Shown here one piece after another: positions 1 through 37,674 of a DNA stretch of 37,674 bases. A program made the position numbers and the translations under genes. The notes under the pieces are model-generated. The model saw only the letters and a list, made by a program, of their open reading frames with translations. It ran no database searches and was not told the DNA's origin. The stretch comes from Candidatus Zixiibacteriota bacterium (GTDB taxonomy: Bacteria; Zixibacteria; MSB-5A5; WJJR01): assembly GCA_016199865.1 (NCBI GenBank), contig JACQFV010000005.1, positions 1 through 37,674 of the forward strand, in the 5' to 3' direction. Numbering within the stretch: position 1 is the first letter of the stretch; every line of letters begins with the position of its first letter.

Positions 1-583
1 CATACTCTTCGTTGATGGTCAAAGGCAGAGTGCAGGCCGCCGCGACGATTGACTCGCCGCGGACGATGACGGCTCCATCATGCAAGGGCGAATGCGGCGT
101 GAAGATCGTCACCAGCATCTCGGCCGACAGCCGCGCATCGAGCGCCTTGCCGGTTTCGGCGAAATTGCGCAAGCCGACGTCCCGTTCCAAAACGATCAGC
201 GCTCCCCAGCCCAGTTCAGTCAGGCGGCCGGCGGCGCGCACGATTTGGTCGACGGCGGCGCCCTCCTCCAATTTCAAGAAGACACGGAGTAAACGCCAGT
301 GGCCCATTTGGGCCAATGCTCCGCGCAATTCGGGCTGAAAGACGACCACCAAGACGATAAAGCCCACGGTCGCCAGATTGGTGAAGAGCCACTTGAGCCC
401 CTGCAGTTGAAACCAGAAGGCGAGAAACGACACGATGCCCAACACGATCAACCCTGCGACGATCTGCGCCGAGCGGGTCCCCTTCATCAAGAGAAACAGG
501 CGATAGATGATGTAGCCCACAACCAGAACATCGATCAGATCGATGATCCCGAAATGCAGGAATCCGACGCGGAAAAGTTCCAC
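1..583 (-). CDS. cdaA: Diadenylate cyclase CdaA/DacA (3' end runs off the window)
   Basis: Not in the ORF track. Manual minus-strand translation from GTG at 583: VELFRVGFLHFGIIDLIDVLVVGYIIYRLFLLMKGTRSAQ...FQPELRGAL...GALIVLER...SPLHDGAVIV...AAACTLPL. Three N-terminal hydrophobic segments, DisA_N 'LHDGA' motif, and the usual position after folP. Confidence 0.93.
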   Translation of the reverse strand, partial: MELFRVGFLHFGIIDLIDVLVVGYIIYRLFLLMKGTRSAQIVAGLIVLGIVSFLAFWFQLQGLKWLFTNLATVGFIVLVVVFQPELRGALAQMGHWRLLRVFLKLEEGAAVDQIVRAAGRLTELGWGALIVLERDVGLRNFAETGKALDARLSAEMLVTIFTPHSPLHDGAVIVRGESIVAAACTLPLTINEEY

Positions 584-680
584 GATATCTCCGGCGCAAT
601 GACGCCACTCCTTAAGGAATGATACGCACGATGGCGGCGCCGGTCAATCGCGGCAGCCACCGGCGGGGCCAAGTTCAGAA

Positions 681-1514
681 TCAGGAGGAGGAAGGACCCG
701 TGCTGAGAGCCGCCGCGACCGCCAATGCCTGCCGTGTCGGCCCGACGTCGTGGACGCGTACAATGCGCGCCCCCTGCCCGACCGCCCAAATCGCTGCGGC
801 GAGCGAGCCCTCGAGTCGATCGCCGACGGGCGCGCCGGTGATCTGGCCGATGAACGACTTGCGTGAAACACCGACCAGGATCGGATAACCGATGGCGGTC
901 AATTCACGCAATCGGCGCAGGAGCGCCAGATTGTGTTCGAGCGTCTTCCCAAAGCCGATCCCGGGATCGAGTATGATCCGATCCTCCCCGATCCCGCACG
1001 AACGGGCAAACCGGGCCCGCTCGCGGAGAAACAAGGTGGCGTCGGCGACCACATCGGTGTAGACGGGATCCATCTGCATCGTCGCGGGCTTTCCCTGCAT
1101 GTGCATCAGGATCACAACACATCCCTGACGTGCTGCCAACTCGGCCATGGCCGGATCGGCGCGCAACGCGGAAATGTCGTTGATCCAGTTGGCGCCACAG
1201 CCAACGGCGGCGGAGGCGACTTGGGCGCTCGTCGTGTCGACCGAGATGGGGCCACCCCAGAATTCCCGAATGCCACGGATAACGGGTGTCACGCGCCGGA
1301 TTTGCTCTTCAGCGGACACCCCCTCGGCCCCCGGCCGGGAGGATTCCCCGCCAATGTCGATGATGTCGGCTCCCGCCTCGACCATGCCACGCGCGTGGGC
1401 AATCGCGTGTGACGGTTCGAAAAAATGACCGCCATCGGAGAATGAATCCGGTGTCACGTTCAGGACGCCCATGACCCATGGGGGCGCAGACTTCGGCCAA
1501 AGATCGAGTGTCAT
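681..1514 (-). CDS. folP: Dihydropteroate synthase
   Basis: VMGVLNVTPDSFSDGG, DIGGESSRPG, DPGIGFGK, SRKSFIG and VRVHDV motifs. Start placed at ATG 1514 because the longer ORF-track start runs through a palindromic repeat. Confidence 0.96.
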   Translation of the reverse strand: MTLDLWPKSAPPWVMGVLNVTPDSFSDGGHFFEPSHAIAHARGMVEAGADIIDIGGESSRPGAEGVSAEEQIRRVTPVIRGIREFWGGPISVDTTSAQVASAAVGCGANWINDISALRADPAMAELAARQGCVVILMHMQGKPATMQMDPVYTDVVADATLFLRERARFARSCGIGEDRIILDPGIGFGKTLEHNLALLRRLRELTAIGYPILVGVSRKSFIGQITGAPVGDRLEGSLAAAIWAVGQGARIVRVHDVGPTRQALAVAAALSTGPSSS

Positions 1515-1574
1515 GCCAGGTACATTGGTGTCTGCCACGGTGGTGGCGCTGAGACTATCCAACAAGAAGAAATT

Positions 1575-1636
1575 GTGGACGCCGGGCGTCCCCGCCCGGC
1601 GCGCACTTTCGGCACGCACGGACGCGTGGCGTCCAC
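1575..1636. repeat. Degenerate REP-like inverted doublet between ftsH and folP
   Basis: GTGGACGCCGGGCGTCCC (1575-1592) versus the reverse complement of 1619-1636 (GTGGACGCCACGCGTCCG): 15/18 match. Internal hairpin GCCGGGCG..CGCCCGGC at 1581-1600. Confidence 0.55.
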
Positions 1637-1760
1637 TTGTGGTCGAGATGTTCTCGCGCTACTTCTGAGAACCGATGTCATTTCGCTGGGGGCTTTCAGG
1701 GCAGTCAGAGCCCGGAAGACAGACCCCCGGAATACCCCACGTTGTGGGAACGACGCACGA

Positions 1761-3815
1761 TCACGCCGGGGATGCGCCGGGAGCGATTTCTCCCAGCCGC
1801 TCGCCGCCAACGGCCCGAGCGGGGGCGGGCTTGGCCACAATAACGGGCGTAGGTTCGGCGGGGGGCGGGGTCGATTCACGTATGGGACTCAATTCCTCGC
1901 CGCGTAGGATCACGTCGATCTGATCGCCGTCCAAGATCTCACGTTCCAGGAGCGCCTTGGCCACGGCGTGCAGTTGATGGAGATTCTCCGAGAGCAGTTG
2001 CGTCGCTTTCGCCTCGGCTTCGGCGAGAATGCGCTTGACCTCATCGTCGATCTTCTGGGCGGTGCGTTCGGAGTAGTCACGGTGCCGCGCGATCTCCCGT
2101 CCCAGAAAAATCTCCTCCTGCTTCTTGCCGAAGGTCATGGCGCCGAGCGCGTCGGACATCCCCCACTCGCAGACCATCTTGTGCGCCAGCGCCGTGGCGC
2201 GCTCCAGATCGTTGCCGGCACCGGTGGTATACTGGTTGAACACGAGTTTTTCCGCGACTCTCCCACCCATCGTGTACATCAGACGCGCCTCCAGATATTC
2301 CTTGGAGTGGGTGTGCCGCTCATCGATCGGCAGGAAGTGAGTGACACCGAGAGCCATGCCCCGCGGGATGATCGTGACTTTGTGGACCGGGTCGGTATTC
2401 GGCGTCAGCTTGCCCACCAGCGCGTGACCGGCTTCATGGTAGGCGGTGGTCTTTTTCTCCTCCGGGGTGATCACCAAGGACCGCCGTTCGGTTCCCATCA
2501 TCACCTTATCCTTGGCGTTTTCAAAATCCTCCATCTCGACCTTGTCGCGGTTGCGCCGCGCCGCCAAGAGCGCCGCCTCATTGACCAGATTGGCGATGTC
2601 GGCGCCGGAGAGCCCCGGCGTGCCCCGCGCCAGAACCTTTAAGTCGACGTTGGCCGACAACGCGATCTTGCGGGTGTGCACTTTCAAGATGCCTTCGCGT
2701 CCGCGGACGTCGGGGGCATCGACCACCACCTGACGGTCAAAGCGGCCGGGACGCAACAGCGCGGGATCGAGAACATCGGGACGGTTGGTGGCCGCCAGGA
2801 GTATGACCCCTTCGTTGGATTCAAAGCCGTCCATCTCCACCAGCAATTGGTTCAAGGTCTGCTCACGTTCGTCATGGCCGCCGCCCAAGCCCGCCCCCCG
2901 GTGCCGTCCCACGGCGTCGATTTCATCGATGAAGATGATGCACGGCGCGGACCGTTTCCCCTGCTCGAACAAATCGCGAACCCGCGAGGCGCCCACGCCA
3001 ACGAACATCTCCACGAAATCGGAGCCGGACATGGAGAAGAAGGGGACTGAGGCCTCGCCGGCAACGGCGCGCGCCAGAAGCGTCTTGCCGGTGCCGGGCG
3101 GGCCGAGCAGGAGCACGCCCTTCGGAATCTTGCCGCCCAAACGCTGGAACCGACCGGGGTCGCGGAGAAAATCGATGACTTCCTCCAATTCCGCCTTCGC
3201 CTCCTCGGCCCCGGCCACGTCGCTGAAGGTGACCTTCGGACGGTCCTCAGTCAGCACGCGGGCGCGGCTCTTGCCGAAGGAAAAAATCCCCTTCGGCCCG
3301 GATTGCATCTGTCGGAACATGAACAGCCAGAAGAAAACGAGGATCAGCACCCACGGGGCGAAACCCAACAGCAGGCTGGTCCAATTGAGCCCCTCTTCTT
3401 CGGCTTTGATCTGGACTTTTTTCGTCTCCAGACGCGCCACCAGGGCCTGAGTGTCGGTCATGGGCAACAGTACCCGGAACTCCTTGACCTTGTTGGTGCG
3501 ATTGTTGTCGGTCTTCAAGACGTCGACTTTGAATTCGCCGGTTATGTGATGTTCGACAACCGTCACCGACACGACGTTGTCGGCGTCCAATTGTTCGAGG
3601 AATTCGCTGTAGGTGAAATCGGCGCCCTTCTGCCGGCCGAAACTGTAGTAGTTGACCAACAGCGCCGAGAGCGTGATCAACGCCACCCAGAAAATGAGCG
3701 TGCGCGACGACCGTTTCCATGAAAACGGCGGCCGCCCGCCGGGATCGGTCGACCCGCGCGGCGGACGCCCCTTCGGCGGGACATGATCGGAGTGTGGGGC
3801 GGTTGGTTCAGCCAC
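1761..3815 (-). CDS. ftsH: ATP-dependent zinc metalloprotease FtsH
   Basis: Two TM segments, Walker A GPPGTGKT, Walker [32 protein letters not shown], zinc motif HEAGH. Confidence 0.99.
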
Positions 3816-4398
3816 GGGCTTGGGTCTCCTCGTCCTGATTGGGATCCAACTGGGCGATGTACGGCAGGTGACGGTACCGTTCCGCCAGATCCAATCCGTA
3901 TCCTACGACAAATCCCCGTCCAATCTGAAATCCCACGTATTCTATCGGCAGGTCCGCCTCCGGTCGCACACGCTTGTCCAGGAGAGCGACAACGGCCAGT
4001 CGCCGCGGCTGCCGTGCCATGAGCAGACGGCGGATGTAACTCACCGTGGTCCCCGAATCGACGATGTCCTCCACCACAATGACCGACCGCCCGGTAATGT
4101 TTACGCTCAAATCCTTCAAAAGTCGCACCGATCCCGACGGTGAGGTTCCGGCGCCATACGCGGCGAGGGCCATGAAATCGATGTGGTGAGCAGCCTGCAT
4201 CGCCCGGCACAAATCGGCCACAAAGATGAAACTTCCCTTGAGCATCCCGATCAGGACGGGTGTGTCCTCGGCAAAATCCAAGTCGATCTGCCGCGCCAGT
4301 TCCTGCACGCGGATGCGGATTTGCTCGGCGGAGATCAAGACTTCCATCTTCGGAACCTGCCGCTCCGTCATGACCGCGGCCGTGGCGTCACCGTTCAT
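3808..4398 (-). CDS. hpt: Hypoxanthine phosphoribosyltransferase
   Basis: [15 protein letters not shown]-binding [26 protein letters not shown]; tilS-hpt-ftsH synteny. Confidence 0.97.
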
Positions 4399-5775
4399 CT
4401 CCCCTCCCTTACCACCTGCGCCACCAAAACCCGGCGCGTTCGTGCGGTGATCTTCGCCCGTTCGGCGATCGGATGACCAATCGGCCAGAGGATGCCCGCT
4501 TCGTCGGTCAGAACGGGCACATCCGGCCGTTCAAAGACAGGCACGCCGCGGTCCGCCAGAAGGTCGGCCAGCTTCTTGGAGCCGTTCAAGCCAATCGGAC
4601 GATACCGATCTCCGGCCTCAGGGCTCCGCAGGGACAACTGCCCCCGTAGATGATCGCAATCGAACTGGGCGCAGACTCGATCATTTCCTGACAGCGGCGC
4701 CGCCGTTTCACGCACTTGAGTTTTCAAATGCACGGCTCCGGGCGCTGCGATCTCGCCGTCGCGGGGAATCTTCACTGCCGGCCGCCGGGGTAAACGAGCC
4801 ACGCCACGCCGGGCGACGGCAATCTCACCTTTGGAGCGGATGATCACCAGTTCCCCCTGCTCGACCGTGCCGCTGGCCTGCCCGTCAGATCCCGAACGCA
4901 ACTGAGTGAACCGCTCGACGGTGCCGGGCCGGGGGACCATTTCCAAACCCACCCGTTCCATGAGGTCACGCAGCACGAACGGATCGAGCGCTGCATCATA
5001 CCGCCTGAGCGCCCCGACTTCAAGCGTCAAGCGGGCCGACCCGCTGGCGCGGATGGCCGTCTGAATTGTCCGGTGTGCCCGACGGCGGAGATACTCGTGT
5101 TGCCGCCAGAGTTGTTCACCCATTCGCGCCAGGCCCTCGACCGCGGCCGGATTGATCTGGCTCCACTGCGGCAGGATGGTGGCCCGGATACGATTGCGCT
5201 GATATCGGGTGGAGCCATTGGACGAATCCGTGCGGTAGGGAAGATCGTGTGAGTCGAGAAAGCGCAGAATAAGAATCGTTCAGCTGATGCGCCGTGGCAA
5301 TCCAGTCATACCCGTGCCTGTCGGCGAGGCGGTCAAAGAATTCGTAGCGCGCCCGTCGTGCCCACGATTGCAGATTGAATCCAGTCCCCTTCTCCATGTG
5401 TGCCATGCGACGGCTGTGGAAGCGAACACCCCAACGCCGGGCCAGACCTCGGGCGAATGCGTGGTCGCCTTCCGATTCGGCGCCGCGCAGGCCATAGTTG
5501 ACGTGCGCCGCCCCGATCGTCCAACGGTGTTGCCTGGCCAGCCCGGCCAGAATGGCCAGCAGTGCCACCGAGTCGGGCCCGCCGGAGAGCGCTACCAGAA
5601 CATGCGCGCCACGTCGCGGCCGCCCGTAGCGGGAGAAATAGCGCTCCACCAACGTCACGATGGGCATGTCCACGGGGGAAGACACGGCCGCGCGCACATC
5701 CGCCAACGAAGGGATGAATGGCCGCGCCGGACGAGCGCTTGACCTGTGGCCCGAAGCCGGTTGGGAGGATTTCAT
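4395..5775 (-). pseudogene. tilS: tRNA(Ile)-lysidine synthetase, disrupted by an internal deletion and frameshift at ~5271 (real lesion or assembly artefact)
   Basis: 5' frame has ALSGGPDS, AHVNYGLRG, ARRARYEFF and IATAHQLND. The frame then shifts by 1 nt to ILRFLDSHDLPYRTDSSN..YQRNRIR, which runs into the 4395..5123 ORF (TilS_C: GDRYRP, KKLADLL, ER..VPVL). The usual ET...RG.G..GL...RPLL block is missing. Start ATG 5775 overlaps the upstream stop (ATGA). Confidence 0.88.
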
Positions 5776-7616
5776 CGCACGCACACCACCAGCATGGTCA
5801 CATCATCGACCGGCGCGTTTGGATCGGCGAACTCCTGCAGGGACGTGCGCACGGCGCTCACGATCTGCTCGGCCGATTGACTGGAATTGGCTCTCACCAG
5901 ATCGGTCAGCCGCGTCATGTCGTACATGCTGCCGTCCTTGCCGACCATCTCGGTAACACCATCGGTGTAGAGCAAAATCACGTCACCGGGCGACAGCCCG
6001 ATCGCCCGCTCCTCGAAAATCGAATTTTCGAACAAGCCCAGCGCCGTGCCCCCCTCTTTCAAGAAGAGGATCGTGCCGTCGGCGCGGCGCAGAATCCCCG
6101 GCGGATGGCCGGCATTGGAAAACGTGAAGATGCGGTTCTTCGTGTCCAGGACACCATAGATCGCCGTGACGAACCGGGCCTGATCATTGCGCTCGCAGAG
6201 GAGCCGGTTCACCTTTTGCATGATGCTGCGCAGGGCGTAGTTGTTGCGAATCTCGGCGATGAGCGAGGCGCGGAAGGAGGCCATGATGAGCGACGCCGGA
6301 ATTCCCTTGCCCGCCACGTCGGCGATGGCGATGCCGATCTGACCGTCGATGATGTCGATGAAATCGTAATAGTCGCCGCCAACCTCGGCCGACGGGATGT
6401 TGACCCCGGCGATGTCGAACCCGGCGATTTTCGGGCTGGCGCCGGGCAGGAAGGTCGTCTGGATCTGCCGGGCGACCTCCAATTCCCCCTTGATGCGCCT
6501 CTGCTCCAACACGGCCGCGTGGATGCGGGCGCGTTCCAGGGCCACACCGGCGTGCTGGGCGAAGGCCGAGACCAGATCCATATCCGCCTCAAAAAACCCA
6601 CTGACAAGGTCTCGTTCGATGTTCAGTACGCCCATCAGGCGGTCGCCGGCAAAAATCGGCACGACCATCTCGGAGCGCGTCAGCTCGCGGGCCTTGGCAT
6701 AACGGGCATCCTGCCGGACGTCATCGACGATCAACGGCTTGCCGTTGGCGGCCACCCACCCCACCAGACCCCGCCGCGCCTTGTTCTCGAGAGGTGACGC
6801 CCCCGTCTCCTTTTCCGGGGCGTAGCCCCGGTCGACGATCCGTTCCACGCGGCCATCCCTGCCGACCAGAAAGATCCCGCCGGCGTTGTAGGGGACCACT
6901 TTCTGGAGGGAATCGAGGATGGCGTCGAGAACTTCGTCAAGGTCCAAAGTCGACAGGAGCATCCGGCCGGCTTCCACGAGCATCTGGTTTTCGAGAGACT
7001 GCCTCTCCGTCTGGCGATAAAGCAAGGCATTGTCCAGCGCGACCGCCGCCTGTTCGGCCAGAGGTACCAGAAGCGTTTGGTTGCGCACTCCCGAATGGGT
7101 GGCGCTGGTCAGAACTCCGATTGCCCCCATGGTGCGGGCCCGATGAACCAGAGGCACCCACCGCTCCGCGGTGGCGCCACGGTCGCCGACGGCTTGTGCG
7201 ATGGCCTCTTCGACGGCGGGCAGCGTGTTCGAAAATGACCCCGTGCTCAAGGGACGCCCTTCCAGCCAGTGGATGAAGGTGCGGCCGACCGATGATGGCA
7301 GGTCCACGGGAGCATCGGTGTCCCGGAGCCACATTTTGAAAATGACCGGATGGTGCGTGCGCGGACGGTGCAGAAGAAGTATGGCCCCTTCCGATTCCGT
7401 CAGGGTCGCCACCGTCCTGACGACAATCTCGTAAAGCTCCCCCAGACGCAGGGTTGCGTGCATGGCGCGCGCCGCGCCGGCCAACGGTTCCGCCTCCGAG
7501 TGACTGACCCGCCCGGAGCCGCCATCTTGGCCGTTCGGCGAGTCCGGTTTGGGATTCTCGCGGTTCACTCGGACCGGTTCCTTGGATGTCGTCTGAGTCA
7601 GCGTGTTCATCGGCAC
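5772..7616 (-). CDS. GAF-GAF-PP2C (SpoIIE/RsbU-type) serine phosphatase
   Basis: Two GAF domains ending AEQAAVALDNA and AQHAGVALERA. PP2C motifs VGGDYYDF, IADVAGKG, NAGHPP, LYTDGVTE, DDVT. Confidence 0.92.
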   Translation of the reverse strand: MPMNTLTQTTSKEPVRVNRENPKPDSPNGQDGGSGRVSHSEAEPLAGAARAMHATLRLGELYEIVVRTVATLTESEGAILLLHRPRTHHPVIFKMWLRDTDAPVDLPSSVGRTFIHWLEGRPLSTGSFSNTLPAVEEAIAQAVGDRGATAERWVPLVHRARTMGAIGVLTSATHSGVRNQTLLVPLAEQAAVALDNALLYRQTERQSLENQMLVEAGRMLLSTLDLDEVLDAILDSLQKVVPYNAGGIFLVGRDGRVERIVDRGYAPEKETGASPLENKARRGLVGWVAANGKPLIVDDVRQDARYAKARELTRSEMVVPIFAGDRLMGVLNIERDLVSGFFEADMDLVSAFAQHAGVALERARIHAAVLEQRRIKGELEVARQIQTTFLPGASPKIAGFDIAGVNIPSAEVGGDYYDFIDIIDGQIGIAIADVAGKGIPASLIMASFRASLIAEIRNNYALRSIMQKVNRLLCERNDQARFVTAIYGVLDTKNRIFTFSNAGHPPGILRRADGTILFLKEGGTALGLFENSIFEERAIGLSPGDVILLYTDGVTEMVGKDGSMYDMTRLTDLVRANSSQSAEQIVSAVRTSLQEFADPNAPVDDVTMLVVCVR

Positions 7617-7709
7617 AACCCCAGCAGGTCGATTTTACGTCAAACCCACCCTGTGTGTCGCAAAAGACAAAATACGTGCAAAGATTGATTTTGTGCGGAA
7701 AATGTCCCC

Positions 7710-8603
7710 CTACGGGGACTCAGGCGGGGTTGGATCGGCCCACCGATCGATGGTATTCGCTTGTGGCGCTGGGGGATCAGTCCGGAGACGGTGGATGCGC
7801 CAAATGGCGATCACGAGGAACACTCCGGCCGGCAATGTCGCATACCACGGGAGAAATTCCAGCGGCCGTTCCCACTGCGCCGGGCTCTGGAACGCGAAGA
7901 CGACCAGCGCCAGGGCGTTGTTCAGGACGTGCACCAGAATCGCGGGCCAGATCGACGATGTTCGCTCGGTCAGGTATCCCAAGAGGCACCCGAATCCCCA
8001 CAGACCGAGAAAATTCCATGGGTTCAGGTGGAGAATGGCGAACAAAAACCCCGTCCAGATGATGGCCTGTTTGGGACCGAACGATCGGCGCAGACCGGTC
8101 TGGACCAGACCACGAAAGGTGATCTCTTCACACACGCCGGGAATGATCGCCGCCACCAACACGAATAGGAGCCACTCCCAGGGCGAATCCGCCGCCAGAT
8201 AATGCCGATAGAATTCGAATTGTGACGACGGGATCGGCCATAAACGGTCGAGCAGCACCGGCAGATTGGACTCGGTCACCGCAAAGGCGAAGACGGCCAC
8301 GATCGACCATACCCAAAATTCGGGGGGCACGCGTGGCGGTGAAAGCCAGCGTGACCAGCCGGTGTCGAACAGGCGGCTGACCAGATACGGCGCCAGGGCA
8401 AATCCGGCGATTTCCGCCACGACCACGGAACCATAGAATTTCAACAGCGGCAGAAGCACGATTCCCAAGAGGAGCGAACAGAGCGCGGCAAAGACAAAAA
8501 ACAGGATCGCCCGTCCACCGTCCCATAGCCGCCTGCTCCCGTGATGCTGGGGCTCAACGGGCGCAGGATGAATTTCATCCGGCTCTGGCGAGAATGGCTC
8601 CAT
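7710..8603 (-). CDS. CPBP/Abi (CAAX-type II) intramembrane glutamic protease
   Basis: Multi-TM protein with EEITFRG, FAILH and HVLNN motifs. Confidence 0.9.
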   Translation of the reverse strand: MEPFSPEPDEIHPAPVEPQHHGSRRLWDGGRAILFFVFAALCSLLLGIVLLPLLKFYGSVVVAEIAGFALAPYLVSRLFDTGWSRWLSPPRVPPEFWVWSIVAVFAFAVTESNLPVLLDRLWPIPSSQFEFYRHYLAADSPWEWLLFVLVAAIIPGVCEEITFRGLVQTGLRRSFGPKQAIIWTGFLFAILHLNPWNFLGLWGFGCLLGYLTERTSSIWPAILVHVLNNALALVVFAFQSPAQWERPLEFLPWYATLPAGVFLVIAIWRIHRLRTDPPAPQANTIDRWADPTPPESP

Positions 8604-8739
8604 GCCGTGTCCGGGGGCGCCGCAATCAATCGACTTCTCTACGACCGCAACACAATCTCGATCCGTTCATTTAATCGGACAAGCGGTACCTCAATCCGAT
8701 GGCGTCTGTGCCTTCCTGTACTTCGGCGCGACGACCACA

Positions 8740-8780
8740 TAAAGGAGGGAACCCCGGGTCGAGGGCGGCGACCCGGGGTT
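8740..8780 (-). terminator. Perfect 12-bp GC hairpin, probable minus-strand terminator or 3' structure
   Basis: AACCCCGGGTCG (8750-8761), 7-nt loop, CGACCCGGGGTT (8769-8780). On the minus strand it is followed by CCCTCCTTTA, a weak U tract. Confidence 0.5.
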
Positions 8781-8884
8781 GAGGGAGGAGTTACATCGAG
8801 ATGGTTTGGGTCTCGGGGTCTTCTGGGTCAGGGCCGGGCCGCGTGCGAGGCGCTTGCCTTCGAATCCGCGGCCAGTGGCCACGA
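8740..8884 (-). ncRNA. Candidate ~145-nt small RNA with CCCUC/CUCC motifs
   Basis: Lies between a sigma54-type promoter and a strong hairpin, with no credible ORF and RBS. Pyrimidine motifs flank the hairpin and fill its loop. Inferred; no family recognised. Confidence 0.35.
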
Positions 8885-8895
8885 TCTGGAGCAGG

Positions 8896-8910
8896 GCAAA
8901 TGTGCGGCCA
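8896..8910 (-). promoter_or_regulatory. Sigma54 (-24/-12) promoter
   Basis: Minus strand reads TGGCCGCACATTTGC: TGGC, exact GG-N10-GC spacing, and TTGC. Confidence 0.55.
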
Positions 8911-8950
8911 GACTACAGGGAATCCATCGGCGCGGCGCTCACACCTTGTG

Positions 8951-8999
8951 GCGCAAGCAGTTGGCCACGTGTGCGAAACGTGAACAGAGGTGAAGGAGT
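8951..8999. promoter_or_regulatory. IHF-like core and TGT-N11-ACA enhancer-like site upstream of the sigma54 promoter
   Basis: CAAGCAGTTG (8954-8963) fits the CAA-N4-TTR IHF core. TGTGCGAAACGTGAACA (8970-8986) lies ~90-100 bp upstream of the inferred start. Confidence 0.35.
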
Positions 9000-9094
9000 T
9001 GAACAGTCGACAATTGACGGGTCAAAATCCATAGGCCCCGCCCCATACAGGATGGGAGGTGGACGGAACGGCTGGGTTTAGGCCGAAGTGACGG

Positions 9095-10456
9095 CTACAG
9101 AATCTTCCGCGCCTTGGCTTGCGCGGTCAGTTCGTCGCGGAATTTGGGATGGGCAATCGCGATGAGTGCCGCGGCGCGTTCCCGGATCGAACGGCCGTGC
9201 AGATTGGCGACGCCGAATTCAGTGACGACGTAATGCACGTCGCCCCGGCTGGTCACGACGCCGGCGCCGGAATCCAGACTGGCGACGATCCGGGATAACT
9301 CGTCGTTTCGGGCAGTCGAAGGGAGCGCGATGATCGGTTTGCCCCCCTGTGAACGCGCCGCGCCGCGGATGAAGTCGACCTGCCCGCCGAAGCCGGAGTA
9401 AATGTAATCGCCGATCGAATCGGCGCAGACCTGGCCGGTCAGGTCGACCTGCAGGGCCGAATTGATCGCGACCATCCGGTCGTTCTCGGCGATGACGAAG
9501 GGATCGTTCACATAATTGCTGGGGTGGAACTCGCAGATGGGATTGTTGTCGATGAAATCGTACAGGGCCCGCGAGCCGAGCACGAACGAGGCGATGATCT
9601 TCCCCCGGTGGAGCGTCTTCTTCTCGTTGTTGATGACCCCCTTTTGCACCAGTTCGATGACGCCGTCGGAGAACATCTCCGTGTGAATCCCGAGGTCCTT
9701 CTTGCCCGCCAGATGGAAGAGAACCGCATCGGGGATGCCGCCGATTCCCATTTGCAAAGTCGAGCCGTTCTCGACGAGCGAGGCCACGTGCGCGCCGATC
9801 TGCGAATGCAAGGGGCTCATGCGCAGCCGCGGCAATTCCAGCATGGGTCGATCCACGGGCACGATGTAGTCGAGTTTGTGCAGATGGATGAAACTGTCGC
9901 CGAGCGTGCGGGGAGTCTGACGGTTCATCTCCGCGATCACCACGCGGGCGCTTTCGGCGGCGGTCTTGGTGCATTCGATGCCGACGCCGAAGGAACAGAA
10001 GCCATGCTCATCGGGCGGCGACACCTGGATTAGAGCAACGTCCAGAGGGAGCGTGCCGTCGGTGAACAGACGGGGGATTTCGCTTAAGAAAATGGGCGTG
10101 TAGTCGGCGCGTCCCTCATTGACGGCCTGGCGGACATTGGCGCCCGTGAACAGCGACCGGTGACGAAAATGCCCGGCCATGTCCGGCGTCACGTAAGGCG
10201 CGGTGCCCATCGTCAACAGGTGGACGATTTCGACGTTCTCCAACTGGTCCTTGCGCGCCACCAGCGCCTCTACTAAAGACTCGGGCTCGGCACAGCCGGG
10301 ATGGATGTAGACGCGGGCTCCGGACTGGACCACTTGCAGGGCCTCGGCGGCGCCGACGATCTTGCGCCGGTATTCCTCCGCCCACGTGGGCGTGCGACGC
10401 GTCGCCGCAGCCGGCAAGGGCGGAAAGGGCGTGTCCGTGATCGGAACCGTAGTCAT
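9095..10456 (-). CDS. Acetyl-CoA hydrolase/transferase family CoA-transferase (4-hydroxybutyrate CoA-transferase-like)
   Basis: TLQMGIGGIPDAV, GIHTEMFSDG (catalytic Glu), SGFGGQVDFIRGA, VVTEFGVANL, IAHPKFR. Confidence 0.92.
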   Translation of the reverse strand: MTTVPITDTPFPPLPAAATRRTPTWAEEYRRKIVGAAEALQVVQSGARVYIHPGCAEPESLVEALVARKDQLENVEIVHLLTMGTAPYVTPDMAGHFRHRSLFTGANVRQAVNEGRADYTPIFLSEIPRLFTDGTLPLDVALIQVSPPDEHGFCSFGVGIECTKTAAESARVVIAEMNRQTPRTLGDSFIHLHKLDYIVPVDRPMLELPRLRMSPLHSQIGAHVASLVENGSTLQMGIGGIPDAVLFHLAGKKDLGIHTEMFSDGVIELVQKGVINNEKKTLHRGKIIASFVLGSRALYDFIDNNPICEFHPSNYVNDPFVIAENDRMVAINSALQVDLTGQVCADSIGDYIYSGFGGQVDFIRGAARSQGGKPIIALPSTARNDELSRIVASLDSGAGVVTSRGDVHYVVTEFGVANLHGRSIRERAAALIAIAHPKFRDELTAQAKARKIL

Positions 10457-10492
10457 TGTGTCACGATATCTCCGGATGTCGGTCAGAATAGG

Positions 10493-11599
10493 TCAGATCA
10501 CAGTGGCCGCGTTCATCTCCGCCAAAATCCCGACCGCCGGGTGCACCACGCGTCCGTCGCGCAGGTATATCCCCGCGCCAAATCGCGGCTGGTCGGACAG
10601 GACCCTGCTCAGACCCCCTTCAGCCATATTGCGCACGTAGGGAAATAGCGCATTGGCCAGGGCGAATGAGGCGGTGCGGGCCACCGCCGCGGGCATGTTG
10701 GGAATGCAGCAGTGAATCACCCCTTCGGCGACATAGGTCGGATCCGACAACGTTGTCGGACGCCCGGTCGCGCAGATCCCCCCCTGGTCAATGGAGCAAT
10801 CGACGATCACTGACCGCGGCTTCATCGACTGGACCATCTCCCGCGTGATCAGGATCGGCGGTTTGCCGCCATGCACCCAGACGGCGCCGATGACGACGTC
10901 GGCGTGGCGCAGCGCCCGCTCCAGATCGTAGCGATAGGAGAGATAGGTCACCACCCGCCGTTCGAAGAGGTGATCGGCCAGACGCAACCGCTCGGGATCG
11001 CTGTCGAACAGAACGACTTGGGCGCCCATGCCGATCGCGGCGCGCACCGCCGCCATGCCCACGGTCCCGCCGCCGATGACGACCACCTGCGCCGCCGGCA
11101 CCCCCGGCAATCCGGACAAGAGGATCCCGCGTCCCCCTTGCGGCAATTCGAGCAAGCGTGCCGCCAGAGACAGCGCCAAGGGCCCCGCAATCTCGCCCAT
11201 CACTTCGACGATGGGCCGACGGTTGGCGTCGTTTTCGATCCACTCGTAGGCCACGGCGGTAATGGACTTGTCGCACATGCCGTGCAGCGCCTCCGGCGAT
11301 AGCGTGACCAAGTGCCCGAACGACATGACCGTCTGCCCCGGCACCATGAGGTCGACGTCCTCGCGCTCAAAGGGCGCGACGCCGAGCACCAACTCCGCCC
11401 GACCGACGGCTTCGGCGTGGGAATAGACGACCTTGGCTCCGGCGGTCAGATAATCCTCGTCATTGAATCCCGCCGCCATGCCGGCATTGTGTTCGATGTA
11501 GACCTGATGGCCGCGCTGCGTGAGGAGGTGCGCCCCGGCCGGGACCATCGGCACCCGCCGCTCATCCAGACGGGTCTGTTTGATGACGCTGATGCTCAT
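10493..11599 (-). CDS. ald: Alanine dehydrogenase-like protein (AlaDH/PNT family), divergent active site
   Basis: ERRV, AYE, EIAG, GGRGILLSGLPGV, Rossmann VIGGGTVG, IDQGG, NMPAAVARTAS. The usual KVKEP motif reads GVAPF. Confidence 0.75.
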   Translation of the reverse strand: MSISVIKQTRLDERRVPMVPAGAHLLTQRGHQVYIEHNAGMAAGFNDEDYLTAGAKVVYSHAEAVGRAELVLGVAPFEREDVDLMVPGQTVMSFGHLVTLSPEALHGMCDKSITAVAYEWIENDANRRPIVEVMGEIAGPLALSLAARLLELPQGGRGILLSGLPGVPAAQVVVIGGGTVGMAAVRAAIGMGAQVVLFDSDPERLRLADHLFERRVVTYLSYRYDLERALRHADVVIGAVWVHGGKPPILITREMVQSMKPRSVIVDCSIDQGGICATGRPTTLSDPTYVAEGVIHCCIPNMPAAVARTASFALANALFPYVRNMAEGGLSRVLSDQPRFGAGIYLRDGRVVHPAVGILAEMNAATVI

Positions 11600-11659
11600 G
11601 GATTGTTCCTAAGGAATCTTCACGGGCACGGCAACCAGAGCCCGCCCGAGACAGGCCGC

Positions 11660-13102
11660 TCACACGAGGGCGGCTGGGATCGGCTGCTTAATCTGTCGCT
11701 CGGCGGCCTGCCGCCCTGCTGCCAGGGCTTTGAGATTCACCTCCAAGAGCGCCTTCTTGGGGAGATTGCGCAAGAGCTCGACAAAGACCGTCTCGCCGAC
11801 CATCCCCGTCAAGGCGATGATGGCCCCGGCGGCCACCACATTGGCGACCTTGGCATTCCCCAATTCGTTGGCGATTTCAGACAACGGAATTGGCACACCC
11901 CGGATGTGGGCCGGCAACGCTACAGTCTTTACAAATGAACTATCGTAGATCACCACCCCCCCCGGCCGCACGCGCGCCGCAAATTTTTCCAAGGAGGGCT
12001 GGTTCATCGCCACCAGTAGGTTCGGCTCCGCCACATACGGGGAACCGATACGCTTTGAGGAGATCACGACATGGCAGTTGGCGGTGCCGCCGCGCATTTC
12101 CGGGCCATACGAGGGGAGCCAGGACACGTACTTGCCTTCGCGCATTCCCGATTTTGCCAGAAGTTGCCCCAAGAGGAGCACGCCCTGCCCGCCGAATCCC
12201 GACAGGACCACCTCGTGGGTCGGAAAGTCGCCGGGAGCGTGGCCGGAGCCCGACGCGACCTCGTCGGTGACGCCCAAGGCGTTCAGGACGGCATCCCGTT
12301 CGAACACAGGCGACGGCAATTCCTCGCGCGGCTCCGCCGGCTTGTCTTTGTAGACGTTGGGCGGAAATACCTTGACCATGTTGTCGGTGATCCACTGACG
12401 TGACTCAATCGGTTCCAGTTTCCACCCGGTCGGGCAGGGGCTGAGGACCTCCACCAGCGAGAACCCCTTGTTCTCGACCTGATACTCCAGCGCCTTGCGG
12501 ATCGCCTTGCGCGTGCGCATGATCGTCTTGCTGTCTTCGAGGGTGCAGCGTTCGATGTAGACTGGCGCTTCCAGCGTCGCGAGCAATTCGCACACGCGTA
12601 GCGGATAACCTTCATTGATCGACTTGCGGCCGTAGGGCGTGGTCGTCGTCTTCATGCCCAGAAGCGTGGTGGGCGCCATCTGGCCGCCGGTCATTCCGTA
12701 GATGGCATTGTTGACGAAGATCACCGTGATCGACTCGCCCCGGTTGGCCGCCTGCAGAATCTCATTGGCGCCAATCGCCGCCAGATCACCATCCCCTTGA
12801 TAGGAAATGACGATGGAGTGCGGCAGGGCGCGCTTGATCCCGGTCGCGACGGCGGGAGCGCGTCCGTGGGCCGCCTGCACGTTGCCGACGCGGAAGTAGT
12901 AATACCCGAATACCGCACAGCCGACCGGGCTGACAAAGACCGTCCGGTGGGCGATCGCCAGATCGTCGATTGCCTCGGCAATCAACTTGTGGAGATTGCC
13001 GTGTCCGCATCCGGGGCAGTAGTGGGTTGCTTCCTTGTCGGCCGCGGCCGAGCGGGTGAAGAACTCATAGAACGAGTCGGGTTTCTTGAAGACGTCCTTC
13101 AC
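11660..13102 (-). CDS. 2-oxoacid:ferredoxin oxidoreductase fused beta-gamma subunit (VorA-like)
   Basis: [11 protein letters not shown] motif GDGD...[16 protein letters not shown], then gamma domain [16 protein letters not shown]. Start moved to GTG 13102, overlapping the vorB stop (GTGA). Confidence 0.92.
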
Positions 13103-14154
13103 GGCGCGCTCTCCCGGAGGCGGCCGATCGCCGCCACCAGTTCCGCGATGCCCGGCACATTGCCGCCGGTGCGGCTGCACAGTTGCACCGGAATCCGGCA
13201 TTCGACGGCGAGTCGGACGTCGTCGATCAACATCCCGGTGGAGCATTCGGCCACGAGGATGGCTTTGGCCGTGTGCGCCAATTCCTTCAGTCGCGGGGCC
13301 GGGAAGGGCCAGAGGGTGATCGGGCGGAGCATGCCGACCTTGATCCCCTCGGCGCGGGCTTGGTCGATGGCGCTCATCAACAGCCGCGACACGATCCCGT
13401 AGGCCACGGCGACATATTCGCAATCGTCCAGACGGTACTCCTCGAAGCGCACTTCATGCTGCTCGACTTGGGCATACTTCGCGTACAGCGCATTGATGTG
13501 CGCCTCGAGTTCATCGTGATCCAGAAAAATCGAAGTGATGAGATTGTCACGCGTGGCGTCCGTGGCGGTCACCGCCCAGGGACGTTGCGGCAATTCACGA
13601 ACGGGGTCGGGAATGGTGACCGGCTCCATCATCTGCCCGATGAAGCCATCGGCCAGGATCGCCACCGGGTTGCGGTATCGGTCGGCCAGATCAAACGCCA
13701 GCATCGTCAGGCCGCACATTTCCTGGGCGCCGTTGGGCGCCAGGACGATGACCCGGTAGTTGCCGTGGCCGCCGCCTTTGACCATCTGGTTGTAATCGGC
13801 CTGCTCCGGGCCGATGTTCCCCAGCCCAGGTCCGCCGCGCATAATGTCGACGATCACGCAGGGCAACTCGGCCCCGGCGCAGTAGGAAATCCCCTCCTGT
13901 TTGAGCGAAATCCCCGGTGAGGAGGAGGCGGTCATCGTCCGCTGCCCCGACGATGCCGCGCCATAGACCATGTTGATCGCCGCCACTTCCGATTCGGCCT
14001 GCAGGAATGTCCCGCCGACTTTGGGAAACAGGAGAGCCGCGGTCTCGGCGATTTCCGAGGCGGGCGTGATCGGATAGCCATAATACGACCGGCAGCCAGC
14101 CAGCACCGCGCCGACGACAACCGCTTCGTTCCCTTTCAAGAGTTCCTGGCGCAT
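13099..14154 (-). CDS. vorB: 2-oxoacid:ferredoxin oxidoreductase alpha subunit, VorB (2-oxoisovalerate) type
   Basis: [56 protein letters not shown]. Confidence 0.9.
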
Positions 14155-14172
14155 CGCGTTGTTGTCCCTCGA

Positions 14173-14553
14173 TTACGGAGCCGTCATGCGTCCGAGGATC
14201 GCCTCGACGGCCGGACGCAACCGGTTGACGACACCGTCGTTGTCCACGCCGCGGATGTCCACGGCGATGAACCGTTCTTCCGGGAACTTGTGGACACGCA
14301 GCAAGTCCGCAAAAGCCGCCTTCTGAGTCTGGGGATCACAGGCGCCGCAGATGATGTAGGTCTCCCGATCGGCGCTCTTCATCAAGTCCGCCAAGGCCGT
14401 GTTCCCACCCGGGCCGCAGACTTCGGGATGGATGACCGAGTATTCGACGTCCAGTTCCCCTTCCACGGTGAACGGCAATCGTTTCATGTCCAGACCCTGA
14501 AATGAGGACGACGTTCCCCGGCAGTTGCAAATAATGACCTTGACTTTCATCAT
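14173..14553 (-). CDS. Small Cys-rich protein resembling the HdrA N-terminal domain (putative Fe-S protein)
   Basis: KVIICNCRG...HPEVCGPGG...IICGACDP...VDIRG parallels HdrA-N (V.ICxCG...C...ACSP...NIRE). Sits in-operon between the ferredoxin and vorB. Confidence 0.6.
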   Translation of the reverse strand: MMKVKVIICNCRGTSSSFQGLDMKRLPFTVEGELDVEYSVIHPEVCGPGGNTALADLMKSADRETYIICGACDPQTQKAAFADLLRVHKFPEERFIAVDIRGVDNDGVVNRLRPAVEAILGRMTAP

Positions 14554-14593
14554 CCTGACCTCCTGATCCCAAGTTCGGCCGCATCCGTCCGAG

Positions 14594-14878
14594 TCAACTC
14601 AACACCTTCTTTTCCTTCTTGTCGGCCGGCTGGCGCCAGACCACAATCGCCCCCGGTTCGGGACAGTTGTAGAAGCAAATGCCGCAGCCGGTGCAGCCAT
14701 CGCCCAAATAGAACGAATACCGGTAACCCCGCTCATTAATGTCGGTGGAAAATCCCAATACCCTCGGCGGGCAGGCCTCGACGCAAAAGTCGCACCCTTT
14801 GCACAGCCGGCTGGTTACATCGACCCAAGGCCGAGTGGGCGGCACGGGCAACAGCGCGTGGTCAGTCATTTCCATCAT
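14594..14878 (-). CDS. 2x[4Fe-4S] ferredoxin (delta/VorC-like subunit)
   Basis: [12 protein letters not shown] and [12 protein letters not shown]. Start is among the ATGs at 14878/14875/14869, after a GGAGAG RBS. Confidence 0.9.
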
Positions 14879-14911
14879 CTCTCCCGCCCGGAAGACTGCT
14901 TCTTCCGGTCG

Positions 14912-14927
14912 TTCAACAGTTGTACCA
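14912..14927 (-). promoter_or_regulatory. Possible sigma54-like promoter of the vor operon
   Basis: Minus strand TGGTACAACTGTTGAA, i.e. GG-N10-GA, with one mismatch at -12. Confidence 0.3.
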
Positions 14928-15056
14928 CTTCCCGGAAGGTACCATTTGTCAAATCGGGCTGGGATTGTCAAGATTGAGGCGATCACACCCCGTCGTGCCA
15001 CATTTTTCAACATCGATGCCCACCACGGGGAAGTCAAAGGGGGTAGGCGCGAAAGA

Positions 15057-15086
15057 TGTCAAAATCTTGCACAGAGGTGGAGAAGT
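15057..15086. promoter_or_regulatory. TGT-N11-ACAGAGGTG motif, similar to 8970-8999
   Basis: 22/30 identity by hand alignment to 8970-8999, in the same orientation. Confidence 0.35.
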
Positions 15087-15102
15087 AGCAGGCCTGCGAT
15101 TC

Positions 15103-16560
15103 TCAGGGGCGAAAATCCGTACCGAGGGGGAAGACCAACCCCCCCAGCCACGGTTGCACTCGCAGCATGTCGCGCCAGAGGTCGTGTGCGACCTTGCGGT
15201 AGGCGTCATGCCCCTTGGCGGTGCCACGCAACTTCACAAAATGGCAGACTTCGCGCAGGTTCCAGCCAAACAACGACCGCTTGCGAAAGGCCAGCATCAG
15301 GGCATACACCGCTTCATTGGAGAATTCGTCGTGTAGCGTATCGTAGGTCGAGGCCGACAGCCCGGCCAACCGTTCGAAGTAGCTGCGTAAACCCAACTGA
15401 TCGATCAACGTAGGTACGGCATATCCAAGTTCGGGAGTCAATTCCTGCGCCGTCTGGGTGCCGATCCGATGGCGCTGGATGTCACGCCAAGCACCGTAGT
15501 CGACCGTGATTTCGATCAGGTAATTCAGGTGCTCGAAGGCCCGGGGCAAAGGATCGAACGGCCCCAGCGGTGCCAAAGATCGATGGATCAGCTCGAGCAT
15601 TCCCACTGTCGACCATCGGTCGATCAGACACCCCAACTCTTGCCAATCGGCGGGCTGGTTGGCATAAGCCACGGCACACGCCAGATGTTTGAGGCCATCG
15701 GGATCATACTGCAGCACCCGCGCCTCCGGCGGACAGGCCCCGCCGATCCGGGAAGGCGCTCCCATCTGCGGTTCCATCACTGCCGCGACATTCCTAGCCC
15801 CTTGACTGCGCGCCAGATCGGGATCGGAGTATTTCAACAGCGTCGGCACTTTCTCCAGGGCGGCCATCTTGACCTCGTTGCCGATCTCGCGCAATTCCGC
15901 CAAATCGGACCCGGTCAACTTGCGGATCGCTCCGGCCAGCGCCCGCGCGTTGATGGTCCAACCCAGATTCGTCAGGGTGGCGGTCGGCAACAGATACCGA
16001 ATGGCATCGCAGGCCTGCGCCCGTAGACGCGACTCCCAGAGCCGTTCCGACTTGTCCGGCGGTCGGGGGATTTCGCGTTTCAGCCACGCCATCGCTTTCT
16101 CGGACCAGGCGATGTAAGTAGTCAAGAGTTCGGTGATCAGATTCTCATACTGCCGCGACAAAGCCGGATTCCCGGCGAGGCCGGCCGGACGGTAGACTCG
16201 CTTGGGGTCATAAATTTGGTAACGCGTCGATTTTTCCGTGTAGGATGCCAGACGGTTGTCTTCAATCGCCTTGGCGGCCAGAATCGAGACATTCTCGACG
16301 GCCAAGGACAGGATTGCGTGCTCGGCGACCGAGGCATGGCCATACCCCACAACCCACTTTTCATGGAATTGCGCCGATCCCGCCTCGGTCAGCTCGGCGG
16401 CGATCTGGTCGAATGGCTCCGGCGACCGGGAAGTCTTGGCAAAGGCCACCGCCACGACCTCCGGCGGCAGGTCCTTCATGAGGTAGATTCGCCGGGCCGC
16501 TTCGGGCTCACCGCACGATACCTTTGGGTCGTCTTGTATAATCGCCTGCTCCATCCGCAT
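15103..16560 (-). CDS. thyX: FAD-dependent thymidylate synthase, tandem-domain type
   Basis: Domain 1 has GHASVAEHA, RLASYTEKSTRY and D.IRYLLP. Domain 2 has RAFEH, RDIQRHR and NLRE..HFVKLR....GH..YR. Start placed at ATG 16560 (or 16554), downstream of the palindrome. Confidence 0.9.
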   Translation of the reverse strand: MRMEQAIIQDDPKVSCGEPEAARRIYLMKDLPPEVVAVAFAKTSRSPEPFDQIAAELTEAGSAQFHEKWVVGYGHASVAEHAILSLAVENVSILAAKAIEDNRLASYTEKSTRYQIYDPKRVYRPAGLAGNPALSRQYENLITELLTTYIAWSEKAMAWLKREIPRPPDKSERLWESRLRAQACDAIRYLLPTATLTNLGWTINARALAGAIRKLTGSDLAELREIGNEVKMAALEKVPTLLKYSDPDLARSQGARNVAAVMEPQMGAPSRIGGACPPEARVLQYDPDGLKHLACAVAYANQPADWQELGCLIDRWSTVGMLELIHRSLAPLGPFDPLPRAFEHLNYLIEITVDYGAWRDIQRHRIGTQTAQELTPELGYAVPTLIDQLGLRSYFERLAGLSASTYDTLHDEFSNEAVYALMLAFRKRSLFGWNLREVCHFVKLRGTAKGHDAYRKVAHDLWRDMLRVQPWLGGLVFPLGTDFRP

Positions 16561-16577
16561 GTTCTCGCGTGGCCAGT

Positions 16578-16605
16578 GTAGGGGCGTATTGCAATACGCC
16601 CCTAC
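16578..16605. repeat. Perfect 28-bp GTAG-type REP palindrome
   Basis: GTAGGGGCGTATTGCAATACGCCCCTAC is its own reverse complement. GTAG...CTAC termini are typical of REPs. Confidence 0.8.
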
Positions 16606-16741
16606 CAAGTCGGCCGCAGAGGAATACGAAATCGACCGCGCGGATACCACCCTCTTTGCATCGAAATGACATATATTCCGGCGATGAAAACCGCCTCTAC
16701 TGATAGGTGTCGTTTGAAATCGACGAAACCGTGAGGATCCG

Positions 16742-17866
16742 ATGAAAGACCCCCGACTCATCAAACTGGCCGACACGCTCGTCAACTACTCGACCGCCGT
16801 CCAACCGGGCGAGCAGGTGCTGGTCGAATCCAAGGGCGAGGCGACCTTTAATTTGACCCGCGAGATCGTCACGGCGGTCGCCAACGCCGGCGGTCTGCCG
16901 TTTTGGTATCACAATGAAGAGGAGACCGAGCGCCGCTGGGTGATGAACGCCTCGGAGCCGCAACTGGAAGCGTACGGCAAGATGCACTTGAAGATGATGA
17001 AAGACATGGCCTGCTACATAGCCGTGCGCGGCTCCAACAATTCCTTCACCATGGCCGATCTCCCCGAAGACAGGCGCCGCGCCTACCAGAAATTCTACTA
17101 CAAGCCCGTGCATCTGGAGCAACGGGTCAAACGGACGCGCTGGGTGGTGCTGCGATATCCCAATTTCGCGATGGCGCAACTGGCCGAGACCTCGCGCGAG
17201 GCCTTCGAGGATTATTACTTCAATGTTTGCAATGTGGATTACCCGAGGATGGATAAAGCCCAGGATGCCCTGGCCGACCTGATGAAGCGCACTGACAGTG
17301 TCCACATTAAGGGTCCCGGCACCGATCTGCGATTCTCGATCAAGGGGATCCCGCCGGTCAAATGCGCCGGGAAACGCAACATCCCCGACGGCGAGGTCTT
17401 CACCGCCCCGATCCGCGACTCGATCAATGGCGAGATTACCTACAATACGCCGTCGCTGTACGAATCGGCTCTCTTCGAGCGGGTGCACCTGGTCTTCCAG
17501 AAGGGCAAGATCGTCCGCGCCGACTGCGCCGGCGACTCGGCGCGGCTGAACAAGATCTTCGACACCGATCCGGGGGCGCGGTACGTCGGCGAATTCTCCT
17601 TCGGGCTCAATCCCAACATTACGAAACCCATGAAGGATATCCTCTTTGACGAAAAGATCTTCGGCTCGATCCATCTGACTCCCGGCCAGTGCTACGATGA
17701 AGCACCCAATGGCAACAAGTCGGCGGTTCACTGGGACATGGTCTTGATCCAGACCAAAGAGTACGGTGGCGGCGAGATTCATCTGGACGGCCAGCTCGTC
17801 CGTAAGGATGGCCTCTTCGTCCATCCGGCGTTGAAGGACAAACTGTCGGCGAAGAATCTGCGGTGA
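16742..17866 (+). CDS. Aminopeptidase, M29 (AmpS/AmpT) family
   Basis: MKDPR..KLA..LVNYS, GTDL, NIPDGEVFTAP, GEFSFG, FDEKIFGSIHLTPGQCY, SAVHWDMV. Confidence 0.93.
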   Translation: MKDPRLIKLADTLVNYSTAVQPGEQVLVESKGEATFNLTREIVTAVANAGGLPFWYHNEEETERRWVMNASEPQLEAYGKMHLKMMKDMACYIAVRGSNNSFTMADLPEDRRRAYQKFYYKPVHLEQRVKRTRWVVLRYPNFAMAQLAETSREAFEDYYFNVCNVDYPRMDKAQDALADLMKRTDSVHIKGPGTDLRFSIKGIPPVKCAGKRNIPDGEVFTAPIRDSINGEITYNTPSLYESALFERVHLVFQKGKIVRADCAGDSARLNKIFDTDPGARYVGEFSFGLNPNITKPMKDILFDEKIFGSIHLTPGQCYDEAPNGNKSAVHWDMVLIQTKEYGGGEIHLDGQLVRKDGLFVHPALKDKLSAKNLR

Positions 17867-17982
17867 TCGCGGATTAGGATCCCGGGGGTGCATCTCCGAG
17901 TACCTTCTCGTCATGTGTGAATTGGCTCCCGGCGAACGTGGCGAGGCGGTTCCGGTCCCCCCGCTAAGAGAGAAAAAGCAGA

Positions 17983-18034
17983 CCCTTCGCTTCATCCCAT
18001 CCGCCATCGGCGGATGGGATTCGCTCAGGGTGAC
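17983..18034 (-). repeat. Solo copy of the GIY-YIG-associated 'CCYGAGCGA-[hairpin]-GA..CGARGG' repeat
   Basis: Minus strand: GTCACCCTGAGCGA-[ATCCCATCCGCC GAT GGCGGATGGGAT]-GAAGCGAAGGG. Same flanks as 35712-35751 and 37302-37341. Confidence 0.75.
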
Positions 18035-18089
18035 AGTAGCGGACTAGTCTGTGCCAATTCGCTCAAGACCAACCAGGAAACCGCGTTCG

Positions 18090-19127
18090 ATGCGGCTGAT
18101 CGCGCTGGCGGCCGCTGCGCTCGTGCTGCTGGAAATCACAGGCCAACTGGTCGGCAAGCCCAATCCGCCGACCGACCCCACCTTCACATCCGCCCGCGAA
18201 TGGAGTTTTCCCGATCGGATCGCCAAAGATCATGACCTGTTCTGGCGCTACCGCCCCGGCCAGACTATAAAACGGGGATTCCTGGCCCCGGGGACGTACA
18301 GGATCAACTCACGCGGGTTTCGCACGCCGGAATACGCTGAATCGAAGCCCGGTGGCACGCAGCGGGTCCTCTGTCTGGGTGAGTCGACGACGTTCGGAGT
18401 CGGCATCGCCGATGAGGGAGTCTGGCCGCGCGCGCTGGAACGGCAACTGAATGCTCTCGACCCGCAGAAACGCCGTTGGGAAGTGCTCAATCTGGCGGTC
18501 ACCGATTACACGTCGCATCAAGGGCTGATTTTGGCCCGTCGCGAGTTGCCGCGCCTTCGTCCCGACTTAGTCCTCATCAATTTCTCCTGGGCGGATCATC
18601 AGGAGGCCGCAGGGAAAACCGACGCCGAGTTGTCCATGCCGCCGGCCTGGATGGTGGAATCCGGAAATCTCTTGTCCCGCTCCGCCATAGTCCGTTGGGC
18701 GGAGAACCTCTGGTACAGTGTCCGGCCGCCCTCACCGTCAAAATCAGAGCTGACCTACAGCGTCTGGCGTGTCCCGCCGGAGAACTACCCGACCAATATC
18801 GAAGCGATCTGCGCGGAGGCGATCCGTGTCGGCGCGCGGCCGGTGATCGTGACCTCACCCATCGCCTGGCCGCCTGTGGGAAACTCCGATGCCACGGGGA
18901 TTTTCCATATTCACCATCGCTACCGCCGTCTGGCGCGCTACGCCGCTATCGCCGGCGGCGGCGAGTTTGTCGAACTGGCCAACGAGTTTGATCACCATCG
19001 CGAGTTCTTTTCTGATCCTCAGCATGACTTCCAGAACTTCAACGCCCGCGGTCACGCCTTCGCCGGGGAATTCCTGGCGCGCTACCTCTTGGGCGCAACG
19101 GCGGACACAACTGACTCGCAGCGTTAG
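18090..19127 (+). CDS. SGNH/GDSL hydrolase-fold protein with N-terminal signal/anchor and degenerate motifs
   Basis: INSRGFR, block I LCLGESTTFG, block III INFSWAD, block V DFQNFNARGH. Start at ATG 18090 (GTG 18051 is an alternative). Confidence 0.8.
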   Translation: MRLIALAAAALVLLEITGQLVGKPNPPTDPTFTSAREWSFPDRIAKDHDLFWRYRPGQTIKRGFLAPGTYRINSRGFRTPEYAESKPGGTQRVLCLGESTTFGVGIADEGVWPRALERQLNALDPQKRRWEVLNLAVTDYTSHQGLILARRELPRLRPDLVLINFSWADHQEAAGKTDAELSMPPAWMVESGNLLSRSAIVRWAENLWYSVRPPSPSKSELTYSVWRVPPENYPTNIEAICAEAIRVGARPVIVTSPIAWPPVGNSDATGIFHIHHRYRRLARYAAIAGGGEFVELANEFDHHREFFSDPQHDFQNFNARGHAFAGEFLARYLLGATADTTDSQR

Positions 19128-19129
19128 CC

Positions 19130-19851
19130 GTCGACGCCACCGACGGGGCGTGTTGAAAAAGCCCCGATTCTTGATGCGCGCCACGACCGTGGCGTCACAC
19201 GTCCTCGTGTGACGCCGTGTATGACAACGGGCTGCCACACGAGGACGTGTGGCAGCACTCCCCCGGTCGGGCATCCAGCGGATTTTTCAACAGGCCACCG
19301 ACGATCGCATTCTGATCGGTGCCGGCGTCAAGACGGCGCGGGCGCTGGTGATTACCTTGCCGCAGGAAGCGGACAATGTCCTGATCGCATTGACCGCCCG
19401 GCAACTGAACCCACCCCTGCACATCGTCGCCCGCGCCGACGAGGATCGCAACCGTCGCCAGCTCCTCTTGGCAGGCGCCAACACGGTCATCAGCCCCCAC
19501 GAGATCGGCGGCCTGCGCATGGCAATCGCGACGGTCTCTCCCAACGTCCTGGATTTCATGCAGGTGGCCGGAGGGAGCGAGGTCTCAGGTTCCCAGATCG
19601 AGGAACTTCTGGTCGGGGCCGGGTCGCGTCTGTGCGGGGTCACGCTGCACGATTCCCCGATCATGTCGGAACTGGGGTTGGCCGTGATCGGGATGCGCAA
19701 GGCCGGTGGCACGATGCGTCTGGCTCCCGGCGCGGAGGAGACCATCGACCCTGGCGACGTCATGATCGTCATCGGCTCCCTCGACAAACTGGCGACTCTC
19801 CGTGATCTGACCGCTGCGCCGCCCGGTACGATTGAACCGCCCTCGCGTTAG
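19130..19851 (+). pseudogene. 5'-truncated, MITE-interrupted RCK (TrkA_N half + TrkA_C) potassium channel/transporter remnant
   Basis: ATDDRILIGAGV..ARAL...ADNVLIALTARQLNP..IVARA...AGANTVISPHEIGG, then TrkA_C. Homology starts mid-TrkA_N at the GDATD motif. VDATD is encoded just left of the MITE. No GxGxxG motif or pore region upstream. Confidence 0.75.
19147..19296. mobile_element. 150-bp MITE-like element with 14-bp TIRs and an internal inverted hairpin doublet
   Basis: GGCGTGTTGAAAAA (19147-19160) and TTTTTCAACAGGCC (19283-19296), 13/14 match. Flanks are ACCGACGG and ACCGACGA (7/8, TSD-like). Internal 11-bp stems at 19191-19216 and 19231-19256. Confidence 0.7.
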
Positions 19852-19878
19852 GCGAAAAGCAAACCTGGACCGCGTCCC

Positions 19879-19918
19879 AAAAGAAATCGGCGTCCCGCCG
19901 GTCAGTGGCGGGACGCCG
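19879..19918 (-). terminator. Intrinsic terminator of the FadL/esterase-fold operon
   Basis: 12-bp stem CGGCGTCCCGCC (19888-19899) / GGCGGGACGCCG (19907-19918), followed on the minus strand by ATTTCTTTT, just after the stop at 19938. Confidence 0.8.
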
Positions 19919-19937
19919 TCGTCACTTCAGGCCCACG

Positions 19938-21248
19938 TCATAGGCCCGGAGGCCGCTGCAGATACTGGTCATGGAACTTGATGATTTTTCGCAATCGCGT
20001 CATCAAGAGCTTCGAGTGGCCGGCGGATATCCCCGATGCTCCGGAGTACTCCTCATAATCGTGTGCGACACCGGCGGCCGTCAGAGCGGCGTCGAACTCC
20101 CGATTCTGTTCCAGATACCCCAACTCGTCGTCTTCGCCCACGTCCATGTAGATCGGCATGTCTTGGAAGAGTGTCGGATTGGAGGCACGCCGGTTCACGA
20201 AGACGGTCTTCACGTCGGCCGAATCGTGCCACAGGCGCCAGACCGCCGGATCGGGCTGTCCGGTTCGGTCAAAGATCATATCCACGCCAAACCCGTTGGT
20301 GTCCGCGCCGGGAAACTTGATGGTGCGGGGACCGCTGGCCAAAGGACTGAAGAAATCCCATGGGCAGATCGTGTACCAGATGGGACGGAAGGGATCCTTA
20401 TATCTGAGACACCCCACGGAATCAAGGATCCGCAGAGGATGTGGCGAAAAAGCCGAGGACATGGCCAAGAACATTCGAGTGTTTGGCTGGTCCGCATGGA
20501 GACGAATCTGGGTGTACAGGGAAGTATCGCCGGCTGCTACCCCGCTTTCCGTCATAACATTGGGGACCAGATCCTTCCACACCCCGGACGGAATGCTCGG
20601 GTCGCCGATCGAGAGCATCCCGGATAGGGACGAAATCGAGGAAAACACCTGTGGATGGTCCAAGGCGTAGCGCAGAGCGCCGTATCCGCCCATCCCATGC
20701 CCGGAGATGGCCCGGGCTCCCGGCCCTGCCTGCGTGTAGACCTTGTACGCCGAGCCGGGCGCCTCCATGTGGTTGATCAACTCAGTGATCACTTCCTCGT
20801 ACATGGTGGTCGAGTCGGCATTGCGGTAGTACGACCCGCCGAAAACGTTTGAGGCATCCACCATGACGACCAGCATCCGCCCGATTTCCCCCTTGCTGTA
20901 CATGTCGTCGAGCAACGCCTGCAGCCCGTAGCGCAGGAAGTAGCCGGCATCGCCGTCGAAGTCATGCAAGAGATAGAGTACTGGAAAGGGCTGTTGCTGA
21001 ACGTTGAGCGGCTGATCCGACGCGTAGGCGACAATCACCTGCCGTGAGACCCGGTCATTGGCCGAATTCCGTTTCAATTCGTTGGTAAATCCGAAGGTCT
21101 CCATGAAGGGGTCCCGCTGCTGCACGGTCGTCACCCCCAGCGGATCGTCGTGCTGGGCGCAACCGGAAACCCCGCCCAGACCCGCACACGCGACCACCAA
21201 CGCCACGAACCATTTCATCGCCGGCATCCTGTCATCCTTTCCCATCAA
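19938..21248 (-). CDS. Lipoprotein with alpha/beta-hydrolase (esterase) fold; nucleophile Ser replaced by Gly
   Basis: Signal peptide ending VSG-C, FPVLYLLH, RAISGHGMGGYGAL (canonical GHSMGG), DVGEDDELG, C-terminal GH. ATGA overlap with the upstream gene. Confidence 0.85.
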   Translation of the reverse strand: MMGKDDRMPAMKWFVALVVACAGLGGVSGCAQHDDPLGVTTVQQRDPFMETFGFTNELKRNSANDRVSRQVIVAYASDQPLNVQQQPFPVLYLLHDFDGDAGYFLRYGLQALLDDMYSKGEIGRMLVVMVDASNVFGGSYYRNADSTTMYEEVITELINHMEAPGSAYKVYTQAGPGARAISGHGMGGYGALRYALDHPQVFSSISSLSGMLSIGDPSIPSGVWKDLVPNVMTESGVAAGDTSLYTQIRLHADQPNTRMFLAMSSAFSPHPLRILDSVGCLRYKDPFRPIWYTICPWDFFSPLASGPRTIKFPGADTNGFGVDMIFDRTGQPDPAVWRLWHDSADVKTVFVNRRASNPTLFQDMPIYMDVGEDDELGYLEQNREFDAALTAAGVAHDYEEYSGASGISAGHSKLLMTRLRKIIKFHDQYLQRPPGL

Positions 21249-22729
21249 AACCGATACGAAATCGAGGCGAGCGTCTCATACCGCGTGAGCGCGTAATCGC
21301 CGGGAAATACCACACTCCCAGCGCCGGCCCCGGACGAGGCCACTGTCCGTGACGACGCAAAGGCAATCTCCTGCGCCGCGTCGAGCCCCCAGCGCCCATT
21401 GAGGCGATAACCGATGCCGGCGGTCAGGCCGATGCGGTTGCCGACGTCGGGGAAATTGGGGCTGAAGGTCGAGTCCACCGCGGCCACGCCGTCGTAATAG
21501 GCGCCGCCCCGTATGAAGATGTTGTCACGCGCGTGACATTCCGCTCCCCCCGAAACCCGAACTTGATTTTTCCACCCGAACGGAATGGTCAGGTGGGTCA
21601 TACTCTGCGCCACGGCGTTGCTGTCGGCCCCGGTGTACAGGCCAGCGCCGTCGAACGAGATGTCCCAAGAGCCAACCGCCGACCAAAACGTCACGGCCAG
21701 ATCCAGAGCGACCGTCACCCTGGGGCTGGCCACCCAGCCGATTCCCGCGCCCACCTGCGCGGGCAGGTGGAGATCAAAGCCAAATCCACCCGACGATTGA
21801 AAGCGGGCGCTGTTGACTTCGTCGTGGACACCGCTGAAAAAACTCTTGGCCCGATTCAGCACCGTCATTTCGATGTTGGCCAGCTGCTGATTTCTCGGCC
21901 ACGCCATATTCAATGACGCCCGGCCGCTCATCGGCACGGTGACCGGGCTTTGAACGCTCAGCCCGACCGACACGGCTTCCGTTGCCTTCCAGAGCAGGCC
22001 GGCATTGGCTCCGATGGATAGGCCATGGCCGTCCAACGCGAAGTCTCCGGCAAATGCGTTGTAGGGGTACGCGTCGAAGGTCGATCCCAAACGGTTGGGG
22101 ACAAACAGGACTCGCCGGAGCACCAAATCTCCGTTGGTCAATGACAAACCGGCGCCCACAGCGAGGTTCTTGCCGAAGGTCTTGGCTGCCACGGGATGAA
22201 TGTCGAGAACGTCCAGATCCGTCCGGTAATTGGCGTCGGGGAACGCGTAATCGCTCGCGTAGCCGACGGGCTGGCGATACAAGTCCCAAGCATAGTTGAC
22301 ATCATGCGGCCACATGACGGCGCCGCCGAGGGCCCAACCTTTGCCACCCGACGGAACGGCGATGACGGCAAAAGACGGGATCGGCCAAACGTCCTTGAGA
22401 GGATACAATTTCCGACCGTTGGCCTGCCCGAATCCAACGTCCACCGCCCCCTCAGACACCCGTGGCGTGTAGCTCAACTGCGGGCTGTACGTCCCCAGGG
22501 AAACGTTCAATTCGCTGGATTTCAGAAAGGCGAGCCCAGCGGGATTGTAAGCGACGGCGCTCCAATCATCGGCCAGGCCACGAAAGGCCCCTCCCATGGA
22601 ACGCGCTCTAATGCCGACTCCGGCCGTGGCCAAACCGCTGGCCCGCACGCCAGCCGGATGCGCCAGAACTAGGCAGAGTCCAAAGGCGACCCAAGGGGTG
22701 ATGCCACGATCTTTCATCAACCGATGCAA
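21245..22729 (-). CDS. FadL/OmpP1/TodX-family outer-membrane transport protein
   Basis: Signal peptide, hatch SMGGAF...ADD.SAVAYNPAGL, beta-barrel pattern, C-terminal SYRF. Confidence 0.88.
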   Translation of the reverse strand: MHRLMKDRGITPWVAFGLCLVLAHPAGVRASGLATAGVGIRARSMGGAFRGLADDWSAVAYNPAGLAFLKSSELNVSLGTYSPQLSYTPRVSEGAVDVGFGQANGRKLYPLKDVWPIPSFAVIAVPSGGKGWALGGAVMWPHDVNYAWDLYRQPVGYASDYAFPDANYRTDLDVLDIHPVAAKTFGKNLAVGAGLSLTNGDLVLRRVLFVPNRLGSTFDAYPYNAFAGDFALDGHGLSIGANAGLLWKATEAVSVGLSVQSPVTVPMSGRASLNMAWPRNQQLANIEMTVLNRAKSFFSGVHDEVNSARFQSSGGFGFDLHLPAQVGAGIGWVASPRVTVALDLAVTFWSAVGSWDISFDGAGLYTGADSNAVAQSMTHLTIPFGWKNQVRVSGGAECHARDNIFIRGGAYYDGVAAVDSTFSPNFPDVGNRIGLTAGIGYRLNGRWGLDAAQEIAFASSRTVASSGAGAGSVVFPGDYALTRYETLASISYRF

Positions 22730-23045
22730 CGTCTCGCTCCCGTTTGAGGTTCGTGCCTCCGGCTACGGCCATTTCGCGTCCGGCGCCGTCGCCAAAAAGG
22801 ACAAACCGAAATCTACGCGCCTCCTGACAACCGGGTCAAACGCTTTCTCGGGCCTCCGTCGCAGTGGGACGGGGTTTCACGCCCGTCCGACGCCGACACG
22901 ATTACAGCGGAGCACAGGGATTATTCCCTCCCGAGTAAAGGAAAAACCACAGAAGCGATTGCCAAGCGCCTGACGGGGCCGTAAGTTGACCTGCTTGGGG
23001 CGGTTTGGGGTCCAACGCGCCCTCACAATAGAAGGTAGGGTCCGC

Positions 23046-25940
23046 GTGTCAGGATTCATCCAAATTCAGGGAGCCAGAGAGCACAATCTCCGCAACCTCA
23101 CGCTGCGGATTCCCCGCGATAAGCTGGTGGTGTTCACCGGGTTATCGGGCTCGGGGAAATCGTCTCTGGCCTTCGACACAATCTACGCGGAGGGGCAGAG
23201 ACGCTATGTCGAATCGCTGTCGGCTTATGCGCGGCAATTCCTGGGATTAATGGAGAAGCCCGATGTCGATTTCATCGATGGGCTCTCACCGGCTATTTCG
23301 ATTGAGCAGCGTTCTTCCGCCAAGAACCCCCGTTCGACGGTCGGCACGGTGACTGAAATCTACGATTACTTGCGACTCCTCTACGCCCGCATCGGCATTC
23401 CCCACTGTTACCGCTGTGGCAGACCGATCAGCCGCCAGACAGTCTCTCAGATGGTGGACCATCTGATGGAATTGCCCCCCAAGACCCGGCTGGTGATCCT
23501 GGCGCCGCTCGTCGTCGGCCGAAAAGGGGAACACCGCGACATTCTTGATCAGATCAAGAAAAAGGGGCTGGTGCGGGTTCGCGTCGACGGCGAGATCTAC
23601 GATCTGGAGGAGATTCCGGCGCTCAACAAGAAGACCAAGCACACCATTGAAGCGGTGGTGGACCGCTTGCAGGCGGGGCCCACGATCAAATCCCGTTTGG
23701 CGGATTCACTGGCGACAGCCCTGCGTCTGGCGGGTGGCACGGCGCGGGTGGCCATCGCCAGCGCCGAAGAAGCGGTGTTCTCCGAGGATGCCGCCTGTCC
23801 CAACTGTGGTTTGTCGTTCGAAGAGCCGACACCCCGCCTGTTTTCCTTCAATTCTCCTTTCGGGGCCTGTCCAACGTGCGGCGGGCTGGGGCACAAGATG
23901 GAAATCGACCCCGATTTGGTCGTCCCCGATCCGACCCGGTCGATCTTCGAGGGCGCCATCGCCCCGTGGGGTGAAGATCCGGCCAATTGGTACCGGTTCA
24001 TGTTGCGCGGTGTCGCGACCCATTTCAATTTCAACTTCCGGACCCGATTCTGCGATCTGCCCAAGGAAGTGCGGCGGATCCTCCTCCATGGCTCGGGATC
24101 GAAGGAATTCAAGTTCGCCTATGAGCATGCCAGCGGAAAGGGGAAGGGGGAATACACCGGCCGCTTCGAGGGTGTCATTCCCAATCTCGAACGGCGCTAC
24201 CGGCAGACTGAGTCGCAGGGTGTCCGCCAATGGATCGAACAGTATATGCGCATGACCCCCTGCCCCGCCTGCCAGGGGGCCCGGTTGAAACCCGAAGCGT
24301 TGGCGGTCAAGGTCAGTGGGCAGTCGATCCATGAGGTGGTCGGCATGTCGATCAAGCAGTCGGCGGCCTTCTTCGCCAACTTGAAATTGAGCGCGCGTGA
24401 GCGCCAGATTGCGCGTCAGATTCTGAAGGAAGTGAACGAACGCTTGGGATTTCTGATCAACGTCGGCCTGGATTACATGACGCTCGAGCGCTCCGCGCAG
24501 ACCCTGTCCGGGGGCGAGGCGCAACGCATCCGATTGGCAACTCAAATCGGGTCGCGACTGGTGGGAGTGCTTTACATTCTGGACGAACCGTCGATCGGTT
24601 TGCACCAGCGCGACAACCGGCGCCTCCTGGACACGTTGATCGGCCTGCGTGACTTGGGCAATACCGTGATCGTCGTCGAGCATGACCGGGAGACAATCGA
24701 ATCGGCCGATTTTGTCGTCGATTTGGGACCGGGAGCGGGCAAGAATGGCGGAGATATTGTCGCGCTCGGACCGCCCGCCCGGATCAAGGCAACCAAGGGC
24801 TCCCTGACGGGTCAATACCTGTCATACCGCCGGTCGATCGCGACACCGGCGCGGCGTCGTAAAGGCAACGGGCAATCCTTACGGCTCGTCGGCGCGCGCG
24901 GCAACAACCTCAAGAACACAACCGTGGAATTCCCCCTCGGCGTGTTCACCTGCGTCACGGGTGTCTCCGGTTCGGGGAAGTCGACGTTGATTAATGAGAC
25001 CCTCTACCGCGTGTGCGCCCAACGCTTCTTCGATGCGAAGCGTCCGCCGCTGCCGCATGACCGTCTGCAGGGGCTGGAGGCCTTGGACAAGGTGATCGAC
25101 ATCGATCAGTCGCCGATCGGCCGCACCCCCCGCTCCAACCCGGCGACCTACACCGGTGTCTTTACATTCATCCGCGATCTATTTGCCCAACTCCCCGATG
25201 CCAAGATTCGGGGGTATGAACCGGGACGTTTCTCGTTCAACGTGAAAGGCGGGCGCTGCGAGGCCTGCGAGGGGGACGGGATCATCAAGATCGAGATGCA
25301 TTTTCTGCCCGACGTCTATGTCCCCTGCGAAGTCTGCAAGGGGAAGCGTTACAACCGGGAGACACTGGAAGTCACCTATAAAGGTAAGAGTATCGCCGAC
25401 GTCCTCGATCTGACCGTCGCGGAGGCGCTCGAGTTTTTTGCCAACATTCCCCGCATCAAGACCAAACTTCTGACATTGTCCCAAGTCGGTCTGGGCTACA
25501 TTCATCTGGGACAGCAGGCGACCACGCTCTCGGGTGGCGAAGCGCAACGGGTGAAACTGTCGACGGAGTTGTCCAAGGTGGCGACCGGCCAGACGCTGTA
25601 TATCCTCGACGAACCGACCACCGGTCTGCATTTTGAGGACATACGCATGCTGCTCGGGGTGCTCAATGAACTGGTGGAACGCGGGAACACGGTGATCGTG
25701 ATCGAGCATAACCTGGACGTCGTCAAGACCGCCGACTGGCTGATCGATCTGGGGCCGGAGGGAGGCGACGAGGGCGGCTGGGTGGTTGCGACCGGAACTC
25801 CCGAAGCCGTCGCCCGTAACCGCCGCTCGCACACGGGGCGCTTCTTACGCGTCGAGTTAGACCGGCGGACACCCGATGGTCGCGCCCGGTCCGGCGTCGC
25901 CCCGAGAGAACCGGCGTTGGCGGGCGAAGTGGCGGCGTAA
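23046..25940 (+). CDS. uvrA: Excinuclease ABC subunit A
   Basis: [30 protein letters not shown], zinc-finger CxxC pairs, two LSGGEAQR signatures, [12 protein letters not shown] 23046 follows an AAGGTAGG RBS. Confidence 0.99.
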
Positions 25941-26020
25941 GCCAATGACGTGTGATGCCGCGAAGATGATGCGGTCTGTTTTGCGGAGCCAAGGTCCGGG
26001 GAAGATCGGGGGATGACGCC

Positions 26021-27949
26021 ATGGGCATGAATCTCGTCCAGAAAATCATTTCCGCGCATCTGGTCGAGGGGACAGTGGCGGCGGGCGAGCCGATCGCCAT
26101 CAAGATCGACCAGACCCTCACGCAGGATGCGACCGGCACGATGGCCTATCTGCAGTTTGAGGCGATGGGAATCGACCGGGTGCGAACGGAAAAATCGGTG
26201 TCTTACGTCGACCACAACATGCTGCAGACCGGATTTGAGAACGCCGACGATCATCTGTACCTGCAAACGGTGGCGGCGCGTTACGGGATTGATTATTCCC
26301 GTCCCGGCAATGGCATCTGTCATCAGGTACACTTGGAGCGCTATGGCGTGCCGGGAAAAACCCTGCTCGGCTCGGATTCGCATACGCCGACCAATGGCGG
26401 ATTGGGGATGCTGGCCATCGGCGCCGGTGGGTTGGACGTCGCGGTCGCCATGGCCGGCGGCCCCTTCCACCTGACCATGCCGAAAGTGGTGCGGGTGCAC
26501 CTGACGGGCAAACTCGGCCCGTGGGTCGCCGCCAAGGACATCATCCTGGACATCCTCCGGCAATTGACCGTCAAAGGCGGGGTCGGCAAGATCCTCGAGT
26601 ACACCGGGGATGGCGTCAAGACGCTGAGCGTGCCGGAGCGGGCCACGATCACCAACATGGGCGCCGAACTGGGAGCCACGACCTCGATTTTTCCCTCGGA
26701 CGACAACACCCGTCGCTATCTGGCGCTGCAGAAACGGGAATCCGAGTACCGCGCCGTGGCGGCCGACCCGGATGCCACCTACGATGAACAAATCACGATC
26801 GACTTGACGGCCTTGGAGCCCTTGATCGCGCAGCCACATTCCCCCGACAAAGTCGTGCGCGTCCGCGACGTCGCCGGACTGAAAGTGGATCAGGTGTGCG
26901 TCGGTTCGTGCACGAATTCGTCCCTGTATGACCTTCTGGTCACCGCGGCGATCCTCAAAGGACGGCACGTGCATCCCGACGTCAGCATGACCGTGACACC
27001 GGGATCGCGTCAGGTGTTCACCGCGGTCTCGCAGTTGGGGGCACTGACCGAGATGATATCCGCCGGCGCCCGCATCCTTGAATCGGCGTGCGGCCCCTGC
27101 ATCGGGATGGGCCAGGCCCCGCCGTCGGGCGGTGTGTCGATCCGGAGTTTCAACCGCAATTTCGAGGGGCGGTCGGGGACCAAAGACGCCAACGTTTATC
27201 TCGCCTCGCCGCAGGTGTGCGCCGTCTGCGCGCTCTCTGGCACGATCACCGATCCGCGGACCTGGGGAGAAGAACCTACGGTCACGTTGCCGGAGGCGAT
27301 TCCGATCGATGACGCCCTGATCGTCCACGCGCCCGCCCAACGAGAGGCGATTACCGTGCGGCGCGGACCCAACATCAAGCCCCTGCCGCAACAGACGCCC
27401 CTGACCGGCCGGATCGCCGGCGAAGTGCTGCTGAAAGTCGGGGACAACATCACGACCGATCACATCATGCCCGCCGGGGCGAAGGTCTTGCCCCTGCGGT
27501 CGAACATTCCCGCCATCTCCGAGTTCGTCTTCGTGCGGGTCGATCCGGAATTTCCGCAGCGGGCCCGCGCCAAGGGGGGCGGCTTCATTGTCGGCGGCGA
27601 CAACTACGGTCAGGGGTCCTCACGGGAACACGCCGCACTCGCGCCGATGTTCCTCGGCGTGAGAGCGGTGATCGCCAAATCGTTTGCGCGTATCCACCAT
27701 GCCAACCTCGTCAACTTCGGCATTCCGCCATTGACCTTCGTCGATCCGGCCGATTACGACCGGATCGAGCAGGGGGACAATCTGGAGATCGACGCCGTCC
27801 CCGACCGGATTCGATCGGGAGATCGGCTCCTGGTTCGGAACAAGAGCAAGAATTCTGAGTTTTGGGTGACCTATGATCTGTCCGCCTTCAACAAAGCCGT
27901 CCTCTTGGACGGCGGCCTCTTGAACCACACGCGCCGTCACGCCGCCTGA
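26021..27949 (+). CDS. Aconitate hydratase (short ~640-aa type)
   Basis: QDATGTMA, GICHQ, GSDSHT, GSCTN, CGPCIG, NRNFEGR, TTDHI, GSSREHAA. Confidence 0.93.
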   Translation: MGMNLVQKIISAHLVEGTVAAGEPIAIKIDQTLTQDATGTMAYLQFEAMGIDRVRTEKSVSYVDHNMLQTGFENADDHLYLQTVAARYGIDYSRPGNGICHQVHLERYGVPGKTLLGSDSHTPTNGGLGMLAIGAGGLDVAVAMAGGPFHLTMPKVVRVHLTGKLGPWVAAKDIILDILRQLTVKGGVGKILEYTGDGVKTLSVPERATITNMGAELGATTSIFPSDDNTRRYLALQKRESEYRAVAADPDATYDEQITIDLTALEPLIAQPHSPDKVVRVRDVAGLKVDQVCVGSCTNSSLYDLLVTAAILKGRHVHPDVSMTVTPGSRQVFTAVSQLGALTEMISAGARILESACGPCIGMGQAPPSGGVSIRSFNRNFEGRSGTKDANVYLASPQVCAVCALSGTITDPRTWGEEPTVTLPEAIPIDDALIVHAPAQREAITVRRGPNIKPLPQQTPLTGRIAGEVLLKVGDNITTDHIMPAGAKVLPLRSNIPAISEFVFVRVDPEFPQRARAKGGGFIVGGDNYGQGSSREHAALAPMFLGVRAVIAKSFARIHHANLVNFGIPPLTFVDPADYDRIEQGDNLEIDAVPDRIRSGDRLLVRNKSKNSEFWVTYDLSAFNKAVLLDGGLLNHTRRHAA

Positions 27950-27965
27950 ACAATTTCGCCGCCCC

Positions 27966-29078
27966 ATGGACGCCACCGCCGCGCCTCTGAAGGACACCCC
28001 GCTGGCCCAGCGGCACCTGTTGCTGGGCGCCCGATTGGTCCCGTTCGCCGGATTCCGCATGCCGATTCAGTACACGGGGATCATTCCCGAGCATCGCGCC
28101 GTGCGAAGCCAGGTCGGCATGTTCGATCTGTCGCACATGGGTGAAATCGAGGTCCGAGGTCAGGGGATGCTCGCATTCCTCGAGCGCATGACCACCAATG
28201 ACGTCACCGCCTTGAGCACCTACCAGGCACAGTATTCGCTCTTCCTGAATGAGCAAGGCGGCATCATCGACGATCTGGTCGTGTACCATCTTCCCAACCG
28301 GGCGCTTTTGGTTGTCAACGCCGCCAATATCGAAAAGGATTACGCCTGGCTGACGAGCCACTGCCCGCCAGGGGTGCGACTCGCCAATCGATCCGACGAA
28401 ACGGCCTTGATCGCCATTCAGGGTCCCCGAGCCGAAGCGGTGATGACCGATCTCGTCGATTGCGACCTGTCGGAGATCGAATACTACCATTCGGCCGAAG
28501 GGACCGTGGCGGGCCGGCAGATTCTCTTCTCCCGCACCGGTTACACCGGCGAGGATGGATTTGAAATTTACCTGCCCAATGAACTGGCGGAGCCGTGTTG
28601 GGACGCTGCCTTGGAAGCGGGGGCGCAATACGGCATCGTGCCGGTCGGTCTGGGCGCGCGCGACACCTTGCGTCTGGAAATGAAGTACGCGCTCTACGGC
28701 AATGAGATCGACGAGACGACCCATCCGATCGAAGCCGGGCTGGGCTGGGTGGTCAAACCGGACAAGCCCCACGATTTTATCGGCAAGTCGGCCGTGGTCG
28801 CGATGAAACAGAAAGGGGCTTCACGCAAACTGGTCGCCTTCGTCATGGATGCCAAAGCCATTCCGCGCGGCGGGTGCCCGATTCAGGCGCAGGGAGCCGT
28901 GATCGGCAAGGTGACCTCGGGGACCCATTCCCCCTCACGCGACTGTGGCATTGGGATGGGGTATGTCGCCACAGCGCACGCCGCACCCGGCAGTAAGATC
29001 GAGATTGTGATCCGTGATCAACAGGTATCCGCCACCGTCATCAAACCGCCATTTGTCACCAACACCAGCCATCGGTAA
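27966..29078 (+). CDS. gcvT: Glycine cleavage system aminomethyltransferase T
   Basis: FDLSHMGE, GGIIDDL, VVNAAN, SRTGYTGEDGFEI, GLGARDTLRLE, VTSGT.SP. Confidence 0.97.
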   Translation: MDATAAPLKDTPLAQRHLLLGARLVPFAGFRMPIQYTGIIPEHRAVRSQVGMFDLSHMGEIEVRGQGMLAFLERMTTNDVTALSTYQAQYSLFLNEQGGIIDDLVVYHLPNRALLVVNAANIEKDYAWLTSHCPPGVRLANRSDETALIAIQGPRAEAVMTDLVDCDLSEIEYYHSAEGTVAGRQILFSRTGYTGEDGFEIYLPNELAEPCWDAALEAGAQYGIVPVGLGARDTLRLEMKYALYGNEIDETTHPIEAGLGWVVKPDKPHDFIGKSAVVAMKQKGASRKLVAFVMDAKAIPRGGCPIQAQGAVIGKVTSGTHSPSRDCGIGMGYVATAHAAPGSKIEIVIRDQQVSATVIKPPFVTNTSHR

Positions 29079-29082
29079 ACCT

Positions 29083-29823
29083 ATGAATGTAGCGGTCAGT
29101 CTGACCCCCGGCACACGCTCCGCCGACCTTTCCTTGTTCGGCGAGGGCCCGGGCGCCTATGTGGTCATCGACATCCTGCGCGCCTCGACCGTCCTGTGCA
29201 CGGCCTTGGCCAACGGCGCGGCCGAGATCAGTCCCGTCGCCGACGTCGACGCGGCGCGTCGACTCAAAGCGAACGATCCGGCCCGGAAGATTCTCCTGTG
29301 CGGCGAACGCGGCGGGGCAAGAATCGAGGGATTCGATCTGGGGAATTCACCATCGGAGTACACGCCCAAGATCATCACCGGACGCCATCTTGCGTATGCG
29401 TCGACCAATGGCTCGGTGGCATTGGCACAGGCGCCCAAGAACGTCGAAGTCACCGTGGCGGGACTGGTGAATATCTCAGCCGCCGCCGAGCACATTGTCG
29501 AACGCAATCTGCCGGCGCTCATCGTCTGCGCCGGCAAGTTCGATCAATTCGCCCTGGAGGACGTGGTGGGAGCGGGCGCCTTGATCGCCCGGCTATGGGA
29601 ACTCGATCCCGATCTCGAGATTGCCAACGACGGCGCCTTCACGGCCCAGATTCTCTGGGACCATTTCAAGTCCGACCCGGTGCTCCCGCTGTGGCAGAGC
29701 GACCACGGGAAATATCTCATCAGTCAGGGATTCGGAGCCGATCTGGCGGTGTGTGCGGGGGTTGATTCTCTGTCGGTCGTTCCGGTCATGCGAGACGGTC
29801 GATTGATCGCCGCGGGAAATTAG
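29083..29823 (+). CDS. comB: 2-phosphosulfolactate phosphatase family protein
   Basis: VVIDILRAST, GERGG..IEGFDLGNSPSE, STNGS, LED..GAG. Start at ATG 29083, 4 nt after the gcvT stop. Confidence 0.9.
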   Translation: MNVAVSLTPGTRSADLSLFGEGPGAYVVIDILRASTVLCTALANGAAEISPVADVDAARRLKANDPARKILLCGERGGARIEGFDLGNSPSEYTPKIITGRHLAYASTNGSVALAQAPKNVEVTVAGLVNISAAAEHIVERNLPALIVCAGKFDQFALEDVVGAGALIARLWELDPDLEIANDGAFTAQILWDHFKSDPVLPLWQSDHGKYLISQGFGADLAVCAGVDSLSVVPVMRDGRLIAAGN

Positions 29824-29856
29824 CAACCCCGGCCGCCGTTTCATCTCAATGGAGTC

Positions 29857-29971
29857 GTGCGTGTTCACACGCACCGGCTTTTTCCGTAGCGAGAAAGAGG
29901 TGCGTGCAGAGCACGCACCCAGATGTTTAGATCCAGAGGGTGCCACGCACAAACAAGTTTGTGCGTGGCAC
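29857..29971. repeat. Cluster of three GTGCGTG/CACGCAC palindromes between convergent genes
   Basis: GTGCGTG-TTCA-CACGCAC (29857-29874), GGTGCGTGC-AGA-GCACGCACC (29899-29919), and 15-bp arms GTGCCACGCACAAAC-AA-GTTTGTGCGTGGCAC (29940-29971). Confidence 0.7.
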
Positions 29972-29989
29972 TCAAGACCCATCGATTCA

Positions 29990-32611
29990 TTACAAGGGCT
30001 TCAAGGTCAGCAGATAATCCCGCAGCGCTTCGATCTGTTCATCCGCGTCCTCATACATCTTCTGCCCCTCGGAATAGAAGAAGGACGGCATGTTGGTGCC
30101 GGGGTCGACCTTCTGCGGATCGGTGAGCCATTGGACGATCCAATCCGGCCGCAGGCGCTCGTGCGCCATCGCCAGATTGGGCGCCAGACTGGCGGCGCCG
30201 CGTTGGGGCATCGATTCGGCCGAGAGTACGTGGCAGGATTGGCACTTGAGCGTTTCAAAATTATCCCGTCCCTTGTGCACCGACTTGGGGTCCAGTTCGT
30301 CGGTGCGGACAAAGAGGAAGGGGGCATTCACGTCCGAGTTGGCCATGAAGTACTGGCTGATCATGGTGATTTCCGGTCCGGTCAGTCCGAAGGTCGGCAT
30401 GCGGACTTTCACCCAGGGGCGGATCGGTGACGGATTCTTCAGGAAGGCAAAGAGCCAATCCGACTGCACCTTCGCGCCTTCCCCATTGAGAACCGGGGGC
30501 TGGAAGCCGCGGTCGGCGATATAGGCGCGAATATCGCCCCCTTTGGACTCGATTTCGTGACAGCCGGTGCAATTATAGTATTCGACCAACTTGCGCCCGG
30601 CTTCCTGCCGTGACAGTTTGTCGGTCAGGGGCTCGCGATATTGCTCAAAGACCCTCCGGGCGTCGAATGAACGCAGCAGCATCGCCATCCGGTGCGCGTC
30701 CTCGTCGCTCATGGCGAAGTCGGGCATACGCTGAATAACCTGCTTGGTTTCGTAGCGGCGCGAGTTGGTCATCTTCCCCAACGCCCATCCCTCCCACGTC
30801 TGGGGAATGTCGGTGGCGTCGCCGAAGAACAATTCGCTCACGTCCTTGGCGCCGAAGGCCGTGAGCGACACGGAGACTTTGTTTTCATTCTCCATGCCGG
30901 GGATCTGATGGCAGCCGAAGCAGCCATAGGTCCGCACCCAGTATTCACCCTGCTTGACCAGATAATCAGGCGAACGATCGACCGCAGGTTGCGCCACCGG
31001 CTGATAGGAATCCTCGCGCAACGTCAGGAGATAGGCCACAATGTCGGCCGCCTCCTGATCGGTCAGACGCAGCGACGGCATGCGGGTGTCGGGGTTATAC
31101 GCTCGCGGGTTCTTCAGCCAGCCGAACAGCCAATCCGCGGACATCTTGCTCCCGATGCGTGACAAATTCGGGCCATGGTTGATCTCGGCGGCCTGTTCGG
31201 GGTGAACGGCGCCCGATCCCAGGCCGTCGATTTGATGGCAGCCCAGGCAACCGACGCTCTTGACCAATCCGGCGCCGTTGGCCGGGTCACCGGCGGGGTG
31301 GCTCTTGGGCCAGTCAGGCCCTGGCTTGTCTGCAGACACCGATCGCAGGTAGGAGACAATCGAGACCGCCTCAGAATCGGGGAGACGGAAATTCGGCATG
31401 CGCGTGTCGGGACGGAAATTCCGCGGATTCTTGATCCAGTCGTACATCCACGACGCCGTCACTTTGGTGGCAATCTTGTCCAGACGTGGCGCCACTTTGG
31501 GCAGATCGTTGTATCCCTCGATCTCATGGCAGCCGAAGCACCCCCAGCGCCGCAATTTCTTCTGCGCCGCCATCAGTTCCTCGGCATGGTCGAGACGCAC
31601 GCGGTTCGCATGGCATTTCTGACACCCGCCCTCGACCATGTCGTGCGCCAGCATCGGATGCTCCCAGAATTTCCGGGGCCGGTGGGCATCCTCGACCGTC
31701 AGGGCCGGTCCCTGTCCGTCGTGGCAGGGTGTGCAACCGAACTGATCAGGGGGATGCTTCTTGAAGTAGTCGTCGCGGCGCGGATGCGTGGTGTAGGGCT
31801 GCGGCGCGTCGGCGAATTCCGGCTTATTGATCCCCAAATGGCAACTCTGGCAGCGGTCAACCCGGATAATGGGATTGCGAAACTCATCCTCTTCGTAATC
31901 GGAGAGAACAACCTGACGGACTTTGATCGTCCGCTTGCGGATCGCCGCCAGCCGCTCGTTGAGCCGTGTAATCTCTTGTGTCTTTCCCTGCAACAGGCCG
32001 GCGAGTGAATCGACCGGCCCCTCCAAGGCCTCGATCCGGTGCCGCACCGAATCACGCCCGGCCGCCATCATCCTGATGATCGGCAGGAGGGAATCCATCT
32101 GACCCTTGAGACGGTCCGTCGCGGTGGTCAGGTCAGCGATGTCAAGGCCGGCGTGCTTCGCTTCCGTGAGACGGTAAAATTTCTCATCGTAGATGCTCTT
32201 GGTGAACTGATACGTCCGGTTCACCTTGAACAGGGCCAACTCCCGATCCGACAATTCGCTCTGCGCGGCATGGTAGTCCGCGTTGCCGGCCAGGTCGTGT
32301 CGGGCTGCCGCCACTTCCTGTGTCAGCCCCGCCCGGGTCTGGCTCGGATCCAATGTCTTCTCAGTCTCCTCCAGCGCCGTCACCAGGGAATCGCGCCGGG
32401 CCGCGACCATCTGATATTCATATTGGTTGAAGCCCCGCTGCGCATCCTTCCAGTCGTGGCGGCGGACGATCACCTCATCGGCGACGGCCCACAGGGTGCC
32501 CAGGGCCAACAGCAGCGAACAGACAAAAAACACCACCCCATACGGCCGCTTCTCGACCGGAATGTCCATGCGCCGGGGCGACGGAAAGGCGGCGGAGTCG
32601 TGATCGGGCAT
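29990..32611 (-). CDS. Membrane-anchored octaheme cytochrome c of a Rieske/cytochrome b complex
   Basis: N-terminal TM segment, coiled-coil-like region, and eight CxxCH motifs (CQSCH, CTPCH, CQKCH, CFGCH, CLGCH, CFGCH, CTGCH, CQSCH). Repeated W...P....P.T.MP segments indicate His/Met hemes. Confidence 0.92.
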   Translation of the reverse strand: MPDHDSAAFPSPRRMDIPVEKRPYGVVFFVCSLLLALGTLWAVADEVIVRRHDWKDAQRGFNQYEYQMVAARRDSLVTALEETEKTLDPSQTRAGLTQEVAAARHDLAGNADYHAAQSELSDRELALFKVNRTYQFTKSIYDEKFYRLTEAKHAGLDIADLTTATDRLKGQMDSLLPIIRMMAAGRDSVRHRIEALEGPVDSLAGLLQGKTQEITRLNERLAAIRKRTIKVRQVVLSDYEEDEFRNPIIRVDRCQSCHLGINKPEFADAPQPYTTHPRRDDYFKKHPPDQFGCTPCHDGQGPALTVEDAHRPRKFWEHPMLAHDMVEGGCQKCHANRVRLDHAEELMAAQKKLRRWGCFGCHEIEGYNDLPKVAPRLDKIATKVTASWMYDWIKNPRNFRPDTRMPNFRLPDSEAVSIVSYLRSVSADKPGPDWPKSHPAGDPANGAGLVKSVGCLGCHQIDGLGSGAVHPEQAAEINHGPNLSRIGSKMSADWLFGWLKNPRAYNPDTRMPSLRLTDQEAADIVAYLLTLREDSYQPVAQPAVDRSPDYLVKQGEYWVRTYGCFGCHQIPGMENENKVSVSLTAFGAKDVSELFFGDATDIPQTWEGWALGKMTNSRRYETKQVIQRMPDFAMSDEDAHRMAMLLRSFDARRVFEQYREPLTDKLSRQEAGRKLVEYYNCTGCHEIESKGGDIRAYIADRGFQPPVLNGEGAKVQSDWLFAFLKNPSPIRPWVKVRMPTFGLTGPEITMISQYFMANSDVNAPFLFVRTDELDPKSVHKGRDNFETLKCQSCHVLSAESMPQRGAASLAPNLAMAHERLRPDWIVQWLTDPQKVDPGTNMPSFFYSEGQKMYEDADEQIEALRDYLLTLKPL

Positions 32612-32624
32612 GGAACTGGTGAAG

Positions 32625-33494
32625 CTACACGTTGAACCAGGGGGTGACCCAGACGTACTTGATGTTCAGTGTCCAGCGCAGGATCATCTTGATCGGCAGC
32701 GCCATCATCGTCAAGAACAAGAAGGAGACGATGGCATAGCGCACCAGACCCATCTTCTGCAGGGTCGGAATCGTTTTTTTCTTCCAGAAATAGAACAGTG
32801 GAACAAGGGAGTAATACCCTCCCACGACGATCATGCCGAAGAAGGCCGCGATCAGTTTCGAATGGATGCCGAACATCTCATGCAGGTTCACGTTCGTCAG
32901 CGCCACGACCTTGTGCGGATCCCAAGTCACCCACGGCCAGAAAAAGTACCACCCCGGACCGCGCAAGAACGTGCCGACGAAAATCAGCGACACCCACAGG
33001 ATGGTGAAGCCAAACAGGTAGGTCGAAATGGCGAACTTGCGCTGCTTGAACGAATAATAGCCGCTGCCGGTCGGGTTGGTGTCAATGTAGGGGATCAACA
33101 TCAGCCCGACGATGATCAAGCTGGGCAAGACGACTCCGGCAATCCAGGGATCGAAATACACCAGCATCTCCTGCAACCCGAGGAAATACCAGGGGGCCTT
33201 CGAGGGATTGGGCGTGCGATTCGGATTCGCCGGTTCCTCGAGCGGAGCGTTGATGAAAATCGACCAGATGGTGAAAATCACCATGATCGCGATGGCGCCC
33301 AGAAACTCGATCCGCACCAGATACGGCCAGACGTGCACTTTGTCCGGCACGGGGAGTTTGGCGGTTTCGGCAATGCTCTTGTCGTTGGCGAAGGCCTGAC
33401 GCAATGCCCACGCAACATAGAACGCCACCAGGAACAACATGATGACGATGGGGATATTGTCCCCCTTGCTGACGATGGCCCAGAGTTGATGCAT
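32625..33494 (-). CDS. Cytochrome b C-terminal half (subunit IV/PetD-like) with extra TM helices
   Basis: WPYL, APLEEPANP..TPNPSKAPWYFLGLQEML (APWY in place of PEWY), IPYID. Confidence 0.88.
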   Translation of the reverse strand: MHQLWAIVSKGDNIPIVIMLFLVAFYVAWALRQAFANDKSIAETAKLPVPDKVHVWPYLVRIEFLGAIAIMVIFTIWSIFINAPLEEPANPNRTPNPSKAPWYFLGLQEMLVYFDPWIAGVVLPSLIIVGLMLIPYIDTNPTGSGYYSFKQRKFAISTYLFGFTILWVSLIFVGTFLRGPGWYFFWPWVTWDPHKVVALTNVNLHEMFGIHSKLIAAFFGMIVVGGYYSLVPLFYFWKKKTIPTLQKMGLVRYAIVSFLFLTMMALPIKMILRWTLNIKYVWVTPWFNV

Positions 33495-33585
33495 GAGCTA
33501 AGACCCGACACCGAATGTCAAGATGCCGCTTCTTGAAAGATGAAGAGGACAAACCCCGTATTGAGATTGCTTGAGCTCACTGACG

Positions 33586-33684
33586 CCCTCACCTCGCAGA
33601 TCCCGGCAGCGGGGCCAGCCCTCTCCCTGAAAGGGAGAGGGGGATTTTTCCCCTCTCCCCTCTGGGGAGAGGGTAGGGTGAGGG
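33586..33684. repeat. CCCTCACC/CCCTCTCCC-type palindromic doublet inside the cytochrome bc operon
   Basis: CCCTCACC (33586-33593) and GGTGAGGG (33677-33684) enclose two 10-bp stems: CCCTCTCCCT-GAA-AGGGAGAGGG (33619-33641) and CCCTCTCCCC-TCT-GGGGAGAGGG (33651-33673). Confidence 0.8.
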
Positions 33685-33749
33685 GAGTGAATCGTCCAGG
33701 ACATGGTCATGCTGTATTGCTCTTCAATGCATGGATCCGTGATCATTGG

Positions 33750-34526
33750 CTACAGCTTCCCCGTCGGTCCGGAAATTCCCCCGTCTTTACGGATACGCCA
33801 GAAGTGCACAATCATGAGCAGGCCGGCCGCGACCGGCAGAAAGACACAGTGCAGGACGTAGAACCGCAACAGGGCCGGTGGCCCGACCTGGGTTCCCCCC
33901 AACAGCAGGAAGCGGATGTCATTGTCGGGACGCATGCCGATCTGCGGCCCCAAGGGACCCTCATGACCCAGAAGGGGCGTGGCGCGCGCCATGTTCGTCC
34001 CGACCGTGACCGCCCACATGGCCAACTGGTCCCAGGGGAGCATATAGCCGGTGAAACTCAAGAGCAGGGTCAGAACCAAGAGAATCACGCCGATGACCCA
34101 GTTGAACTCACGCGGCGGCTTGTAGGAGCCGGTCATGAACACGCGCAGCATGTGCAGCCACACGGTGATCACCATCGCGTGCGCCGACCAGCGGTGCATG
34201 TTGCGGATGAACGCCCCAAACGGCACGTCGTTCATCAGATATTTCATGTCATAGTAGGCGTACTGGTCGGTGGGCCGGTAGTAGAACATCAGCACGACGC
34301 CGGTGACGGTCAGGACGAGAAAGATGAAGAACGAAATGCCCCCCATCCCCCAGGTGTAGCGCAGCTCGACCGCATGACGCGAGACCTTGGTCGGGTGCAG
34401 GTGCAGCCAGACGTTGGAGAGAACCTGCAGGTACCGGTTGCGCGGCGTATCCTTGTAGTCATGCCGGAAGACCGACTTCCAGATCGGCGATTTGGTGACC
34501 GTTTTTTTCAGATCGGCGATGGGCAT
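33750..34526 (-). CDS. Cytochrome b N-terminal half (cytochrome b6/PetB-like)
   Basis: [53 protein letters not shown]14-H (b6-type His spacing). Confidence 0.93.
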
Positions 34527-34563
34527 GTCGGGTTAGTCCGTATCTGGAACTCTGTGCGCCGGC

Positions 34564-35277
34564 TCACACTTTGAGGTACGACTGGGGATTGTCCCAGCCG
34601 CCGCTCTCATACAGAAACTTGATCGACTTGTCGACGATGATCTGGCGATCCTCGGCCAGCGCGACTTTCAATCGCTCCAAGGCCCGCGGCGCCGGGCCCT
34701 CGAAGTTGATCCCGCTGCGGTAAAACCCGGAGCCGTGGCAGGGGCATTTGAATTTGTCTTCCTTTTCCAGCCAGCGCGGTGTGCATCCCAGATGGGTGCA
34801 GATGCCGGACAAAGCGTAGATGCGCCCCTCATCGCGAATGATCCAGACGCGAAAGTCGCGCATCCATTTGGTCGACACGGTACCCGGCAGATACTCCTCG
34901 GGGAATCCGGCTTTGAAGATCGGCGACGGCTCGAACAGAACACGGGGGAACATGAACCGGAGTGTCCCAACCAGCATGACCCCCAAGAACGAGAAGATCG
35001 ACAGCCATCCCAGTTTTTCCAGAAATCCCCGCCGCGAGTACCGCCAGATATTTTGGTCGCCTTCGGCTTCGGTCGTGCGCCGCAGGCCATCGTCCTTCTT
35101 TTCCGGCTTGGGCGGGACATCCTTGATCGCCACATTGGCGCCGCGCTCCCGTGCCGGAGCGGCCTTGACCGCGGGACCGACCGGTCCGTCGGCCGCCTTC
35201 GGCTTGGGCGCCGGTTTGGCAGGCGTGCCCTCGGGCTCCGGGGAGCCGGCGATGTTGTCGGGAGTTTCGTCCGCCAT
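34564..35277 (-). CDS. Rieske 2Fe-2S subunit
   Basis: Tat motif SRRGFL plus TM segment, CTHLGC and CPCHGSGFY, GPAPRAL. Long Pro/Ala/Lys-rich N-terminal extension. Confidence 0.95.
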   Translation of the reverse strand: MADETPDNIAGSPEPEGTPAKPAPKPKAADGPVGPAVKAAPARERGANVAIKDVPPKPEKKDDGLRRTTEAEGDQNIWRYSRRGFLEKLGWLSIFSFLGVMLVGTLRFMFPRVLFEPSPIFKAGFPEEYLPGTVSTKWMRDFRVWIIRDEGRIYALSGICTHLGCTPRWLEKEDKFKCPCHGSGFYRSGINFEGPAPRALERLKVALAEDRQIIVDKSIKFLYESGGWDNPQSYLKV

Positions 35278-35401
35278 TCTGCCTTATCGCGCCGATCTCA
35301 CGGAGTCCTTCGCCTGTCCCCTACTCCCGGATTCTCGCGAGTACGACTTATCGCAAATCCGGACCAATTTGCGGCCTTATTGCCGACCGCAAGAACTTTC
35401 G

Positions 35402-35430
35402 ATCATACCCCGACCGGCCGAGGTTGTCAA
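35402..35430 (-). promoter_or_regulatory. Sigma70-type promoter of the Rieske/cyt b/cyt c operon
   Basis: Minus strand TTGACA (35430-35425), 17-bp spacer, TATGAT (35407-35402). Confidence 0.75.
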
Positions 35431-35619
35431 GCCGATTCCCGGAACAGGGGCGCTGAAGAATGCCGACCCCGAGTTGTTTGCGAACCCGATGGCATCCTGG
35501 CGTTTGGGCTGGCTGTAAGGTGCCGGAAATGGTATCATGGGGGTTCTTCCGGTGGCGTGACCCTGTCCGCAAGAGATAGGGCGCGTGATCGGCGCCGCGT
35601 CTCAGTGGCGACGCAAAAG

Positions 35620-35707
35620 GGAGAGGTGGCCGAGTCGGCTTAAGGCAGCTGCCTGCTAAGCAGTTAGTGGGGAAACCCGCTCCCGGGTTCGAATCCCGGC
35701 CTCTCCG
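35620..35707 (+). tRNA. tRNA-Ser(GCT), CCA not encoded
   Basis: Acceptor GGAGAGG/CCTCTCC plus G discriminator. Anticodon arm GCTGC-CTGCTAA-GCAGT. Long variable arm AGTGGG-GAAA-CCCGCT. T arm CCGGG-TTCGAAT-CCCGG. Confidence 0.97.
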
Positions 35708-36083
35708 TTTTTCCTGAGCGAATTTCGGCGGAGCCGAAATGAGTCGAAGGGTTACCCGATGACCAACGGACGCAAACCTTGGTTCGTTTATCTCGTTCGC
35801 TGTCGAGATGGCTCGATCTATGCAGGAATCACCGACGACATCAACGCGCGGATTAAGAAACACAACAGCGGCAAGGGCGCCACGTATACCGCTCAACGCC
35901 GTCCGGTGACGCTCCTGTTTTCCGAACCTCATCCCGATCAGAGTAGTGCTCGCCGTCGGGAGATTCAATTGAAGGGCTGGACAAGGGAAAAGAAGGAACA
36001 ACTCATTGCGGGTTTCCCTCGACCTCACTCGGGATGAATCCCTCGGAGGAGTTCGGGATAGACGAATCACGGTCTCTCCACCA
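35693..36083 (+). mobile_element. Unit 1: tRNA 3' end / structured repeat / GIY-YIG gene / inverted repeat / degenerate tRNA 3' end with CCA
   Basis: Left repeat at 35712-35751. Right inverted repeats TCCCTCG-N7-TCGGGAT twice (36015-36035, 36039-36059). CGAATCACGGTCTCTCC-ACCA (36063-36083) matches tRNA 35690-35706 at 15/17. Confidence 0.65.
35759..36037 (+). CDS. Stand-alone GIY-YIG nuclease (UPF0213/YhbQ-like), copy 1
   Basis: WFVYLVRCRDGSIYAGIT...R...HNSGKGATYT..RRPV.L...E.......A..RE.QLK. Confidence 0.93.
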   Translation: MTNGRKPWFVYLVRCRDGSIYAGITDDINARIKKHNSGKGATYTAQRRPVTLLFSEPHPDQSSARRREIQLKGWTREKKEQLIAGFPRPHSG

Positions 36084-36180
36084 TAAGAAAATGGCACACC
36101 AGCACCCGGCCCTACCGGACGTGTTGTATTGGTTGAGTGAAGAGAGGGTCTGCACCCAAAGTGGAATCTGAAGACTTCAG

Positions 36181-36558
36181 ATGAAGAAACCGATCAGCGT
36201 CGACGCGTACATCGCCGCGGCACCCAGGGAAGTGCGGGGAAGACTGAATCAGGTTCGCTCAGCAATCAGGAAAGCAGCCCCCAAAGCGATGGAAAGAATA
36301 AGCTACGGGATGCCTTTCTACGAGTACGGGGGTTCGGGCTACAAGGGTCGATTGATTTACTTTGCCGCGTTCAAAGAACACATCGGCGTGTTCATACCAC
36401 CGTCGCAGGGGGCGGTACCGCGTGAAATGGAGATGTATCGAACCGCCAAGTCTTCATTTCGTTTCCCGCTGAAAGAGCCGATCCCGCTGGGAGTGATCAG
36501 CAGAACGGTGAAGCAACTGGTAAGGCAAAGAGTCGCGGCAAACAGAATGAAGTCATGA
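36181..36558 (+). CDS. DUF1801 (YdhG-like) protein
   Basis: VDAYIAAAP...R..L..VR.AIRKAAP.A.ERISYGMPFY...LIYFAAFKEHIG...FRFPL.EPIP. Confidence 0.85.
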   Translation: MKKPISVDAYIAAAPREVRGRLNQVRSAIRKAAPKAMERISYGMPFYEYGGSGYKGRLIYFAAFKEHIGVFIPPSQGAVPREMEMYRTAKSSFRFPLKEPIPLGVISRTVKQLVRQRVAANRMKS

Positions 36559-36616
36559 TCGTGTTGCGGACAAGTTAAGGGTCTTGGAAGCACGTTTCAG
36601 ATCTGGATAACGACCT

Positions 36617-37114
36617 GTGAAGAGCAGAACAATACTGATCGCCATGGCGGTCGCGGCTTTCGAGGTAGCAGGGCTTTTTCTCTTCGGACGACCAGGCGGC
36701 CGTCCTGAGCGTCTACCGAAGGGTACTCCAGCCGAATTCAATCTCATCTTCAAGTATGACGGAAGCGTGCTGAATACCTTTGAGCATACCTATACCAAGG
36801 ACATGGTGGGTGATCCCTCCATCACGATCAGGTTTGAACTTTCGCAGAGCGAACTGGCCCAAGTCTATCAGAAAATATATGACTTGGATCCATACGATGT
36901 CGGCCAACGGACGAGTGGGAATGGCGCGAGAATCCCCTGCTCGTACTTCTTCCTGAGAGTTCAGGTTGATTCAACCACGAAAGAAATGTCGTGGAGTGAT
37001 TGCCGGGGATTGGTGAACGACACACTGCAGCAGTTGACCGAGTACATCATCTCAGTAATTGAGTCAAAAGAAGACTACAAGAGACTGCCGGCGCCAAGAT
37101 TCTTTCGCTATTGA
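36617..37114 (+). CDS. Hypothetical protein with N-terminal hydrophobic anchor/signal
   Basis: 165-aa ORF with a hydrophobic N-terminus, two Cys residues and natural composition. Family not recognised. Confidence 0.7.
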   Translation: MKSRTILIAMAVAAFEVAGLFLFGRPGGRPERLPKGTPAEFNLIFKYDGSVLNTFEHTYTKDMVGDPSITIRFELSQSELAQVYQKIYDLDPYDVGQRTSGNGARIPCSYFFLRVQVDSTTKEMSWSDCRGLVNDTLQQLTEYIISVIESKEDYKRLPAPRFFRY

Positions 37115-37282
37115 TGATACCCGGAGGGATTTCCTGCCAAAGAGAAACTCAACATCGCCGATTCTGCTCTGGTTCCCGCGCATCTTTCGTGTGGACAAGA
37201 CGAGGCCACTCAATTGTCAACGGAAATGCAACGCCATGAAAATGGTTCCCGGGCTTACGCTGATGGCGGCGGCAATCGAGGC

Positions 37283-37299
37283 ATCCCGGCCTCTCCGTT
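37283..37299 (+). repeat. Exact 17-bp direct repeat of the tRNA-Ser 3' end (att-like)
   Basis: ATCCCGGCCTCTCCGTT, identical to 35693-35709, 1590 bp apart. Confidence 0.92.
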
Positions 37300-37371
37300 C
37301 ATCCCGAGCGAGTTCCGCCTCTGGCGGAACGAGTCGAGGGACTTATCCTGAACGATTCCCGAGATAAACGA

Positions 37372-37650
37372 ATGCCCAACGCCCGCAATCCCTGGTATGT
37401 CTACCTTCTCCGCTGTTCTGACGGTTCCATCTACACCGGAATATCGAAAGACGTTGACACCCGGGTGAAGAAGCACAATGCCGGTGCCGGTGCCGTCTAC
37501 ACGGCCCAGCGGCGTCCTGTATCTCTGATATACCAAGAACGACACCGCAACCAGAGTTCGGCGATGGTGAGAGAACGGCAGATCAAGCGGCTGAGGAAGG
37601 CCCAGAAAGAAGTCCTCGCCTTGGGATCGCCCCGGCTGCATTCGCAATGA
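37372..37650 (+). CDS. Stand-alone GIY-YIG nuclease (UPF0213/YhbQ-like), copy 2
   Basis: WYVYLLRCSDGSIYTGIS...R...HNAGAGAVYT..RRPV...RE.QIK. Colinear with copy 1, 53/92 identical by hand count. Confidence 0.93.
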   Translation: MPNARNPWYVYLLRCSDGSIYTGISKDVDTRVKKHNAGAGAVYTAQRRPVSLIYQERHRNQSSAMVRERQIKRLRKAQKEVLALGSPRLHSQ

Positions 37651-37674
37651 GAAGCCCGCACTCCGCGCAAGATT

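Follow-up and report, generated by a model that had tools for sequence, protein, structure and literature searches.

The window analysed here, a whole contig of 37,674 nt (C53) whose last 141 nt are overlapped by a second contig (C82), ends in a tRNA-Ser(GCT) gene followed by two minimal nuclease genes and several copies of the 3′ end of the same tRNA, and it raises the question of what could have built such a series. We favour, with a probability of about 0.6, the reading that the locus is a short tandem array of hairpin-ended selfish elements whose minimal nuclease cuts hairpin or T-arm DNA and which have spread via host repair. Because the same units recur at several tRNAs in related bacteria, the element family looks like an undescribed small mobile element; our literature search found no description of such an element.

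One unit of the array is about 350 bp long and consists of 18 nt of tRNA sequence, a two-helix hairpin motif, a GIY-YIG gene, the same motif inverted and the 18 nt again, with the tRNA segment running from T-loop C56 to the 3′ end and the inverted motif containing the stop codon of the gene. The tRNA-Ser(GCT) gene that anchors the array (35620..35707; ARAGORN, with an Rfam tRNA score of 58.4 bits) does not encode its CCA and lies on the forward strand, as do the repeat copies, hairpin ends, nuclease genes and cargo described below. Its last 18 nt, from C56 to the discriminator (copy A, 35690-35707), are followed by the left hairpin end of unit 1 (TIR-L, 35709..35753; model R1, E 1.3e-13), which begins 2 nt past the tRNA end, by the 92-aa GIY-YIG gene T1 (35759..36037) and by the right inverted end (TIR-R, 36010..36062), placed from inverted-repeat pairs and the right ends of relatives. 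Copy B of the tRNA end (36063..36083) matches at 15/18 positions (36063-36080), a score reached by 4/20,000 random 60-nt windows of the source genome, and then continues into a CCA that the local tRNA gene does not encode. Beyond a lower-GC insert lie copy C (37283..37297; 15 nt of tRNA end identical to copy A, with identity extending 2 nt further into the leader), the left hairpin end of unit 2 (37299..37343; model R1, E 6.7e-14) and the second 92-aa GIY-YIG gene, T2 (37372..37650). Taken in full, the repeat shared by A and C comprises tRNA end and structured leader over 58 nt (35693-35750 versus 37283-37340, 78% identical). The first-pass annotation had reported the tRNA gene, two 92-aa GIY-YIG genes 58% identical to each other and an AT-richer cargo of ~1.2 kb, all of which we confirm. 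It had also counted four tRNA-end copies, and three of these are real; the putative fourth, copy D (37650..37667), overlaps the start of a permease ORF that runs on into contig C82, and its 12/18 match is within chance because 635/20,000 random 60-nt windows score as well. Copies A and B are spaced 373 bp apart, and C and D about 368-370 bp.

The structured repeat and the inverted repeat over the stop codon noted at the outset are both present, and can be refined to the two inverted ends of a single element. In unit 1, TIR-L comprises an outer 4-bp helix and an inner 8-bp GC-rich hairpin, with an invariant internal loop (GAGCGA / GAGTCGA), while TIR-R is the reverse complement of the TIR-L arms and consists of two tandem copies of 24-29 nt, the second degenerate. 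TIR-R encodes the final 8 codons and the stop of T1, and the inverted motif plays this part in T1 genes of many genomes. The left motif lies exactly 2 nt past the tRNA end in 8/8 genomes, and in some lineages the left end is found further from the tRNA, behind a hairpin spacer. Relative to unit 1, the hairpin stem of TIR-L in unit 2 carries compensatory changes, and across the motif as a whole 12 pairs show 96.2% of cells paired, with both sides changed in 10/12; pairing as high was seen in 0/500 shuffles, and slid controls gave 29-52%. The motif is thus a conserved folded structure, of RNA or of DNA. An Rfam scan of 35000-37674 at E values up to 5 found no match on the leader; the tRNA alone passed, accompanied by sub-threshold chance hits. 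By eye the leader also resembled a hammerhead, a reading that was given up since the core is absent from copy C.

Both proteins belong to the GIY-YIG family, with Pfam scores of 69.8 bits for T1 (PF01541, E 2.5e-19) and 63.7 bits for T2 (E 2e-17) against a cut-off of 22.6 bits, and the domain spans residues 8-80 of the 92-aa protein. A family profile (A2) searched against the PDB retrieved 1zg2 (E 3.8e-26) and 1ywl (E 6.9e-24) and no other entry at E 0.01 or better; with UPF0213 proteins as their nearest solved relatives and a stand-alone domain of about 90-100 aa, T1 and T2 fall into the UPF0213 / Slx1-like branch, to which YhbQ and YazA also belong. The sequences of 16 relatives all share Y21, G23, R31, H35, N36 and E68, with Y11 conserved in at least 90% of them, so that Tyr, Tyr, Arg, His and Glu residues that we take to be catalytic are retained. 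The right end of T2 is decayed, its tail reading GSPRLHSQ versus GFPRPHSG in T1. NCBIfam contained no family for T1, T2, the GIY-YIG protein of C65 or the two cargo proteins. A pattern scan across bacterial phyla yielded at least 596 confirmed UPF0213 relatives, and 73/80 of the best loci in this wider family have no same-strand tRNA in the 200 nt upstream of them; among relatives of the source genome, a third paralogue lies near a tRNA at 0/10 loci, and T2-like genes of G011 and G013 are 10-17 kb from the tRNA and without repeats.

The comparison set comprised 41 genomes, the source genome (G000) and 40 relatives, all of them metagenome assemblies. A search of the relatives with T1 placed 11/29 fetched loci behind tRNA-Ser(GCT). 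At 7/11 of these tRNA-Ser(GCT) loci the last 17 nt of the tRNA recur 349-397 bp downstream with 0-2 mismatches, and in 5/5 of the right ends examined for TIR-bearing units the inverted motif is followed by a tRNA-end copy starting at CGAATCC (T-loop C56). The same unit was found in nine related genomes, most genomes holding a single copy. Full units also occur at Gln-TTG, Thr-TGT (two genomes), Ser-TGA, Ser-GGA and Ser-CGA, where the repeat matches the local tRNA over 14-22 nt; recurrence at tRNAs, another early proposal, therefore spans six tRNA species with Ser(GCT) included. A scan for the junction pattern found 6 full units among 120 matches, of which ~70 are expected by chance on our own estimate, and most matches lie in coding sequence without element features. 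Five tRNA-adjacent GIY-YIG loci (L085, L107, L110, L128 and L156) had no tRNA repeat when searched with 16-mers at up to 1 mismatch. The empty sites that were to be looked for in relatives exist: 16/26 tRNA-Ser(GCT) loci with at least 1.19 kb downstream have no GIY-YIG gene, and the sequence after the tRNA in G006 aligns from its first base with that after the second repeat in G010, giving a precise filled/empty pair that differs by a 349-bp indel of exactly one unit plus one repeat. In net effect, a unit is inserted between T-loop positions 55 and 56 without disrupting the tRNA.

Shortened derivatives of the unit resemble MITEs in being short, TIR-bearing, ORF-less, derived from a coding element and present in multiple copies. 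G009 carries three tandem 94-nt units from which the ORF has been deleted, at tRNA-Ser(GGA) G004 has two ORF-less units, and the 18 nt behind each of them are those of this tRNA, and a single ORF-less unit was found at locus L270; in G035, the inverted motif splits one copy of tRNA-Ser(GCT) between T-loop positions 55 and 56. The motif is also dispersed, with 14-20 matches to model R1 in the source genome, 35 in G004, 19 in G035, 11 in G023 and 0 in G002, G006 and G007; the model is biased to the long-hairpin form and returned no copies in G043 and G044, though both carry units. By eye, at least 10/13 of the source-genome copies examined outside the tRNA-Ser locus are inverted doublets, and such doublets lie at many unrelated sites, on both strands, far from any GIY-YIG gene.

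Variation is also seen at the locus itself, where contigs of two sequencing runs (X2, depth 9.68; X3, depth 7.44) join 35714 to 37351 and reveal a co-occurring haplotype that lacks a block of 1,636 bp (35715..37350); the left side of the joint extends over 415 nt with 1 difference. The missing block holds the TIR-L core, T1, copy B, the cargo, copy C and the second TIR-L, and its borders are contained in a short direct repeat (family D3, 35709-35722 and 37343-37356). The joint thus represents a single block, not unit-by-unit change, and deletion between short repeats could explain it equally.

The absence of an integrase from the window, reported at first pass, was borne out: in the source genome PF00589 gave 7 tyrosine recombinase matches, none of them on C53 or C82, and PF00239 gave no serine recombinase match anywhere in the genome. 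The rightward extension that had been recommended is provided by C82, which continues for 3.5 kb beyond the overlap with genes for an amino-acid permease, a Rieske oxygenase and a methyltransferase, and contains no integrase. No integrase or transposase family was matched by 98 flanking ORFs from C82 and from 10-18 kb downstream of the tRNA in seven relatives, these being 98 of 169 candidate ORFs with loci L074 and L079-L083 left out. Discrete, integrase-free units bounded by tRNA-end copies, as originally envisaged, are supported.

Several known systems share part of this anatomy. SegB, a GIY-YIG enzyme of T-even phages, cuts inside tRNA genes and so gives rise by recombination to tandem units of tRNA plus segB, and its homologues are often tRNA-associated in phages (PMC13096335). 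The likeness lies in a GIY-YIG gene beside tRNA genes and in tandem repeats of a unit with a nuclease gene, whereas SegB belongs to phages and to a unit with a whole tRNA, in contrast to the bacterial chromosomes and 18-22 nt of repeated tRNA seen here; that account, so far as it extends, describes neither inverted hairpin ends nor ORF-less derivatives, both of which are present in our units. Homing endonucleases resemble the units in presence or absence between close relatives, seen here in G010 versus G006 and in the X2/X3 joint, and differ in combining a nuclease with a sequence-reading DNA-binding domain, where T1 is a bare 92-aa domain. SegB itself is reportedly much larger than T1 and equipped with a DNA-binding domain. 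REPINs consist of REP sequences in inverted pairs and are replicated by a transposase that is itself single-copy, in systems that are mostly vertically inherited. The present motif resembles them in its inverted doublets and in counts of 0 to 35 per genome. The RAYT gene itself is flanked by REP sequences, and here too the inverted copies on either side of a gene belong to a repeat that also occurs elsewhere as inverted doublets; the flanked gene, however, encodes a hydrolytic GIY-YIG nuclease and not a Y1/HUH transposase, the class to which RAYTs belong and which cuts and rejoins single-stranded DNA. We know of no REPINs that target tRNA T-loops or duplicate tRNA ends. Islands that integrate at tRNAs, with their integrase-less, CIME-type derivatives, are similarly stacked in tandem as segments bounded by direct repeats of the 3′ end of an intact tRNA, and at our locus too such repeats lie at both borders; the differences are that no integrase is nearby, or inside the element, and that the units are ~350 bp long with inverted hairpin ends and a nuclease gene. 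Integron cassettes form arrays of small units separated by folded, imperfect attC hairpin sites. The initial description of the array as integron-like is nevertheless a loose analogy only, since neither IntI nor any other tyrosine recombinase is on the contig, each unit brings a nuclease gene of its own and the array is anchored at a tRNA gene. By sequence, T1 and T2 are of the same family as the minimal stand-alone GIY-YIG proteins BH0048 and EF2693 of UPF0213; the 2006 superfamily survey regards such proteins as vertically inherited repair proteins without an assigned role (PMC1564403), whereas those described here are tied to repeats and tRNA ends, a link for which our literature search found no precedent among UPF0213 proteins.

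That survey's reading of prokaryotic Slx1-like proteins as vertically inherited favours an alternative that we consider unlikely, in which T1 and T2 are host repair nucleases co-transcribed with tRNA-Ser and the motif, as a REP-like repeat, owes its movement to a different enzyme (a Y1 transposase, for instance) and tends to land at or next to hairpins (T-arms, terminators), with tRNA-end copies and indels left by slippage or deletion. T1 proteins at tRNA-Ser(GCT) are 73-85% identical to the T1 of the window while the neighbouring Rieske proteins are 72-79% identical in the same genomes, which points to long vertical residence rather than recent spread; the fixed architecture that the first-pass annotation had listed as telling against mobility is to that extent found. 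The right-hand neighbourhood of T2 (methyltransferase, prolyl oligopeptidase) is kept in several genera, motif doublets occur far from any GIY-YIG gene, and Y1_Tnp genes (RAYT/IS200-type) are present in 37/41 genomes. Being almost everywhere, however, the Y1 transposases are not singled out as a driver by their presence: they occur equally in the motif-free G002, G006 and G007, and of the 20 motif matches in the source genome, none falls on a contig bearing any of its 4 listed Y1_Tnp matches. Host genes beside an independent repeat also fit poorly with a T1 stop and last 8 codons made of inverted motif in many genomes, with mini-units that are T1 units minus the ORF rather than free motifs, and with the exact unit-plus-repeat indel between G010 and G006.

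A tRNA 3′ end repeated in direct orientation is the classic mark of an island, and the array might be viewed as remnants of integrase islands, the tRNA-Ser 3′ end being the att site and its copies the attL/attR scars of successive integrations and deletions. Elements without an integrase any more would have accreted there, with an integrase from elsewhere acting in trans. The lower-GC, strain-specific cargo between B and C agrees with this, as do at least 4 full-length tyrosine recombinases elsewhere in the source genome, one adjoining tRNA-Arg, and an integrase-less, AT-rich insert with a 45-nt tRNA-end repeat in G040. We nonetheless judge it improbable, given that no integrase lies within the 3.5-kb continuation or among the ORFs scanned in seven relatives, and that inverted hairpin ends, a fixed unit size of 349-397 bp, ORF-less mini-units, the use of six tRNA species and dispersal of the motif away from tRNAs would all go unexplained. 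Y1 transposases or the tyrosine recombinases of the source genome could still act in trans on the units. A role in RNA, by which leader and inverted copy would pair within a tRNA-mRNA co-transcript with a tRNA-like tail and serve processing, stability or translational control, is suggested by the strong covariation, which fits a folded strand of either RNA or DNA, and by the position of the leader directly between tRNA and start codon. It is very improbable in view of the gene-less inverted doublets at unrelated sites on both strands and the lack of an Rfam family for the motif, and it accounts neither for the indels nor for the interrupted tRNA copy; no RNA runs are listed with this stretch.

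For the preferred reading, an array of hairpin-ended selfish elements, we infer the GIY-YIG protein as the agent, together with its cut site and the route of repair. At 92 aa the nuclease is too small for reading a long sequence and probably recognises DNA structure in the manner of Slx1, namely the hairpins of the motif and of the T-arm in tRNA genes, where it would introduce a nick or a cut. The unit may subsequently be copied into the break, or multiplied in tandem, by recombination and repair functions of the host, by analogy with phage SegB at tRNA genes, and ORF-less mini-units and inverted doublets may be propagated in trans, much as REPINs are by RAYTs; other factors would be needed because a hydrolytic nuclease is unable to join DNA. 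The locus links one branch of UPF0213 with a defined DNA structure and with a defined target in tRNA genes, their T-loop. We suggest tentatively, and well short of even odds, that some UPF0213 proteins are the nucleases of an unrecognised bacterial class of hairpin-ended elements that insert into the T-loop of tRNA genes, duplicate the tRNA tail and give rise to mini-units and doublets. Such a class would parallel the REPIN-RAYT partnership, with a GIY-YIG protein in place of the transposase, and would provide a first concrete activity for a very widespread, uncharacterised family of small proteins. Pseudo-tRNA fragments and tRNA copies split by hairpins would find an explanation, a family of palindromic repeats would gain a candidate driver, and the SegB principle, in which amplification at tRNA genes is driven by a nuclease, would reach beyond phages into bacterial chromosomes.

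The cargo between the two units (36084..37282; Pfam, GC and genome survey) most probably entered the repeat as an insertion unrelated to them. GC content is 0.50-0.53 over 36300-37200 versus 0.58-0.66 over 33600-35700, and the segment encodes a DUF1801 protein (36181-36558; Pfam E 2.7e-13) and a 165-aa ORF (36617-37114) that matched no family in a Pfam scan and is present in 1/41 genomes, the source genome only. Capture by the GIY-YIG element, as initially proposed, is not borne out: the cargo has no hairpin ends, it is absent as one block with unit 1 from the co-occurring haplotype, and the comparable insert in G040, 825 bp with one gene, occurs with no GIY-YIG gene. For the cargo segment alone, origin as a remnant of an integrase-driven island is a reasonable reading, if less likely than not. 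A T-stem-like piece lies within the cargo at 37245-37252, 30 nt ahead of copy C.

We regard this locus as probably pairing a free-standing nuclease of the homing type with a repeat system like that of REPINs, two known kinds in a form that appears new. ARAGORN called a single tRNA in the window, tRNA-Ser(GCT) (35620-35707, + strand), and the two 92-aa GIY-YIG genes behind it on the same strand, T1 (35759-36037; Pfam E 2.5e-19) and T2 (37372-37650; Pfam E 2e-17), were confirmed by Pfam and by comparison as 58% identical. The first-pass annotation had also described four copies of the tRNA 3′ end, A to D. The first three are real, with A and C forming a 58 nt repeat of tRNA tail and structured leader at 78% identity (35693-35750 versus 37283-37340), longer than first described, and B (36063-36080, followed by CCA) matching at 15/18 positions, a score equalled by 4 of 20,000 random 60-nt windows, whereas D (12/18 matches, equalled by 635 of 20,000) is not demonstrable as a tRNA-end copy. 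The window corresponds to one complete contig, and the reported lack of an integrase extends to the rightward continuation, contig C82, which overlaps the last 141 nt and goes on into permease, Rieske oxygenase and methyltransferase genes; neither contig has a tyrosine- or serine-recombinase match.

Comparison with relatives showed that the “structured repeat” and the “inverted repeat over the stop codon”, both present but earlier taken as separate features, belong together as the left and right inverted ends of a single element. TIR-L, on the left (35709-35753, + strand), has an outer helix of 4 bp, an internal loop that is invariant (GAGCGA facing GAGTCGA) and a GC-rich hairpin of 8 bp; the right end (TIR-R, 36010-36062, + strand), its reverse complement, has two tandem copies in the window and encodes the final eight residues and stop codon of T1, a tail that is GFPRLRSG-like in many relatives. 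The sequence directly 3′ of TIR-R, CGAATCC..., corresponds to the stretch of the tRNA that starts at T-loop position 56 and runs to the 3′ end. Across 11 copies of the motif, pairing in the proposed structure reaches 96.2%, against 29-52% with the partners slid, and 10 of 12 pairs are changed on both sides (matched by 0/500 shuffles), a test somewhat favourable to the structure in that it was derived from the same sequences. Rfam has no family for the motif.

T1 has relatives in 35 genomes, its own included, out of 41 from this class. At 11 of the 29 loci fetched from relatives, the gene is located downstream of tRNA-Ser(GCT) in the same orientation; at 7 of these 11 a second copy of the last 17 nt of the tRNA (0-2 mismatches) follows 349-397 bp downstream. 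The motif starts 2 nt past the tRNA end in 8/8 genomes. Beyond this group, full units with a repeat matching the local tRNA were also found at Gln-TTG, Thr-TGT and, in genome G035, Ser-CGA, and a pattern scan with 120 hits, 6 of them full units, added Ser-TGA, Ser-GGA and another Thr-TGT, the titles of the non-Ser(GCT) loci naming Zixibacteria-like, Dehalococcoidales and other lineages. Other results call for caution. Across phyla, only 7 of the best 80 family loci are tRNA-adjacent; 0/10 loci of a third paralogue are, and the T2-like genes of two relatives (G011, G013) lie 10-17 kb from the tRNA, with the same right-hand neighbours and no repeats. T1 proteins (73-85% identical to that of the window) have diverged much like the adjacent Rieske protein in the same genomes (72-79%); the units appear to be of long standing and inherited mostly vertically, a pattern also described for REPIN-RAYT systems. 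One orthologue (G001, L013:1489-1782) has its first conserved tyrosine, Y11, replaced by cysteine and on that basis may be inactive. An Armatimonadota GIY-YIG gene (L120:2380-2500) has upstream of it the motif and a tRNA-like 3′ end (T-arm, acceptor, CCA), which was not called by ARAGORN in its tRNA-only mode and which might be a tmRNA or long-arm tRNA.

Empty sites in close relatives, which the first-pass annotation had proposed to look for, were found. Ten of 30 tRNA-Ser(GCT) loci carry a GIY-YIG gene directly downstream and 16 do not, each of the latter with at least 1.19 kb of downstream sequence (the other four were too short to judge). Genomes G006 and G010 have identical tRNAs and 90% identical upstream sequence, and the post-tRNA sequence of G006 aligns from its first base with that past the second repeat of G010, a difference of exactly one 349-bp unit. 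In contigs, as opposed to reads, from two of four coded metagenome runs (depths 9.68 and 7.44), position 35714 is joined to 37351, with one difference over 415 nt to the left and 21 over 324 nt to the right, 17 of them within the first 100 nt; T1, B, the cargo, C and the two motif cores are therefore absent from a genotype that co-occurs with this one and is closely related to it. Because the block is absent as one piece and its borders fall within a short direct repeat (family D3), deletion is as possible as insertion. Run X1 has a third continuation, which diverges at this point too.

The cargo between B and C had been proposed as a cassette captured by the nuclease. We read it instead as a separate insertion into the repeat between two units, possibly recombinase-mediated. 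It lacks hairpin ends, and a comparable insert elsewhere has no GIY-YIG gene. That insert (G040, L064:1591-2415, tRNA-forward) is AT-rich, 825 bp long, contains a single 225-aa ORF and no integrase, and is bounded on one side by tRNA-Ser(GCT) and on the other by 45 nt repeated from the 3′ part of that tRNA. The cargo itself has a lower GC content (0.50-0.53) and holds a DUF1801 gene together with an ORF of 165 aa that has no Pfam family and was found in 0/40 relatives. B is followed by CCA, a triplet not encoded in the tRNA-Ser genes of this group.

GIY-YIG domains hydrolyse DNA, and Slx1 is structure-specific. The phage GIY-YIG enzyme SegB cuts inside tRNA genes, after which homologous recombination yields tandem repeats of a tRNA-plus-segB unit (PMC13096335). 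Here the bare 92-aa domain would recognise the motif hairpin and the T-arm hairpin and cut in or beside the loop, host repair would then copy or amplify the unit, and ORF-less mini-units and doublets would ride in trans. The 18-22-nt repeat could be a tRNA tail carried by the element, or could arise by target duplication or by homing between near-identical genomes. That the two copies of the repeat agree with the local tRNA at each of six tRNA species favours duplication or homing; lineage-specific acceptor- or T-stem changes in G001 and G010 are present in both copies. In G035 an inverted motif splits a second tRNA-Ser(GCT) copy precisely at the step from T-loop position 55 to 56, the place at which a partial tRNA-Leu copy (L220) carries a solo hairpin end. 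ORF-less derivatives comprise three tandem 94-nt units in G009, equal to T1 units minus the ORF, two behind tRNA-Ser(GGA) in G004, each followed by that tRNA's own 18 nt, and one retaining a 20-codon remnant (L270). Y1 transposase genes (37/41 genomes) and the tyrosine recombinases of the window's genome may help in trans.

The T1-type protein belongs to UPF0213 (PDB 1zg2, E 3.8e-26). A 2006 survey takes the Slx1-like proteins of prokaryotes to be inherited vertically and predicts a role in repair for them (PMC1564403), and the main texts of openly accessible papers yielded no link between UPF0213 and tRNA-end repeats, inverted hairpin ends or REP-like repeats. A covariance model of the motif gave 14-20 matches in the window's genome, 35 in G004, 19 in G035, 11 in G023 and none in G002, G006 or G007. 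At least five matches occurred only in genomes with a motif-flanked GIY-YIG unit (these four and G009, where all but one lie at the tRNA locus), an association that is suggestive only, because these units served to build the model and the genomes share ancestry. Of the 13 copies listed from elsewhere than this tRNA locus in the window's genome, 10 or more form inverted doublets of ~125-135 bp, as judged by eye. Such palindromes (C90:9456-9590, C113:9066-9194, and on C124, C2, C88, C178, C207, C163 and C15) pair two motif copies in inverted orientation, with ends TGTCAT...ATGACA, across a spacer of 20-30 nt and are intergenic, gene-less and REPIN-like. A further copy lies in the window far from the tRNA (17981-18033, - strand; E 5.8e-7), and a doublet without a GIY-YIG gene lies 55 nt downstream of tRNA-Leu(TAG) (C192:18-198, L009). 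Several Allosphingosinicella genomes (L169, L189, L199, L215, L223, L237) carry, with no tRNA nearby, a repeat with the same terminal string, ...CTCGAC..CGCTCGGGACGAACGAATCC, and the motif family thus reaches Alphaproteobacteria.

Six of the 34 tRNA genes in the window's genome lie within ~310 nt of a contig end (C24, C40, C70, C192, C203, C134), which suggests that tRNA-flanking repeats or polymorphism break the assembly; on C134 a tyrosine recombinase gene directly follows tRNA-Arg(ACG). A different 91-aa GIY-YIG gene, ~30% identical to T1 (C65:5455-5960, L008:656-1160), is flanked by tRNA-Met(CAT) and by a nearly complete pseudo-copy of this tRNA. In the pseudo-copy, one small TCCGCC...GGCGGA hairpin takes the place of the D-loop and another that of the 5′ half of the T-loop.

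Follow-up and report, generated by a model that had tools for sequence, protein, structure and literature searches.

Covarying hairpin repeats beside UPF0213-type GIY-YIG genes in a Candidatus Zixiibacteriota contig: a possible REP-like family

The DNA analysed here (the window, 37,674 nt; Candidatus Zixiibacteriota bacterium, GCA_016199865.1, contig JACQFV010000005.1, positions 1-37,674, forward strand) carries two GIY-YIG genes, each preceded by a hairpin-bearing repeat whose stem has changed on both arms with pairing preserved. With somewhat less than even confidence, we read these left repeats as dispersed REP/REPIN-like hairpin repeats that accompany one branch of the UPF0213 GIY-YIG proteins and may be recognised as folded DNA by the neighbouring nuclease. 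The first-pass annotation had offered attC-like sites, REP-like sites or an RNA element on the tRNA read-through transcript; of these, the REP-like option fits best, on the basis of a solo copy in the window, inverted copies at the 3' end of a gene and, from other phyla, solo copies as well as REPIN-like doublets.

The left repeat of unit 1, W1L (35705-35753, plus strand), scores 70.8 bits with model R1, a covariance model built on the repeat that served as the search tool for further copies in the window and at other loci. It consists of TCCTGAGCGA (35712-35721), the stem arms ATTTCGGC (35722-35729) and GCCGAAAT (35733-35740) around a GGA loop, and GAGTCGAAGGG (35741-35751). Its outer helix is TCCT/AGGG, its conserved part GAGCGA...GAGTCGA, and its 3' arm AAGGG ends 7 nt before the ATG of gene 1. 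The left repeat of unit 2, W2L (37295-37343, plus strand; 72 bits), comprises TCCCGAGCGA (37302-37311), the inner stem GTTCCGCC/GGCGGAAC with the loop TCT (37312-37330) and GAGTCGAGGGA (37331-37341); its outer helix is TCCC/GGGA, and the motif ends 30 nt ahead of the ATG of gene 2. Both copies fold, share the consensus TCCYGAGCGA-(8-bp stem, 3-nt loop)-GAGTCGARGG and form a 58-nt direct repeat with 78% identity in a repeat search, and in each the motif starts 4 nt past ...CCTCTCCG. The first-pass annotation had thus given the coordinates and letters of both repeats correctly, as well as the common 8-bp stem, 3-nt loop and offset from the tRNA end, the offset in unit 2 being counted from a 17-nt copy of that end. 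The stretch from W2L to the start codon (37343-37371, plus strand) contains the 5' half of the repeat twice in partial form, TTATCCTGAACGA and TTCCCGAGATAAACGA (direct repeat family D3). An intrinsic terminator scan found no terminator-like site at 35712-35751 or 37302-37341.

Three of the eight inner-stem pairs differ between W1L and W2L on both arms without a mismatch (A-T to G-C, T-A to C-G, G-C to C-G), as first reported, and a fourth compensated pair, absent from that report, lies in the outer helix (CCT..AGG vs CCC..GGG). Given three changes per 8-nt arm, the chance that they fall on the same three pairs and each time bring in the complementary base is ~1/56 x 1/27, or ~7e-4. In a three-copy alignment, 95.2% of the cells pair and 5/14 pairs have changed on both sides, compared with a shuffle mean of 2.0 (6/500 shuffles as high; slid controls 0-1). 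The five hairpin-bearing copies that could be aligned, W1L, W2L, L001L, W3 and Sphingobium L084b, fitted to the model, raise these values to 95.6% and 9/14 pairs (12 cells), although the cells are not independent events because W1L and L001L are orthologues, with W2L a relative. Neither the covariation score nor the paired percentage of this alignment was reached in any of 500 shuffles, the pair count was reached in two, and slid controls again gave 0-1. RNAalifold returned the same structure from the repeat alignment. For the five copies aligned, the covariance-model check proposed earlier yields covariation beyond shuffles, but L001L carries two uncompensated C.A cells.

Fold z-scores of the single left repeats are modest for RNA (-1.26 and -3.02) and lie between -2.3 and -2.8 for single-stranded DNA on both strands, which fold equally well. 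By their folds and pair counts, the repeats are short imperfect palindromes that form a stem-loop, as REPs do. The flanks of W1 and W2 are identical at 18/21 positions, compared with 10/19 in the hairpin and 24/79 at third codon positions; for W1 and L001 the values are 19/21, 9/19 and 44/79. The suggestion that structure rather than stem sequence is selected is supported in so far as pairing is kept, letters change and the flanks are conserved beyond neutral expectation, but mutation that preserves a palindrome would fit equally well.

The 37.7-kb window holds five copies of the repeat, four of them at the GIY-YIG units, and no head-to-head doublets. Inverted copy R1 (TCCCGAGTGAGGTCGAGGGA; 36013-36041, core 36015-36034, minus strand) is hairpin-less and overlaps the 3' end of gene 1. 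Its exact pattern is present once (chance mean 0.08), it forms inverted repeat I2 with 89% complementarity to the left end of unit 2, and the covariance model gives it E values of 0.16-0.73. Abutting it is a degenerate and likewise hairpin-less inverted copy, R2 (TCGTCTA-TCCCGAA-CTCCTC-CGAGGGA; 36037-36065, minus strand), which the model detects with filters off at E 0.0079 and at the same position in L001 at E 0.0056. The solo copy W3 (17981-18037, minus strand; model R1, 30.2 bits, E 3.5e-6 / 2.6e-7) is intergenic, with an M29 peptidase gene on one side and a GDSL lipase gene on the other, antisense to both and with no tRNA or GIY-YIG gene nearby. It reads CCCTGAGCGA, then a perfect 12-bp stem with a sequence unlike that of units 1 and 2 (ATCCCATCCGCC GAT GGCGGATGGGAT), then GAAGCGAAGGG, and its single-stranded DNA fold z-scores are -6.8 and -5.4. 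A further match to model R1 at 11558-11604 (E 0.024) lies inside a coding start, has no hairpin and was taken as chance.

Both genes encode 92-aa proteins with a single domain at residues 8-80: gene 1 (35759-36037, plus strand; UPF0213/YhbQ/YazA type) matches PF01541 with E 2.5e-19 and gene 2 (37372-37650, plus strand) with E 2e-17, and the two proteins are 58% identical. The unit 1 protein is 43-45% identical to E. coli YhbQ, which RefSeq names DNA damage response exodeoxyribonuclease, and 49% identical to B. subtilis YazA; a search against PDB matched 1zg2 (E 1.9e-18) and also 1ywl. NCBIfam gave no matches for four proteins searched, the GIY-YIG proteins among them. UPF0213 proteins such as YhbQ and YazA are widespread and two structures have been solved; we know of no established substrate for the bacterial members and of no experiment connecting them to hairpins. 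Inverted copy R1 contains the last seven codons of gene 1 (FPRPHSG) together with the stop codon; the 3' end of gene 2 weakly resembles the inverted repeat, and the window ends 24 nt beyond that gene. Such a translated inverted repeat (FPRLRSG and the like) terminates 13/54 homologue clusters, including 11 of the 12 closest.

The tRNA upstream of unit 1 is tRNA-Ser(GCT) (35620-35707, plus strand; ARAGORN; Rfam tRNA 58.4 bits). According to the repeat search, the 17 nt at its 3' end (35691-35707) are found again further downstream, and the CCG that ends it is the start of the repeat's conserved 5' flank CCGYTCA. A degenerate direct copy of the tRNA end (GAATCACGGTCTCTCCA, 14/17 with 3 mismatches; 36064-36080, plus strand) closes the unit 1 cassette, which comprises gene and repeats, measures ~356 nt and stands directly behind tRNA-Ser. 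The second copy (37281-37299, plus strand) has one mismatch to the tRNA end over 37281-37297, and 37283-37299 is identical to 35693-35709; unit 2 has this 17-nt copy only and no tRNA. At the orthologous locus L001 the copy matches at 17/18 positions. These copies divide the region behind tRNA-Ser into three segments. The one between copies 1 and 2 (36181-37114, plus strand; ORF list and Pfam) is not present at L001 and contains a DUF1801 gene (36181-36558) and a 165-aa ORF (36617-37114) with a hydrophobic N-terminus and no assigned family. The left repeats on which the first-pass annotation built its two units are thus real, but the units are larger: the motif brackets each gene, and tRNA-end copies flank the cassette. 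We rejected a reading of the right flank of unit 1 as a minus-strand tRNA-end copy, since model R1 identifies it as the second inverted repeat, R2, and the plus-strand copy at 36064-36080 is the only one there that stands. Adjacency to a tRNA is not a general trait of these genes, since a same-strand tRNA lies directly upstream at 1/80 loci and any tRNA at 3/80; at L083, two tRNAs precede the GIY-YIG gene, yet the motif is absent.

Copies related to these stand on either side of GIY-YIG genes in two MAGs, one of Zixibacteria and one of Chloroflexota, and at three alphaproteobacterial loci. The comparison set comprised 89 GIY-YIG genes, including 80 genome-contig loci and 7 plasmid loci; at 82/89 genes (77/80 and 5/7 of these loci, respectively) no repeat was found near the gene. 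The gene is bracketed by repeats in W1, L001, L068 (28-nt inverted repeat, z 13.7), L075 (51-nt inverted repeat, z 24.7) and L082; at L085 the orientation of the flanking copies is outward instead of inward, with an antisense copy ahead of the gene. In a quick tree search of the proteins, all seven motif-bearing genes fall into two groups, one of which is a clade with SH-aLRT 99 that has the motif in 4/4 members (L068, L075, L082, L085). The motif label requires three changes on this tree, compared with a shuffle mean of 6.8, and none of 500 shuffles was as low.

Sphingobium and Comamonas plasmids carry intergenic solo copies and head-to-head doublets. The Sphingobium plasmid locus L084 has 3 copies in 50 kb and the Comamonas plasmid locus L090 has 4 copies in 40 kb, which form two head-to-head doublets (19969-20031 and 26273-26335); neither has a GIY-YIG gene. 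Further doublets of this kind are formed by L075 copies c1/c2 and c4/c5 and by L082 copies a/b and d/e. Stems differ between copies (CCTGCT/AGCAGG in L084b, GCCCGC/GCGGGC in L085), and L075 copies c2 and c4 differ by two compensated pairs. Some L075 and L084 copies from sphingomonads have GTAG, the tag of RAYT-type REPs, beside the inner stem, so another enzyme could move them there. A loose regular expression over the 80 loci gave 19 matches compared with 4-14 in shuffles, so that most are chance; model R1 upheld only the gene-adjacent ones in L001, L068 and L075. The sole blastn match of the unit 2 left end among plasmids, 31 nt in a Roseomonas ATPase gene, was likewise taken as chance. Partial matches to the core motif also occur in plasmids of E. 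coli (24) and Moraxella (9). At the gathering threshold of Rfam 15, tRNA was the sole family matched in the window; searches at E up to 10 on 35600-37674 gave nothing credible besides tRNA, and at E up to 1 no credible family appeared at L001, L068 and L075. Our literature search found no paper tying GIY-YIG genes to REP-like repeats and none that prints the core sequence of the repeat.

Based on these observations, we propose the following scheme, in which the anatomy is observed and the mechanism hypothetical. (i) The repeat unit begins with the conserved 5' flank CCGYTCA, followed by an outer helix of 4-5 bp of free sequence, for which TCCT/AGGA, TCCC/GGGA, GGCT/AGCC and TGCT/AGCA are seen. 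(ii) Inside this helix, the conserved purine-rich internal loop GAG...TCGA could form tandem G.A pairs with a closing G-C; at the centre stands either a short loop or a further helix, which has 8-12 perfect pairs in the Zixibacteria copies. (iii) A sense copy lies ahead of the gene, whose last codons and stop codon come from one or two inverted copies. (iv) The repeat would fold as single-stranded or cruciform DNA rather than as RNA, and the neighbouring structure-selective nuclease would know it by its shape and conserved internal loop, as RAYT transposases know REPs. (v) Such recognition would preserve the repeats and the cassette or cause them to spread. A bolder extension, which we regard as rather doubtful, is that one UPF0213/YhbQ-type clade is the dedicated enzyme of cross-phylum hairpin repeats, a GIY-YIG counterpart of RAYT-REPIN, and that in Zixibacteria the ~356-nt integrase-less cassette enters the 3' end of tRNA-Ser; the tRNA would be regenerated on entry because the 5' flank CCGYTCA begins with its last bases.

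The same repeats might act as RNA: as part of both the 3' trailer of precursor tRNA-Ser and the GIY-YIG 5' leader, they would mark tRNA 3' processing, protect the mRNA 5' end and mask the ribosome-binding site, the 3' outer arm AAGGG being the likely Shine-Dalgarno sequence. The gap of ~50 nt between tRNA and ATG is entirely motif and a scan found no promoter-like site in it, the spacing of AAGGG ahead of the unit 1 ATG recurs in L001, the sense-strand fold pairs the AAGGG arm, and the outer-helix T.G of W1L and L084b would be acceptable in RNA. We nevertheless consider this explanation improbable. The motif also stands inverted at the 3' end of the gene, W3 and the upstream copy of L085 are antisense, and unit 2 has no tRNA and a motif that ends well ahead of its ATG. 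Read on the sense strand, the inner stems contain no G-U among 40 Watson-Crick pairs, the defects of L001 are C.A on the sense strand and G.T on the other, and no Rfam family matched. Occurrence in both orientations, the tRNA-less W3 and the lack of sense-strand G-U in inner stems likewise weaken the read-through element suggested earlier. A hammerhead-like core (CUGANGA...GAAA) was rejected by eye, since unit 2 has C at the invariant U, and nothing of the kind was found in Rfam. About equally improbable, in our view, are functionless relics of a palindromic, MITE-like mobile element, with a complementarity that stems from a mutational process, such as templated quasi-palindrome correction or fresh palindromic insertions, instead of selection and a GIY-YIG link due to hitch-hiking. 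Perfect palindromes can persist through templated repair without selection. Hairpin-less forms (R1, L068, L082, L090) would make the central helix an addition to a base form, the centres seen in other phyla bear no relation in sequence or length, copies are nested in L075 and L081, half copies are piled up ahead of gene 2, stems are perfectly Watson-Crick on both strands like DNA palindromes, and L001L is decaying. Against relics speak flanks that are 86-90% identical at 30-56% identity of third codon positions, a translated inverted repeat kept in frame in 13/54 homologue clusters and a motif that follows the GIY-YIG tree. Furthermore, the three tRNA-side hairpins share position, 19-nt length and 5-7 of 8 stem letters and are therefore homologous, not independent insertions.

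Site-specific integration of the cassettes into tRNA-Ser, with the repeat as an attC- or att-like site for a recombinase encoded elsewhere, would account for the tRNA-end copies that part the three segments and for the common 4-nt offset of both left repeats; insertion into a tRNA gene usually leaves a duplicated tRNA 3' end behind. We judge it very unlikely. A Pfam scan of 32 window ORFs found neither an integrase nor a transposase family, the unit 1 cassette is large enough for the 92-aa gene only, and no tRNA accompanies the motif in L068, L075, L082, L085, L084, L090 and W3. Read from the sequence, attC features are absent, which leaves the attC-like option of the first-pass annotation unsupported: extrahelical bases and RYYYAAC/GTTRRRY boxes are missing and the element lies 5' of the gene. 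Since the window ends so soon after gene 2, a recombinase could lie further on.

If the preferred REP-like reading is correct, UPF0213 proteins would gain a concrete, testable substrate, a cognate repeat, conserved in structure, on both sides of the gene in at least three phyla, and a second, unrelated nuclease family would join the REP-like partnerships with a host genome. The tRNA-Ser cassettes, each closed by a tRNA-end copy, would constitute an insertion unit of unusually small size that lacks an integrase. Even as passive palindromes, the repeats would matter for annotation, since they give rise to spurious extensions of ORFs and to tails like FPRLRSG that look like conserved 'protein'.

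According to PMC7017083, YhbQ and YazA belong to the Slx1 family of structure-selective nucleases. The window protein has the same GIY-YIG/URI domain as Slx1/UPF0213 proteins (YhbQ, YazA; PDB 1zg2, 1ywl) but differs from Slx1 in having neither zinc finger nor Slx4 partner; in the literature searched, no paper connects these proteins with a cognate repeat. GIY-YIG homing endonucleases (I-TevI, Seg) join the domain to a C-terminal DNA-binding domain, whereas the window ORFs encode this single domain in 92 aa. IS200/IS605 ends and MITEs also have hairpin-bearing ends and short non-autonomous copies, but here neither TnpA/TnpB nor a short target duplication was seen, and the copies are inverted, whereas the two IS200/IS605 ends point the same way. 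The layout resembles integrative islands at tRNA 3' ends in that a tRNA-end duplication of 15-18 nt bounds each segment, the tRNA is intact and segments are stacked behind one tRNA; in contrast, the repeats enclose no integrase, the smallest segment measures ~356 nt, and in other phyla the structured repeat is not linked to tRNAs. Integron attC sites, too, are imperfect palindromes that conserve structure over sequence, are proposed to fold as single strands and separate gene cassettes. Their consensus comprises R''/L''-L'/R' boxes (RYYYAAC ... GTTRRRY) and extrahelical bases, whereas the present repeats have no R/L boxes or bulges (GTTCCGC and GCGGAAC are off consensus), stand both 5' and 3' of the gene and form solo copies far from cassettes, in a window without IntI, attI or Pc. 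From REP/REPIN-RAYT systems the repeats differ in the flanked gene, a 92-aa GIY-YIG (UPF0213, PF01541) rather than a RAYT (Y1 HUH), in the conserved part, an internal loop between two helices, and in the inverted copy that overlaps the coding end of the gene. REP palindromes of the RAYT type have a GTAG or CGTC tetranucleotide at one end; window copies do not carry this tag, and GCGA precedes their stem. REPs are dispersed in many extragenic copies per genome; the copy numbers here are regional counts (5 per 37.7-kb window, 3 per 50 kb, 4 per 40 kb). What the two systems share are short extragenic palindromes with stem-loops, solo copies and head-to-head doublets, one small nuclease gene between inverted copies, and conserved flank letters beside a variable helix.

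The first-pass annotation's description of the two left-end repeats matches the sequence exactly. The repeat of unit 1 (35712-35751) begins four bases past the end of tRNA-Ser(GCT) at 35707 and reads TCCTGAGCGA, then ATTTCGGC-GGA-GCCGAAAT, then GAGTCGAAGGG; that of unit 2 (37302-37341) reads TCCCGAGCGA, then GTTCCGCC-TCT-GGCGGAAC, then GAGTCGAGGGA, and begins four bases past the CCG of a 17-nt stretch (37283-37299) that duplicates the tRNA 3' end perfectly. A repeat search of the window recovers the two left stretches as a 58-nt direct repeat with 78% identity. Each left repeat is followed by a 92-aa GIY-YIG ORF, the two proteins being 58% identical. The claim that three inner pairs have changed on both arms between the units with no mismatch is borne out by the sequence, and the outer pair T-A versus C-G (CCT..AGG versus CCC..GGG) has likewise changed on both arms with no mismatch. 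The first three bases of the CCGYTCA flank at 35705-35711 and 37295-37301 are the last three (CCG) of the tRNA or tRNA copy; this flank was also noted at 2923-2929 of locus L068 and in copies of loci L075, L082, L084 and L090, and in many copies CGYTCA and the following TGAGCG can pair as a small alternative hairpin. Two partial 5' repeat halves (TTATCCTGAACGA, TTCCCGAGATAAACGA) are stacked at 37343-37371 between the unit 2 repeat and the start codon, an arrangement suggesting that insertions or recombination events recurred at the motif.

At the 3' end of gene 1 lies an inverted, hairpin-less motif (TCCCGAGTGAGGTCGAGGGA, minus strand, 36015-36034), which encodes the last residues of the protein, FPRPHSG, and provides the stop codon from its flank. 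It is followed by a second, degenerate inverted copy matched by the model (36037-36065), a copy of the tRNA 3' end (14/17; 36064-36080) and, beyond 36080, by a DUF1801 gene and a family-less ORF, after which come the perfect copy of the tRNA end and unit 2. The 1.2-kb segment between the two tRNA-Ser 3' end copies (36081-37280) holds the DUF1801 gene and the family-less ORF, of 165 aa and with a hydrophobic N-terminus, and has no recombinase; a scan of 32 window ORFs turned up no integrase or transposase family. Outside this locus the window, which stops 24 nt past gene 2, is ordinary chromosome (FtsH, TilS, UvrA, GcvT, cytochromes). The closest relative among the best 80 of 556 GIY-YIG relatives, examined in their genome contigs, is L001 from a Zixibacteriota MAG, with a protein 78% identical and an upstream ORF layout, judged by ORF sizes and positions only, like that of the cytochrome b and Rieske genes in the window. 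As in the window, tRNA-Ser(GCT) is followed there by a 4-nt spacer and a repeat whose hairpin is 19 nt long; after the gene come two inverted copies lacking the hairpin and a tRNA-end copy (17/18). The cassette from tRNA to tRNA copy measures 356 nt in both genomes, and the L001 locus carries neither the DUF1801 segment nor unit 2. The L001 hairpin, GTCCCGCC-AAA-AGCGGAAC, is nearer to that of unit 2, and two of its cells, C.A on the sense strand, become G.T wobbles on the opposite one. At 2980-3351 of L001 the GIY-YIG frame stays open across the two inverted repeats and the copy of the tRNA end, for a product of 123 aa rather than 92; compared with the window, the frame is shifted by a single-base difference in a run of C. 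It follows from the tRNA-end duplications that cassettes entered, or were stacked at, the tRNA-Ser 3' end.

A covariance model of the kind proposed in the first-pass annotation, built from the three tRNA-side copies and run over 520 kb from 84 sources, gave 20 matches at E <= 0.01 in 6 of the 84, revealing further copies in the window and in other phyla. A solo copy in the window (17981-18037, minus strand; CCCTGAGCGA-[ATCCCATCCGCC GAT GGCGGATGGGAT]-GAAGCGAAGGG) has a perfect 12-bp central stem with a 3-nt loop and occupies the spacer between M29 peptidase and GDSL lipase genes, oriented antisense to each; downstream on the minus strand comes a T-rich run. Around GIY-YIG genes, 28-nt inverted copies of TCCGCTCATCCTGAGCCTGTCGAAGGAC flank the gene in a Chloroflexota MAG (L068), five copies with a nested centre surround it in Allosphingosinicella (L075), five hairpin-less copies with the outer helix GGCT/AGCC, one at the gene 3' end, occur on a Sphingomonas parapaucimobilis plasmid (L082), and one copy per side, one with the stem GCCCGC/GCGGGC, occurs in Methylobacterium bullatum (L085). 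The repeat also occurs without a GIY-YIG gene on two plasmids: 50 kb of a Sphingobium plasmid contain three intergenic copies, of which one is TCCTGAGCG-[CCTGCT GCA AGCAGG]-CAGTCGAAGGG, and 40 kb of a Comamonas plasmid contain two head-to-head doublets folding into long palindromes. A blastn search with the core matched 75 plasmid records, mostly without an annotated feature at the match; Rfam holds no family for the repeat, and the core sequence was not found printed in the literature searched. In the nested copies of L075 (2744-3390) and L081 (1495-1665), the repeat centre encloses another complete repeat that has a variable helix of its own, and GTAG, the tag of RAYT-type REPs, stands before some of the inner stems. 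A motif-like palindrome, TCATCCCGAGGGAGCGTAGCGACCGAGGGAT, lies at 4015-4051 of L012, a Gemmatimonadales MAG, about 0.8 kb downstream of the GIY-YIG match (E 1.2 with R1, the covariance model of the repeat).

Among the 89 GIY-YIG genes examined (80 loci, two window units and seven plasmid loci), seven carry the repeat no further than about 150 nt away. In a quick tree, computed on 86 rows after L036, L050 and L086 had been dropped for in-frame stops, these seven form two groups, the Zixibacteria genes and a clade (SH-aLRT 99) of one Chloroflexota and three alphaproteobacterial genes with the repeat in 4/4; the repeat label changes 3 times versus 6.8 in shuffles (0/500 as low). The C-terminus is a translated inverted repeat (e.g. 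FPRLRSG) in 13 of 54 homologue clusters. The predicted N-terminus of the homologue P0052, ...PELVEGP..., is a translated sense-strand repeat (CCTGAGCTTGTCGAAGG-like), and this gene call probably starts too far upstream. On an Acidiphilium multivorum plasmid (L083, 1020-1510), a GIY-YIG gene with no repeat copy lies about 25 nt past two putative tRNA genes, read by eye, and near an HNH endonuclease gene and an IS66 transposase. On a Sphingomonas paeninsulae plasmid (L086, 701-946), a GIY-YIG match between rnc and era is interrupted by an in-frame stop, so that it is a possible pseudogene, and the repeat was not detected next to it.

The copies share a 5' flank CCGYTCA, a 4-5 bp outer helix whose letters vary in step (TCCT/AGGA, TCCC/GGGA, CCCT/AGGG, GGCT/AGCC, TGCT/AGCA), the conserved letters GAG...TCGA and a centre consisting of a loop of 4-6 nt in some copies and of an additional helix in others; GA opposite GA would form tandem G.A pairs closed by G-C. 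In the five hairpin-bearing copies (the left repeats of units 1 and 2 and of L001, the solo copy and one Sphingobium copy), 95.6% of 68 cells are paired and 9 of 14 pairs, in 12 cells, changed on both sides. The covariation score, for which the first-pass annotation had proposed a statistical test, was reached by 0 of 500 shuffles, slid controls give 0-1, and RNAalifold returns the same structure. These counts overstate the number of independent events, since the rows were aligned by fitting them to the model and three of them share ancestry. A separate argument, independent of the model, comes from the two units themselves: their third codon positions are saturated (24/79 identical), whereas the repeat flanks agree at 18 of 21 positions and the stems are still perfectly paired. 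The three tRNA-side hairpins, which agree in position, in length and in 5-7 of 8 stem letters, are homologous and so not unrelated palindromic insertions; in other phyla the centres look as if they had been added separately at that one site.

The first-pass annotation had left open whether the selected structure acts as DNA or RNA. DNA is favoured over RNA by three points: copies occur in either orientation with respect to genes, the two strands fold as ssDNA equally well, and the inner stems lack G-U pairs on the sense strand. An RNA role is possible for the tRNA-side copies, because their 3' arm AAGGG sits at the expected ribosome-binding site position. The repeat would be recognised as folded DNA, via its shape and conserved internal loop. 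The window's GIY-YIG protein belongs to UPF0213, matches PDB 1zg2 and 1ywl, and shows 43-49% identity to YhbQ and YazA, which a review (PMC7017083) includes in the Slx1 family of structure-selective nucleases. The best-supported reading is that of a REP/REPIN-like structured repeat with this GIY-YIG clade as its partner gene.
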